NCBI RefSeq assembly: GCF_030013595.1 | Contig: NZ_CP122768.1 | DNA from: Escherichia coli | Lineage (GTDB): Bacteria > Pseudomonadota > Gammaproteobacteria > Enterobacterales > Enterobacteriaceae | DNA: 64,000 nt | Strand: one strand, 5' to 3' | Shown here: piece after piece, positions 1-64,000 of the stretch | How the letters are laid out: the number at the start of each line of letters is the position of its first letter | How positions within the stretch are numbered: the stretch's first letter is position 1 | The notes under the pieces: generated by a model | The model's input: only the letters and a program-made list of their open reading frames with translations | Told to the model about the DNA's origin: nothing | Database searches by the model: none | Program-made: the position numbers and the translations under genes

Positions 1-46
1 CCGTCGTAACCAGTAGAAGAATTAATGCAGAGAGAAATTTAATCAC
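1..46 (-). CDS. flgI: flagellar P-ring protein FlgI, 5' end only (runs off window)
   Basis: Reverse complement of 1-46 reads GTG-ATT-AAA-TTT-CTC-TCT-GCA-TTA = (M)IKFLSAL, the FlgI N-terminus; sits immediately downstream of flgH in conserved order. Confidence 0.55.
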   Translation of the reverse strand, partial: MIKFLSALILLLVTT

Positions 47-57
47 CACAGCCTCAC

Positions 58-756
58 TTACATTGGCGACAGGTTGAGGAAGAAACGCTGCAACCAGCCC
101 ATATTTTGCGCTTCGTTAATGTAGCCATTGCCTACGTATTCAATGCGCGCATCCGCCACCTGAGTAGACGGTACGGTATTGCTGCCGCTGATAGTGCGTG
201 GATTAACTACACCAGAGAAGCGAATAAATTCGGTACCCTGATTAATGGCGATCTGTTTTTCACCCACCACATGCAGGTTGCCGTTGACCAGTACCTGGTC
301 AACCGTCACCGTCAACGTGCCGCTAAAGGTATTGCTGGCATTGGCCCCGCCCTTTCCGTTGAACGTGTTACCACCGGAGGCTTCGACATCGGCACGAGCG
401 TTACCAAACAGCCCCTGCAAATAGCGCGGCACAGTATCAAAGCCAAAATTAGTTTTACCGTCACGGCTGGCATTCGCAGAGGAGCTTTTGCTGGCGCTGA
501 CGTTCTCCTGCAACACGATGGTCAGCGTATCGCCAATATTGCGTGGTCGACGATCTTCAAACAACGGTTGATAGCCATAGTTAATCGGCTGAGCAGACTG
601 GAAAATAGAACCGTTGGCGACGGGCGTCGGACCGGGAACCGGTTGTGCACTGGTCGCCCCCTGTACCAGCGGCGTGGAGGGTATCCAGGCGCAGCCGGTT
701 AGTGAAAGCACCAACAAGCTGGAAATGGCATAAGTATGCGCAGCGTTTTTTTGCAT
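58..756 (-). CDS. flgH: flagellar L-ring lipoprotein FlgH
   Basis: ORF 58..771; translation [22 protein letters not shown]... with lipobox matches FlgH; start trimmed to MQKN. Confidence 0.93.
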
Positions 757-808
757 GGCTATCATCTTCAAAAATCAGTAAACCGGTGAATCTGCCACCG
801 GTTATGCC

Positions 809-1609
<801 letters not shown>

Positions 1610-1727
1610 TTAGTGACAAGCAGAGCAGAAGCACGCGACGGTGCGAATTTCCCCTCACCCTAACCTCTCCCAAAATGGGCGAGAGAATAGTCCGCGCGCT
1701 TTTATTGCAATGTCATCAATCGTTTAA

Positions 1728-2483
1728 TTAACTCATCGACAGCAGTTGGTTGGCACGGCCTGCGTTATCATCGACGCTGCTGATCACCTTCATCTGCATT
1801 TCAAAACGCCGCGCGCTGGCAATCATGTCGCTCATTGCCGCAACGGCATTGACGTTACTGCCTTCCAGAACACCCGACATCACACGCAAGGTTGGATCTG
1901 CCTGCAGTACCGGCCCACGCGTGGTCTGGGTTTCTGCGCTTAAACGAAAAATGCCGTCGTCACCGCGCTGCACTTCGCTGCCCGTGGCTTTCACCAGTTT
2001 CAGACGCCCCACTGGCGCAACCGTATTTACCGGATCGCCCGGATTCAGCGCCGAGATTGTGCCATCGGCAGCAATAGTGATTTCCGCCCCTTCCGGCACA
2101 GCAATTGGCCCCGCCTCGCCTATCACCGGATGCCCCTGAATTGTCAGTTGCCCGGTGGGATCAACCTGAATGCTGCCATTACGCGTATACCCTTCGCTGC
2201 CGTCAGCGGTCTGCACGGCCAGCCAGCCATCCTGCTGCAACGCAACGTCCATCGGGCGCGAGGTGTAATCCATCTTGCCGGGCGTCATGTCTGCACCCGG
2301 CGTTGACGCCGTTACCAGCGTGCGCGTGGGCAGTGAAAGCCCTTCCACCGGCACTGCGCGCAAGGCGTTTAACTGCGCGCGAAAACCGGGCGTAGAGGCA
2401 TTGGCCAGATTACTGGCGGTTACCGCCTGTTGATTCAGCGTCTGGCTGGCTGCTCCCATCGCAGTATAAATTGCGTGATCCAT
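1728..2483 (-). CDS. flgF: flagellar proximal rod protein FlgF
   Basis: 251-aa ORF MDHAIYTAMGAASQTLNQQAVTASNLANASTPGF..., position between flgG and flgE. Confidence 0.94.
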   Translation of the reverse strand: MDHAIYTAMGAASQTLNQQAVTASNLANASTPGFRAQLNALRAVPVEGLSLPTRTLVTASTPGADMTPGKMDYTSRPMDVALQQDGWLAVQTADGSEGYTRNGSIQVDPTGQLTIQGHPVIGEAGPIAVPEGAEITIAADGTISALNPGDPVNTVAPVGRLKLVKATGSEVQRGDDGIFRLSAETQTTRGPVLQADPTLRVMSGVLEGSNVNAVAAMSDMIASARRFEMQMKVISSVDDNAGRANQLLSMS

Positions 2484-2502
2484 TGAGCTATCCCGTCAGC
2501 GA

Positions 2503-3708
2503 TTAGCGTAAGTTAACTAGCGTGTTGAGGATCTGGTCCTGGGTTTTGATGGTCTGGGCGTTAGACTGATAGTTACGCTGGGCAACGATCATATTGACCA
2601 GTTCTTTACTGAGATCGACGTTGGACGCTTCCAGCGCACCGTTGGTCAGGGTGCCAAAGTTGCCCGTCCCGGCTGTCCCCAACAGCGCCACGCCAGAAGA
2701 TTGCGTCGCAGACCAGACGTTGTCGCCTTCGGATGCCAGACCTTCGTTGTTGGCAAAGTTCGCCAGTACAATCTGCCCCAGCAGTTGGGTTTGTTCGTTG
2801 GAATAGTTGCCGACAACCGTACCGTCATCATTGATTTGATAACTCACCAGATCGCCCGGTTTGTAGCCGTTCTGGGTGGTTGCCACAATGTTGTTAGCAC
2901 CGGTATTTTGCTGCATGGAGTTGAGGAAACTCAGGCTAAACGTGGCGGGATCTGCGCCGTTAATTGCGCCAGTGGAAATATTCGCTGTTGGATCTGAGGT
3001 CAGAACGCCATTGGCATTAAACACCAGTGTTGTCGCTGTCTTCGCAATGCTGTTTGGATCACTACTATCCTGGGTGTAGACCTGCCAGTTATTATCCCCG
3101 GTCTTCACAAAGTAGACGCTCATGTCATGAGCATTACCCTGACTATCGAAAACAGTCACCGAACCTTTTTTGTTATAGCTATCCGCATTGCTGGCATCAA
3201 ATGCGTTAACAGAGGGAAGCGGATCACTGGAATTCAGGTTGATCTGCATCGACGCCGTGGTGGTAGTTTTCGCTGCCATCAGGGTATTCGGAATCGAAAT
3301 ATTGGTCGGATTCGCCCCTTGCTGAATAGTCGGCGGCGTACCGGTTGCCGGGTAACCCGTCAGCTGTAAACCTTGCATATTCACCAGGTTACGGTTTTCA
3401 TCCAGCTTAAATTGTCCGTTACGGCTGTAGAACACCGAACCGTTGCTGTCTACCAGACGGAAAAAACCGTTCTGGCTGATAGCAACGTCCAGACCACGCC
3501 CGGTGTTGGTAGTCGTGCCATCGGTAAAGTCCTGAGTGATACCGGCAACTTTTACCCCCAGTCCCACTTTCGAACCGGCAAACATATCGGCAAAAGAGGC
3601 CGTGCCTGATTTAAAGCCGTAGGTGGCGGAGTTGGCGATATTGTTGCCAATAACATCGAGGTTGGTGGCGGCAGCGTTTAATCCGCTAACCGCTTGAGAA
3701 AAGGCCAT
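2503..3708 (-). CDS. flgE: flagellar hook protein FlgE
   Basis: 401-aa ORF MAFSQAVSGLNAAATNLDVIGNNIANSATYGFK...; hook protein family. Confidence 0.95.
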   Translation of the reverse strand: MAFSQAVSGLNAAATNLDVIGNNIANSATYGFKSGTASFADMFAGSKVGLGVKVAGITQDFTDGTTTNTGRGLDVAISQNGFFRLVDSNGSVFYSRNGQFKLDENRNLVNMQGLQLTGYPATGTPPTIQQGANPTNISIPNTLMAAKTTTTASMQINLNSSDPLPSVNAFDASNADSYNKKGSVTVFDSQGNAHDMSVYFVKTGDNNWQVYTQDSSDPNSIAKTATTLVFNANGVLTSDPTANISTGAINGADPATFSLSFLNSMQQNTGANNIVATTQNGYKPGDLVSYQINDDGTVVGNYSNEQTQLLGQIVLANFANNEGLASEGDNVWSATQSSGVALLGTAGTGNFGTLTNGALEASNVDLSKELVNMIVAQRNYQSNAQTIKTQDQILNTLVNLR

Positions 3709-3732
3709 GACTGACTCCTGAAATGTGAAGGC

Positions 3733-4428
3733 TTAAATTATCTGCCGTACTTCGTCGAGGGTGGTGGTGCCGTAAGTGCCGAGATCCAGCGTATTACCGT
3801 TGTTGCCGCGGATCACACCCTGCACCAGAGCAAACTGCAGCGGCTGGGCAACCAGTTGTGTACCACCGTTACTGGCGCTAATCGCTACGTTGTAAGAACC
3901 GTTCGGCGCAGTGCTGCCGTCAGTCAACGTACCGTCCCAGGTGAAACTGTGGACTCCGGCAGTCAGTTCACCGATATCAATGGTACGGACAACCGCACCG
4001 TTTTTATCGGTGATGGTGGCCGTAACTTTGTCTGCCGCCTGTTGCAGCTCAACACCAAACGGCGTGGTCGTGGTCACAGCCCCTTCTTCACTGCCGGTTC
4101 CCGCAAGAACAGTGGTGCCGGGGATCATCACGCCGTGACCGATCAGGTTACTGGCCTGTAACGACTGGCTGTTATCAATCTGTCCGGAAATAGATCCGAG
4201 CGTGGTATTGAGTTTTTCAATCCCGCTGACCGTGCTGATTTGAGCCAATTGCGACGTCAGCTCGTTGTTTTCCATTGGATTGGTCGGGTCCTGGTTTTTC
4301 AGCTGCGCCACCAGCAAAGTCAGAAAACTGCTTTGTAAATCTGCGGCGTTGCTGCCCGTGAGCGAACTACTACTGGTGGTGCTGACGCCGGTATTTGTCG
4401 GATCGGTGGTGGTTACCGCAATGGACAT
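3733..4428 (-). CDS. flgD: flagellar hook capping/assembly protein FlgD
   Basis: 231-aa ORF MSIAVTTTDPTNTGVSTTSSSSLTGSNAADLQSSFLTLLVAQLKNQDPTNP... Confidence 0.94.
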   Translation of the reverse strand: MSIAVTTTDPTNTGVSTTSSSSLTGSNAADLQSSFLTLLVAQLKNQDPTNPMENNELTSQLAQISTVSGIEKLNTTLGSISGQIDNSQSLQASNLIGHGVMIPGTTVLAGTGSEEGAVTTTTPFGVELQQAADKVTATITDKNGAVVRTIDIGELTAGVHSFTWDGTLTDGSTAPNGSYNVAISASNGGTQLVAQPLQFALVQGVIRGNNGNTLDLGTYGTTTLDEVRQII

Positions 4429-4439
4429 AGTTTTCTCCT

Positions 4440-4844
4440 TTATTGACCGAGCGTAAGGGTTTTCAGCATCATGCTTTTCACCGTGTTGAGCACTTCAACA
4501 TTGGCCTGATAGCTGCGTGACGCCGACATGGTGTTAACCATCTCTCCGACGACATCAACGTTTGGCATTTTCACGTAGCCCTTTGCATCCGCCAGCGGAT
4601 TACCCGGTTCATAAACCAGTTTGTCCGAGGCCTGACTTTCTATAACATCAGCAACCTTTACGCCGCCTGTCGCAGCACCTGGTGCAGCGTTAACCTGGAA
4701 TACCACCTGTTTTGCCCGATATGGCTGTCCATCGGGACCGGTCACGCTATCAGCATTCGCCAGATTACTGGCCGCCACGTTCAGGCGCTGGGACTGGGCA
4801 GTTAACGCCGACCCGGCGATATCAAAAATATTCAGCAGTGCCAT
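4440..4844 (-). CDS. flgC: flagellar proximal rod protein FlgC
   Basis: 134-aa [36 protein letters not shown]... Confidence 0.95.
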
Positions 4845-4847
4845 CCG

Positions 4848-5264
4848 TTAATTTCCGCTCTGTAAAACGTTCATCATGCCTTTGATTTGCCCGCTCAACG
4901 CGCTAAGGCTCATCTGGTATTGCAGGCTGTTATCGGCAAACTGGGTGCGTTCGCGATCCATATCGACGGTATTACCGTCAAGCGAAGGCTGGTCCGGAAT
5001 ACGGTATTGCAGTTCTGCGGTAGGAGGCGTCAACGCCTGCGCCGGAATGTGTTGCGTTGAGGTCATCGTCAGTGCAACCACACTGGTTGCATCCCGTCCA
5101 CGTTGCATGACTTTTTTAAGTTCACTGGCAAAATCGATATCGCGCGCCTGATAACCAGGGGTATCGGCATTGGCGATGTTTGCTGCCAGCACTTCCTGAC
5201 GCTGGGCGCGCAGATTGAGCGCCTCTTGTTGAAAACGTAAGGCGGCGTCGAGCTTATCGAGCAT
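4848..5264 (-). CDS. flgB: flagellar proximal rod protein FlgB
   Basis: 138-aa [48 protein letters not shown]... Confidence 0.95.
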
Positions 5265-5418
5265 ATCTCCTCCGCAGGTATCAAAATTCTGCCATCAGCT
5301 TAAATGCCTTTACGCGCGCGTTATCGGCGGAATAAACGCAAAATGGGTCGCTATTTATGCCGTTGATGGTCATTGCGGACAGGTACAATTCACGTTGTAG
5401 AAATGGCAGGGGGCGAAA
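5265..5418. promoter_or_regulatory. divergent flgB-operon / flgAMN promoter region (class 2 flagellar promoters expected)
   Basis: 154-bp intergenic between divergently oriented flgB and flgA; assignment from established operon organisation, individual sites not resolved by eye. Confidence 0.6.
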
Positions 5419-6078
5419 ATGCTGGCAATAAAACGTAGCGTGGCGATCATCGCGATACTGTTCAGTCCGTTAAGTGCGGCGAGCAATCTCACATCGCAAT
5501 TGCACACCTTTTTTAGCGCCCAGCTCGCGGGGGTAAGTGATGAGGTTCGTGTTTCTATTCGTACAGCGCCCAATCTACTACCGCCGTGCGAGCAGCCATT
5601 GCTTTCGATGAGCAATAATTCCCGCCTGTGGGGCAATGTGAATGTGTTGGCACGCTGCGGTAACGACAAACGATATTTACAGGTTAATGTGCAGGCCACA
5701 GGAAATTATGTGGTTGCCGCAATGCCCATTGTGCGGGGAGGAAAGCTGGAAGCTGGCAATGTCAAACTGAAACGCGGACGGCTGGATACCCTGCCACCGC
5801 GTACGGTGCTGGATATCAATCAACTTGTTGATGCCATTAGCCTGCGCGATCTATCACCCGATCAACCTATCCAGTTAACCCAGTTTCGCCAGGCATGGCG
5901 GGTAAAAGCGGGACAACGCGTCAATGTGATCGCCAGCGGTGATGGGTTTAGCGCCAACGCTGAAGGTCAGGCGCTGAACAATGCAGCCGTCGCACAGAAT
6001 GCGCGGGTGCGCATGGTATCTGGACAGGTAGTCAGCGGCGTTGTTGATGCAGATGGGAATATTCTTATAAACCTGTAA
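5419..6078 (+). CDS. flgA: flagellar P-ring assembly chaperone FlgA
   Basis: 219-aa ORF with signal peptide MLAIKRSVAIIAILFSPLSAASN... Confidence 0.93.
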   Translation: MLAIKRSVAIIAILFSPLSAASNLTSQLHTFFSAQLAGVSDEVRVSIRTAPNLLPPCEQPLLSMSNNSRLWGNVNVLARCGNDKRYLQVNVQATGNYVVAAMPIVRGGKLEAGNVKLKRGRLDTLPPRTVLDINQLVDAISLRDLSPDQPIQLTQFRQAWRVKAGQRVNVIASGDGFSANAEGQALNNAAVAQNARVRMVSGQVVSGVVDADGNILINL

Positions 6079-6083
6079 GCTGT

Positions 6084-6110
6084 TAAAGATTACCCGTCCC
6101 TTGCCGATAA
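6084..6110 (+). promoter_or_regulatory. sigma-28 (FliA) class 3 promoter for flgMN
   Basis: TAAAGATT-N11-GCCGATAA read directly at 6084-6110, matching the FliA consensus TAAAGTTT-N11-GCCGATAA, 44 bp upstream of the flgM start. Confidence 0.8.
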
Positions 6111-6153
6111 ATAAGCAACATATGATAAAAGCGCCCTCAATGAGGAATAAACC

Positions 6154-6447
6154 ATGAGTATTGATCGCACTTCGCCTCTGAAGCCCGTAAGCACCGTTCA
6201 ACCGCGCGAAACCACTGACGCGCCGGTAACGAACACCCGGGCGGCAAAAACAACCGCCTCCACCAGCACCAGTGTGACGTTAAGCGACGCGCAAGCAAAA
6301 CTGATGCAACCCGGCAGCAGTGATATCAATCTTGAACGTGTCGAAGCGTTAAAACTGGCGATTCGTAACGGTGAACTAAAAATGGACACCGGCAAAATTG
6401 CCGATGCGCTGATCAACGAAGCGCAGCAAGACTTGCAGAGTAACTGA
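6154..6447 (+). CDS. flgM: anti-sigma-28 factor FlgM
   Basis: 97-aa [37 protein letters not shown]... Confidence 0.95.
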
Positions 6448-6451
6448 TCGT

Positions 6452-6868
6452 ATGACGCGTCTTGCAGAGATCCTCGACCAGATGTCCGCTGTGCTTAACG
6501 ATCTCAAAACGGTAATGGATCAAGAGCAGCAACATCTCTCTATGGGGCAGATCAACGGCAGCCAGTTGCAATGGATTACAGAACAAAAAAGCTCTCTGCT
6601 GGCGACGCTGGATTACCTCGAACAGTTACGCAGGAAAGAACCCAATTCAGCAAATAGCGTTGATATTAGTCAACGCTGGCAGGAAATTACTGTGAAAACG
6701 CAGCAACTACGCCAAATGAATCAACATAACGGCTGGTTACTGGAAGGACAGATTGAGCGCAATCAACAGGCGCTGGAAATGTTGAAACCGCATCAGGAAC
6801 CGACGCTATATGGAGCGAACGGTCAGACCTCAACAACCCATCGCGGCGGTAAAAAGATTTCGATCTGA
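6452..6868 (+). CDS. flgN: flagellar export chaperone FlgN
   Basis: 138-aa ORF MTRLAEILDQMSAVLNDLKTVMDQEQQHLS... Confidence 0.94.
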   Translation: MTRLAEILDQMSAVLNDLKTVMDQEQQHLSMGQINGSQLQWITEQKSSLLATLDYLEQLRRKEPNSANSVDISQRWQEITVKTQQLRQMNQHNGWLLEGQIERNQQALEMLKPHQEPTLYGANGQTSTTHRGGKKISI

Positions 6869-6877
6869 AGATTATCT

Positions 6878-6898
6878 CCGGCCTGCACTGCAGGCCGG
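6878..6898. terminator. bidirectional hairpin between convergent flgN and murJ
   Basis: Perfect 9-bp stem CCGGCCTGC / GCAGGCCGG with 3-nt loop between the two stop codons. Confidence 0.6.
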
Positions 6899-6907
6899 AA
6901 TGCATTG

Positions 6908-8530
<1,623 letters not shown>

Positions 8531-8552
8531 CTACCGCCAGATGTTACAGGGT

Positions 8553-9476
8553 TTATTCACTCATCGCATCGCGCCAGATCTTGTCAACGATACGTTGCGC
8601 CAGCACTGCCTGTTCGCCGGCGGTTTGCGGAACTGTCTGATTTTGCACACATTCAATGAAGTGCCGCGCACAGCCGACAAATCCACGTTGCTCAAGCGTA
8701 CTCTGCCAACCAGGAATCGGTTTATGCACTACGCCCTGCCCGCGCTCCTCACGCCATTCGCGCATATCCGTAATGTCGATGAGCGCACCGTCAGTCACGG
8801 CCTGCACGGTTTCACGCTGGCTTCCGGCACGGCGATGCATACAGGTGGTGATCTGCAAAGGACCGGCCGAAAAATGGTGCTCGGCAAACAGCATTTCGCC
8901 AGCGTCATTAGTCAGTAGCGTACCGCCATCCAGAGAGGCTTTACCGCCCGACAACCACAGCGCGGTATCCACCACATGCAGATAATCATCCAGCAACGTG
9001 AAATAAAGATCGTGTGGCCCGACGCTATTGCTACGATGTTTATCCATTCTTAGCGAGGCTGCGGTGGCGAGTTGCGTTTTTAACTCACCGTAGAGTGGTG
9101 CGAAACGACGGTTAAAACCGACCATCAACGTCAGTTTTTTCCGTGCCGCAAGTTCCACCAGCCGTTCAGCATCGCGCAGATTTTCTGCCAGCGGTTTATC
9201 GACACAGACATGTACCCCCGCATTGAGTAACGTACTGACCACGTCAAAGTGGCTGGCGGTGCTGGAATGCACAAAAACCGCATCGCAACTGGCGGCAAGG
9301 CTGGATAACGAATCGGCATAAGGAATGCGCCAGCTGTCACAAATTGGCAAGGCTTTCGCGCGCGTAGGCGACCACGCACCTTGTAACGTCCAGTCAGACG
9401 CTGCCGCCAGCACCGGTAACCACACCTTTTGCGCGATGCCGCCTAACCCCACTACGCCGATACGTAATTTTTTCAC
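8553..9476 (-). CDS. mviM: putative oxidoreductase MviM (Gfo/Idh/MocA family)
   Basis: ORF 8553..9509; Rossmann motif VGLGGIAQK; probable GTG start at 9476-9474 giving (M)KKLRIGVVG. Confidence 0.88.
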   Translation of the reverse strand: MKKLRIGVVGLGGIAQKVWLPVLAAASDWTLQGAWSPTRAKALPICDSWRIPYADSLSSLAASCDAVFVHSSTASHFDVVSTLLNAGVHVCVDKPLAENLRDAERLVELAARKKLTLMVGFNRRFAPLYGELKTQLATAASLRMDKHRSNSVGPHDLYFTLLDDYLHVVDTALWLSGGKASLDGGTLLTNDAGEMLFAEHHFSAGPLQITTCMHRRAGSQRETVQAVTDGALIDITDMREWREERGQGVVHKPIPGWQSTLEQRGFVGCARHFIECVQNQTVPQTAGEQAVLAQRIVDKIWRDAMSE

Positions 9477-9477
9477 T

Positions 9478-10720
<1,243 letters not shown>

Positions 10721-10955
10721 TCTATACCTACTCCTTCCCGTAACGTCTTTAATACGCTGTAAGTATTACTATACCTGCGCAACCAGATCCTGTGAAAAGT
10801 CCAGAATGCCATTTTCTGCATTATTCACATATTTGATAAAAACTCTCTATCAAAGCGACGTTTTGATAAAAAAATATTGTCCCCGAAATGATGGGAAAAG
10901 TCTTAGCGGCAATGCAGAATAGAAAGTGCTCATCTTTTATTTCCCGGGAGGGGAA

Positions 10956-12164
10956 ATGTCCCGCGTGTCGCAGGCCAGGAACCTGGGTAAATATTTCCTG
11001 CTCATCGATAATATGCTGGTCGTGCTGGGGTTCTTTGTTGTCTTCCCGCTGATCTCTATCCGCTTCGTTGATCAAATGGGCTGGGCCGCCGTCATGGTCG
11101 GTATTGCCCTCGGTCTACGCCAGTTTATTCAGCAAGGTCTGGGTATTTTCGGCGGCGCAATTGCCGACCGCTTTGGTGCCAAACCGATGATTGTTACCGG
11201 TATGCTGATGCGTGCCGCCGGATTCGCCACAATGGGTATCGCCCACGAACCGTGGCTACTGTGGTTTTCATGCCTGCTCTCGGGACTCGGCGGCACGTTG
11301 TTTGATCCGCCGCGTTCGGCGCTGGTGGTGAAACTAATCCGTCCACAACAGCGTGGTCGTTTTTTCTCGCTGTTGATGATGCAGGACAGTGCCGGTGCGG
11401 TCATTGGCGCATTGTTGGGGAGCTGGCTGTTGCAATACGACTTTCGCCTGGTCTGCGCCACAGGGGCAGTTTTGTTTGTGCTGTGTGCAGCGTTCAATGC
11501 GTGGTTGTTACCGGCATGGAAACTCTCCACTGTACGCACGCCCGTTCGCGAAGGCATGACCCGCGTGATGCGTGACAAGCGTTTTGTCACCTATGTCCTG
11601 ACGCTGGCGGGTTACTACATGCTGGCTGTACAAGTGATGCTGATGCTGCCAATTATGGTCAACGACGTGGCGGGCGCGCCCTCTGCCGTTAAATGGATGT
11701 ATGCCATTGAAGCGTGTCTGTCGTTAACGTTGCTCTATCCTATCGCCCGCTGGAGTGAAAAGCATTTTCGTCTGGAACATCGGTTGATGGCTGGGCTGTT
11801 GATAATGTCATTAAGCATGATGCCAGTGGGCATGGTCAGCGGCCTGCAACAACTTTTCACCCTGATTTGTCTGTTTTATATCGGGTCGATCATTGCCGAG
11901 CCTGCGCGTGAAACCTTAAGTGCTTCGCTGGCAGACGCAAGAGCTCGCGGCAGCTATATGGGGTTTAGCCGTCTGGGTCTGGCGATTGGCGGCGCTATTG
12001 GTTATATCGGTGGCGGCTGGCTGTTTGACCTGGGCAAATCGGCGCACCAGCCAGAGCTTCCGTGGATGATGCTGGGCATTATTGGCATCTTCACTTTCCT
12101 TGCGCTGGGTTGGCAGTTTAGCCAGAAACGCGCCGCGCGTCGTTTGCTGGAACGCGACGCCTGA
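10956..12164 (+). CDS. mdtH: MFS multidrug efflux transporter MdtH
   Basis: ORF 10926..12164; start trimmed to [31 protein letters not shown]; 12-TM MFS-type protein. Confidence 0.92.
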
Positions 12165-12226
12165 TTTGATACTCCCCCTGACTCCTCCATACTGAAAGTG
12201 AACTGACAGCCAAATGGAGGAGTCAC

Positions 12227-12874
12227 GTGAAGCTATACATTTACGATCACTGCCCTTACTGCCTCAAAGCCCGCATGATTTTCGGCCTGAAAAATATCCC
12301 CGTCGAATTACATGTTCTGCTCAACGACGACGCAGAAACACCCACCCGGATGGTCGGTCAAAAACAGGTTCCCATTCTGCAAAAAGATGACAGCCGCTAT
12401 ATGCCAGAAAGCATGGACATCGTTCACTATGTCGATAAACTCGACGGCAAACCGTTACTGACCGGCAAACGTTCCCCTGCCATTGAAGAGTGGCTGCGCA
12501 AGGTCAATGGCTACGCCAACAAACTGCTGTTGCCGCGTTTTGCCAAATCGGCATTTGATGAGTTTTCTACTCCTGCCGCGCGCAAATATTTCGTCGACAA
12601 GAAAGAGGCCAGCGCGGGTAATTTTGCCGACCTGCTGGCCCACTCTGACGGTCTGATTAAGAATATCAGCGATGATTTACGTGCGCTGGACAAACTGATC
12701 GTCAAACCGAACGCCGTGAATGGCGAACTTTCGGAAGATGATATTCAGCTATTTCCGCTACTGCGTAATCTGACGCTGGTAGCCGGAATCAACTGGCCAA
12801 GCCGCGTTGCTGATTACCGCGATAATATGGCGAAACAGACACAAATCAATTTGTTATCATCAATGGCGATTTAA
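12227..12874 (+). CDS. grxB: glutaredoxin 2
   Basis: 215-aa ORF MKLYIYDHCPYCLKARMIFGLKNIP... with CPYC active site. Confidence 0.94.
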   Translation: MKLYIYDHCPYCLKARMIFGLKNIPVELHVLLNDDAETPTRMVGQKQVPILQKDDSRYMPESMDIVHYVDKLDGKPLLTGKRSPAIEEWLRKVNGYANKLLLPRFAKSAFDEFSTPAARKYFVDKKEASAGNFADLLAHSDGLIKNISDDLRALDKLIVKPNAVNGELSEDDIQLFPLLRNLTLVAGINWPSRVADYRDNMAKQTQINLLSSMAI

Positions 12875-13007
12875 TCCTGACCCGCCGCGGCAGCCTGTAT
12901 TCGCGGGTTGCCGCCGTTTTCAGTTTTTTCTGCTGGCGCGTTTATCGCTGGTGACACATGCTGCGTTGTGTCAGGATATTGACGCAGATTTCATGTCGAG
13001 GACTACC

Positions 13008-13568
13008 ATGAACAAGTTTTTATTTGCCGCTGCATTGATCGTCAGTGGCCTGCTCGTTGGCTGTAATCAACTCACCCAATACACCATCACCGAACAAGAA
13101 ATTAACCAGTCGCTTGCGAAACATAATAATTTCTCAAAAGATATCGGTTTACCCGGCGTGGCTGATGCCCATATTGTTCTGACAAACCTGACCAGCCAAA
13201 TTGGTCGCGAAGAGCCGAATAAGGTTACCCTAACCGGAGACGCCAATCTGGACATGAACTCCCTGTTCGGTAGCCAGAAAGCGACCATGAAACTGAAGCT
13301 GAAAGCGCTGCCCGTGTTTGATAAAGAAAAAGGCGCGATCTTCCTGAAAGAGATGGAAGTGGTCGATGCGACGGTACAACCGGAAAAAATGCAAACGGTG
13401 ATGCAAACGTTGCTTCCCTATCTGAACCAGGCATTACGCAATTACTTTAACCAGCAACCTGCTTACGTCCTGCGCGAAGATGGCAGCCAGGGCGAAGCAA
13501 TGGCGAAGAAACTGGCGAAAGGCATTGAAGTGAAGCCAGGCGAAATTGTCATTCCGTTTACTGATTAA
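13008..13568 (+). CDS. yceB: lipoprotein YceB
   Basis: 186-aa reading from ATG at 13008: MNKFLFAAALIVSGLLVGC (lipobox); ORF-track start at 12807 is an upstream in-frame extension. Confidence 0.88.
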   Translation: MNKFLFAAALIVSGLLVGCNQLTQYTITEQEINQSLAKHNNFSKDIGLPGVADAHIVLTNLTSQIGREEPNKVTLTGDANLDMNSLFGSQKATMKLKLKALPVFDKEKGAIFLKEMEVVDATVQPEKMQTVMQTLLPYLNQALRNYFNQQPAYVLREDGSQGEAMAKKLAKGIEVKPGEIVIPFTD

Positions 13569-13572
13569 TCAC

Positions 13573-13600
13573 GAGGGCGCATTCGCGCCCTTTATTTTTC
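13573..13600 (+). terminator. rho-independent terminator after yceB
   Basis: GGGCGC-ATTC-GCGCCC hairpin followed by TTTATTTTT. Confidence 0.7.
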
Positions 13601-13673
13601 GTGCAAAGGAAAACGTTTCCGCTTATCCTTTGTGTCCGGCAAAAACATCCCTTCAGCCGGAGCATAGAGATTA

Positions 13674-14720
13674 ATGACTGCACCATCCCAGGTATTAAAG
13701 ATCCGCCGCCCAGACGACTGGCACCTTCACCTCCGCGATGGCGACATGTTAAAAACTGTCGTGCCGTATACCAGCGAAATTTATGGACGGGCTATCGTAA
13801 TGCCCAATCTGGCTCCGCCCGTGACCACCGTTGAGGCTGCCGTGGCGTATCGCCAGCGTATTCTTGACGCCGTACCTGCCGGGCACGATTTCACCCCGCT
13901 GATGACCTGTTATTTGACAGATTCACTAGACCCTAATGAGCTTGAGCGTGGATTTAACGAAGGCGTGTTCACCGCTGCAAAACTTTACCCGGCAAACGCA
14001 ACTACTAACTCCAGTCACGGCGTGACGTCAGTTGACGCAATCATGCCGGTACTTGAGCGCATGGAAAAAATCGGTATGCCGTTACTGGTGCATGGTGAAG
14101 TGACACATGCAGATATCGACATTTTTGATCGTGAAGCGCGCTTTATTGAAAGCGTGATGGAACCGCTGCGCCAGCGCCTGACTGCGCTGAAAGTCGTTTT
14201 TGAGCACATCACCACCAAAGATGCTGCCGACTATGTCCGTAACGGAAATGAACGGCTGGCTGCCACCATCACTCCGCAGCATCTGATGTTTAACCGCAAC
14301 CATATGCTGGTTGGTGGCGTGCGTCCACATCTGTATTGTCTACCCATCCTCAAACGCAATATTCACCAACAGGCATTGCGTGAACTGGTCGCCAGCGGTT
14401 TTAATCGCGTATTCCTCGGTACGGATTCTGCGCCGCATGCACGTCATCGCAAAGAGAGCAGCTGCGGCTGCGCGGGCTGCTTCAACGCCCCAACCGCGCT
14501 GGGCAGTTACGCTACCGTCTTTGAAGAGATGAATGCTCTGCAGCACTTTGAAGCATTCTGTTCTGTAAACGGCCCGCAGTTCTACGGGTTGCCGGTCAAC
14601 GACACATTCATCGAACTGGTACGTGAAGAGCAACAGGTTGCTGAAAGCATCGCACTGACTGATGACACCCTGGTGCCATTCCTCGCTGGGGAAACGGTAC
14701 GCTGGTCCGTTAAACAATAA
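13674..14720 (+). CDS. pyrC: dihydroorotase
   Basis: 348-aa [49 protein letters not shown]... (HxH metal site). Confidence 0.95.
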
Positions 14721-14756
14721 AAATCGTAGCTTCCTGTTGTCATTAGGTTATTTTAC

Positions 14757-14772
14757 CTGTATAAATAACCAG
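14757..14772 (+). promoter_or_regulatory. LexA operator (SOS box) in the dinI promoter
   Basis: CTGTATAAATAACCAG read directly: CTG-N10-CAG palindrome 22 bp upstream of the dinI ATG. Confidence 0.8.
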
Positions 14773-14793
14773 TATATTCAACAGGGGGCTATT

Positions 14794-15039
14794 ATGCGAA
14801 TTGAAGTCACCATAGCGAAAACTTCTCCATTGCCAGCTGGGGCTATTGACGCCCTGGCTGGCGAACTTTCCCGCCGTATTCAGTATGCGTTTCCTGATAA
14901 TGAAGGCCACGTATCGGTACGTTATGCCGCAGCGAATAATTTATCGGTTATTGGCGCGACAAAAGAAGATAAACAGCGCATTAGCGAAATTCTCCAGGAA
15001 ACGTGGGAAAGCGCCGATGACTGGTTTGTCAGCGAATAA
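14794..15039 (+). CDS. dinI: DNA damage-inducible protein I
   Basis: 81-aa reading from ATG at 14794: MRIEVTIAKTSPLPAGAIDALAGELSRRIQYAFPDNEGHVSVRYAAANN... Confidence 0.93.
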   Translation: MRIEVTIAKTSPLPAGAIDALAGELSRRIQYAFPDNEGHVSVRYAAANNLSVIGATKEDKQRISEILQETWESADDWFVSE

Positions 15040-15060
15040 TATGCAGTGATTTTTGTTTTT

Positions 15061-15085
15061 GCCGGGTCGCCCCGGCTTTTTTATT
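15061..15085 (+). terminator. rho-independent terminator after dinI
   Basis: GCCGGG-TCGC-CCCGGC hairpin followed by TTTTTTATTTT. Confidence 0.75.
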
Positions 15086-15328
15086 TTACTTACAAATTTC
15101 GAGTACAAAATTTCTACACTTCCTCAAAATAACTGCACAATATGCTAAAAAAATATGAATGACATGCTGTTTTATTGTTCATATAAATCTTAAAAGCAAA
15201 AATTTATCTGTTCCCCCCTTTAAAAATTCGGTGAATACCCTTACTTATTGGTATACTGAAGTTGCTTCAGATAAAAACGCATTGAACCTCGAATAACGTT
15301 GTCTAGTAACACGAATTAGGGGGCCATG

Positions 15329-15583
15329 ATGGAAAAAAATAATGAAGTCATTCAGACTCATCCGCTCGTAGGGTGGGACATCAGCACCGTTGATAGCTAT
15401 GATGCGCTGATGTTGCGTTTGCACTACCAGACCCCAAATAAGTCCGAGCAGGAAGGGACTGAAGTTGGTCAGACGCTCTGGTTAACCACTGATGTTGCCA
15501 GACAATTTATTTCGATATTAGAAGCAGGAATCGCCAAAATTGAATCCGGTGATTTCCCGGTAAACGAGTATCGGCGTCATTAA
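15329..15583 (+). CDS. bssS: biofilm regulator BssS (YceP)
   Basis: 84-aa MEKNNEVIQTHPLVGWDISTVDSYDALMLRLHYQTPNK... Confidence 0.9.
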   Translation: MEKNNEVIQTHPLVGWDISTVDSYDALMLRLHYQTPNKSEQEGTEVGQTLWLTTDVARQFISILEAGIAKIESGDFPVNEYRRH

Positions 15584-15697
15584 CATGACATGACCATCCA
15601 CCCAAAAGGCACCTCACCGGTGCCTTTACCATTTCTGGGTTGTATATCTGCATTCAGTTAATTACTCTGCTTAAACCATGAGAGCAGAGAGAAAAAA

Positions 15698-16816
15698 ATG
15701 AAATACGATCTCATCATTATTGGCAGCGGTTCCGTAGGCGCTGCCGCCGGGTATTATGCAACCCGCGCCGGTTTAAACGTGCTTATGACCGACGCCCATA
15801 TGCCACCGCATCAACACGGCAGCCACCACGGCGATACGCGATTAATTCGCCATGCTTATGGTGAAGGCGAAAAGTATGTCCCACTGGTTCTCCGCGCGCA
15901 AACGCTGTGGGATGAACTCTCCCGCCACAACGAAGAAGATCCCATTTTTGTACGCTCTGGCGTCATTAACCTTGGCCCGGCTGATTCCACATTTCTCGCC
16001 AACGTCGCCCACAGCGCCAAACAATGGCAACTCAACGTTGAAAAGCTCGATGCGCAAGGGATTATGGCCCGCTGGCCAGAAATACGCGTCCCGGACAACT
16101 ACATCGGCTTATTTGAGACTGATTCCGGTTTTTTGCGCAGCGAACTGGCGATTAAAACCTGGATCCAACTGGCGAAGGAAGCGGGCTGTGCGCAGCTGTT
16201 CAACTGCCCGGTCACCGCAATTCGTCATGACGATGATGGCGTAACTATTGAAACGGCTGACGGTTATTATCAGGCGAAAAAAGCGATTGTCTGCGCGGGA
16301 ACATGGGTAAAAGACCTGCTCCCGGAGCTGCCTGTCCAGCCCATACGCAAAGTATTTGCCTGGTATCAGGCCGATGGTCGCTATAGCGTGAAGAATAAAT
16401 TCCCGGCGTTTACCGGTGAACTGCCCAATGGCGATCAATATTATGGTTTTCCGGCAGAAAACGACGCGTTGAAGATTGGCAAACATAACGGAGGCCAGGT
16501 TATCCATTCAGCGGATGAACGTGTTCCGTTTGCGGAAGTGGTCAGCGATGGTTCGGAAGCCTTCCCGTTCTTGCACAATGTATTGCCGGGTATCGGTTGC
16601 TGCCTGTACGGCGCTGCCTGCACCTATGATAATTCGCCTGACGAAGATTTTATTATCGATACCCTACCCGGCCACGATAATACACTGCTCATTACCGGCC
16701 TGAGTGGGCACGGTTTTAAATTTGCGTCAGTTTTAGGGGAAATAGCTGCCGATTTTGCGCAAGACAAAAAAAGCGATTTTGATTTGACGCCATTCAGGCT
16801 TTCCCGCTTCCAATAA
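15698..16816 (+). CDS. solA: N-methyl-L-tryptophan oxidase
   Basis: 372-aa [37 protein letters not shown]... FAD-binding GxGxxG. Confidence 0.94.
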
Positions 16817-16824
16817 TCATCATT

Positions 16825-16850
16825 ACGGCCTCCAGAATGAGGCCGTTTTT
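16825..16850 (+). terminator. rho-independent terminator after solA
   Basis: ACGGCCTC-CAGAAT-GAGGCCGT hairpin followed by TTTT. Confidence 0.75.
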
Positions 16851-16863
16851 ACAGGAGTATTTA

Positions 16864-16977
16864 ATGCGTCGGCTGTTGCACTATCTCATCAATAATATTC
16901 GCGAGCATCTGATGCTTTATCTTTTTCTCTGGGGATTGTTGGCAATTATGGATCTGATCTATGTGTTTTATTTTTAG
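16864..16977 (+). CDS. yceO: small membrane protein YceO
   Basis: 37-codon [40 protein letters not shown] read directly from the sequence (below ORF-track cutoff); conserved position between solA and yceJ. Confidence 0.6.
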
Positions 16978-17237
16978 TTTTCTGTACTGACATAAACTGA
17001 CAAATATTTAATCTCCCTTTCATTTAGCGTGAAAAATTGAATGAGATTCTTCCTGCCTCTACAGCACTCACCAGACCTTCCAAATGCTGAATCCACTAAA
17101 CTTATGAAGATTCTTTCATTATTAATTCAAAATTATTGAAATAAAAATAAATATCATTCAATTTGTTATTTTTGTGTTGCATTTCATTCTCCGACACGCC
17201 ATTTTCTTTCTCTCGCAAATTCGTTTTGGATGCACTT

Positions 17238-17804
17238 ATGTCATTCACAAATACCCCTGAACGCTATGGTGTTATATCTGCGGCCTTACATTGGCTAAGC
17301 GCAATTATTGTCTACGGCATGTTTGCTTTAGGTCTGTGGATGGTCACGCTCAGTTATTACGATGGCTGGTATCACAAAGCACCCGAAGTGCATAAAAGCA
17401 TCGGCATTTTGTTAATGATGGGGCTGGTTATTCGCGTTCTGTGGCGCGTCATATCTCCACCGCCGGGTCCGCTGCAGAGTTATTCGCCCATGACTCGTCT
17501 TGGCGCAAAGGCTGGACATCTCGCATTGTACTTATTGCTGTTCGCCATCGGCATCAGCGGCTATCTGATCTCAACTGCCGATGGTAAACCGATCAGCGTT
17601 TTTGGCTGGTTTGACGTCCCCGCGACCCTCGCCGACGCTGGCGCACAGGCTGACTTTGCCGGTGCCCTGCATTTTTGGCTCGCGTGGAGCGTCGTAGTAC
17701 TGTCCGTTATGCATGGATTTATGGCCCTGAAGCATCATTTCATCGATAAAGACGACACTCTGAAGCGCATGCTGGGAAAGTCGTCATCTGACTATGGAGT
17801 ATAA
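17238..17804 (+). CDS. yceJ: cytochrome b561 family protein YceJ
   Basis: 188-aa reading from ATG at 17238: MSFTNTPERYGVISAALHWLSAIIVYGMFALGLWMV...; heme-ligand His residues in TM helices. Confidence 0.9.
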   Translation: MSFTNTPERYGVISAALHWLSAIIVYGMFALGLWMVTLSYYDGWYHKAPEVHKSIGILLMMGLVIRVLWRVISPPPGPLQSYSPMTRLGAKAGHLALYLLLFAIGISGYLISTADGKPISVFGWFDVPATLADAGAQADFAGALHFWLAWSVVVLSVMHGFMALKHHFIDKDDTLKRMLGKSSSDYGV

Positions 17805-17807
17805 AAA

Positions 17808-18383
17808 ATGAAAAAAAGCCTGCTTGGTTTAACCTTCGCTTCCCTGATGTTCTCTGCCGGTTCAGCGGTTGCCGCCGATTACAAAATTGACAAAGAAGGT
17901 CAGCACGCCTTTGTTAACTTCCGCATCCAGCATCTTGGCTATAGCTGGTTATATGGCACCTTTAAAGATTTCGACGGTACTTTTACCTTTGATGAAAAAA
18001 ATCCAGCTGCCGATAAAGTGAATGTGACAATTAACACCACCAGCGTCGATACTAATCACGCCGAACGCGATAAACATCTTCGCAGTGCAGATTTCCTCAA
18101 TACCGCAAAATATCCACAGGCAACATTCACCTCCACCAGCGTGAAGAAAGACGGTGACGAACTGGATATTACCGGCGATCTGACGCTGAATGGCGTAACC
18201 AAACCCGTCACGCTGGAAGCGAAATTAATTGGTCAAGGCGACGACCCGTGGGGTGGTAAACGTGCAGGCTTCGAGGCCGAAGGCAAAATTAAGCTCAAGG
18301 ACTTCAATATCAAAACAGATTTAGGTCCAGCTTCTCAGGAAGTGGATATGATTATTTCAGTGGAAGGCGTACAGCAGAAGTAA
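17808..18383 (+). CDS. yceI: periplasmic YceI-family (polyisoprenoid-binding) protein
   Basis: 191-aa ORF with signal peptide [38 protein letters not shown]... Confidence 0.92.
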
Positions 18384-18395
18384 GAGTGAAATGTT

Positions 18396-18416
18396 GCCGG
18401 ATGACACGCATCCGGC
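18396..18416. terminator. bidirectional hairpin between convergent yceI and yceA
   Basis: GCCGGATG-ACACG-CATCCGGC hairpin between the two stop codons. Confidence 0.6.
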
Positions 18417-18424
18417 AATGATAT

Positions 18425-19477
18425 TTATTCTGTTGGATCAGGAATGCCCAGTGTTGTATTCAGACGTCCACGAGACTTATTAAAGATCTTATTGCCATTT
18501 TCACGTCCTGCCCGACGGCGTCGCTGTTCTTCAGGCGGTAACGCGCTTTCTTCGCAGCAAATCTCACTACAACAACCTTTGTATTTTTCCGCACATACTG
18601 GACACTGAATAAACAGCAGGTGGCAGCCATCATTTTTACAGTTGGTATGGCTGTCGCACGGCGCACCGCACTGGTGGCAATGCGCGATAATCTCATCAGA
18701 TATACGTTCGCCCATCCGCTCGTCAAAAACAAAATTTTTGCCAATAAAACGTACCGGTAAACCCTGCTCGCGCGCCTTGCGGGCGTATTCAATAATTCCG
18801 CCCTCGATATGCCAGACTTTATTGAATCCGTTATGTTTCATCCAGGCACTGGCCTTTTCACAACGAATGCCACCGGTGCAGTACATAACGATTTTTTTAT
18901 CTTTATGTGCCTGCATCATCTCGACTGCTTTTGGCAGCTGCTCACGGAAGGTATCTGCCGGAATTTCCAGCGCGTTTTCAAAGTGCCCCACTTCATACTC
19001 ATAGTGGTTACGCATGTCGATAAACAATGCATCGGGATCGTCAAGCATGGCGTTCACTTCCGCCGCTTGCAGATACTCACCCACATTGCTGGCATCAAAG
19101 TGAGGATCGTCAATACCGTCGGCAACAATGCGATCGCGAACCTTCATGCGCAGAACCCAGAAGGATTTCCCGTCATCATCCAACGCGATATTCAGGCGTA
19201 AGCCCTCTAAAGCCGGGTCGAAGGCATAGAGCTGTGCGCGAAATGTTTCAACATTGCTCGCAGGTACGCTGATTTGCGCGTTAACACCCTCATGCGCCAG
19301 ATACACTCGCCCAAAAACATTCAGCGCGGTAAACAGCTGATATAAAGCGTCACGGGTCGCCTTAGGATCGGCGATGTGGAAATACTTATAAAACGAAATG
19401 GTGGTTCGCGGTTCGCTCTCAGCCAACATTTTGGCTTTTAACGCGTCGTTGGAAATGCGGTTGTGTAACACTGGCAT
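18425..19477 (-). CDS. yceA: rhodanese-domain tRNA uridine(34) hydroxylase (YceA/TrhO)
   Basis: ORF 18425..19531; start trimmed to [26 protein letters not shown]...; rhodanese active-site [10 protein letters not shown]. Confidence 0.9.
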
Positions 19478-19701
19478 GGTGTACGGTTCCTGCGAGATGG
19501 GAAAGTAAAAATCCGCGGCATGATATAGCAATTATCGATAATTAACATCCACACATTTTACGCTACATTTGCGCATTAAAAATTATTTGTTATTTACAAG
19601 CGCGGCAATTTCGCCCAGTCTTCAGCCACAAATTTTGGTTGCGGGCGAAAAAATGCGACAATACATACAATTGCCCGTATAGGTTGAAAAACAGGATTGA
19701 T

Positions 19702-20622
19702 ATGACGAATCTACCCAAGTTCTCCACCGCACTGCTTCATCCGCGTTATTGGTTAACCTGGTTGGGTATTGGCGTACTTTGGTTAGTCGTGCAATTGCCC
19801 TACCCGGTTATCTACCGCCTCGGTTGTGGATTAGGAAAACTGGCGTTACGTTTTATGAAACGACGCGCAAAAATTGTGCATCGCAACCTGGAACTGTGCT
19901 TCCCGGAAATGAGCGAACAAGAACGCCGTAAAATGGTGGTGAAGAATTTCGAATCCGTTGGCATGGGACTGATGGAAACTGGCATGGCGTGGTTCTGGCC
20001 GGACCGCAGAATCGCCCGCTGGACGGAAGTGATCGGCATGGAACACATTCGTGACGTGCAGGCGCAAAAACGCGGCATCCTGTTAGTTGGCATCCATTTT
20101 CTGACACTGGAGCTGGGTGCGCGGCAGTTTGGTATGCAGGAACCGGGGATTGGCGTTTACCGCCCGAACGATAATCCACTGATTGACTGGCTACAAACCT
20201 GGGGCCGTTTGCGCTCAAATAAATCGATGCTCGACCGCAAAGATTTAAAAGGCATGATTAAAGCCCTGAAAAAAGGCGAAGTGGTCTGGTACGCACCGGA
20301 TCATGATTACGGCCCGCGCTCAAGCGTTTTCGTCCCGTTGTTTGCCGTTGAGCAGGCTGCGACCACGACCGGAACCTGGATGCTGGCACGGATGTCCGGC
20401 GCATGTCTGGTGCCCTTCGTTCCACGCCGTAAGCCAGATGGCAAAGGGTATCAGTTGATTATGCTGCCGCCAGAGTGTTCTCCGCCGCTGGATGATGCCG
20501 AAACTACCGCCGCGTGGATGAACAAAGTGGTCGAAAAATGCATCATGATGGCACCAGAGCAGTATATGTGGTTACACCGTCGCTTTAAAACACGCCCGGA
20601 AGGCGTTCCTTCACGCTATTAA
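19702..20622 (+). CDS. lpxL: lipid A biosynthesis lauroyltransferase LpxL (HtrB)
   Basis: 306-aa reading from ATG at 19702: [35 protein letters not shown]... Confidence 0.93.
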
Positions 20623-20793
20623 ATCTCCCATGCCGGATGCTTCAGAAGGGTATCCGGCATTACCACAGCAAATCCCCCTGATTTAGCGATAAAAGCTCTC
20701 TGGATTGCGCCCCCTGGAAGTCGGGCGCATAATTAGTGTGCTTATCTTTTCTTCTTATGTTCACCGCGCCTGGCGCACCAACAGCGGATTGCT

Positions 20794-22020
20794 ATGTCAC
20801 CCTGTGAAAATGACACCCCTATAAACTGGAAACGAAACCTGATCGTCGCCTGGCTAGGCTGTTTTCTTACCGGTGCCGCCTTCAGTCTGGTAATGCCCTT
20901 CTTACCCCTCTACGTTGAGCAGCTTGGCGTTACCGGTCACTCCGCCCTGAATATGTGGTCCGGTATTGTCTTCAGCATTACATTTTTATTTTCGGCCATC
21001 GCCTCACCGTTTTGGGGTGGACTAGCCGATCGTAAAGGCCGAAAACTCATGCTATTACGCTCTGCCCTCGGCATGGGCATCGTGATGGTGTTGATGGGGC
21101 TGGCACAAAATATCTGGCAGTTTTTGATCCTGCGGGCGCTTCTTGGGTTACTTGGCGGATTTGTCCCCAACGCTAATGCTCTTATCGCCACACAAGTACC
21201 GCGTAATAAAAGCGGCTGGGCGCTGGGGACGCTTTCCACAGGCGGCGTTAGCGGTGCGTTGCTCGGCCCAATGGCTGGCGGCCTGCTCGCTGATAGCTAC
21301 GGCTTACGTCCGGTATTCTTTATTACCGCCAGTGTGCTCATACTCTGCTTTTTCGTCACCCTGTTTTGCATCAGAGAAAAATTCCAGCCGGTCAGCAAAA
21401 AAGAGATGCTGCACATGCGGGAAGTGGTGACATCACTTAAAAACCCGAAACTGGTACTCAGCCTGTTTGTCACTACGTTAATCATCCAGGTGGCGACGGG
21501 CTCAATTGCCCCCATTCTGACGCTGTATGTCCGCGAACTGGCGGGTAACGTCAGTAACGTCGCCTTTATCAGTGGCATGATCGCCTCGGTGCCAGGCGTG
21601 GCGGCTCTGCTGAGTGCACCACGACTCGGCAAACTTGGCGATCGAATCGGACCCGAAAAGATCCTGATTACGGCGCTGATCTTTTCTGTACTGCTATTGA
21701 TCCCAATGTCTTACGTTCAGACGCCATTACAACTTGGGATTTTACGTTTTTTGCTCGGTGCCGCCGATGGTGCACTACTCCCCGCCGTACAAACACTGTT
21801 GGTTTACAACTCGAGCAACCAAATCGCCGGGCGTATCTTCAGCTATAACCAGTCGTTTCGTGATATTGGAAACGTTACCGGACCATTGATGGGAGCCGCG
21901 ATTTCAGCGAACTACGGTTTCAGAGCGGTATTTCTCGTCACCGCTGGCGTAGTGTTATTCAACGCAGTCTATTCATGGAACAGTCTACGTCGTCGTCGAA
22001 TACCCCAGGTATCGAACTGA
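20794..22020 (+). CDS. mdtG: MFS multidrug efflux transporter MdtG
   Basis: 408-aa [48 protein letters not shown]... Confidence 0.92.
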
Positions 22021-22102
22021 TTTTTCGCCTTTCATACTTGCAAAAGCGGAGAATCAGCTATCCTTTTCCCTGAAACCTCATCAACTCAAAGGGAGAATCG
22101 TG

Positions 22103-22477
22103 ATGACCATGTACGCAACGCTTGAAGAAGCCATTGACGCTGCACGCGAAGAATTTCTTGCAGACAACCCCGGCATCGACGCCGAAGATGCGAATGTGCA
22201 ACAGTTCAATGCCCAAAAATACGTTTTGCAGGACGGCGACATCATGTGGCAAGTTGAGTTTTTTGCCGACGAAGGGGAAGAAGGTGAATGTTTACCTATG
22301 CTTAGCGGTGAAGCCGCGCAAAGTGTCTTTGACGGCGACTATGATGAGATAGAGATCCGCCAGGAGTGGCAAGAAGAGAATACATTACATGAATGGGACG
22401 AGGGGGAATTTCAGCTTGAGCCACCGCTGGATACCGAGGAAGGACGCGCAGCAGCTGATGAGTGGGATGAACGTTAA
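22103..22477 (+). CDS. msyB: acidic protein MsyB
   Basis: 124-aa highly acidic protein MTMYATLEEAIDAAREEFLADNPGIDAEDANVQQF... Confidence 0.9.
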   Translation: MTMYATLEEAIDAAREEFLADNPGIDAEDANVQQFNAQKYVLQDGDIMWQVEFFADEGEEGECLPMLSGEAAQSVFDGDYDEIEIRQEWQEENTLHEWDEGEFQLEPPLDTEEGRAAADEWDER

Positions 22478-22705
22478 TCACTCATACGGGCCATGATGAA
22501 TGTCGATCGGCAGCAGTAAAGTATCAAAAACCAGGGAGAATGGCAGATCAAGGATCGTGACATAACGCCAGGCGGAGTCACGCACATCCCATTGCACACC
22601 GGGATAATATTGGTTGCCATGCCCCTGCCCCGGTATAGTGCGACTAATAATGCTGCCACAGCCACTCAGCAAGGTCACCATGATGCTCACCACAATTAAA
22701 CGCAT
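22478..22705 (-). CDS. yceK: lipoprotein YceK
   Basis: 75-aa ORF MRLIVVSIMVTLLSGC (lipobox)... Confidence 0.88.
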   Translation of the reverse strand: MRLIVVSIMVTLLSGCGSIISRTIPGQGHGNQYYPGVQWDVRDSAWRYVTILDLPFSLVFDTLLLPIDIHHGPYE

Positions 22706-22731
22706 TTGATACCTCTTCCGTAAAAAAATAC

Positions 22732-22744
22732 CGGCATAACGCCG
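22732..22744. repeat. IS4 target-site duplication, left copy (CGGCATAACGCCG)
   Basis: Identical 13-mer directly abuts both IS4 ends (22732-22744 and 24171-24183). Confidence 0.85.
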
Positions 22745-24170
22745 TAATGCCGATCAGTTAAGGATCAGTTGACCGATCCAGTGGCTGTGTAAGAATCCGG
22801 AAACGCTCACTTGTTTCCGGATTTTTTTATGCACATTGGACAGGCTCTTGATCTGGTATCCCGTTACGATTCTCTGCGTAACCCACTGACTTCTCTGGGG
22901 GATTACCTCGATCCCGAACTCATCTCTCGTTGCCTTGCCGAATCAGGTACTGTAACGCTACGCAAGCGCCGTCTTCCCCTCGAAATGATGGTCTGGTGTA
23001 TTGTTGGCATGGCGCTTGAGCGTAAAGAACCTCTTCACCAGATTGTGAATCGCCTGGACATCATGCTGCCGGGCAATCGCCCCTTCGTTGCTCCCAGTGC
23101 CGTTATTCAGGCCCGCCAGCGCCTGGGAAGTGAGGCTGTCCGCCGCGTGTTCACGAAAACAGCGCAGCTCTGGCATAACGCCACGCCGCATCCGCACTGG
23201 TGCGGCCTGACCCTGCTGGCCATCGATGGTGTGTTCTGGCGCACACCGGATACACCAGAGAACGATGCAGCCTTCCCCCGCCAGACACATGCCGGGAACC
23301 CGGCGCTCTACCCGCAGGTCAAAATGGTCTGCCAGATGGAACTGACCAGCCATCTGCTGACGGCTGCAGCCTTCGGCACGATGAAGAACAGCGAAAATGA
23401 GCTTGCTGAGCAACTTATAGAACAAACCGGCGATAACACTCTGACGTTAATGGATAAAGGTTATTACTCACTGGGACTGTTAAATGCCTGGAGCCTGGCG
23501 GGAGAACACCGCCACTGGATGATACCTCTCAGAAAGGGAGCGCAATATGAAGAGATCAGAAAACTGGGTAAAGGCGATCATCTGGTGAAGCTGAAAACCA
23601 GCCCGCAGGCACGAAAAAAGTGGCCGGGACTGGGAAATGAAGTGACAGCCCGCCTGCTGACCGTGACGCGCAAAGGAAAAGTCTGCCATCTGCTGACGTC
23701 GATGACGGACGCCATGCGCTTCCCCGGAGGAGAAATGGCGGATCTGTACAGTCATCGCTGGGAAATCGAACTGGGATACAGGGAGATAAAACAGACGATG
23801 CAACTGAGCAGGCTGACGCTGAGAAGTAAAAAACCGGAGCTTGTGGAGCAAGAGCTGTGGGGTGTCTTACTGGCTTATAATCTGGTGAGATATCAGATGA
23901 TTAAAATGGCGGAACATCTGAAAGGTTACTGGCCGAATCAACTGAGTTTCTCAGAATCATGCGGAATGGTGATGAGAATGCTGATGACATTGCAGGGCGC
24001 TTCACCGGGACGTATACCGGAGCTGATGCGCGATCTTGCAAGTATGGGACAACTTGTGAAATTACCGACAAGAAGGGAAAGGGCCTTCCCGAGAGTGGTA
24101 AAGGAGAGGCCCTGGAAATACCCCACAGCCCCGAAAAAGAGCCAGTAAGTTGCTTAACTGACTGGCATTA
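22745..24170 (+). mobile_element. insertion sequence IS4, complete copy (1426 bp)
   Basis: Left end TAATGCCGATCAGTTAAGG and reverse complement of right end TAATGCCAGTCAGTTAAGC form imperfect 18-19 bp terminal inverted repeats; length 1426 bp; encodes a DDE transposase; flanked by a 13-bp direct repeat. Confidence 0.9.
22829..24148 (+). CDS. insG: IS4 transposase
   Basis: ORF 22811..24148; [66 protein letters not shown]... recognised as the IS4-family transposase. Confidence 0.9.
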
Positions 24171-24183
24171 CGGCATAACGCCG
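24171..24183. repeat. IS4 target-site duplication, right copy (CGGCATAACGCCG)
   Basis: See left copy. Confidence 0.85.
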
Positions 24184-24316
24184 GTATTTTTATTGGCTCG
24201 TTGTTTTTGCCAGATGTGGCGTGAACGCCTTATCCGACCTACAAAATCTTGCAAAATCAACACATTGCAGGAGCGATGTAGGCCTGATAAGCGTAGTGCA
24301 TCAGGCAACTACGTTT

Positions 24317-28499
<4,183 letters not shown>

Positions 28500-28781
28500 T
28501 CAGCACGCTGGCTCATGGATTAAGCACCTGATTGCAACCGTTTTCACTTTCCGTGCTTCTCCTAAAGACAGAAGCATCGACTTCGTGTAGGGTTTGCCAG
28601 CAAATTTATTTATCAACCGTCTTACAGACGCTTCCATTCTGGTTAGTGGTAGCGATGATGCTATGCATTAAAACCTTGAAGCCTGCGCCTGGCGCGGTCA
28701 GGTCGGTGTCGCTATGGCAACAAGCCTAAAGGCATAACCCGACAGGGATAAGACGAAAAATCCGAGATTAGTTAACCATAT

Positions 28782-29939
28782 ATGAATCCAGTACCCGCGC
28801 AACGTGAATATTTCCTCGACTCCATCCGCGCCTGGCTGATGTTGTTAGGGATCCCTTTTCATATTTCTTTAATCTATTCGAGCCATACATGGCATGTGAA
28901 TAGCGCCGAACCGTCATTGTGGCTGACCCTTTTTAATGACTTCATCCACTCGTTCCGCATGCAGGTATTTTTCGTTATATCCGGGTACTTTTCCTACATG
29001 CTTTTTTTACGCTATCCCTTGAAAAAATGGTGGAAAGTACGTGTCGAACGTGTAGGTATCCCGATGTTAACAGCCATCCCCCTACTGACATTACCGCAAT
29101 TTATTATGCTGCAATACGTCAAAGGGAAAGCGGAAAGTTGGCCTGGCCTGTCATTGTATGACAAATATAATACGTTGGCCTGGGAATTAATATCACACCT
29201 GTGGTTTTTACTGGTGTTAGTAGTCATGACGACGCTGTGCGTATGGATATTTAAACGCATCAGAAATAATTTAGAAAATTCTGATAAAACGAATAAAAAA
29301 TTCTCGATGGTAAAACTATCGGTGATTTTTTTGTGCCTCGGCATCGGCTATGCGGTAATAAGAAGAACGATTTTTATTGTGTATCCGCCCATTCTGAGTA
29401 ACGGCATGTTCAATTTTATTGTCATGCAAACGCTATTTTATTTGCCGTTCTTTATCCTCGGCGCACTGGCTTTCATTTTCCCTCACCTTAAAGCCTTGTT
29501 TACCACGCCGTCTCGTGGCTGTACCCTTGCAGCAGCATTGGCGTTTGTCGCTTATTTACTCAACCAGCGCTATGGCAGTGGCGATGCCTGGATGTACGAA
29601 ACCGAGTCGGTGATCACCATGGTCCTCGGTCTGTGGATGGTAAATGTGGTCTTCTCCTTTGGCCACCGTTTGCTTAACTTCCAGTCAGCGCGGGTGACTT
29701 ATTTTGTTAACGCATCGCTGTTTATCTATCTGGTTCACCACCCGTTAACGCTGTTTTTCGGCGCATACATTACACCGCACATCACCTCCAACTGGCTTGG
29801 TTTTCTCTGTGGCCTGATATTCGTAGTAGGGATTGCGATAATTCTGTATGAAATTCATTTACGCATCCCGTTACTGAAGTTTTTGTTCTCTGGTAAACCG
29901 GTTGTTAAGCGTGAGAACGATAAAGCACCAGCCCGTTAA
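28782..29939 (+). CDS. opgC: glucan succinyltransferase OpgC (MdoC)
   Basis: 385-aa polytopic membrane acyltransferase [37 protein letters not shown]... Confidence 0.9.
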
Positions 29940-29946
29940 GCCGCGT

Positions 29947-43008: not shown

Positions 43009-44397
43009 TTATAGATAGTATTTAAAGCCCAAATAAAGGCCTAACGTGTCGCCAAAAAGCGCAAATTCAGAATACCGACTTCCCAGCGCGCTATAGCCAC
43101 CGGCATAGGCTTCAAGCTGGTTACTGATAGCGCTGAGCGGCGTGGAATAATGCAGGCCCAGCAACGTGCTGCCATCAATGAGATTGACCACCAGCGAAGG
43201 CTGCAGCGTCGACTCTCCCGCCAGCGGCAGACTGGCCCAGGCGTTCAGATAGTGCTTACCCTGCAGCATCCCCTGATTGGCGGTATTGCTGATTTCTGAA
43301 GCCATCAGGTATTTGTAAGAATCAAATGCCTGATCCAGTGGCGCATAGCCGGTTGTGGTATTGAGGAAGTCAATTAACTCGCGCTGCTGACGCTGTTCAG
43401 CGCGCGAATACCCCTCGCTCTGAAAGTAATACTCAACGCCAAACACGCTGAAAATATCACTGGTGTACTGCCCACCCAGCGCCAGCTCCACGCCGCTTTC
43501 ATCTTTCGTTTCATAGAGCGAATCCGGAAACTGATATTCCTCGACCTGCGCCGTCTCACGGTGGGAAAGATGCCGCCATTGTTGGGAGCGGTGGTAGGCT
43601 GCGTCGACATTCAGCGTCAGCTGCGGGGTGTAGTGATAACTGTCAGACAGCGCGAGTGACGGCGATGGCCCGAGCCGCACATTGACTGTCGGCGTGTGCT
43701 CACCAAAGCGATGATCGCTGTAGCTCAGCAGATAGGCTTCATCGCTGTTTCCCTGCTGATTAGCCGACCAGTTGCCAGACGTCACATAGCGTTTGTCGAT
43801 GGTGGCTAACTTCGGTATGACGCTCGCCGAAAACGCATAATCGCGTGTATCCACGCTCATTTTTGCGCCCCACGATGACGCCTGATACGCCGATGTCATT
43901 TTGGGATCGTGCAAACGCGTCGACTGGAATCCGGTGTAATAATGCGTTTGCAAATCAGAAGGCGAACGCAAAAAGAACATTCCTGACGGCGCGGCAAATT
44001 TGCCTGCTTCAAATTGAACGCTGTCCGAGGCGCTATAGACCAGACTGAGGCGGTTAATTAACGCACGCGTGCGGCTATCATCCGTTTCGAATTTCCCTGC
44101 GAGTTTAAGCGCATATTCGTTTATTCCATACAGATTGAGCTTAAGGTCCAGCGTATTGTCGATTATCGAACAGCCACTGTTGATGCCAATCCCCGCCTCC
44201 TGATAACCGTTGTGACGAGTGTAGGGATTTTTGCCTGCAATCTGCCAGGCCGAAGCCTGTTTATTGACATAAGACACCTGCTCGTAAAGCGTCACATCGC
44301 TGTTTTGTGCCACCTCGTCACCTGACAGGCAATCCGCCTGTACCGTCAACGGCAGCACAACACACAGCAACGAAGAGATCTTCAGCGCACGTTTCAT
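43009..44397 (-). CDS. putative outer-membrane beta-barrel protein
   Basis: 462-aa ORF with N-terminal signal peptide MKRALKISSLLCVVLPLTVQA, Tyr/Gly/Ser-rich alternating pattern, C-terminal aromatic-rich ...LGLYLGFKYYL; 4-nt overlap with upstream gene. Confidence 0.5.
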   Translation of the reverse strand: MKRALKISSLLCVVLPLTVQADCLSGDEVAQNSDVTLYEQVSYVNKQASAWQIAGKNPYTRHNGYQEAGIGINSGCSIIDNTLDLKLNLYGINEYALKLAGKFETDDSRTRALINRLSLVYSASDSVQFEAGKFAAPSGMFFLRSPSDLQTHYYTGFQSTRLHDPKMTSAYQASSWGAKMSVDTRDYAFSASVIPKLATIDKRYVTSGNWSANQQGNSDEAYLLSYSDHRFGEHTPTVNVRLGPSPSLALSDSYHYTPQLTLNVDAAYHRSQQWRHLSHRETAQVEEYQFPDSLYETKDESGVELALGGQYTSDIFSVFGVEYYFQSEGYSRAEQRQQRELIDFLNTTTGYAPLDQAFDSYKYLMASEISNTANQGMLQGKHYLNAWASLPLAGESTLQPSLVVNLIDGSTLLGLHYSTPLSAISNQLEAYAGGYSALGSRYSEFALFGDTLGLYLGFKYYL

Positions 44398-45182
44398 TTC
44401 GCACCTCGCTGAATATATTCTTTGGTGAAATGAAACTCCGGCAGCGATTCCAGACGAACATCGCTGTACTCCATCACTGAATAGTTATTGCCGTGACGGA
44501 CATCGTTAACGGTGATTTTCATGGGTCGCGTTTTCCCCAGCACCGGCTGGAAATCCTGATACAACACTTCTTTTATTAACTGGTCATCCTGCGAATAATA
44601 GGCCGCCTTCCACGGGCGATTATCACCGTCTTTTTCAACGTAATAGATAACCTTCGGCCAGGTGATATCCGCCGATTTACGCACCAGTGCGAGCTTGTAA
44701 CACTGCTTTTCAGCACAAGAGACTTCCCCCACCAGGGTCGAGTCATAGGCATATTCAAAGTTAGTGACAATGACATCGCCGTTAGAGATTTGCCCAATTA
44801 ATCTTTGTTGCCGTGAAATAGGCATCGGACGTCGCAATTCCGGCGTGTAAAACCATAAATCGTACCAGTCGGAAAGCATGATTTTTCCTTTGTCTCGCGG
44901 CGGATAAATAAAACGCACCAGCGAGCGTGCATCCGCTTTTTCATTACCCTGCGGTTTCATAAAACGCATGGAAATATCGAGGATCTGTTTATTCTCTGGC
45001 TGGGTTGCGCCCGCTTTATATTCCGTTACCGTCAGCGTGTAACGAAACGGTTTATTCGGCGAACGAATTTCATCAGCGCGACGAATTATCTCCAGCGCCT
45101 TATTATCTGTGCTCGCCGCCTGAACGCACGACGTAGCGAGCCACAGGCAAGCAAACCACTTGCCGTAAAAAGCCATATTCAT
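44394..45182 (-). CDS. secreted LolA-like (outer-membrane lipoprotein-sorting fold) protein, putative
   Basis: 262-aa ORF with signal peptide; size and context (next to FtsX/ABC pair) suggest a periplasmic lipid/lipoprotein carrier; fold assignment not verifiable by eye. Confidence 0.4.
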   Translation of the reverse strand: MNMAFYGKWFACLWLATSCVQAASTDNKALEIIRRADEIRSPNKPFRYTLTVTEYKAGATQPENKQILDISMRFMKPQGNEKADARSLVRFIYPPRDKGKIMLSDWYDLWFYTPELRRPMPISRQQRLIGQISNGDVIVTNFEYAYDSTLVGEVSCAEKQCYKLALVRKSADITWPKVIYYVEKDGDNRPWKAAYYSQDDQLIKEVLYQDFQPVLGKTRPMKITVNDVRHGNNYSVMEYSDVRLESLPEFHFTKEYIQRGAK

Positions 45183-45190
45183 AATCAGTC

Positions 45191-46501
45191 CTACGAGAAT
45201 TTAAATGCGTCAGAAATATTCAGCCGGGAAGCACGTAAAGCCGGTAACACAGAGGCTCCTGTTGCTGTCAAAATGGGTAATACCACCGTCACCCAAATCA
45301 ATTCCGGGTTACTGGTTTTTATAAAGGCGGTATAGCCGATGGTTTGTCCAGGCGATGGCGGCATCGCAATACCATAAAGATTAATAATCCAGGCTAGCAC
45401 GCCCCCCACCATCAGGCTACCGACTGCGCCAATCACACCAATAAAAATACCTTCCGTCAGAAACAAGCGCGTGACATGAAGAGGCTTCAGACCTATGGCA
45501 CGCAGAGTGGTTATTTCACGGGTGCGCTCAACAATGTTCATTGCCATCGAATTGCCGATCATGAAGATGACAATCAGCGCAACAATCAGCTTGATGAAGA
45601 AATAGATCCCCGACAGTAACCCCTCAACCTGTTGATAAAAGAGTGAAACATCACGCCAGTCTTTGACCACCAGCGGCAAATGATTGCGTTCTATAAACTG
45701 ACGCAGCTTTGCGCTAAACGCCGCGGTGTCATCCTCTTTAAGCAGAATAAGCACTTTGCTGACGCCATCCGTACCCATCATGCGCTGCGCAGTGTCCAGC
45801 GGGATCTTCATCGCGACATCGTCATAATCTTTAATGCCTGACTCAAAAATGCCACGCAGTTTTAGCGACAATGCGCCCTGCCCGCCCGCCGTGTTGACGA
45901 CCATCACATCCAGCCAGTCGTCGTATTTCGCATTCAACGTTTTCGCCAGGCCGCTGCCCAGGGTGATTTCATCACCTTTTACCCGGGAAAGATCGCTCCC
46001 CGCGATAATCTTATCGAACGATCCCAGCTTTAAAGCGGGTAACGGCTCGACACCCAGCGCAGAGAAATAGCTGGAGGTTTCGCTCTCGTAATGTGAAATT
46101 ACGCCAGTAAACTCAAGTTGCCCGGAGAGCGTGGAAATATCCGTCGCCAGCGTCGGGTCCGACAAAATAGCTTTCTTTAACGCCGCATAATCGGCAATCA
46201 GGCTCTTATTTTTATTCGACGTTTCAAAATAGTGCTGATTGTAAATCTGTACATGACCAATATTGGTGCGAATCGTCTGCTCTTTCAGGATCCAGAAAGA
46301 GTAATCAATAAATCCGCCATATAAAAAAATTGCCACGCCGCCCAATACAATGGCAGTTATAGTAGAAAAAGAGCGACGCTTGTGGCGAAAGAGATTCAAA
46401 AATGCAAATTTGACATCTCGTGAATAAAACAGAAGCTGATAAAACACAAAAAACAGAATCAGCAGCAGAACGCAATTAACAGCTAAAATTTCCCCGGACA
46501 T
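45191..46501 (-). CDS. ABC transporter permease, FtsX/MacB/LolCE type
   Basis: 436-aa ORF: N-terminal TM helix, large periplasmic domain, C-terminal cluster of three TM helices (…FFIKLIVALIVIFMIGNSMAMNIVERTREITTLRAIGLKP…). Confidence 0.75.
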   Translation of the reverse strand: MSGEILAVNCVLLLILFFVFYQLLFYSRDVKFAFLNLFRHKRRSFSTITAIVLGGVAIFLYGGFIDYSFWILKEQTIRTNIGHVQIYNQHYFETSNKNKSLIADYAALKKAILSDPTLATDISTLSGQLEFTGVISHYESETSSYFSALGVEPLPALKLGSFDKIIAGSDLSRVKGDEITLGSGLAKTLNAKYDDWLDVMVVNTAGGQGALSLKLRGIFESGIKDYDDVAMKIPLDTAQRMMGTDGVSKVLILLKEDDTAAFSAKLRQFIERNHLPLVVKDWRDVSLFYQQVEGLLSGIYFFIKLIVALIVIFMIGNSMAMNIVERTREITTLRAIGLKPLHVTRLFLTEGIFIGVIGAVGSLMVGGVLAWIINLYGIAMPPSPGQTIGYTAFIKTSNPELIWVTVVLPILTATGASVLPALRASRLNISDAFKFS

Positions 46502-47158
46502 TTACTCACCTTTCATCAGCGGCAGCAGTACCTGGGTTAACTCTTCACTATCCCATTCTGGTACAACATTAAAATTCTGCGTCAGCGACTGCGCAAGCGC
46601 GGCGTTTTGCCCTTTAATTTGCGCCAACAACGCATTCGCGCGGGTGGTGTCCTTGCAGTGACGTAATGCACGATAACGCATCGCCAGAATATGGTCGCGA
46701 ATCGTTGTCGCCCATATCGCCCGGTCAGCCAGCATGTGCTCGGTGTCCTGGACTGTCACCACGCAACGCCCTGAATCTGCGGGTAAATAGGCATCTACGC
46801 GGGCACGTAAATAACGTACGCGTTGATTTTTCTCCTGCAAATCCACCGCTTCATCCAGCCAGAAAAAGCCGCTTTTTGCGTATTCTGAGGCATGGATAAA
46901 ATCGTTTGTTGCCGCATAACCGTCCGCCTGACGCAGTAAGCCATAGGCGTAAAAAACCAGCGCCACCACATTGTGCCTGGCTTCATACTCTTTCTTTAAC
47001 GCTTCGGTCAGCGTCGCCAGCGCGGCAGGCTGCGCCGGAAGCCCTTGTTGCAGAACCTGGTTAACGGCGTCGGGAGTTGCCGCGTAAATCTTCGGGGCCA
47101 AAAACGCCGCATACAAAAAGACGCCGATAAGCAAAAATCCTTTATGCATCTGAGTCAT
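46502..47158 (-). CDS. secreted hypothetical protein
   Basis: 218-aa ORF with signal peptide [31 protein letters not shown]...; no recognisable motif. Confidence 0.45.
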   Translation of the reverse strand: MTQMHKGFLLIGVFLYAAFLAPKIYAATPDAVNQVLQQGLPAQPAALATLTEALKKEYEARHNVVALVFYAYGLLRQADGYAATNDFIHASEYAKSGFFWLDEAVDLQEKNQRVRYLRARVDAYLPADSGRCVVTVQDTEHMLADRAIWATTIRDHILAMRYRALRHCKDTTRANALLAQIKGQNAALAQSLTQNFNVVPEWDSEELTQVLLPLMKGE

Positions 47159-47849
47159 GAATCAATACTCCATCCTGAATTTCAACCACTCGCCGAGCCC
47201 GCGCTTTTAATTCGCTGGAGTGCGTGGAAATAACAAATGTGGTGCCGGTCTGCTGATTAATCGTCAACAGCAGGTCCAAAATAGCCTCGCCGGTTGCCAG
47301 GTCTAAATTTCCCGTCGGTTCATCGGCAATGACCACCATCGGTTCGTGTGCCAGTGCCCGGGCGATGGCGACACGCTGTTGTTGACCGCCCGATAGTTGC
47401 CCAGGTTTGCGATCGCCAAAACCGCTTAATCCGACGCTATCGAGATAGTGCAGCGTCCGTTCAGTGGCTTCTTTTTTACTGAACTGACCATTAAGCACCA
47501 GTGGGAAATAAACGTTATCGAAAACATTTAATACCGGCATAAGGTTAAAAAACTGAAAAATAAAACCCAGATGTTTTCCACGAATCACAGCTAACTGCTC
47601 TTCAGGCAGTTGGTTCAGTAATTTATTTAAAAATATCACCGTTCCGCTGGTCGGTTTATCAATACCCGAGAGAATATTCAACAGAGTACTTTTACCACTG
47701 CCTGACGGCCCACACAGTGCGAGAAATTCGCCTTTATTGATATCAAGATTAATGCTTTTAAGCGCATCAACCTTTCCTGCCCCGGCACCATAACACTTGT
47801 AAATGTTGCTAAGTGAAATAGCGGGCAACGATTTAATAGTAGATTGCAT
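47142..47849 (-). CDS. ABC transporter ATP-binding protein (LolD/MacB-type)
   Basis: Walker [13 protein letters not shown] signature [15 protein letters not shown], Walker [13 protein letters not shown]; start trimmed to [21 protein letters not shown]. Confidence 0.88.
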
Positions 47850-47859
47850 ACGACTGTCG

Positions 47860-48813
47860 TTATCCTTCAAGGTATTCAAGGTCAAAGTAGTGATAACCAA
47901 ACTGTTTATCGGCAATGACCGTACGCATTTTTCCACCGGGCTGAATATGACGGGTTAAATAATCCATACTCAGCGCGGGCGTCAGACAACCGCTTTCTCC
48001 GTAATGGGCTACCAGGTCGATAACGCCAGCAGCAGGCCGGGACGGCATTTGTCGCCGTTCGCTGAAGGCCATGACATCAATATCCGTAGCATGCTGTGGC
48101 GAAGTGCCGGAATGATATTCCCCGCATTGCAGCCTGATGGCGCTCTCACGCTGGCTGAGAATAAAACAACCCACTCGTTCAACAGATAAATTCACCTCAT
48201 CAGCGCGACGGGGGAATAAACGCTTAGGCGGTTTACCCACATCCTCTTCAGAGAATACCAGTACCGGAATTGCCCGATAGGCAGCGCAAATAACCACGTT
48301 ATCGAATACATCCCAGGCGAGATAATCCTGCGCCATACGCAGCGCCTGAACGAATGCCTGTTTTTCGCCACGAATTTTGCAAGTCGGCTCCGTTATCGAA
48401 AACTTCTTAAGTAAATTCTTGGGAAGCGTATCAATAGTGGCGATATGCAGCGCACTGGAAATTTTTTCAAACGGACCGGATTCGCCCCAGGAATCGGCAT
48501 AAATAAATGCCGTGCGCGATTTCATTAACTTCATGCGCTCTTTAGTCGGCATTTGTTGTAATGCAGAATCGGTTACCTGCTCCATCGCCTCAAGGTAAGG
48601 CATATATTGCGGATTACGGATCCGTTCTGGCGCATAAATATCGTTCTCCACGCCAAAGCGCTTCAGCCCCCAGCCATTAGCACGGGTGCCGTATAATCCT
48701 CTTTCGTACATATGTGCTTCCCAGGCGTTGAGCCAGGTCGGCTGATAAAAATAAAAAATGTCGTCCGGTTCCGTAAGCGCCCAGGAAGACAGGTAGATAC
48801 TCTTTTCCGTCAT
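47860..48813 (-). CDS. hypothetical protein
   Basis: 317-aa ORF MTEKSIYLSSWALTEPDDIFYFYQPTWLNAWEAHMYERG...; no motif recognised; 4-nt overlap with upstream KS gene. Confidence 0.45.
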   Translation of the reverse strand: MTEKSIYLSSWALTEPDDIFYFYQPTWLNAWEAHMYERGLYGTRANGWGLKRFGVENDIYAPERIRNPQYMPYLEAMEQVTDSALQQMPTKERMKLMKSRTAFIYADSWGESGPFEKISSALHIATIDTLPKNLLKKFSITEPTCKIRGEKQAFVQALRMAQDYLAWDVFDNVVICAAYRAIPVLVFSEEDVGKPPKRLFPRRADEVNLSVERVGCFILSQRESAIRLQCGEYHSGTSPQHATDIDVMAFSERRQMPSRPAAGVIDLVAHYGESGCLTPALSMDYLTRHIQPGGKMRTVIADKQFGYHYFDLEYLEG

Positions 48814-50033
48814 TTCGCGCGCCCCGCTTGCATATTTGTCATGACAACGCCAATAACTGAACCATCGACACCCACACCAACCTTCAGCAAATGGCGTTTG
48901 CTATGGTTTGTCACGCTGCCGTCCGTAAGTACCAGCGAAGCCATGCTGTCGATAATGACGTCGTTGCCAACAGGTGCGATCAGTTGATAATGCGTCAACG
49001 AATGGTGGCCAATGATCAGATCGACAACACCAGATCCGGTTGCGGTATAGCCGATCTGCCCTTTATAGGCGAGAACGGGGATCCGCCGCTCCCCTGCGAA
49101 CATGGTGATGGCTTTGGCTTCCGCGTTATCGCTCACTGCCGAACCGTTGCCGTGTGGAAGAATGGCTGCAAGATCATCCAGCGCAATTTCAGCCTGCTTC
49201 ATCGCGGCCTGCATGACCTTGTGCACGTTAGTGCTAAGCCAGGAGGCATCGTTGCTGCGGCCCGCGCTGATTTGGGTGTAAGTCGTTTGCACCCTTACGC
49301 CCTCACTTTGTTGACGCGCCCGGCGGTGATGAGCGCTTTCCAGTAGGAGCGCGCTAAAACCTTCTGCGAACACCACACCTTTACTGTTTTCACCAAACGG
49401 CTGAACCTGTTCGCTGTCCAGCATCGATTGAGTTTCCAGGAACCAGATGTCCTGGGTTTTAATTTTCGAACAGTTCAGCACAATCGCGAGATCAATCCCG
49501 CCCTGCTCAATGCCCTGCGTCGCCAGATGCACCGCAGTCAGTGACGAGTTACTGGTGCAGTTCATGTTAGGCGGCAAATACTGCAAGCGATATTTGCGCG
49601 CAAGATGGCTTGAGATCGTGTCCTGCGACATCTTTGAGGCATGCAGATTTGTGATGGATTGCGTTAAGTTGATATCTTCTACATCGTTGTAATTATAGAA
49701 AGATTTGTAATCCAACCCGTCGATACGCGGCCCAATACCAGTCAGGTAAACGCGAACGTTGCGCCCGGCCAGGCAATGCTTATCCAGCATTGCCTGTTCC
49801 AGGGCTTCGTCGATCAACTGAGACAGCAGGTCCAATGCGCTATCGTCCACCTGTTTCAACGTCGCCACTGACGGATTACCCTTAAACCCGCATTTAATGG
49901 CTTCCTCGTTGGAGGTAAACCAGGGTGTACGCGCAACGCGTTTCCCCTGTTTCAGATTGTCAATTAACTGCGAACAGTCTTCGGCATACGGCATCCACAC
50001 GCTGTAACCCGAAATAATAGCGGCATTGTCCAC
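48810..50033 (-). CDS. beta-ketoacyl-ACP synthase-like protein with partly degenerate catalytic triad
   Basis: ORF 48810..50099; probable GTG start at 50033; active-site Cys context NCTSNSSLTAVHLA (cf. TACSSSL..HLA), first His HGNGS present, second His position reads GQIGYTATG (Tyr in place of His). Confidence 0.7.
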   Translation of the reverse strand: MDNAAIISGYSVWMPYAEDCSQLIDNLKQGKRVARTPWFTSNEEAIKCGFKGNPSVATLKQVDDSALDLLSQLIDEALEQAMLDKHCLAGRNVRVYLTGIGPRIDGLDYKSFYNYNDVEDINLTQSITNLHASKMSQDTISSHLARKYRLQYLPPNMNCTSNSSLTAVHLATQGIEQGGIDLAIVLNCSKIKTQDIWFLETQSMLDSEQVQPFGENSKGVVFAEGFSALLLESAHHRRARQQSEGVRVQTTYTQISAGRSNDASWLSTNVHKVMQAAMKQAEIALDDLAAILPHGNGSAVSDNAEAKAITMFAGERRIPVLAYKGQIGYTATGSGVVDLIIGHHSLTHYQLIAPVGNDVIIDSMASLVLTDGSVTNHSKRHLLKVGVGVDGSVIGVVMTNMQAGRAK

Positions 50034-50037
50034 AGTC

Positions 50038-52596
50038 TTATCCCTTAATGACGAACGCGTAGTAGTTGCCGCCTTCCGTTGCGCCAACAAGCAGGACATG
50101 GTTCAGCGCAAGTTTCATCGACTGGCGTACAAAATTCACACGCTCATCAAAGAATTCCACCGTATTTGGAATCGCAGGTACTGCTTGCTTCTTAATGCAG
50201 TCAGTAATCACGGCGAGGTTAAGCAAACCAGCGGCAGAGGCGACAAAACCAAAGCAAGCGTTGTAGTTCACTACCGGCACCGCCGGGTTTTGCGCGGCGA
50301 AGGTGTTATAGATCGCGTCAATTTCGATACGAGAATGGTCATCGCTACCGTTGCTGGTACCACATACCAAATCAATATCGCCAGCAGAGATGCCCGCATG
50401 GGTAAGGGCGTGTTCAATGGCCAGCGCCATCGACGCGGATTTTTCTTCCAACAATGAGGCGTCGAAGTAGGTATTGCTGCATGACTTGCCGTAGCCCACC
50501 ACTTCCGCGAGAACCTCAACGCCACGCGCCGCAGCCAACTGCGGATCTTCCAACAGCAGCATGCAGGCACCTTCGCCCGGAACATAGCCCTGCGGATCTT
50601 TACCGTAAATCTGATAGTCACACGCCTCAGCCGTCATGTGGATCTTTTGCGTCACCGCATCCATATACAGCGACATAGACGGGAAGTACTCATCCGCGCC
50701 GCCAACTAATACCTGCGGTTGCAGGTTCTGCCGGACGATTTCATAACCGTAGGTCAGCGCGCCCAGCGCCGAGTTTTCCCCTGTCGCAAGCGTAGTGGTA
50801 TACCCTTTGATCCCTTCAGAGATCCCGCAGAACGTTGGGATCGCATTCATCAGCGAGCCAGGAAATTCCGACGTACGTACTTTGCGTGGATCGGGTTTCA
50901 GGCTTTGCAGATATTTGTAGGTGGTTTCCTGCGGACCACGGGACATCCCCATGATCATGCCCAGCTCATCGCCGTCGCGTTTGATTTTACGCTTCGCCTG
51001 TTCCAGCGCTTCGGTGAGTGCGATCAGGGCAAACGTGCCGCCACGGGTCGCTTTACGCGGGTCAAAACGACGCAGGTGTTTACGCGGCTCCAGCCCGGAA
51101 ACCTGGAACGTTTTGAAGTTGCTTGCCGTTTCCGGAAGCGTAGCGTCGCTGAAGCTGTACTCTTCATCAAACAGCTCGGCAAACTGGTTTGATTCATCCA
51201 GCACGGCCAGCAGCTCTTTGGCTTCTTCCAGCGTATCGTCCGGGAAGGTTACGCTACCCAGTTCAACGTGGTGGTCCTGCGCCCAGATGTTTTCCAGAAC
51301 CTGGTTGAGCGTGTGGCCAATTGCGGATACTGCACCGACGCCCGAGATAGCCACACGCTTCGAATCATAGGTACTGACCGGAATGGACGCGGGCTCCATG
51401 CTCAGGATCATGCAGCAATTGTTGCCGCCGAAGGCATAGTTATTCTTCATGAAGATGTTCACTTTGCGATCGCGAAATTCATTCGGCACATAGTCCAGAT
51501 CGCAATTCGGGCGTGCCTGGCTGAAATTCAGCGTCGGCAGTACGCGGTTGTCCGGCAGTGTTGCCAGACAGGCAATCAGTTCCACAATCCCCGCTGCGCC
51601 AATGTTGTGGCCAAAGTAAGATTTGGTGGAGCTCACCAGCAGTTTATCGTGGTTAGCGAAGACCTTTTTCATTGCCAGCGTTTCGATACGGTCATTGGCT
51701 TCGGTACCTGTACCGTGCGCGTTGACGTAATCGATTTGCTCTGGGGTTACGCCCGCATTTGCCATTGCCTTGTTCATGACCTGCACCGCTCCGCTGGCAC
51801 GCGGATCTGGCCCGGTTTCATGGAAAGCATCGCAGGAAGTGGCGTAAGAGAGGATCTCACCATAAATGGTCGCCCCGCGTGCTACGGCGTGCTCATACTC
51901 TTCCAGCACGATAGCGCCCGCACCTTCACCAATCGACATACCGGACTGACCCGAGAACGGCGTACAGGTGTCTGGATGCATGACATTCAGTGCGTAGAAT
52001 CCGGCAAAGGTCGGCAGATAGATGGGCTCAGTGCCCACTGCCAGCATGGTTTTGCTTTTACCATTCTGGATGTAGTCAAAGGCCATCCCCACGGCGTTCG
52101 GGCTGGCGGTACACGCGGTCGCCACCAGTTCAACCCCACCCTGTAAGCCCAGCAGCGTTGAAACGCTGGAACAACAGGATGAGAATGCGCCGGAAAAGAG
52201 TGCTTTACGCAGCGAGAAATCTTCCATGCGCTGTTCGAACAGCGGTAAAAAGGCCTCTGTACCCGCGGAGGAAACACCGACGATCATGCCTGTTTCTTTG
52301 AGAGTGTCACGGCTATCCATCAGGCCGGCCTGACTCAGCGCATCTTTACCCACTTTGTAGGCCCAGAGCGCTGCGTTATCCAGTGAATCGATAACATCTT
52401 CGTTCAGATCGGAGTATTCAATGTCATGCAACACTTCTGCCGCACGCGCATTTTCAAACCATTTTGCAAAGCGTTCGCTATCCTTAACGCCATTTTTTTT
52501 ATTTAATAATGCTTCCCGGAAATCCTGAATATTTTCCGCCAGTGAGGACAAAATCCCCAGCCCGGTAATAACAACTCTTTTCCTGTTCGTTTTCAT
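50038..52596 (-). CDS. di-domain beta-ketoacyl-ACP synthase (KS plus KS-like/CLF-like domain)
   Basis: 852-aa ORF; N-domain with ATACTAS (Cys), NAHGTGTEANDRIE and KSYFGHNIGAAG motifs as in FabB/FabF; C-terminal ~420 aa thiolase-like with weaker motifs. Confidence 0.8.
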   Translation of the reverse strand: MKTNRKRVVITGLGILSSLAENIQDFREALLNKKNGVKDSERFAKWFENARAAEVLHDIEYSDLNEDVIDSLDNAALWAYKVGKDALSQAGLMDSRDTLKETGMIVGVSSAGTEAFLPLFEQRMEDFSLRKALFSGAFSSCCSSVSTLLGLQGGVELVATACTASPNAVGMAFDYIQNGKSKTMLAVGTEPIYLPTFAGFYALNVMHPDTCTPFSGQSGMSIGEGAGAIVLEEYEHAVARGATIYGEILSYATSCDAFHETGPDPRASGAVQVMNKAMANAGVTPEQIDYVNAHGTGTEANDRIETLAMKKVFANHDKLLVSSTKSYFGHNIGAAGIVELIACLATLPDNRVLPTLNFSQARPNCDLDYVPNEFRDRKVNIFMKNNYAFGGNNCCMILSMEPASIPVSTYDSKRVAISGVGAVSAIGHTLNQVLENIWAQDHHVELGSVTFPDDTLEEAKELLAVLDESNQFAELFDEEYSFSDATLPETASNFKTFQVSGLEPRKHLRRFDPRKATRGGTFALIALTEALEQAKRKIKRDGDELGMIMGMSRGPQETTYKYLQSLKPDPRKVRTSEFPGSLMNAIPTFCGISEGIKGYTTTLATGENSALGALTYGYEIVRQNLQPQVLVGGADEYFPSMSLYMDAVTQKIHMTAEACDYQIYGKDPQGYVPGEGACMLLLEDPQLAAARGVEVLAEVVGYGKSCSNTYFDASLLEEKSASMALAIEHALTHAGISAGDIDLVCGTSNGSDDHSRIEIDAIYNTFAAQNPAVPVVNYNACFGFVASAAGLLNLAVITDCIKKQAVPAIPNTVEFFDERVNFVRQSMKLALNHVLLVGATEGGNYYAFVIKG

Positions 52597-52669
52597 GAAT
52601 AATACCTGGCTATCCCGCCAATTGGGGTTAATTTAAGCCGCGTAAGCTATGGTCACGCGGCGATATTCA

Positions 52670-64000: not shown

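What the first reader, a model, noticed from the sequence alone, without database searches (positions are those of the whole stretch)
6084..6110. FliA-dependent promoter for flgMN inside the 3' end of flgA
TAAAGATT-N11-GCCGATAA is a near-consensus sigma-28 promoter; known feature of the flagellar regulon, confirms orientation and identity of the region.
Basis: partly seen in the sequence, partly recalled or inferred. Interest (0 to 1): 0.15.

Follow-up and report, generated by a model that had tools for sequence, protein, structure and literature searches.

The report
Known flgMN sigma-28 promoter, intergenic
This is the well-known promoter that the E. coli flagellar sigma factor FliA uses to transcribe flgM and flgN; it is real and strongly conserved, but it starts just after the flgA stop codon rather than inside flgA, and it is ordinary.

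Summary
The motif TAAAGATT-N11-GCCGATAA is at window 6084-6110 (+), as reported. It differs from the sigma-28 consensus at one base. No shuffled window gives a match this good. A weight matrix built from 24 other FliA ChIP-seq sites scores it 26.9 bits, against 19.0 for the best of 100 shuffles.

The window is E. coli, and the promoter is identical to K-12. In K-12 this exact 28-mer is the published FliA ChIP-seq site for flgMN, and it lies in a FliA-holoenzyme genomic-SELEX peak. The transcription start used in published constructs maps to A6117/A6118, 7-8 nt after the -10 element.

In 78 of 78 usable loci from about 20 enterobacterial genera, a sigma-28 motif with an 11-nt spacer precedes flgM. 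TAAAG and TGCCGAT never vary, while the spacer does.

One part of the claim is wrong. flgA ends at 6078, so the promoter starts 6 nt after the stop codon, in the 75-bp flgA-flgM spacer. It overlaps flgA in none of the species examined.

Verdict: an already known class 3 flagellar promoter, correctly identified but misplaced relative to flgA. Interest is low.

The parts
5419..6078 (+). flgA (P-ring assembly chaperone). Its stop codon TAA is at 6076-6078. It is the first gene of the FlhDC-dependent class 2 flgAMN transcript, which reads through the promoter.
   Evidence: ORF; NCBIfam TIGR03170; RefSeq annotation; no + strand terminator-like site between flgA and flgM.
6084..6091 (+). Sigma-28 -35 element TAAAGATT, 7 of 8 matches to TAAAGTTT.
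   Evidence: TAAAG is invariant in 75 distinct enterobacterial sequences.
6092..6102 (+). 11-nt spacer ACCCGTCCCTT. The length is conserved and the sequence is variable, except for the final T.
   Evidence: The spacer is 11 nt in 78/78 loci. Mean column identity is 0.72, against 0.96 and 0.94 for the two elements.
6103..6110 (+). Sigma-28 -10 element GCCGATAA, 8 of 8 matches, including the critical CGA core at 6105-6107.
   Evidence: GCCGAT is invariant. The importance of CGA is stated in PMC2859248.
6117..6118 (+). Transcription start of the class 3 flgMN mRNA, at A6117 or A6118.
   Evidence: Romilly et al. 2020 describe a fusion carrying +1 to +105 with 23 codons, which implies a 36-nt leader and a start at 6118. 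Their primers EHO-714 and MHO-240 begin at AACACATGATAAAAG, which is 6117. AAC at 6117-6119 is 95-99% conserved. I inferred this from published constructs and did not read it from a mapping experiment.
6117..6153 (+). 5' leader of the class 3 transcript, with the Shine-Dalgarno sequence GAGGA at 6142-6146.
6154..6447 (+). flgM, the anti-sigma-28 factor.
   Evidence: (TIGR03824).
6452..6868 (+). flgN, the export chaperone for FlgK and FlgL, and the second gene of the operon.
   Evidence: (NF012003).
6877..6899 (.). A 10-bp G+C-rich hairpin between the convergent genes flgN and murJ. It is the probable end of the flgMN transcript, but it has no U tract.
   Evidence: -21.3 kcal/mol, z -4.1. The terminator scan did not call it.

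Best explanation
This is the class 3 (FliA/sigma-28-dependent) promoter of the flgMN operon of E. coli. It lies in the 75-bp spacer between flgA and flgM. RNA polymerase carrying sigma-28 recognises TAAAGATT (-35) and GCCGATAA (-10), which are 11 nt apart. It initiates at A6117/A6118 and makes an flgM-flgN mRNA with a leader of about 36 nt. Early in flagellar assembly, flgM is also transcribed as part of the FlhDC-dependent class 2 flgAMN transcript, which reads through this site. Once the hook-basal body is complete, FlgM is exported and FliA is released, and FliA then fires this promoter. That replenishes its own inhibitor FlgM, which is negative feedback, and supplies FlgN for export of the hook-filament junction proteins. 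Shown here or in cited work: the motif, its statistics, its conservation, FliA binding to the identical K-12 sequence in vivo and in vitro, and rescue of flgM expression by FliA in a flhD deletion strain. Inferred from established knowledge: the timing and the feedback logic in this particular strain.
For: There is one mismatch to consensus, and 0 of 100 shuffles match. The PWM score is 26.9 bits, the top of the window, against a shuffle maximum of 19.0. The sequence is identical to K-12 from 6040 to 6160 except at 6121. The FliA ChIP-seq site TAAAGATTACCCGTCCCTTGCCGATAAA is assigned to flgMN with a fold-above-threshold score of 48, and FliA overexpression in a flhD deletion strain restores flgM expression (PMC4183435). 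A FliA-holoenzyme genomic-SELEX peak lies in the flgM/flgA spacer (PMC5493296). The start site used in published flgM constructs is 7-8 nt after the -10 element (PMC7549644). The motif with an 11-nt spacer is present in 78/78 loci from about 20 genera, with invariant TAAAG and TGCCGAT beside a variable spacer. The 43-mer 6076-6118 is identical in 5,197 of 5,426 complete E. coli genomes.
Against: In K-12, deleting fliA lowered flgM RNA only from 451 to 318, which was not significant (PMC4183435 Table 2). Under those conditions most flgM transcription therefore comes from the class 2 promoter. The start site is taken from published construct designs, not from a mapping experiment I could read. 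With +1 at 6117/6118 the CGA core sits at about -13 to -10. That is 1-2 nt further upstream than the -11 to -9 quoted for the aer promoter. Nothing was measured in the strain this window comes from.
Confidence: 0.97

Rival explanations
1. The promoter is embedded in the 3' end of the flgA coding sequence, so its conservation would partly reflect coding constraint.
For: RNA polymerase contacts upstream of the -35 element would overlap the last codons of flgA, since the stop lies at about -42 to -40. At least one other E. coli class 3 promoter, motAB-cheAW inside flhC, is truly intragenic.
Against: flgA ends at 6078 by ORF and by RefSeq annotation in two strains, and the motif starts at 6084. 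In 78/78 related loci the -35 element starts 5 to 114 nt after the flgA stop and never overlaps it. Fitzgerald Table 2 lists the site without the parentheses that mark intragenic sites. A literature search for wording that places it inside flgA found nothing relevant.
Confidence: 0.01
2. It is a chance resemblance to the sigma-28 consensus with no function.
For: Matches with 3 mismatches occur at roughly chance frequency in the window: 3 found against 0.69 expected.
Against: 0 of 100 shuffles give a match with <=1 mismatch. The PWM score is far above the shuffle maximum. A clear conservation footprint is seen across about 20 genera. FliA binding is published for the identical sequence.
Confidence: 0.01
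3. It is a real FliA binding site that contributes little to flgMN expression in normal growth. Its main role would then be in special conditions, such as flagellar repair, swarming or high FliA activity.
For: The fliA deletion had only a small, non-significant effect on flgM RNA. Fitzgerald et al. comment that dual-regulated class 3 promoters appear weakly active in wild type but are capable of high activity.
Against: This qualifies the main explanation rather than replacing it. The near-consensus sequence, the high ChIP score and the invariance across genera all argue for selection on promoter function. Hollands et al. cite growth-phase-dependent flgM promoter activity that tracks sigma-28 levels.
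Confidence: 0.3

Closest known systems
E. coli K-12 flgMN class 3 (sigma-28) promoter
   Same: The sequence is identical across the -35 element, spacer, -10 element and start site. The flanking genes and spacing are the same.
   Different: There is a single base difference at 6121 (T here, C in K-12), at +4/+5 of the transcript and outside the promoter elements.
Salmonella flgM class 3 promoter (overlapping flgAMN and flgMN operons)
   Same: The position is the same, 5 nt after the flgA stop. The -35 element TAAAGATT and the 11-nt spacer are the same, as is the dual class 2 / class 3 arrangement (for S. enterica subsp. arizonae and diarizonae; PMC4183435).
   Different: The -10 element is GCCGATGA in the two Salmonella loci examined. 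The distance from the -10 element to the ATG is 59 nt, against 43 nt here, so the leader is about 16 nt longer. The original Salmonella mapping papers could not be read.
E. coli motAB-cheAW sigma-28 promoter inside flhC
   Same: It is a FliA-dependent class 3 promoter with the same bipartite motif.
   Different: That promoter really is intragenic, listed as (flhC). The flgMN promoter is not.
Pseudomonas putida PflgM
   Same: It is a FliA-dependent promoter driving flgM, so feedback control of the anti-sigma factor by its own sigma factor is widespread (bioRxiv 10.1101/2021.08.29.457346).
   Different: The regulatory hierarchy differs (FleQ/sigma-54 rather than FlhDC). The sequences were not compared here.

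Membership tests
Sigma-28 (FliA) class 3 flagellar promoter | -35 element resembling TAAAGTTT, with T at position 1 and A at position 3 especially important | tested here: met
   TAAAGATT matches 7 of 8, with T1 and A3 present. The importance of these positions is stated in PMC2859248.
Sigma-28 (FliA) class 3 flagellar promoter | -10 element GCCGATAA with a CGA core | tested here: met
   GCCGATAA matches 8 of 8. GCCGAT is invariant in 75 sequences.
Sigma-28 (FliA) class 3 flagellar promoter | 11-nt spacer between the two elements | tested here: met
   The spacer is 11 nt here and in 78/78 related loci.
Sigma-28 (FliA) class 3 flagellar promoter | Correct orientation, just upstream of a flagellar or chemotaxis gene | tested here: met
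   The motif is on the + strand, and its -10 element ends 43 nt before the flgM ATG.
Sigma-28 (FliA) class 3 flagellar promoter | Transcription start a few nt downstream of the -10 element | tested here: met
   The start site in published constructs maps to 6117/6118, 7-8 nt after the -10 element (PMC7549644). This evidence is indirect, because I could not read a primary mapping dataset.
Sigma-28 (FliA) class 3 flagellar promoter | Bound by FliA holoenzyme and transcribed in a FliA-dependent way | not testable with these tools
   Published for the identical K-12 sequence: ChIP-seq score 48, rescue by FliA in a flhD deletion strain (PMC4183435), and a genomic-SELEX peak (PMC5493296). Not measured in this strain.
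Intragenic promoter (inside flgA) | Promoter elements lie within the upstream coding sequence | tested here: not met
   The flgA stop is at 6076-6078 and the motif starts at 6084. There is no overlap in any of 78 related loci.

The most novel reading that the evidence does not exclude
The invariant CCUC (6135-6138) and GAGG (6142-6145) in the class 3 flgM leader may form a small hairpin that occludes the ribosome-binding site. Together with a leader segment of about 17 nt that Escherichia lacks and most other genera have, this could be an undescribed cis element that tunes FlgM translation specifically from the FliA-dependent transcript. Nothing here excludes this, but invariant pairs cannot show covariation. 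The conservation of GAGG is explained by the Shine-Dalgarno sequence alone.
Probability: 0.12. Interest if true: 0.3.

Novelty: already known. Interest (0 to 1): 0.05.

Why it matters
It anchors the annotation. The window carries flagellar region I of E. coli, with flgAMN on the + strand and both levels of flgM control intact. It adds nothing new to flagellar biology. The practical value is the correction that the promoter is intergenic, starting 6 nt after the flgA stop, and a cross-genus footprint showing which bases are under selection.

Tried and rejected
I tried to read the primary Salmonella and E. coli promoter papers: Wozniak et al. 2010 (PMC2937404), Wozniak & Hughes 2008 (PMC2488150) and Koo et al. 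2009 (PMC2756079). None is held. The start-site evidence therefore rests on construct and primer designs in Romilly et al. 2020.

A search for the promoter name 'flgMp' returned only unrelated papers. A search for wording that places the promoter inside flgA found only a Pseudomonas paper, where the phrase refers to the cheV promoter.

The sigma-70 scan found only a minus-strand 9/12 match at 6086-6058, and the number of such sites in the region matched the shuffle expectation, so I rejected it as chance. The Rfam search of 5900-7000 found nothing.

RNAalifold on 23 and on 20 leaders supported only the invariant 4-bp CCUC/GAGG stem, with no covariation. It gave no consensus hairpin for the extra leader segment of non-Escherichia genera.

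The two other consensus matches with 3 mismatches, at 4004-4030(-) and 60013-60039(-), are within chance expectation.

Full report
**Observation.** Reading window 5400-7200 shows TAAAGATT at 6084-6091, an 11-nt spacer (ACCCGTCCCTT, 6092-6102) and GCCGATAA at 6103-6110 on the + strand. Against the sigma-28 consensus TAAAGTTT-N11-GCCGATAA (consensus as printed in PMC2859248) this is one mismatch. It is the only site in the 64-kb window, on either strand, with one mismatch or fewer. None of 100 dinucleotide-preserving shuffles produced such a site. At three mismatches or fewer there are 3 sites against 0.69 expected.

As an independent test I built a weight matrix from 24 other high-scoring FliA ChIP-seq sites in Fitzgerald et al. 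2014, leaving out flgMN. The site 6084-6111 scores 26.9 bits. That is 10 bits above the next site in the window, close to the best training site (27.9), and above the best score in 100 shuffled windows (19.0).

**Context.** The window is Escherichia coli. The segment 5300-7000 matches 5,425 of 5,426 complete E. coli genomes and is 100% identical to strain HCP5S3_I2. ORFs and NCBIfam models give the following genes:
- flgB, 4848-5264 (-)
- flgA, 5419-6078 (+)
- flgM, 6154-6447 (+)
- flgN, 6452-6868 (+)
- murJ, 6908-8443 (-)

These match the RefSeq annotation of the identical strain and of K-12 MG1655. The K-12 coordinate equals 1,136,282 minus the window coordinate. Between 6040 and 6160 the window differs from K-12 at one base, 6121 (T against C), downstream of the promoter.

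**The position claim is wrong.** The flgA stop codon TAA is at 6076-6078, so the -35 element begins 6 nt after it. The promoter lies wholly in the 75-bp flgA-flgM spacer (6079-6153), not inside the 3' end of flgA. Fitzgerald et al. mark intragenic FliA sites with parentheses, for example (flhC)motAB-cheAW. They list flgMN without parentheses. Only the upstream polymerase contacts would overlap the last flgA codons, since the stop is at about -42 to -40.

**Published evidence on the identical sequence.**
- FliA ChIP-seq in K-12 lists TAAAGATTACCCGTCCCTTGCCGATAAA as the flgMN site, with a fold-above-threshold score of 48. The paper's data support the overlapping flgAMN and flgMN operons (PMC4183435).
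- FliA overexpression in a flhD deletion strain restored flgM expression to wild-type levels or higher. Deleting fliA lowered flgM RNA only from 451 to 318, which was not significant. Under those conditions the class 2 promoter therefore dominates.
- Genomic SELEX with FliA holoenzyme gave a peak in the flgM/flgA spacer, intensity 15.0 (PMC5493296).
- Hollands et al. count flgMN among the eight well-characterised sigma-28 promoters of K-12. They note that -32T, -30A and the CGA core are critical in the Salmonella flgM promoter (PMC2859248).

**Transcription start.** Romilly et al. 2020 built an flgM::gfp fusion carrying '+1 to 105' with 23 codons, which implies a 36-nt leader and a +1 at window 6118. 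Their primers for the flgM 5' UTR begin at AACACATGATAAAAG, which is 6117 (PMC7549644). The start is therefore 7-8 nt after the -10 element. This is inferred from construct designs, because I could not read a primary mapping dataset.

**Related sequences.** A scan of one genome per species with FlgM returned 80 loci from about 20 genera of Enterobacteriaceae. They include Citrobacter, Salmonella, Enterobacter, Buttiauxella, Lelliottia, Cedecea, Kosakonia, Leclercia, Atlantibacter, Phytobacter, Trabulsiella, and other Escherichia species.
- In all 78 loci with enough upstream sequence, a sigma-28 motif with exactly 11-nt spacing lies upstream of flgM.
- The motif starts 5-6 nt after the flgA stop in most loci, 26 nt in Buttiauxella, 31 nt in Trabulsiella and 114 nt in Atlantibacter. 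It never overlaps flgA.
- In an alignment of 75 distinct sequences, TAAAG (6084-6088) and TGCCGAT (6102-6108) are invariant.
- The spacer averages 72% column identity and the 5 nt after the stop codon average 73%.
- The AAC at 6117-6119 is 95-99% conserved, consistent with the start site.

Within E. coli, the 43-mer 6076-6118 is identical in 5,197 of 5,426 complete genomes.

**Mechanism.** Sigma-28 holoenzyme binds the two octamers and initiates at A6117/A6118, producing an flgM-flgN mRNA. No + strand terminator-like site separates flgA from flgM, so FlhDC-dependent class 2 transcripts from upstream of flgA read through. This gives the known dual control. FlgM made early keeps FliA inactive. 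After the hook-basal body is complete FlgM is exported, and the freed FliA fires this promoter, which renews FlgM and FlgN (framework as summarised in PMC4183435). Binding, motif and conservation are shown. The timing logic in this strain is inferred from established knowledge.

**Rivals.** Chance is excluded by the shuffles, the footprint and the ChIP-seq data. The intragenic placement is excluded by the ORF and the annotation. A minus-strand sigma-70-like match at 6086-6058 is at chance frequency. The only live qualification is quantitative: the promoter may contribute little under standard laboratory growth.

**Comparison and novelty.** This is the K-12 flgMN class 3 promoter itself, so it is already known. 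The Salmonella counterpart has the same position and -35 element, but it has GCCGATGA at -10 and a longer leader.

**Side observations.** These are listed under 'noticed in passing'. None changes the verdict.

Noticed in passing
window 6135-6145: CCUC (6135-6138) and GAGG (6142-6145) are invariant in all aligned genera. They form the only consensus stem in the flgM leader, a 4-bp stem with a 3-nt loop at about -3.8 kcal/mol, and it covers the Shine-Dalgarno sequence. No covariation is possible because nothing varies. The leader as a whole is less structured than shuffled sequence (z +1.36).
   Followed up: partly
window 6111-6153, compared with L003-L082 (about 60 nt before position 1501 in each): The distance from the -10 element to the flgM ATG is 43 nt in Escherichia (this window, E. 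albertii, E. whittamii and the divergent E. coli locus L026). It is 57-66 nt in most other genera. The extra segment of about 17 nt looks hairpin-like in individual sequences, but RNAalifold found no consensus structure. Four Buttiauxella loci are also short.
   Followed up: partly
window 6121: T here against C in K-12, at +4/+5 of the class 3 transcript. The exact 50-mer containing this T is found in only 17 of 5,426 complete E. coli genomes, while about 5,200 differ from it at one base. This is a rare allele of unknown consequence.
   Followed up: partly
window 4003-4030 (-): This is the second-best sigma-28 matrix hit in the window, CAAAGTTACGGCCACCATCACCGATAAA at 16.9 bits. It lies inside flgD in the sense direction, upstream of flgE. 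The score is within the range of shuffled windows (maximum 19.0), and no FliA ChIP-seq peak is listed there in K-12.
   Followed up: partly
window 6877-6899: A 10-bp G+C-rich hairpin lies between the convergent genes flgN and murJ (-21.3 kcal/mol, z -4.1). It has no U tract on either strand, and the terminator scan did not call it. It could be a bidirectional transcript end or a REP-like element.
   Followed up: partly
window 5300-7000: Only 359 of 5,425 E. coli genomes are >=99% identical over this 1.7 kb, and most are 95-99% identical. The best matches are pig isolates from the United Kingdom. The window therefore comes from a less common lineage than K-12.
   Followed up: no
L074-L076 (Atlantibacter), upstream of position 1501: The flgA-flgM spacer is 200 nt instead of about 92 nt, with the sigma-28 motif 114 nt after the flgA stop. 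I did not examine what fills the extra sequence.
   Followed up: no
window about 1600-1700 (flgF-flgG junction, by coordinate conversion): Shimada et al. report a weaker FliA-holoenzyme SELEX peak in the flgF/flgG spacer of K-12 (intensity 6.7). The matrix scan did not place a top hit there. I did not examine it further.
   Followed up: no

Follow-up and report, generated by a model that had tools for sequence, protein, structure and literature searches.

The question raised by this locus is whether a short inverted repeat in front of the Escherichia coli dinI gene is a genuine LexA operator, or SOS box, and how such an operator would be placed with respect to the promoter that it controls. 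The repeat lies in a window of 64,000 nucleotides, which is the whole stretch of DNA that was analysed (contig NZ_CP122768.1 of RefSeq assembly GCF_030013595.1). The 16-mer CTGTATAAATAACCAG is found on the plus strand at positions 14757–14772, and both the sequence and the coordinates in the initial annotation, which had described the site as a canonical fit to CTG-N10-CAG, are confirmed. The half-sites, CTG at 14757–14759 and CAG at 14770–14772, are inverted and stand exactly 10 bp apart, which is the arrangement of two CTG motifs reported as a requirement of the LexA operator (PMC5999292). The 16-bp core is enclosed by the 20-mer ACCTGTATAAATAACCAGTA at 14755–14774, a feature to which no strand is assigned, and the local sequence around the box reads ...TTTTACCTGTATAAATAACCAGTATATTC.... 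The functional operator is this 20-mer, extending beyond the 16-bp core alone, and it is almost certainly the LexA operator, and the only one, that the E. coli dinI promoter has. It occurs once in the window, even when three mismatches are allowed, and 19 nt separate its end from the dinI ATG.

The identity of the gene is secure on several counts. The coding sequence occupies 14794–15039 on the plus strand and specifies 81 amino acids; its frame runs uninterrupted from 14794 up to the stop codon at 15037–15039, and a longer listed open reading frame (14662–15039) holds dinI in frame. The product matches the Pfam DinI family PF06183 over profile positions 1–63 of 63, with an E value of 2.1e-29 and a score of 102 bits (cut-off 24.2), is identical to K-12 DinI at 81 of 81 residues, and is annotated as dinI in RefSeq. 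Upstream lies pyrC, an amidohydrolase reading frame at 13674–14720, and downstream are bssS (15326–15583) and, beyond it, solA (15698–16816), all on the plus strand and in keeping with the gene order yceB-pyrC-dinI-bssS-solA on the E. coli chromosome. Of 5426 complete E. coli genomes, 5425 carry a 1-kb stretch around the box, with the annotation pyrC, dinI and bssS. The window also contains RNA elements that exceed the Rfam gathering score, namely the PyrC leader directly before pyrC (13624–13673, 68.7 bits), the ES036/CssrF sRNA at 24243–24285 (45.7 bits) and the ES056 sRNA at 34380–34471 (119.7 bits).

Over 64 kb the bare CTG-N10-CAG pattern does not rise above chance and proves nothing alone, as CTGT-N9-CAG has 8 matches in the window against 5.3 ± 3.0 in shuffled sequence. 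The full 20-mer is far above chance and fits the profile of known operators. A published table gives 18 E. coli LexA motifs upstream of UV-induced genes, that of dinI among them (PMC3009722, Table 4), and a strand-symmetrised position weight matrix was built from the 17 others. On this leave-one-out matrix the dinI 20-mer scores 20.9 bits, which falls inside the range of 13.7–27.7 bits covered by the 17 training sites; this is the comparison with curated LexA operators called for in the initial annotation. A score of 20.9 bits has an analytic P of about 5e-8 per position, which amounts to about 0.003 expected occurrences per 64 kb. When 200 sequences of 64 kb were simulated with a Markov-1 model, the highest value reached was 17.9 bits, and their maxima averaged 11.8. 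The runner-up 20-mer in the window reaches only 11.0 bits on the same matrix. This second-best match, at 28774–28793, was considered as a further LexA site and rejected, given that the simulated maxima average 11.8 bits.

A similar picture is given by the heterology index, which was recomputed by the Berg-von Hippel/Lewis method on the 18-site set and stands at 3.7 for the dinI box, or 4.95 when dinI is left out. By the leave-one-out values the dinI box has the sixth lowest index of the 18 boxes. The published rule for LexA operators is a heterology index below 15. Published index values use a different reference set, so that the recomputed ones are not directly comparable with them.

In relation to the gammaproteobacterial palindrome TACTG(TA)5CAGTA, the dinI box shares the CTG-N10-CAG core, an AT-rich spacer that starts with TAT, and the 3' flank TA, and it differs at five of the 20 positions (1, 2, 10, 14 and 15), all of which carry low information. 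The word canonical therefore means, for this box, that it fits the profile while falling short of a perfect palindrome. At its 5' end the E. coli box reads ACCTG, whereas AACTG is found in most other enterobacteria. The K-12 dinI operator is identical at the site, and the 25-mer TTACCTGTATAAATAACCAGTATAT is entered for dinI in the published collection (PMC3009722).

Where the operator sits in the promoter is defined by a published transcription start. The primary start of dinI in differential RNA sequencing is at MG1655 position 1121509 on the minus strand (PMC12987492). The MG1655 coordinates of dinI (1121242–1121487), together with an alignment that is identical in this region, place this start at window position 14772 on the plus strand, which is the G of the right-hand CAG. 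With +1 at 14772, the LexA box extends from -17 to +3, a -10 hexamer TATAAA (14760–14765, plus strand, five of six matches to TATAAT) falls at -12 to -7, and a -35 hexamer TTGTCA (14737–14742, plus strand, five of six matches to TTGACA) falls at -35 to -30, both hexamers having been read manually. They are separated by a promoter spacer of 17 nt (14743–14759), and the -10 hexamer lies within the left half of the LexA box. The operator thus overlaps both the -10 hexamer and the transcription start of dinI, and it lies directly in front of the gene, as the initial annotation had it. A Shine-Dalgarno sequence AGGGGG is directly readable at 14783–14788 on the plus strand, 5 nt before the ATG.

A consensus promoter scan reported no plus-strand promoter in front of dinI. 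The scan missed the promoter because its rule demands a T at position 6 of the -10 element and the hexamer here is TATAAA; the negative result is therefore not evidence that a promoter is absent, and the published start fits the manually read hexamers exactly. Other negatives of the same scan should be read with this TATAAA miss in mind. The sequence TATATT at 14773–14778 was also tried as a -10 element and rejected, as its best -35 spacer is 15 nt and the start would fall inside the Shine-Dalgarno region.

At the other end of the gene, a terminator scan places an intrinsic terminator, GCCGGGTCGCCCCGGC with a T run behind it, at 15061–15086 on the plus strand, and RNA folding gives it a 6-bp all-GC stem. 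With this terminator 3' of the dinI stop codon, the dinI mRNA is predicted to be monocistronic and about 310 nt long, running from 14772 to 15061–15086. On the upstream side, pyrC transcription may run into the LexA-bound dinI promoter, no intrinsic terminator being predicted in 14721–14793.

The matrix was also used to look for another LexA box at the dinI promoter, and no other 20-mer in 14725–14790 scores above 0 bits. In Salmonella a weak second LexA box has been reported for dinI at 42 bp, with a heterology index of 17.6.

The promoter region is highly conserved within E. coli. In the stretch that begins at the pyrC end and includes the start codon of dinI, 86 of 86 nt are identical to K-12 MG1655. 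Among 5426 complete E. coli genomes, 5401 contain the 62-nt promoter stretch, from the -35 hexamer to the ATG, and 4597 match it at 100% identity. Five of the 5406 matches to this stretch sit on records typed as plasmids.

Conservation beyond the species was followed in a sample of one genome per species, giving 80 dinI loci from about 25 enterobacterial genera that include Escherichia, Citrobacter, Salmonella, Enterobacter, Kluyvera, Kosakonia, Buttiauxella, Cedecea and Atlantibacter. A LexA box of at least 19.4 bits is found upstream of dinI in all 80 loci. The CTG and CAG half-sites are invariant (80/80), and the flanking T at +2 and A at +3 are kept in 78 and 75 of the 80 species, respectively. 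TATAAA occurs at the same offset in 73 of the 80 orthologues, and either TTGTAA or TTGTCA is found at the -35 offset in 54. With the upstream regions aligned, the majority-base frequency stands at 0.905 for the box, against 0.50 for the 12 nt immediately before it and 0.65 for the remaining intergenic sequence, and it reaches 0.99 in the G run of the Shine-Dalgarno sequence (14784–14788, 81 rows). The left half-site is better conserved than positions 14–15 in the right half, as would be expected if LexA and the -10 hexamer both constrain it. Since the left half of the box doubles as the -10 hexamer, its conservation comes in part from the needs of the promoter and not from LexA.

The distance to the start codon is similarly maintained, with the box standing 18–21 nt from the ATG in 77 of 81 loci (the 80 species together with the E. 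coli locus, L001). The four exceptions are insertions in the dinI 5' leader, and the LexA box is retained in all of them. Two Trabulsiella loci (L033 and L034) have a leader insert of about 41 nt that leaves the box 60–62 nt from the ATG, and in two Buttiauxella loci (L062 and L080) an insert places it at 145 nt. In these loci the box is still strong, at 22–25 bits, and the insert lies between the box and promoter on one side and the Shine-Dalgarno sequence or ATG on the other, at about 20–145 nt upstream of dinI in Buttiauxella and about 20–60 nt in Trabulsiella. The Buttiauxella insert would seem to resemble an ERIC repeat.

The same arrangement is associated with DinI homologues carried by phages. 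Among 77 homologues in viral contigs, with 49–56% identity, 72 have a LexA box in front of them, the commonest distance to the ATG being 19 nt. The viral copies mostly carry the box TACTGTTTATTTATACAGTA, in which the internal spacer sequence differs and the LexA half-sites are kept. As the phage spacing mostly equals the chromosomal 19 nt, the operator, ribosome-binding site and dinI-type gene appear to travel as one module. The Salmonella dinI gene and its three Gifsy prophage copies have the same box-to-ATG distance of 19 bp as E. coli.

Published experiments also support this operator. LexA binding has been measured on 28 E. coli operators, and a gel-shift experiment with the dinI operator is presented in Fig. 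3D of that study (PMC5999292). The genes induced most prominently by UV in a tiling-array study include dinI (PMC3009722). After ciprofloxacin treatment, the log2 rise of E. coli dinI mRNA is 1.9 after 10 min and 3.7 after 75 min, and the signal of its protein, in a ‘signalomics’ measure, is also up. Induction by nalidixic acid is 22.8-fold for Salmonella dinI, and in Klebsiella the LexA ChIP occupancy of the dinI promoter drops after mitomycin C. The initial annotation had regarded the box as expected for an SOS gene and as not novel, and both statements stand; the site appears verbatim as the dinI LexA motif in the published table, has been bound by LexA in the gel shift, and is accompanied by induction with UV and ciprofloxacin. 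The dinI SOS box is already known and there is nothing novel at the site.

The straightforward reading of dinI repression is promoter occlusion, which we infer from the geometry because both the -10 element and the start point lie under a LexA dimer on -17 to +3. As long as the DNA is undamaged, LexA sits as a dimer on both the CTG and CAG half-sites of the dinI operator, and by covering the -10 hexamer and the start site it would block RNA polymerase from the core promoter. Upon DNA damage, RecA filaments on single-stranded DNA stimulate the self-cleavage of LexA, which is well established, and the operator is vacated. The dinI gene is then transcribed from 14772 as the predicted monocistronic mRNA of about 310 nt, ending at 15061–15086, and the DinI so made binds RecA filaments. 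At stoichiometric levels DinI is reported to stabilise RecA filaments, and when its level is high, to inhibit the cleavage of UmuD as well as the recombinase activity of RecA (PMC6590174).

Other explanations for the box can be weighed against this reading. It might be a chance CTG-N10-CAG in an AT-rich intergenic region, without LexA binding, and the bare pattern, with 8 occurrences in the window against 5.3 expected, does not tell against this. Chance of this kind is scarcely credible for the full site, whose 20.9 bits exceed the best of all 200 simulations (17.9) and would be expected about 0.003 times per window, whose half-sites are both invariant in 80 species, and for which a LexA gel shift on the operator and induction by damage have been published. 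Alternatively, the conserved block might represent the core promoter only, its likeness to a LexA box being incidental. Promoter function would indeed conserve part of the block, with TATAAA in the left half-site and the transcription start in the right. Nevertheless, a promoter has no need of a CTG at -15 to -13, of a CAG at -2 to +1 placed 10 bp away, or of T and A at +2 and +3, and it is these positions that are kept, in 80/80 species for CTG and CAG and in 78/80 and 75/80 for the flanks. Moreover, phage homologues with the different spacer of TACTGTTTATTTATACAGTA retain the half-sites, and the Klebsiella orthologue has LexA ChIP occupancy at its promoter, all of which makes a promoter-only origin of the block a negligible prospect.

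A further proposal would add to the LexA operator rather than replace it, in that bound LexA may, besides repressing initiation at dinI, act as a roadblock to read-through from pyrC. The gene ends at 14720 on the same strand, 73 nt before the dinI ATG, and the scan of 14721–14793 for intrinsic terminators predicts none between pyrC and the dinI promoter. That scan is crude and covers intrinsic, not Rho-dependent, terminators, and the published dinI start is a strong primary start that is enough to explain induction; a roadblock role is accordingly considered very unlikely. Repression at the dinI promoter itself by LexA on the 20-bp operator remains the preferred reading.

The dinI operator can also be compared with that of Klebsiella, where the box overlaps the transcription start, as in E. 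coli. The 3'UTR of Klebsiella dinI is longer by a stretch from which the sRNA DinR is produced, and this stretch is reported to be Klebsiella-specific. By analogy, the E. coli dinI mRNA might also yield a 3'-derived regulatory RNA under the control of the dinI operator. This is unlikely, because the pairing region in Klebsiella is reported to be genus-specific. If it were true, the dinI operator would gate an SOS-controlled riboregulator besides the DinI protein.

The strain from which the window derives is one other than K-12, as is evident from an accessory island downstream of tRNA-Ser; the dinI locus is unaffected. The island lies in the stretch 40072–64000, directly after tRNA-Ser(GGA) (40072–40159), and of 5426 complete E. 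coli genomes no more than 377 cover at least 80% of it. In Ecol_316, which is the strain closest at dinI, the content at the island position is different. The island contains a cluster resembling fatty-acid or polyketide synthases, with an acyl carrier protein (ACP), two ketosynthases (one of 852 aa) and a FabZ-like dehydratase, along with an SDR reductase, AcpS, a malonyltransferase, an ABC transporter and a LolA-like protein. A two-partner secretion pair, consisting of a ShlB/FhaC-type protein of 539 aa (55880–57499) and an exoprotein of 1270 aa (57588–61400), is encoded there too, and fimbrial genes are found from about 62791.

As a known operator, the dinI site is useful only as a positive control, and in this respect the scan picked a textbook SOS operator correctly. 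The real site is separated cleanly by its 20-bp profile together with its promoter position, which the bare CTG-N10-CAG rule does not achieve. As a small comparative detail, the operator, the -10 hexamer and the ribosome-binding site form a module, with a spacing of 19 nt to the ATG, that has been kept over about 25 genera of enterobacteria and in the majority of the dinI homologues borne by phages.

Follow-up and report, generated by a model that had tools for sequence, protein, structure and literature searches.

The insertion between opgH and yceK in the window (the whole 64,000-nucleotide stretch of Escherichia coli DNA that was analysed) is best read, at a probability of roughly 0.85, as a standard IS4 copy in its preferred kind of target, an independent hit on a hotspot that is probably near-neutral for its host. 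The original prediction had concentrated on consequences for transcription and overlooked the main point, which is that IS4 target preference and a recurrent hotspot explain why the element lies here. IS4 would have transposed into an A-tract followed by about 20 bp of GC-rich palindrome and a T-tract, which is the DNA it prefers, and its transposase would have made a cut staggered by 13 bp and symmetric about the hairpin dyad, duplicating the apex. The target would be a conserved terminator, 125 nt past opgH and separated by 16 nt from the yceK start codon, and this terminator probably also ends the convergent mdtG-msyB transcript. Since its fit to the IS4 preference is good, the site would serve as a species-wide hotspot, hit about ten times and in both orientations. 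The insertion would have destroyed the original terminator as a unit, but with the end hairpins of IS4 and a hairpin re-formed at one junction, opgGH and msyB transcription probably still ends no more than a few tens of nucleotides from the original site; yceK would stay insulated and the insertion would probably be close to neutral. These effects on transcription are predictions. The genes run in the order lpxL-mdtG-msyB, yceK, opgH-opgG, and those nearest the insertion are as follows.

22103..22477, + strand: msyB, convergent with yceK and abutting it stop to stop
22478..22705, − strand: yceK, encoding a 75-aa lipoprotein, intact and identical to K-12 YceK
24195..24316: REP pair (BIME) between the opgH stop codon and the hairpin, untouched by the insertion
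24317..26860, − strand: opgH (mdoH); the opgG-opgH operon runs toward the terminator

The element itself is an ordinary copy of the known IS4, a routine polymorphism with no new feature. The identification had been made from the letters alone, as had the reading that the transposase is antisense to opgH and yceK transcription, and both were borne out: the element is 1426 bp long and matches the transposase profile of the family, and its gene lies on the + strand, with opgH and yceK on the − strand.

22745..24170, + strand: IS4, 1426 bp, with 7 differences from K-12 IS4 (assigned from its ends, alignment and family profile)
22745..22762, + strand: left terminal inverted repeat of IS4
22769..22796, + strand: promoter-like site TTGACC-16-AAGAAT, a consensus match only, likely the transposase promoter
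22794..22828, + strand: IS4-internal left hairpin, with an 11-bp core (−22.7 kcal/mol) and then T7, directly 5′ of the transposase ATG
22829..24148, + strand: transposase gene, with 439 codons in the window copy (canonical form: 442)
24131..24166, − strand: IS4 right-end hairpin (24166-24141), with the tail UCUUUUUCGG
24153..24170, − strand: right terminal inverted repeat of IS4

The ends are 18-bp imperfect terminal inverted repeats, TAATGCCGATCAGTTAAG and TAATGCCAGTCAGTTAAG, starting TAATGCC, and 1419/1426 bases are identical to the IS4 annotated in K-12 MG1655. A single long + strand ORF encodes a product that scored 304.5 bits against the NCBIfam equivalog NF033592 (IS4-family transposase; cut-off 115). 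Length, terminal repeats, near-identity to K-12 IS4, transposase family and duplication length thus all agree with IS4, the 13-bp duplication falling within the 10–13 bp range given for the family (De Palmenaer 2008). Compared with the K-12 element (insG, the founding member of the IS4 family), which has the same 1426 bp and the same 18-bp ends, the window copy lacks the last three transposase codons, has a weaker right-end hairpin and occupies a different chromosomal location. The missing codons are due to a private C-to-A change at 24147, which turns the TCA of codon 440 (Ser440) into TAA and shortens the transposase from 442 to 439 residues; the change was present neither in the 17 other IS4 copies at the yceK site nor in K-12 IS4. 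Both ends of the window copy are intact.

The positions 22732-24183 correspond exactly to repeat, IS4, repeat, and the proposal that IS4 with a 13-bp duplicate splits a hairpin is confirmed.

22722..22744: yceK-proximal half of the split hairpin, with the A7 tract (22722-22728), the left arm and the loop, and a further 4 nt from the right arm
22732..22744: target duplication to the left of IS4, 13 bp (CGGCATAACGCCG), corresponding to the hairpin apex
24171..24183: the same 13 bp (CGGCATAACGCCG) repeated to the right of IS4
24171..24194: opgH-proximal half, which has 4 nt of the left arm, the loop, the right arm in full and T5

With IS4 and one of the two repeats taken out, the empty site reads AAAAAAATACCGGCATAACGCCGGTATTTTTATT. 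This sequence was recovered from 5353/5426 complete E. coli genomes (≥80% coverage of a 242-nt query), and K-12 MG1655 carries the empty site base for base, so that the comparison with reference genomes that had been suggested as a check came out with the predicted hairpin in place. Two particulars needed amendment. The hairpin had been placed just after the opgH stop codon but starts 125 nt downstream of it, with the REP pair between; and the duplicated 13-mer, described as the loop and one stem arm, is in fact the apex CGGC-ATAAC-GCCG, that is, the loop and the inner 4 bp of both arms, which implies a staggered cut symmetric about the dyad. On the − strand, the sequence of the yceK-proximal half is CGGCGTTATGCCGGTATTTTTTT, and the yceK ATG comes 16 nt after it. 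A search of the region against Rfam returned REP-derived families in the BIME only (ES036 at 24243-24285, 45.7 bits, above the gathering score, and a weak naRNA4 match at 24195-24239) and none at the hairpin or in IS4. The REP sequences of the BIME have an AT-rich spacer between them. One of the genomes compared, BEC1-S17-ESBL-09 (H118), has an IS1397-family element somewhere in its 25-kb region; IS1397 is known for targeting REP/BIME elements.

The rebuilt hairpin, AAAAAAATACCGGC-ATAAC-GCCGGTATTTTT (also AAAAAAATACCGGC-ATAAC-GCCGGTATTTTTATT), is flanked by A and T tracts and has the anatomy of an intrinsic terminator: a 12-bp stem with seven GC-rich core pairs, a 5-nt loop and a U-tract directly after. 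The hairpin is followed by U7 in the direction of opgH and yceK and by U5AUU in the opposite one (UUUUUAUU), and the folding energies of the two strands are similarly −18.2 and −17.9 kcal/mol, respectively; the hairpin looks like a bidirectional intrinsic terminator. A terminator scan of the K-12 intergenic region left the intact hairpin unflagged, an artefact of the scan rule by which stem extension consumes the T-run, and folding was used instead. As for the opposite direction, the msyB transcript has to pass through yceK in antisense before it would reach this hairpin, there followed by TTTTTATT, at which it would be expected to terminate; the msyB and yceK stop codons abut without a spacer (22477/22478) and leave no space for two separate terminators. 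In a 2025 survey, yceK-msyB is counted among overlapping convergent transcript pairs, and the literature on yceK and opgGH yielded nothing else on their transcription. Terminator activity of the hairpin is a prediction from sequence and folding.

What the insertion does to transcription is the point on which the original prediction differs most from the reading favoured here. It held that the split terminator lets opgGH transcription read through IS4 into yceK, with the yceK promoter moved by 1.4 kb, so that expression is materially rewired. Part of the sequence is consistent with this. The opgH-side half of the hairpin leaves, on the − strand, a small residual hairpin with no U-tract after it, and a transcript passing this point would go into IS4 at the right end, antisense to the transposase, as had been predicted; any signal upstream of the last ~30 nt before yceK now lies 1.4 kb off; and the right-end hairpin of IS4, which in canonical copies has an unbroken 11-bp stem (−18.7 kcal/mol), carries one mismatch in the window copy (−12.3 kcal/mol), namely the private C-to-A at 24147. 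A transcript arriving from the opgH side would nonetheless face three obstacles in succession. The first is that same right-end hairpin with its UCUUUUU tail, which appears terminator-like for transcripts from this side; the canonical version, likewise followed by UCUUUUU, was flagged by the terminator scan in strain 32-4, and it faces inward from a position a few nucleotides inside the right end. The second is 1.4 kb of untranslated antisense RNA, and long untranslated antisense RNA is a typical substrate of Rho. The third lies beside yceK, where base pairing between ATCGGCAT, the terminus of IS4, and the retained ATGCCGGT re-forms an 8-bp hairpin, followed by A and U7. Given the right-end hairpin and the re-formed junction hairpin with its U7, read-through to yceK would not be the likeliest outcome, and substantial read-through as far as yceK seems unlikely. 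The mismatch in the right-end hairpin makes some opgGH read-through into IS4 plausible in the window copy, and somewhat raises the plausibility of read-through to yceK relative to canonical copies.

Nor did the intergenic region yield a promoter-like site that the insertion could displace: a promoter scan found no sigma-70-like promoter in the 172-nt K-12 yceK-opgH intergenic region, and the distance from the T-run to the yceK ATG is only 16 nt, ribosome-binding site included. That the insertion recurs in both orientations without decay of yceK (intact in 18/18 occupied genomes) also speaks against a material change in its expression, and we regard such rewiring as unlikely. Whether yceK is driven by a promoter that escaped recognition, by a start within the hairpin or by read-through, that source would now be separated from the gene by IS4. 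On the msyB side, the strong IS4 left hairpin at 22794-22823, with its T7 tail, is predicted to be terminator-like for arriving transcripts. The −10 hexamer of the promoter-like site in IS4 overlaps the start of this hairpin, and transcripts from the IS4 promoter would therefore miss its left arm and escape termination there. The promoter scan found no outward-facing promoter at the IS4 left end.

A second alternative grants the insertion but takes the palindrome for something other than a terminator—a protein-binding site, or a leader or attenuator of yceK—so that IS4 would be disrupting a different function. To its credit, the hairpin precedes yceK closely in every species examined. We compared the regions upstream of yceK in Salmonella enterica, S. 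bongori, E. albertii, Citrobacter braakii, Kluyvera, Atlantibacter, Buttiauxella and Entomohabitans, and in all of these relatives a GC-rich hairpin was found with a T-run ending 16–35 nt 5′ of the yceK start codon, even in Entomohabitans, where the gene upstream of yceK encodes a pyrophosphatase rather than being opgH. Nor were entries for yceK, opgH or mdoH found among the 3′-end and transcription-start data in the supplements of Adams et al. 2021 or of the SMRT-Cappable-seq paper. The pattern of change within the hairpin points the other way. In an alignment of nine hairpins (nine enterobacterial species, a small sample), 94.4% of cells formed standard pairs, compared with at most 54% when the partner strand was slid by 1–3 columns as a control; compensatory double changes were seen at three stem pairs, and the loop varied freely. 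Conserved pairing with a variable loop is what an RNA terminator hairpin would be expected to show, and conservation of stem pairing and U-tract, with compensatory changes, is typical of such a terminator and not of a sequence-specific protein site. A function other than termination is thus improbable, although terminator and attenuator roles are compatible and not mutually exclusive. In 9/9 species yceK lies 16–35 nt 3′ of a terminator-like hairpin, with no recognisable promoter between the two. It is possible that yceK is expressed only via regulated read-through of the hairpin.

The preference of IS4 for DNA of this kind is general. Twenty distinct IS4 sites were compiled: 16 from Kosakonia oryziphila, one from Photorhabdus khanii (both found by scanning species-representative genomes for the left end of IS4) and three from E. 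coli (yceK, aroA-ycaL and the K-12 resident). At 16/20 sites an A-run of three or more lay at −23 to −16 from the junction, against a background of 9.7% (p = 2e-13), and four sites lacked such a run. Adenine was strongly enriched at −20 to −16 and cytosine at −14 to −9, with guanine at −4 in 14/20 sites and at −1 in 17/20. A 4-bp palindromic apex was found at seven of the 20 sites, as compared with a background of 1.3% (p = 4e-9). Many of the Kosakonia flanks resemble the left half of a terminator, for example AAAAAAACGGCAGCC-ATT-GGCTG. At the aroA-ycaL terminator, AAAAAAAACGCCGGCA-ATG-TGCCGGCGTTTTTTTT, IS4 likewise lies at the apex and has duplicated 13 bp, its orientation in IAI39 (L037) being the reverse of that in SMS-3-5 (L038). 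Dozens of other records show the same partial-match pattern as these aroA-ycaL carriers and are probably occupied there too.

The K-12 resident IS4 and a copy in mdtH of strain SW070917 lie in non-terminator DNA, where the A-tract rule is still obeyed. The mdtH copy (L048, 1370-2716) is a second IS4 within the same 25-kb region of that strain; it interrupts the gene, and its duplication is a 14-bp palindrome, CCACGCTGCTGTGG, with an A6 run ahead of it. It follows that IS4 also enters coding DNA that fits its target rule. The determinant is probably the spacing of A and T tracts with a GC-rich core, of which terminators would be the commonest natural fit. Mayaux and colleagues reportedly proposed an AAA-N20-TTT target rule in 1984 and found IS4 in the pheST attenuator; the target in the window fits that rule. 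A preference of IS4 for particular target arms has already been documented (De Palmenaer et al.), and the pattern at the 20 sites agrees with it.

Two side observations arose from this compilation. In the draft genome of Kosakonia oryziphila REICA_142 (L019-L034), at least 16 contigs end in the IS4 left end, with 30 nt identical to the E. coli element, which suggests a recent IS4 expansion in another genus. A 265-bp contig labelled Methylobacterium mesophilicum NBRC 15688 (L036) has an IS4-end flank identical to that of the K-12 resident (L039), and is most likely E. coli K-12 contamination of the Methylobacterium assembly.

The site between opgH and yceK has been hit repeatedly. A junction query against 5426 E. 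coli genomes found IS4 there in the orientation of the window in 13 complete genomes, and an inverted-junction query found it inverted in four more; RefSeq annotates the same insertion in these 17 other genomes. Judging by the place counts of the junction query, the 5426 genomes hold about 5000 IS4 copies. In 17/17 the insertion is at the identical nucleotide, and the duplication is the identical 13 bp in 16 and 12 bp in one. Between occupied genomes, flank haplotypes differ at up to 150/3947 positions and IS4 haplotypes at up to 17/1426. Flanks, IS4 haplotypes, orientation and repeat length taken together give about 10–11 separate events, a count drawn from 4 kb of flanking sequence and from the haplotypes of IS4, both of which can be blurred by recombination or by gene conversion between IS copies. 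The occupied loci L010 and L015 differ in orientation although their flanks are near-identical and their IS4 sequences identical, and four others (L001, L003, L004 and L005) share identical flanks. No occupied genome closely matches the window, the nearest differing at ≥36 flank positions, and the closest relatives of the window (99.9% over 25 kb), HCP5S3_I2 for example, have an empty site; its insertion is therefore a separate and fairly recent event. Since none of the genomes in the collection is identical to the window, a Shigella origin was considered, but the 99.9% match to E. coli genomes makes it unnecessary. By this haplotype count, the predicted opgH-yceK terminator is a recurrent IS4 hotspot across E. 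coli, with about ten independent hits.

Recurrence on this scale might also be put down to positive selection for altered expression of yceK or opgGH, in place of target preference, and the occupation of one site in about ten lineages is in its favour. The frequencies, however, are low: 18 of about 5427 genomes are occupied (~0.3%), the largest cluster comprises four genomes, and nothing points to a sweep. The insertion is found in both orientations, the same geometry recurs at aroA-ycaL and at the 16 Kosakonia sites, and target preference alone suffices to account for the pattern, which makes selection a very improbable cause. Low occupancy, the lack of any large clone and the integrity of yceK favour near-neutrality instead. 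A single ancient insertion spread by descent or recombination, with no hotspot at all, would account for the flanks that some occupied genomes (L001, L003, L004 and L005) have in common, but is scarcely credible in the face of two orientations, duplications of 12 and 13 bp, IS4 copies and flanks that diverge to the extent given above, the L010/L015 pair and the empty site in the nearest relatives of the window.

Target preference acting on a recurrent hotspot, then, is the reading that we carry forward, and it can be set beside other elements that choose comparable sites. Insertion sequences that target REP/BIME elements (IS1397, ISKpn1, IS621, ISPpu9/10 and ISRm22) choose extragenic palindromes and so avoid genes (PMC1525189). 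An extragenic palindrome as target is the trait that these elements and the IS4 copy have in common; here, however, IS4 passed over a REP pair 5 to 125 nt away and took the terminator hairpin. The signature of IS4 is an A-tract, GC palindrome and T-tract, whereas REP-targeting elements follow the REP consensus and mostly have transposases of other families. Class C (IIC) group II introns are mobile elements too, and Rho-independent terminators are their homing sites (PMC3522654). These introns are RNA-guided, insert downstream of an intact terminator and leave its function in place; IS4, unlike them, belongs to the DDE transposons, and its cut at the apex leaves the hairpin in two parts.

The element, its family and its behaviour are already known, and the significance of the finding lies mainly in how such insertions are to be read. 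As opgH-yceK and aroA-ycaL are recurrent IS4 sites, shared occupancy is no evidence of common descent in strain typing, and annotators should not take the insertion for a regulatory innovation. Occupied and empty near-isogenic strains constitute a natural experiment on terminators split by an IS. The one mildly new idea is that the inward-facing end hairpins of IS4 may functionally replace the terminator that IS4 splits. In its fullest form, IS4 would be a dedicated seeker of terminator apices that offsets its own damage, with an inward hairpin at each end and termini that re-pair with the half-site; we hold this to be a tentative proposal and rather doubtful. Were it true, both flanking units would still be terminated and the transposase would be shielded from outside transcription, and terminators would be safe havens, accounting for the recurrent and apparently neutral insertions of IS4.

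Follow-up and report, generated by a model that had tools for sequence, protein, structure and literature searches.

A five-gene block for a candidate Lol-like lipid exporter with a predicted outer-membrane barrel inside a biosynthetic operon of Escherichia coli

Organization of the locus

In the window analysed here, a stretch of 64,000 nucleotides of Escherichia coli (contig NZ_CP122768.1), we confirmed a block of five open reading frames, all on the minus strand. The block lies in the genomic island that corresponds to O-island 47 of E. coli O157:H7, and the two sequences are 97.7% identical across the five genes. The genes of the block and of its surroundings are listed below from upstream to downstream; those of the upstream biosynthetic set (47860..55864, minus strand) were assigned from NCBIfam and the RefSeq annotation of a near-identical strain.

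55496-55864, minus strand: AcpS
54721-55482, minus strand: SDR ketoreductase
54169-54717, minus strand: FabZ-like dehydratase
53866-54147, minus strand: ACP
52670-53830, minus strand: GcvT-like aminomethyltransferase
50038-52596, minus strand: fused KS/CLF, 852 aa
48810-50033, minus strand: KS-like protein
47860-48813, minus strand: 317-aa protein
47142-47849, minus strand: ABC ATPase, 235 aa, LolD/MacB-NBD-like, a separate polypeptide (motifs, NCBIfam, RefSeq start)
46502-47158, minus strand: 218-aa secreted TPR-like helical-repeat protein, putative accessory or adaptor (structure similarity)
45191-46501, minus strand: FtsX/MacB-type (type VII ABC) permease, 436 aa, with a large periplasmic domain (Pfam, PDB, hydrophobic segments)
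44394-45182, minus strand: secreted LolA_like (PF17131, "TP_0789-like") periplasmic carrier, 262 aa (Pfam, PDB)
43009-44397, minus strand: 462-aa predicted 18-stranded outer-membrane beta-barrel of a rare unannotated family (structure model)
42054-42998, minus strand: FabD-like malonyl-CoA:ACP transacylase (full-length ymdE), directly downstream of the block (TIGR00128, 1.6e-52)
41071-42057, minus strand: YcdU, the operon's last gene, for a polytopic inner-membrane protein (seven hydrophobic windows, of which two overlap)

Because ketosynthase genes flank the block upstream and FabD flanks it downstream, the block sits inside the biosynthetic operon, where the initial annotation had placed it. 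Based on the coordinates, the ATPase gene overlaps the gene for the 218-aa protein by 17 nt, the latter directly abuts the permease gene (gap of 0 nt), 8 nt lie between the permease and LolA-like genes, and the LolA-like and 462-aa genes overlap by 4 nt; further downstream, 10 nt separate the 462-aa and FabD genes, and FabD and ycdU overlap by 4 nt. The exporter had been called four-component; the block has five genes, with the 218-aa TPR-like periplasmic protein conserved as a member. Promoter and terminator scans of the block gave no internal signal above shuffled expectation, and a tRNA was the sole match in an Rfam search. Directly upstream of the operon, on the same strand, there are genes for two-partner-secretion (TPS) adhesin machinery.

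The FabD-like gene is annotated as ACP S-malonyltransferase; its counterpart in K-12, ymdE, is a truncated copy (PMC4951805). YcdU shows weak homology (E ~1e-6) to the last cluster gene in other genera. Searches of Pfam, NCBIfam and PDB sequences returned nothing useful for YcdU or for the 317-aa, 218-aa and 462-aa proteins. The operon has KS/CLF, KR, DH, ACP, FabD and AcpS and, like the streptococcal cyl operon, a GcvT-like enzyme, and no enoyl reductase is annotated in it; a polyunsaturated acyl (polyene-type) lipid is therefore the probable product. A literature search using O-island 47, the old locus tags, PF17131/TP0789 and Gram-negative cyl-like clusters returned, within the library searched, no study of the operon, its product or the exporter.

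The ABC ATPase and the FtsX-type permease

The ATPase starts at an ATG, the same start that RefSeq uses. A longer ORF with a GTG start, extending to 47936, overlaps the upstream gene; homologues are 205-233 aa long. Walker A (GPSGSGKS) and the signature (LSGGQ) were found by pattern search and Walker B (VVIADE) is readable in the sequence, which bears out the three ABC motifs noted initially. The top match is the LolD family (TIGR02211, E=1.1e-67), and the closest families are LolD, YbbA, DarD and MacB; however, the score of 227.7 bits falls short of the LolD equivalog cut-off of 307.75. The ATPase is 56-57% identical to orthologues from other genera, and it differs from that of O157:H7 by 0 non-synonymous and 16 synonymous changes.

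The permease carries a Pfam MacB_PCD domain (residues 44-268, 7.9e-9) followed by a C-terminal FtsX domain (residues 302-429, 1.5e-16). Between the first (47-65) and the second (295-313) of its hydrophobic segments lies a periplasmic domain of about 230 aa; the other segments are at 347-378 and 401-419. This agrees with the FtsX-type permease with a large periplasmic domain described from the first reading. With this architecture, the permease belongs to the type VII ABC transporters (FtsX/MacB superfamily). Unlike transporters of the usual four-helix plan, it has one more hydrophobic helix at its N-terminus, at 5-23; this extension is kept within the operon family and missing from distant homologues. 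In PDB, the nearest solved relatives are LolE (7ARH, 3.9e-14), LolF and LolC, then MacB. The match to LolC/E (TIGR02212, 3.4e-26) reached 92.1 bits against an equivalog cut-off of 362.45, and neither the ATPase (202 bits) nor the permease (22.4 bits) reached the MacB cut-off of 966 (NF007826). ATPase and permease are encoded by two genes, not by a MacB-type fusion, and no second permease paralogue that would make up a LolC/LolE pair was found in the window or in any of the orthologous loci. The term "Lol/MacB-like" therefore holds at the superfamily level, but no curated cut-off for LolD, LolC/E or MacB is reached and there is a single permease gene.

The LolA-like carrier

The 262-aa protein has an N-terminal signal-like segment and matches Pfam LolA_like (PF17131) with E=9.6e-36 over model positions 2-184 of 184. 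It also matches PDB 3BUU, "LolA superfamily protein NE2245", with E=1.5e-34 over residues 29-259; further PDB matches are 4Z48 and 9TP6. The LolA-type fold guessed at first is thus corroborated by both Pfam and PDB. In NCBIfam, the protein has no match to LolA, LolB or any other family, and the block encodes no LolA equivalog, LolB or outer-membrane lipoprotein receptor of LolB fold. Its identity to distant orthologues is 44-53%. Two cysteines, C156 and C161, are invariant; a lipoprotein anchor on the carrier was considered and rejected, there being no conserved N-terminal or lipobox cysteine.

The block might be a paralogous Lol system that sorts a specific lipoprotein or helps assemble an envelope protein, for example that of the neighbouring TPS adhesin machinery, whose genes lie directly upstream in the same orientation. 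The RefSeq product name in the block, "outer membrane lipoprotein-sorting protein", the LolD family as top match of the ATPase and the Lol proteins as nearest solved relatives of the permease are in line with such a role. However, every Lol equivalog cut-off is missed, the carrier matches neither the LolA nor the LolB family, and a conserved lipobox is absent from all proteins of the block. Moreover, loci of other genera join the block to the biosynthetic genes, and TPS genes are not among the conserved neighbours seen. We regard this explanation as highly improbable.

The TPR-like protein and the predicted barrel

The 218-aa protein, initially a "secreted unknown", has a signal peptide and is a TPR/Sel1-like solenoid of helical-hairpin repeats, conserved within the block. 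Its likeness to AlgK, PilF and BamD-type TPR proteins is at the level of the fold only (6-13% identity). Those proteins are outer-membrane lipoproteins, unlike the 218-aa protein, which lacks a lipobox, and the cargoes of such pairs, AlgK/AlgE among them, are polysaccharides or proteins. In Rahnella laticis, the TPR-like protein seemed to be fused to the permease in a 663-aa ORF, but this proved to be an artefact: the tblastn match crossed a stop codon, and the 218-aa homologue has its own stop. The 218-aa protein, the carrier and the barrel, the three non-cytoplasmic proteins, all have signal peptides and conserved cysteine pairs, which fits a location in the periplasm or outer membrane.

The 462-aa protein has a signal peptide and ends in an aromatic residue; its structure model, built on a shallow alignment of 16 sequences, shows 18 antiparallel strands with short turns on the periplasmic side. 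On this basis, the protein is predicted to be an outer-membrane barrel, as first surmised, and its family is unannotated. By sequence, it is not a member of the OprD/Occ, AlgE, Wzi or maltoporin families. Its family comprises only 39 representative clusters among 1.84 billion, and the genomic contexts inspected for these were in each case the biosynthetic operon; a profile search with an extended barrel alignment (8000 candidates) gave only operon-type homologues among the matches listed. Nearly all listed homologues are named "hypothetical protein", and one is named "Lipoprotein". A lipoprotein anchor on the barrel was rejected: the cysteine after the signal peptide is at +2, is preceded by Asp/Glu and is paired with a second conserved cysteine.

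The best structural matches of the barrel model are mostly substrate-specific uptake channels (Occ/OprD, chitoporin, maltoporin). They raise the alternative that the machinery works inwards, with the barrel admitting a hydrophobic precursor or starter, the LolA_like protein ferrying it and the ABC system delivering it to the inner membrane for the synthase. Thalassolituus on long-chain alkanes shows induction of a LolA-like/MMPL protein and of the porin next to it (PMC6304351), which would agree with uptake. Nonetheless, no importer-type substrate-binding-protein fold was found in the block, and with FabD, ACP and KS, the operon is equipped to make chains from malonyl units and needs no lipid from outside. 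We know of no FtsX/MacB-type ABC system that imports, a further point against uptake, which we consider very unlikely.

Distribution and selection

The block is present in 389 of 5426 complete E. coli genomes, and Klebsiella (including Klebsiella oxytoca) and Enterobacter carry it as well. Among 47 species loci gathered by a search with the LolA-like alignment, 38 keep the order GcvT, KS/CLF, KS, 317-aa protein, ABC, TPR, FtsX, LolA_like, barrel and FabD; these loci come from Enterobacterales, Acinetobacter and Paraburkholderia, and the identity between their proteins falls as low as about 25%. Given the same order in so many loci, the arrangement is not due to chance. Relative to O157:H7, dN/dS is 0-0.17 for every gene and there are no stop codons; all five genes evolve under purifying selection.

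ATPase, permease, carrier and barrel also occur together, as a core, outside the operon in Betaproteobacteria and Nitrospirota. Because these four are co-inherited even in Rubrivivax, Ideonella and Magnetominusculus, they probably act together. There, the neighbours include adenine deaminase, diguanylate cyclase and PEP-CTERM exopolysaccharide genes. Occurrence of the core away from the operon implies that the machine is not intrinsically tied to the operon product, and its position beside unrelated genes means that cargo specificity is not a property of the machine. The dedicated link between exporter and cluster proposed at the outset is supported by synteny, which is strict in about 40 species, and the barrel and 218-aa families were found almost exclusively in the biosynthetic operon.

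Comparison with known systems

Like LolCDE-LolA-LolB of E. coli, the block combines an ABC ATPase with an FtsX-type permease, whose periplasmic domain is large, and with a soluble LolA-superfamily carrier, and it may share the logic of inner-membrane extraction, shuttling and delivery. It differs in having one permease gene rather than a LolC/LolE pair, in missing the curated Lol thresholds, in a carrier from PF17131, and in an outer-membrane partner that is predicted to be an 18-stranded integral barrel instead of the lipoprotein LolB. The TPR-like protein, the extra N-terminal helix of the permease and the presumably non-protein lipid cargo are further differences.

The aryl-polyene (APE) clusters of Enterobacteria are likewise type II FAS-like operons for a polyene lipid, with envelope-transport genes inside. 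Their LolA-like, LolB-like and RND set, in E. coli CFT073 the RND protein ApeM, the LolA-like ApeL and the DUF3261 protein ApeN, has been proposed to bring the lipid to the outer membrane (PMC8253772). Neither an RND inner-membrane component nor a LolB-like DUF3261 protein is encoded in our block, where the engine would be a type VII ABC transporter and the receptor a beta-barrel; in biosynthesis, there is a GcvT-like enzyme here and no adenylating starter enzyme. In Borrelia, BBJ23-29 is a predicted system with a MacB-like ABC transporter, a LolA-like protein and a barrel (PMC13078400). Its barrel is Omp85/BamA-like, in contrast to the porin-like 18-stranded one here, its accessory proteins are different, it has no linked biosynthetic operon, and it is likewise only predicted.

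MacAB-TolC and DevBCA/DarBCD share with the block an FtsX/MacB-type permease with MacB_PCD and a closely related ATPase, MacB itself being a fused ATPase-permease. They need, however, a membrane-fusion (HlyD/MacA-type) adaptor and a TolC-type duct; neither the annotation nor the gene prediction for the operon includes such an adaptor, and the one additional periplasmic protein is TPR-like. The exported compounds are heterocyst glycolipids of polyketide origin for DevBCA and darobactin for DarBCD.

In the streptococcal cyl operon, the polyene lipid is exported by CylA/B (PMC6985545). By function, its gene set parallels ours: FabD, KR, DH, ACP and KS, together with a GcvT-like aminomethyltransferase, an equivalent of ACP synthase and genes for an ABC exporter inside the operon (PMC6985545). 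It is found in single-membrane (Gram-positive) bacteria, whose exporter is CylA/CylB alone, and no CylE-type acyltransferase or CylJ glycosyltransferase was recognised in the E. coli operon. The parallel is one of function by function, not of sequence, with KR, ACP, DH, the GcvT-like enzyme, KS and the ABC ATPase as counterparts. A homologue search with the GcvT-like protein, aimed at CylF, gave close enterobacterial relatives only, among the matches listed.

Granadaene, the cyl product, is a cytolytic lipid. A membrane-damaging product of the E. coli operon might accordingly be expelled for self-protection or secretion, through the barrel into the medium or vesicles, with the carrier as a transient relay. 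MacB-family and DarD-type proteins among the best ATPase matches and the export channel AlgE among the top matches of the barrel model would suit such a pump, as would the description of CylA/B as carrying pigment to the cell surface (PMC6985545). On the other hand, pumps of the MacAB-TolC and DarBCD type use a membrane-fusion protein, for which the operon has no gene, and a soluble lipid carrier is better suited to shuttling than to a continuous duct. A secretion pump is in our view unlikely; it differs from the explanation that we prefer in the end point only.

Proposed function and significance

Our best reading is a Lol-like exporter in which a barrel replaces LolB. We judge with moderate confidence that the products of the five genes form a trans-envelope exporter dedicated to the lipid of the surrounding operon; substrate, direction and destination are what we infer from the parts and their setting.

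In the mechanism that we propose, a homodimer of the single FtsX-type permease would reside in the inner membrane, powered by two copies of the ATPase. ATP-driven motion of the large periplasmic domain would pull the amphiphile out of the inner membrane, from its outer leaflet, a mechanotransmission step modelled on LolCDE and MacB. The lipid would then pass to the soluble LolA_like carrier, which may shield its acyl chain across the periplasm, and from there to the 18-stranded barrel in the place of LolB, to be inserted in the outer membrane or sent to the surface. The periplasmic TPR-like protein may be an adaptor that docks or scaffolds the barrel or the carrier, comparable to AlgK, PilF and BamD with their barrels. 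This order of hand-over presumes that the product arrives at the periplasmic leaflet. To our knowledge, type VII ABC transporters do not flip lipids, and we identified no flippase for a product made in the cytoplasm as acyl-ACP.

More tentatively, the core four may constitute a new, phylum-spanning class of LolB-independent lipid export that ends in a barrel of a new family. Enterobacterales, among them EHEC O157:H7, Klebsiella oxytoca and Enterobacter, could have captured it and added the TPR adaptor, so as to display a granadaene-like polyene at the surface.

Transport of specialised lipids to the outer membrane of Gram-negative bacteria is understood for few cargoes: lipoproteins, LPS and phospholipids. 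The block is a candidate pathway that is compact and genetically separable, and its outer-membrane receptor would be of a new kind: an unannotated barrel family is paired here with a carrier of PF17131, a family with solved structures and no known function. The parts of the operon resemble those for a streptococcal haemolytic lipid. Identification of the cargo would give a function to the "polyketide or fatty-acid" island, long known in a major pathogen, and would also account for the ymdE-ycdU remnant kept in E. coli K-12.

Composition of the five-gene block

Five ORFs occupy 43009-47849 on the minus strand, and the RefSeq annotation gives the same five with the same ends: an ABC ATPase, a 218-aa protein, an FtsX-type permease, a 262-aa protein and a 462-aa protein. 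Going from the ATPase to the 462-aa protein, successive genes overlap by 17 nt, abut without a gap, lie 8 nt apart and overlap by 4 nt. The block is separated by 10 nt from the upstream gene for a 317-aa protein and by 10 nt from the downstream FabD gene, which overlaps ycdU by 4 nt. A scan of the block found no internal promoter-like or terminator-like signals above shuffled expectation.

Pattern matching found Walker A and the ABC signature in the ATPase, with Walker B visible in its sequence as VVIADE, and the protein matched the LolD family at 1e-67. The permease contains the Pfam domains FtsX and MacB_PCD, with a periplasmic domain of ~230 residues flanked by the expected hydrophobic helices. 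The 262-aa protein clearly belongs to LolA_like PF17131 (9.6e-36) and matched the solved NE2245 structure at 1.5e-34 over its entire mature length. The initial annotation had listed the elements of a Lol/MacB-like exporter in this interval; all of them were present, since the ORFs, ABC motifs, FtsX/MacB_PCD domains and LolA_like match were each verified.

Before its canonical first helix, the permease has an N-terminal extension of about 25 residues that is hydrophobic and conserved (residues 1-23, 46433-46501). Its sequence suggests a predicted fifth membrane helix, which would be unusual among type VII ABC transporters.

Predicted structures of the 462-aa and 218-aa proteins

At the sequence level, the 462-aa protein received no annotation in any search run. 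Its family, with 39 representative clusters out of 1.84 billion, is very rare. Employing AlphaFold2 with a 16-sequence alignment, we obtained a model with 18 strands (pLDDT 82.4, pTM 0.81), short periplasmic turns and long external loops, one of which contains two helices (332-374). The C-terminal residue is W or F in most homologues, as is usual for barrel proteins. Two conserved Cys residues lie near the mature N-terminus but form no lipobox. The initial annotation would be undermined by unrelated folds of the 262-aa and 462-aa proteins; these were not seen, the former being LolA_like and the latter a predicted barrel.

A model of the 218-aa protein, built with 30 orthologues, shows a repeat made entirely of helices (pLDDT 90.5). 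Its best structural matches were TPR proteins, among them PilW, PilF and BamD, which are associated with barrels. Orthologues were found in the same taxa only, named Sel1 or TPR in some cases.

Conservation of the block within the operon

We scanned one genome per species (100,044 species) with the LolA-like alignment and obtained 47 loci. Based on the tblastn table, all five genes lie in order within the same operon in 38 of the 47, from many Enterobacterales, one Acinetobacter and several Paraburkholderia. Five Pseudomonas loci have the carrier-barrel-FabD trio before the synthase genes, with the other three genes beyond the flank covered; a TPR-like orthologue is present in Aquipseudomonas alcaligenes. 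Other searches extended the list to Klebsiella oxytoca, K. aerogenes, Proteus, Providencia, Aeromonas, a Neisseria and a plasmid copy.

Wherever the contig was long enough, distant barrel homologues (21-31% identity) lay in the same neighbourhood: GcvT-like, ~850-aa KS/CLF, KS-like, ~350-aa unknown, ABC, ~220-aa unknown, FtsX/MacB_PCD, sometimes SDR, LolA_like, barrel, FabD and a ~350-aa membrane protein. The extra SDR/ketoreductase gene, found in Winslowiella and some other genomes (8371-9126, 8068-8826 and 2243-2998 in comparison loci L002, L006 and L003, respectively), is a biosynthetic gene that splits the transport block between permease and LolA_like genes.

The 317-aa protein (47860-48813), encoded directly upstream of the ATPase, occurs in all orthologous clusters at 26-61% identity. 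It had no match in Pfam, NCBIfam or PDB, and its RefSeq names differ between two strains ('ATP-binding protein' and 'hypothetical'). It may supply the step that is missing, release or acyl transfer.

A four-gene core outside the operon

The three most distant matches, in Rubrivivax, Ideonella and Magnetominusculus (Nitrospirota), have ABC, FtsX and LolA_like genes followed by a ~430-460-aa ORF, which is remotely homologous to the 462-aa barrel by profile comparison (probability 96-98%, E 1e-9 to 1e-13).

Stand-alone ABC, FtsX, LolA_like and remote barrel homologue (Betaproteobacteria, Nitrospirota)
L051, 7799-12066
L054, 7822-11961
L055, 7841-12146

None of the neighbours at these loci has a link to polyene synthesis; they comprise adenine deaminase, diguanylate cyclase and XrtA/PEP-CTERM exopolysaccharide genes, the last adjoining the core in Rubrivivax. 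By tblastn, the TPR-like protein had no match at the three loci, and their permeases lack the ~25-residue N-terminal extension. Because the core occurs with a remote barrel homologue beside unrelated genes in distant taxa, the ATPase, permease, carrier and barrel are, as judged from these sequences, a unit older than its capture by the operon.

Genomic setting and distribution in E. coli

The gene order in the window is mdoGH, csg, ycdXYZ, ghrA, tRNA-Ser(GGA), ycdU, the cluster, and two-partner-secretion and fimbrial genes. The 4.9-kb block is 100% identical to that of pig isolate HCP5S3_I2 and 97.7% identical to that of many O157:H7 genomes. It was found in 389 of 5426 complete E. coli genomes, 382 of which hold at least 80% of it. 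Relative to O157:H7, all genes from ycdU to the GcvT-like gene are intact, with dN/dS of 0 to 0.17. Judging by the match to O157:H7, the locus is probably OI-47, formerly labelled the 'adhesin and polyketide or fatty-acid biosynthesis' island. According to a review, O-island 47 (z1528-z1556, 31.7 kb) is present in nearly all O157:H7 strains (PMC8565820).

A two-partner secretion pair (55880-61400) lies directly upstream of the operon, 16 nt from acpS; it was absent from the conserved operon neighbours seen in other genera.

55880-57499, same strand as the operon, ShlB/FhaC-type transporter
57588-61400, same strand as the operon, filamentous-haemagglutinin-like protein, 1270 aa

The operon ends with full-length FabD (ymdE) and YcdU (41071-42998). 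The final cluster gene of other genera shows weak homology to YcdU (E about 1e-6). K-12 retains ycdU, but its ymdE has been cut by IS3 and is a pseudogene (PMC4951805). Because the full-length pair ends this operon and K-12 ymdE is cut by IS3, the K-12 pair looks like a remnant of the cluster and not like an insertion boundary.

The ycdU gene is intact, with 328 codons, both in the window (41071-42057) and in O157:H7; in HCP5S3_I2, otherwise identical, the annotation marks a frameshift in it (18064-19049 of that strain's locus). The gap up to ycdU is occupied by a tandem repeat (40145-40937; 179-bp unit, 4.4 copies, 99% identity) that begins within the 3' end of tRNA-Ser(GGA) (40072-40159) and yields a ladder of overlapping spurious ORFs on both strands. 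In O157:H7 strain 611, the site is no longer than about 190 bp, approximately one unit.

Comparison with known systems and proposed role

Lol-like trans-envelope lipid export is the most likely mechanism for the block, by analogy with characterized systems. As in LolCDE and MacB, an ATPase dimer would drive a permease homodimer, whose periplasmic domain would pull the amphiphilic product out of the inner membrane's outer leaflet and load the LolA_like carrier. The carrier would traverse the periplasm and unload at the barrel, which would occupy LolB's position in the Lol pathway; the TPR-like protein may dock the carrier or hold the barrel.

Although the block would work like Lol, it is not a Lol system, because its ATPase and permease fall short of the LolD and LolC/E cut-offs, it has one permease only, its carrier belongs to another Pfam family and it lacks LolB. 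A second lipoprotein-sorting system, as the RefSeq product name would have it, is a rival reading, but the missed Lol thresholds and the lack of any lipobox protein in the block argue against it. Nor is the block a MacAB-TolC-type pump, because it has no membrane-fusion protein and encodes the ATPase and the permease separately. The porin-like structural matches of the barrel suggest another rival, uptake of a hydrophobic precursor; however, FtsX-type ABC systems are not known to import. An alkane-induced LolA-like/porin pair in Thalassolituus (PMC6304351) also speaks for uptake. A secretion or self-protection pump is a further rival, which differs from Lol-like export in destination only and is inseparable from it by sequence.

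The nearest architectural parallel is Borrelia BBJ23-29, with a MacB-like ABC, a LolA-like protein and an Omp85 barrel, itself only a computational prediction from 2026 (PMC13078400). For the same transport problem, aryl-polyene clusters encode an RND protein together with LolA-like and LolB-like proteins (PMC8253772).

The operon encodes KS/CLF, a second KS-like protein, KR, DH, ACP, FabD, AcpS and a GcvT-like enzyme; no enoyl reductase is annotated in it. The same list of functions is found in the cyl operon of streptococci, whose product is the polyene lipid granadaene and which has its own ABC exporter (PMC6985545); this is a likeness of function and not of compared sequences. Going by this gene content, the cargo would be the operon's polyene-type lipid product. 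The three extra envelope parts would be needed in a two-membrane cell but not in a single-membrane cell. No flippase step was identified for the product, and our literature search found no study of this operon or its exporter.

The initial interpretation is thus a reasonable one, backed by the anatomy and co-inheritance of the block, with export itself a predicted function. By analogy, the block may reasonably be regarded as a Lol-like lipid export system that has a barrel as its receptor and a TPR protein as accessory. The operon around it, of polyene type and uncharacterised, lies on a well-known pathogen island.

Follow-up and report, generated by a model that had tools for sequence, protein, structure and literature searches.

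The KS genes of a 17-gene operon in Escherichia coli probably constitute the condensing-enzyme core of an orphan lipid pathway, a discrete (type II), highly reducing PKS/FAS-like system with two KS/CLF-type pairs. The operon lies in the window, a 64,000-nucleotide stretch of E. coli DNA (NZ_CP122768.1; Table 1), and is a new form among KS/CLF systems. We infer that its condensing core comprises two such pairs, KS1-KS2 and KS3-X317, and not three loose KS domains. The original prediction had described three ketosynthase-type domains in two genes, two of them with degenerate catalytic residues. As an observation it was largely real, save for one error and one omission.

Table 1. Operon features, in window coordinates
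Feature	Position	Strand	Basis or remark
Two-partner secretion (TPS) pair, operon head	55880-61400	minus	NCBIfam TPS domain and FHA repeat; RefSeq
TpsA exoprotein	57588-61400	minus	
TpsB, ShlB/FhaC-type	55880-57499	minus	
Dedicated holo-ACP synthase, AcpS-type PPTase	55496-55876	minus	NCBIfam TIGR00516, 80 bits, above cut-off
FabG-type ketoreductase (KR; SDR)	54721-55482	minus	NCBIfam 3-oxoacyl-ACP reductase; RefSeq start
FabZ/FabA-type (ApeI-like) dehydratase (DH)	54169-54717	minus	NCBIfam FabZ, Pfam FabA
Dedicated acyl carrier protein (ACP), 93 aa	53866-54147	minus	NCBIfam ACP families; conserved DSV serine
GcvT-like, aminomethyltransferase-fold, folate-binding, 386 aa	52670-53830	minus	Pfam GCV_T and GCV_T_C
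KS1-KS2 ORF, 852 aa	50038-52596	minus	ORF confirmed
KS1, catalytically complete FabF-type ketosynthase domain	51382-52596	minus	N-terminal, aa 1-405
KS1 Cys162 codon	52111-52113	minus	codon checked
KS1 His294 codon	51715-51717	minus	codon checked
KS1 Lys325 codon	51622-51624	minus	codon checked
KS1 His330 codon	51607-51609	minus	codon checked
KS1 Phe389 codon	51430-51432	minus	codon checked
KS2, C-terminal KS-fold domain without catalytic residues	50038-51381	minus	aa 406-852
KS2 Glu607 codon, at Cys position	50776-50778	minus	alignments to FabF structures
KS3 ORF, 429 aa	48810-50099	minus	upstream in-frame ATG at 50099
KS3, stand-alone KS-fold protein, 407 aa	48810-50033	minus	Pfam, PDB alignments, MAFFT with FabF
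KS3 Ser161 codon	49551-49553	minus	
KS3 His294 codon	49152-49154	minus	
KS3 Lys324 codon	49062-49064	minus	
KS3 Tyr329 codon	49047-49049	minus	
X317, fourth thiolase/KS-fold protein (cryptic), 317 aa	47860-48813	minus	predicted CLF-like partner of KS3
Export module, five genes	43009-47849	minus	NCBIfam; Pfam LolA_like; order conserved in related loci
LolD-like ABC ATPase	47142-47849	minus	
Periplasmic 218-aa protein	46502-47158	minus	
LolC/E/MacB-type permease	45191-46501	minus	
LolA-like protein	44394-45182	minus	Pfam LolA_like
462-aa signal-peptide protein	43009-44397	minus	
FabD-like malonyl-CoA:ACP transacylase	42054-42998	minus	NCBIfam fabD 179 bits, under cut-off; RefSeq
YcdU, inner-membrane protein, last operon gene	41071-42057	minus	RefSeq; overlaps FabD-like gene by 4 nt

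The KS1-KS2 fusion protein

Both predicted ORFs, of 852 and 429 aa, were found on the minus strand, together with every motif quoted for them. The larger protein was confirmed as a canonical KS fused to a second thiolase-like domain: Pfam returned two complete ketoacyl-synt N+C pairs (PF00109 and PF02801), at aa 6-358 and 413-811, and E-values as low as 2.4e-134 against NCBIfam fabF rule out a chance match. In alignments with PDB chains and E. coli FabF, KS1 residues C162, H294, K325, H330 and F389 corresponded to FabF C163, H303, K335, H340 and F400, and all five were invariant in 120 homologues. KS1 thus has the FabF/KAS II feature set, i.e., the Cys-His-His triad with equivalents of Lys335 and the Phe400 gate, a set that neither KS2 nor KS3 has; in the alignment check proposed with the original prediction, KS1 alone of the three domains retained the full triad. 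The 852-aa protein passed the KAS II subfamily model NF005589 (429.9 bits against a cut-off of 387) and missed the fabF equivalog cut-off (448.1 bits against 493.75 for TIGR03150). The setting of KS1 is not FabF-like, the domain being fused to an apparently dead KS2 and located in an accessory island, apart from the fabF of the K-12 fab cluster.

KS2 has lost every catalytic residue. Alignments to FabF structures place Glu607 at the Cys position, Gly746/Thr747 at the first His, Asn779 at the Lys and Phe784 at the second His. His is missing at both His positions, the second being His in only 2 of 120 homologues. The Cys-equivalent position is variable among 120 fusion proteins (E82/Q11/I11/V8, and Ala in a single remote cluster) and does not have the conserved Gln by which the CLFs of aromatic type II PKSs are recognised. 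KS2 also evolves faster than KS1, with 46-48% identity in remote clusters versus 64-67%. The two domains were covalently joined in all 58 loci with an intact gene. An active subunit with an intact triad (KS1) and a KS-fold partner without the Cys (KS2), the two components of a KS/CLF system, are therefore both present, and in one polypeptide as in the Pfa didomain. Judged by its residues, KS2 is a catalytically dead, chain-length-factor-like partner of KS1. Given the fusion, and by homology with other KS/CLF systems, the two domains would pack as an intramolecular pseudo-dimer.

The active site of KS3

KS3 has one ketoacyl-synt N+C pair in Pfam and scored 52.9 bits against TIGR03150 fabF. Its start is most likely GTG 50033, giving a protein of 407 aa rather than the 429 aa originally assumed. 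The RefSeq protein has 407 aa, most full-length homologues have 403-411 aa and nearly all about 400-420 aa, and a Shine-Dalgarno-like AAGGGA lies 7 nt upstream of the GTG.

The original prediction held that KS3 keeps the catalytic Cys within NCTSNSS. It does not: in three independent HMMER alignments to PKS ketosynthases, and in two made with MAFFT, Ser161 (NCT-S-NSS) falls at the Cys position, and Cys159, two residues upstream, is replaceable in homologues (C107/S7/G3/A1). The predicted first His (His294), and Tyr329 in place of the second, were both found, and Lys324 is also kept. Ser161, Asn162, His294, Lys324 and Tyr329 were strictly invariant (118 of 118 homologues), and the Ser/His/Lys/Tyr set was nearly always retained in relatives of 27-36% identity, with few remote exceptions. 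At the FabF Phe400 gate position there is a G-x-(D/E)-G-S motif. A strictly conserved Ser for Cys, combined with Tyr for the second His, indicates that KS3 is not a standard elongating KS, and the invariance of Ser161, His294, Lys324 and Tyr329 indicates a variant under constraint rather than one in decay. The description of two degenerate domains thus holds for KS2 and fails for KS3.

The original suggestion was that KS3 is a second silent subunit of the chain-length-factor type; it would then be only a structural partner or pocket-shaper without chemistry of its own. KS3 does lack the Cys nucleophile and the second His, and it is the fastest evolving of the three recognisable KS modules, with 34% identity in one remote locus (L004) versus 67% for KS1 and 48% for KS2. 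The persistence of its five residues argues otherwise, since in the dead KS2 the Cys-equivalent position drifts among E, Q, I, V and A. In addition, KS3 has a predicted dead partner of its own, X317, which a CLF would not need. We consider a silent KS3 decidedly unlikely. On its conserved residues, KS3 is best read as having a repurposed active site and a cryptic partner, X317, rather than as a degenerate CLF-type partner.

X317 and its predicted pairing with KS3

X317 is the thiolase-fold module that the original prediction missed, and it lies just outside the coordinates given there. It gave zero Pfam or NCBIfam matches. The protein has no nucleophile, Lys151 being found at the nucleophile position after a conserved Arg148-Gly149-Glu150, and so X317 too is a predicted KS-fold partner without a catalytic Cys. 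The start of X317 overlaps the stop of KS3 (ATGA), and the two genes co-occur in 57 loci. A concatenated KS3-X317 AF2 model, made for this pairing only, with an artificial linker and from a shallow alignment (15 rows), had a pTM of 0.89, a value to be read with AlphaFold's tendency to dimerise any pair of thiolase-fold domains in the canonical way. The best PDB match of the model was the PfaC KS-CLF didomain 6riw, across both halves (TMq 0.71, versus about 0.45 for single-KS chains), at a sequence identity of only about 10%. A natural KS3-X317 fusion of 784 aa (P0230) was found in a syntenic cluster on a single metagenomic contig. KS3 and X317 are predicted to pair with each other.

Operon context and distribution

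The KS genes sit in a tight operon with small gaps and overlaps, which also encodes TpsA/B, AcpS, KR, DH, ACP, the GcvT-like protein, a Lol-like exporter, the FabD-like protein and YcdU. We found no published function for it in the literature. It lies in O-island 47 of O157:H7, an island that is accessory in E. coli. The operon's own AcpS, ACP, KR, DH and malonyl transferase, the lack of an enoyl reductase (ER), and the restriction of the region to 382 of 5426 complete E. coli genomes argue against housekeeping fatty acid synthesis. The operon is conserved at 58 loci, which belong to Gamma- and Betaproteobacteria (Enterobacterales, Acinetobacter, Pseudomonas and Paraburkholderia). The core AcpS-KR-DH-ACP-GcvT-KS12-KS3-X317 was found in 53 of the 58, and the remaining five are cut by contig ends.

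The motifs of KR (NNAG and S...YxxxK), DH (GHF...P.MPG....E..GQ, including the His and Glu), ACP (LDSVDATE, conserved in 55 sequences) and the GcvT-like protein are intact. The GcvT-like gene is an invariant core member (53/53 complete loci). Its product had its best PDB match in the T. maritima T-protein 1woo (E=8e-25) and scored below the curated cut-offs (136.7 vs 300 bits for NF001567; 101.5 vs 235.85 for TIGR00528), scores that mark it as a paralogue and not the housekeeping glycine-cleavage T-protein. In the export module, the 462-aa protein is probably an outer-membrane barrel, given its signal peptide and aromatic C-terminus. K-12 ymdE is a truncated remnant of the FabD-like gene, and YcdU is an 8-TM protein (PMC4951805). 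YcdU lies downstream of FabD in 29 related loci and had no informative match in Pfam. At the operon head, acpS starts 3 nt past the tpsB stop; of 52 related loci, 29 have the TPS genes upstream of AcpS, and none of the 52 has them together with a second SDR gene, which subtype-B clusters carry. Among the operon genes, NCBIfam, Pfam and RefSeq annotation showed no ER, thioesterase, FabH or adenylating enzyme; FabI and an acyltransferase are likewise missing from the operon.

This gene content bears on the possibility of a redundant or auxiliary type II FAS that makes ordinary saturated or monounsaturated chains via the housekeeping FabI, with which an envelope component (such as a lipoprotein, LPS or TpsA) would be modified. 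KS1 is FabF-like and above the KAS II cut-off; FabD-, FabG-, FabZ-, ACP- and AcpS-like genes are all there; the exporter is Lol-like, tpsB and acpS are 3 nt apart, and the TPS genes co-occur in 29 of the 52 loci. Yet a plain FAS needs no dead CLF-like domain, Ser-His-Tyr KS, cryptic partner or GcvT-like enzyme, and all four belong to the invariant core. Moreover, FabH, FabI and an acyltransferase are lacking, every FAS-equivalog score is under its cut-off, and the TPS genes are absent from 23 of the 52 loci. An auxiliary FAS is in our view rather unlikely.

Comparison with known systems

The original prediction took a KS paired with an impaired partner as a hallmark of type II polyketide and polyene systems rather than of housekeeping fatty acid synthesis. 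This is right in that KS1-KS2 belongs to a dedicated accessory operon; it does not extend to KS3, KS2 lacks the Gln, and such pairs are not exclusive to those systems. They are also found in PUFA synthases (PfaC, PDB 6riw) and in fatty-acid-like pathways of the FabF type, among them that of the anammox ladderane cluster. PfaC belongs to a multi-domain megasynthase that includes DH domains, and it works with tandem ACPs. It resembles the 852-aa protein, and the KS3-X317 fusion of P0230, in having KS and CLF in one polypeptide, but the enzymes of our operon are discrete, with one ACP, no ER and two separate KS/CLF-like pairs, and the omega_3_PfaA model gave 78 bits against a cut-off of 1010.

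The best PDB sequence match of KS1 was 9s5h_B (E=1.4e-77), and KS2 also matched 9s5h_C; we presume that 9s5h may be the anammox heterodimer amxFabF2/amxFabFmut. In that heterodimer a FabF-type KS with an intact triad is joined by a FabF homologue with the Cys and both His mutated, and the complex decarboxylates malonyl-ACP, thereby priming synthesis (bioRxiv 10.64898/2026.05.19.726425). The anammox subunits are separate, whereas KS1 and KS2 are fused; a third KS of the Ser-His-Tyr kind is not described for that cluster; and the anammox cluster has radical SAM enzymes where the operon has GcvT-like, Lol-like and TPS genes. The actinorhodin KS-alpha/KS-beta (PDB 1tqy) likewise combines an active KS with a partner lacking the catalytic Cys, and homology of both its chains to KS1 and KS2 is detectable. 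KS1 nevertheless scored about 245 bits against FabF structures versus 185 bits against the actinorhodin KS-alpha, and, unlike actinorhodin, our system has no conserved Gln in KS2, no cyclases or aromatases in the operon and a full KR and DH reducing set.

The operon could also be a variant aryl-polyene (APE/flexirubin-type) pigment cluster, with KS1-KS2 akin to ApeO-ApeC and KS3 to ApeR. The logic is APE-like, i.e., a KS with a shortened CLF-like partner, a second KS system, a KR, an ApeI-like DH, no ER and a LolA-like export protein (PMC8358021), and the KR matches the flexirubin reductase FlxB at 184 bits. That score is, however, under the cut-off, as are those of every other specific family. 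Compared with ApeO-ApeC/ApeR and the ishigamide Iga11-Iga12 (PDB 6kxd), the operon has no aryl starter machinery (AasS-like/adenylating ApeH, TAL and XanB2 are all missing), no thioesterase, no glycosyl- or acyl-transferase and no MMPL transporter. It has a single ACP, versus two in APE clusters, and of the APE export proteins only the LolA-like one, export being by an ABC ATPase and a FtsX/MacB-type permease. Its KS-CLF pair is fused, and a GcvT-like enzyme is present which, to our knowledge, is not part of APE clusters. Finally, ApeR forms a FabB-like homodimer and has a Cys in its active site (PMC8358021), whereas KS3 has Ser and Tyr in place of Cys and His. An APE variant is thus very unlikely; by gene content the cluster is neither aryl-polyene nor aromatic type II PKS.

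Proposed pathway

For an orphan reducing pathway with two KS/CLF-type pairs, we infer the following enzymatic roles and product. KS1 would run repeated rounds of decarboxylative condensation on the ACP that the operon encodes, with KS2 shaping the acyl pocket. KR and DH without an ER would give an unsaturated, possibly polyene-like chain; housekeeping FabI could reduce enoyl intermediates, and the absent ER gene is therefore no proof of an unsaturated product. Addition or removal of a C1 unit is a possible role for the GcvT-like enzyme, and transport of the product to the cell envelope would fall to the Lol-like ABC system together with the LolA-like protein and the predicted outer-membrane protein.

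KS3-X317 would supply one of two accessory steps for which the operon otherwise has no enzyme. One is priming, in which malonyl-ACP would be decarboxylated to acetyl-ACP as in other KS/CLF-like heterodimers. There is precedent for such priming by a FabF-type heterodimer (bioRxiv 10.64898/2026.05.19.726425), and for two KS systems within one polyene cluster (PMC8358021). In the other, the Ser would mediate acyl transfer or the release of the completed chain. In the KS-Q/KS-S loading domains of modular PKSs and in FabB C163S, the nucleophilic Cys is replaced and the KS fold kept, and Cys-to-Ser/Gln variants decarboxylate malonyl-ACP or still accept an acyl group. Both His are kept in those proteins, whereas KS3 has Tyr at the second His position and the G-x-(D/E)-G-S motif at the gate. 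Decarboxylation normally needs both His residues, and the Tyr of KS3 therefore argues against a simple KS-Q/KS-S type decarboxylase.

It is possible, though we put it forward only tentatively, that KS3-X317 represents an unrecognised class of thiolase-fold heterodimer with Ser-His-(Lys)-Tyr non-Claisen chemistry, be it O-acyl-enzyme chain transfer or release or a new form of priming. Together with a folate-dependent GcvT-like enzyme that acts on an intermediate tethered to ACP, the heterodimer would make a new unsaturated envelope lipid with a C1 modification, and in E. coli-type clusters this lipid would be functionally coupled to the TPS exoprotein. If so, the lipid of these clusters might serve, for example, as an anchor, activator or cargo of TpsA.

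Three ketosynthase modules in two genes

The original prediction placed three ketosynthase (KS)-type domains in two genes, two of them with degenerate catalytic residues. Both ORFs and every quoted motif were found in the sequence, and the three modules are real: Pfam detected paired ketoacyl-synthase N and C domains three times, with two complete pairs in the 852-aa protein (aa 6–358 and 413–811) and one in the adjacent protein, and the NCBIfam fabF match to the fusion (E = 2.4e-134) was far beyond chance. KS1 and KS2, the N- and C-terminal modules of the fusion, and KS3, the adjacent stand-alone protein, were aligned to E. coli FabF (taken from K-12) and to solved structures. As predicted, two of the three have an altered triad, the alignment giving Cys-His-His in KS1 only.

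Residues of the three KS modules at the FabF catalytic positions
FabF	KS1	KS2	KS3
C163	Cys162	Glu607	Ser161
H303	His294	Gly746/Thr747	His294
K335	Lys325	Asn779	Lys324
H340	His330	Phe784	Tyr329
F400	Phe389	none	none

The KS1 catalytic residues were invariant in 120 fusion proteins, a set that takes in clusters down to 64–67% (KS1) and 46–48% (KS2) identity. In the same proteins the Cys-equivalent position of KS2 drifts (Glu in 82, Gln in 11, Ile in 11, Val in 8, and Ala in one remote cluster), and His is essentially absent from both His positions, only 2 of the 120 having it at the second. Judged from these alignments, KS2 is a genuine chain-length-factor (CLF)-like dead domain. Pseudogenisation of KS2 and KS3 was ruled out, because the ORFs are intact and are conserved over 58 loci.

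Start site and active site of KS3

KS3 had been taken to be 429 aa long, a length that depends on an in-frame ATG farther upstream, within the preceding gene. Nearly all KS3 homologues are about 400–420 aa, most of them 403–411 aa; the RefSeq protein is 407 aa; and an AAGGGA site lies 7 nt upstream of GTG 50033. For these reasons the 429-aa start was dropped for GTG 50033, and KS3 is better supported as a 407-aa protein.

The proposal that KS3 keeps the first His and has Tyr at the second held up (His294 and Tyr329), but the Cys of NCTSNSS is not at the catalytic position, which Ser161 occupies in every alignment (T-A-C-S-S-S versus C-T-S-N-S-S). Ser161, Asn162, His294, Lys324 and Tyr329 were invariant in 118 of 118 homologues. 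Cys159 was considered as the nucleophile and rejected: among these homologues it is Cys in 107, Ser in 7, Gly in 3 and Ala in 1, so that 11 of 118 lack it, and Ser, Ala or Thr is found in most remote relatives, with Ser161 fixed. An HMMER search of 1.84 billion representatives found remote stand-alone KS3 relatives at 27–36% identity, nearly all of which keep S-A-S-x-S-S, H-G-N-G, Y-K-x-Q-x-G-Y and G-(D/E)-G-S. The invariance among close homologues and the retention of motifs at this distance argue that KS3 has a constrained Ser-His-Lys-Tyr site rather than a decayed triad. One possible active-site geometry is a Ser161-His294-Asp390 triad.

X317 as a candidate partner of KS3

The gene after KS3, whose start codon overlaps the stop codon of KS3 (ATGA), encodes X317, a 317-aa protein that RefSeq lists as 'ATP-binding protein' or 'hypothetical'. 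Pfam and NCBIfam gave only chance-level matches (Rubella_E2, PSII_Ycf12) for X317, the 218-aa protein, the 462-aa protein and YcdU, and no significant BLASTP match linked X317 to the KS modules. In profile-profile comparison with the KS3 family, X317 residues 74–178 were collinear with KS3 residues 67–188, the nucleophile-elbow half (P = 4e-4). This signal was obtained with the KS3 family only, hhalign against the KS1 and KS2 families being non-significant (P = 0.14 and 0.39). The AlphaFold2 model of X317, from a 39-sequence alignment, had pLDDT 88 and pTM 0.89. A concatenated KS3-linker-X317 model also gave pTM 0.89, with disorder confined to the linker, and its best PDB match was the PfaC KS-CLF didomain over both halves (TMq 0.71, against about 0.45 for single KS chains). 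A natural fusion was found in P0230, one metagenomic protein of 784 aa (6282–8636 of L062) whose KS3-like and X317-like parts score 331 and 226 bits; it lies within a syntenic cluster of subtype B (L062; JGI 3300007188). In L062 both KS/partner pairs are fusions, and AcpS is at the cluster end, not the start. Together, the profile match, the models and the natural fusion point to two KS/partner pairs at the locus. X317 would be a fourth KS-fold protein, missed by sequence libraries; the predicted pairs are KS1-KS2, which are fused, and KS3-X317, which are translationally coupled and occasionally fused.

Operon content and distribution

The KS genes belong to one tightly packed operon. Catalytic motifs are conserved in its ketoreductase (KR), dehydratase (DH), ACP and GcvT-like protein; no enoyl reductase (ER), FabH, adenylating enzyme, thioesterase or acyltransferase was found among its genes.

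Operon genes in transcription order (1–6) and other features, in window coordinates
Feature	Position	Strand	Remark
Operon	61400 to 41071	-	
1. TpsA, TpsB	55880-61400	-	two-partner secretion (TPS) pair at operon head; tpsB stops 3 nt before acpS
2. AcpS, FabG-type KR, FabZ/ApeI-like DH, ACP		-	AcpS starts 3 nt after TpsB; ACP at 53866-54147
3. GcvT-like protein		-	386 aa
4. KS1-KS2 fusion	50038-52596	-	852 aa
4. KS3	48810-50033	-	GTG start
4. X317	47860-48813	-	317 aa
5. LolD-like ATPase, periplasmic 218-aa protein, LolC/E/MacB-like permease, LolA-like protein		-	
6. 462-aa signal-peptide protein, FabD-like transacylase, YcdU		-	
Segment compared with K-12 ymdE and ycdU	41071-42998		
179-bp tandem repeat	40145-40937		4.4 copies, 99% identical
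tRNA-Ser(GGA)	40072-40159		
Low-G+C stretches	28000-36000, 62000-64000		G+C 0.38-0.45

With the KS2 domain as query and one genome per species, 54 loci were found in Enterobacterales, Acinetobacter, the Pseudomonas alcaligenes group and Paraburkholderia; four metagenomic loci bring the number to 58. The whole core, KR-DH-ACP-GcvT-KS12-KS3-X317 (KS12 being the fusion), is present in 53 of these, the remaining five being cut by contig ends. The 52 loci with sufficient upstream sequence fall into two subtypes: TPS genes lie upstream in 29, which lack a second SDR, and the other 23 (subtype B) lack TPS genes and carry a second SDR after the permease. No locus combines the two features or is devoid of both, so they are perfectly mutually exclusive.

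Several clusters depart from the E. coli arrangement. Those of Proteus, Providencia and Morganella keep TpsA and are without TpsB, the LolA-like gene and the 462-aa gene. In five Pseudomonas loci (L050, L051, L053, L055 and L057) the LolA-like, 462-aa and FabD-like genes are upstream of AcpS, not downstream, and an extra KS-like gene follows the second SDR on the opposite strand. At L033 (Serratia rubidaea NCTC12971, LR590463.1) the KS1-KS2 gene is in four ORF pieces and the GcvT-like gene in two, which suggests frameshifts, through either pseudogenisation or assembly errors.

In K-12, an IS3 copy adjoins ycdU and ymdE, the latter a pseudogene carrying acyltransferase-like domains. These two genes appear to be the truncated tail (FabD-like plus YcdU) of the operon, the rest having been lost. 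In a mastitis-genomics study ymdE-ycdU was listed as 'MPEC core', the operon context not being recognised (PMC4951805). In a matching E. coli genome (H1), ycdU is annotated as frameshifted.

Genomic setting

The window comes from the E. coli chromosome. Of 5426 complete E. coli genomes, 382 carry the 3.8-kb KS region at ≥95% identity, O157:H7 EDL933 among them. By the RefSeq annotation of a 99.9%-identical genome, it is flanked by serX/ycdU on one side and a fimbrial operon on the other. The site is O-island 47 (OI-47), whose system was reportedly named a putative polyketide or fatty-acid system by Perna et al. in 2001. Our literature search found no paper on the biosynthetic genes of the OI-47 operon. 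The island comprises z1528-z1556 (PMC8565820), and of its genes the OI-47 reviews consulted take up the regulator GrvA alone.

The tandem repeat fills the gap to ycdU and starts within the 3' end of the tRNA gene; it gives rise to a high AT skew and, on either strand, to a series of spurious ORFs that overlap one another. The low-G+C stretches, set against about 0.50–0.54 elsewhere in the window, suggest further horizontally acquired segments.

Proposed pathway and relation to known systems

KS1-KS2 would be the elongating condensing enzyme of a discrete, highly reducing PKS/FAS-like pathway acting on a dedicated ACP, with KS2 shaping the acyl pocket. Because the operon is otherwise without a priming or release enzyme, we propose one of these steps for KS3-X317, which could not act as a standard KS. 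For decarboxylative priming there is a direct precedent, the FabF-type KS/CLF-like heterodimer from the anammox ladderane cluster (bioRxiv 10.64898/2026.05.19.726425). Tyr at the second His position of KS3 argues against a simple KS-Q-like decarboxylase; alternatively, Ser161 may form an acyl-enzyme in transfer or release. With KR and DH present and ER absent, the chain is predicted to be unsaturated, unless the housekeeping FabI steps in. Folate-dependent C1 chemistry is suggested by the GcvT-like protein, which falls below the GcvT cut-offs yet is a true homologue of T-protein (1woo, E = 8e-25). To judge from the Lol-like machinery, the product may be delivered to the outer membrane.

The closest structural analogue of the fused KS-CLF is PfaC (6riw), and the closest systems in pathway logic are the aryl-polyene ApeO-ApeC/ApeR (PMC8358021) and polyene type II PKS-like pairs. 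Closest to KS1 in sequence is PDB 9s5h, possibly the anammox heterodimer; a text search for the code 9S5H returned chance matches only, and the text of the anammox FabF preprint carries no PDB codes. In its gene content the operon matches none of the PfaC, aryl-polyene, polyene type II PKS-like or anammox systems.

In sum, three odd KS domains become a defined architecture of two predicted KS/partner pairs, one with a strictly conserved Ser-His-Tyr site, to which are added a cryptic fourth KS-fold protein, a GcvT-like enzyme, an envelope exporter and, in half of the clusters, TPS. Of most interest are the Ser-His-Tyr ketosynthase, which is invariant, and its cryptic partner, together with the GcvT-like enzyme and the two-partner secretion link. 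For decades the operon has been in plain view in the genome of E. coli O157:H7, and its hosts include the clinically or agriculturally relevant Enterobacter, Klebsiella, Serratia, Proteus, Providencia, Morganella, Acinetobacter, Pseudomonas and Paraburkholderia. It is a tractable test case, K-12 having the ymdE/ycdU remnant only, and could reveal a new envelope lipid, the function of a Cys-to-Ser/His-to-Tyr ketosynthase, and folate-dependent chemistry in polyketide-like pathways.
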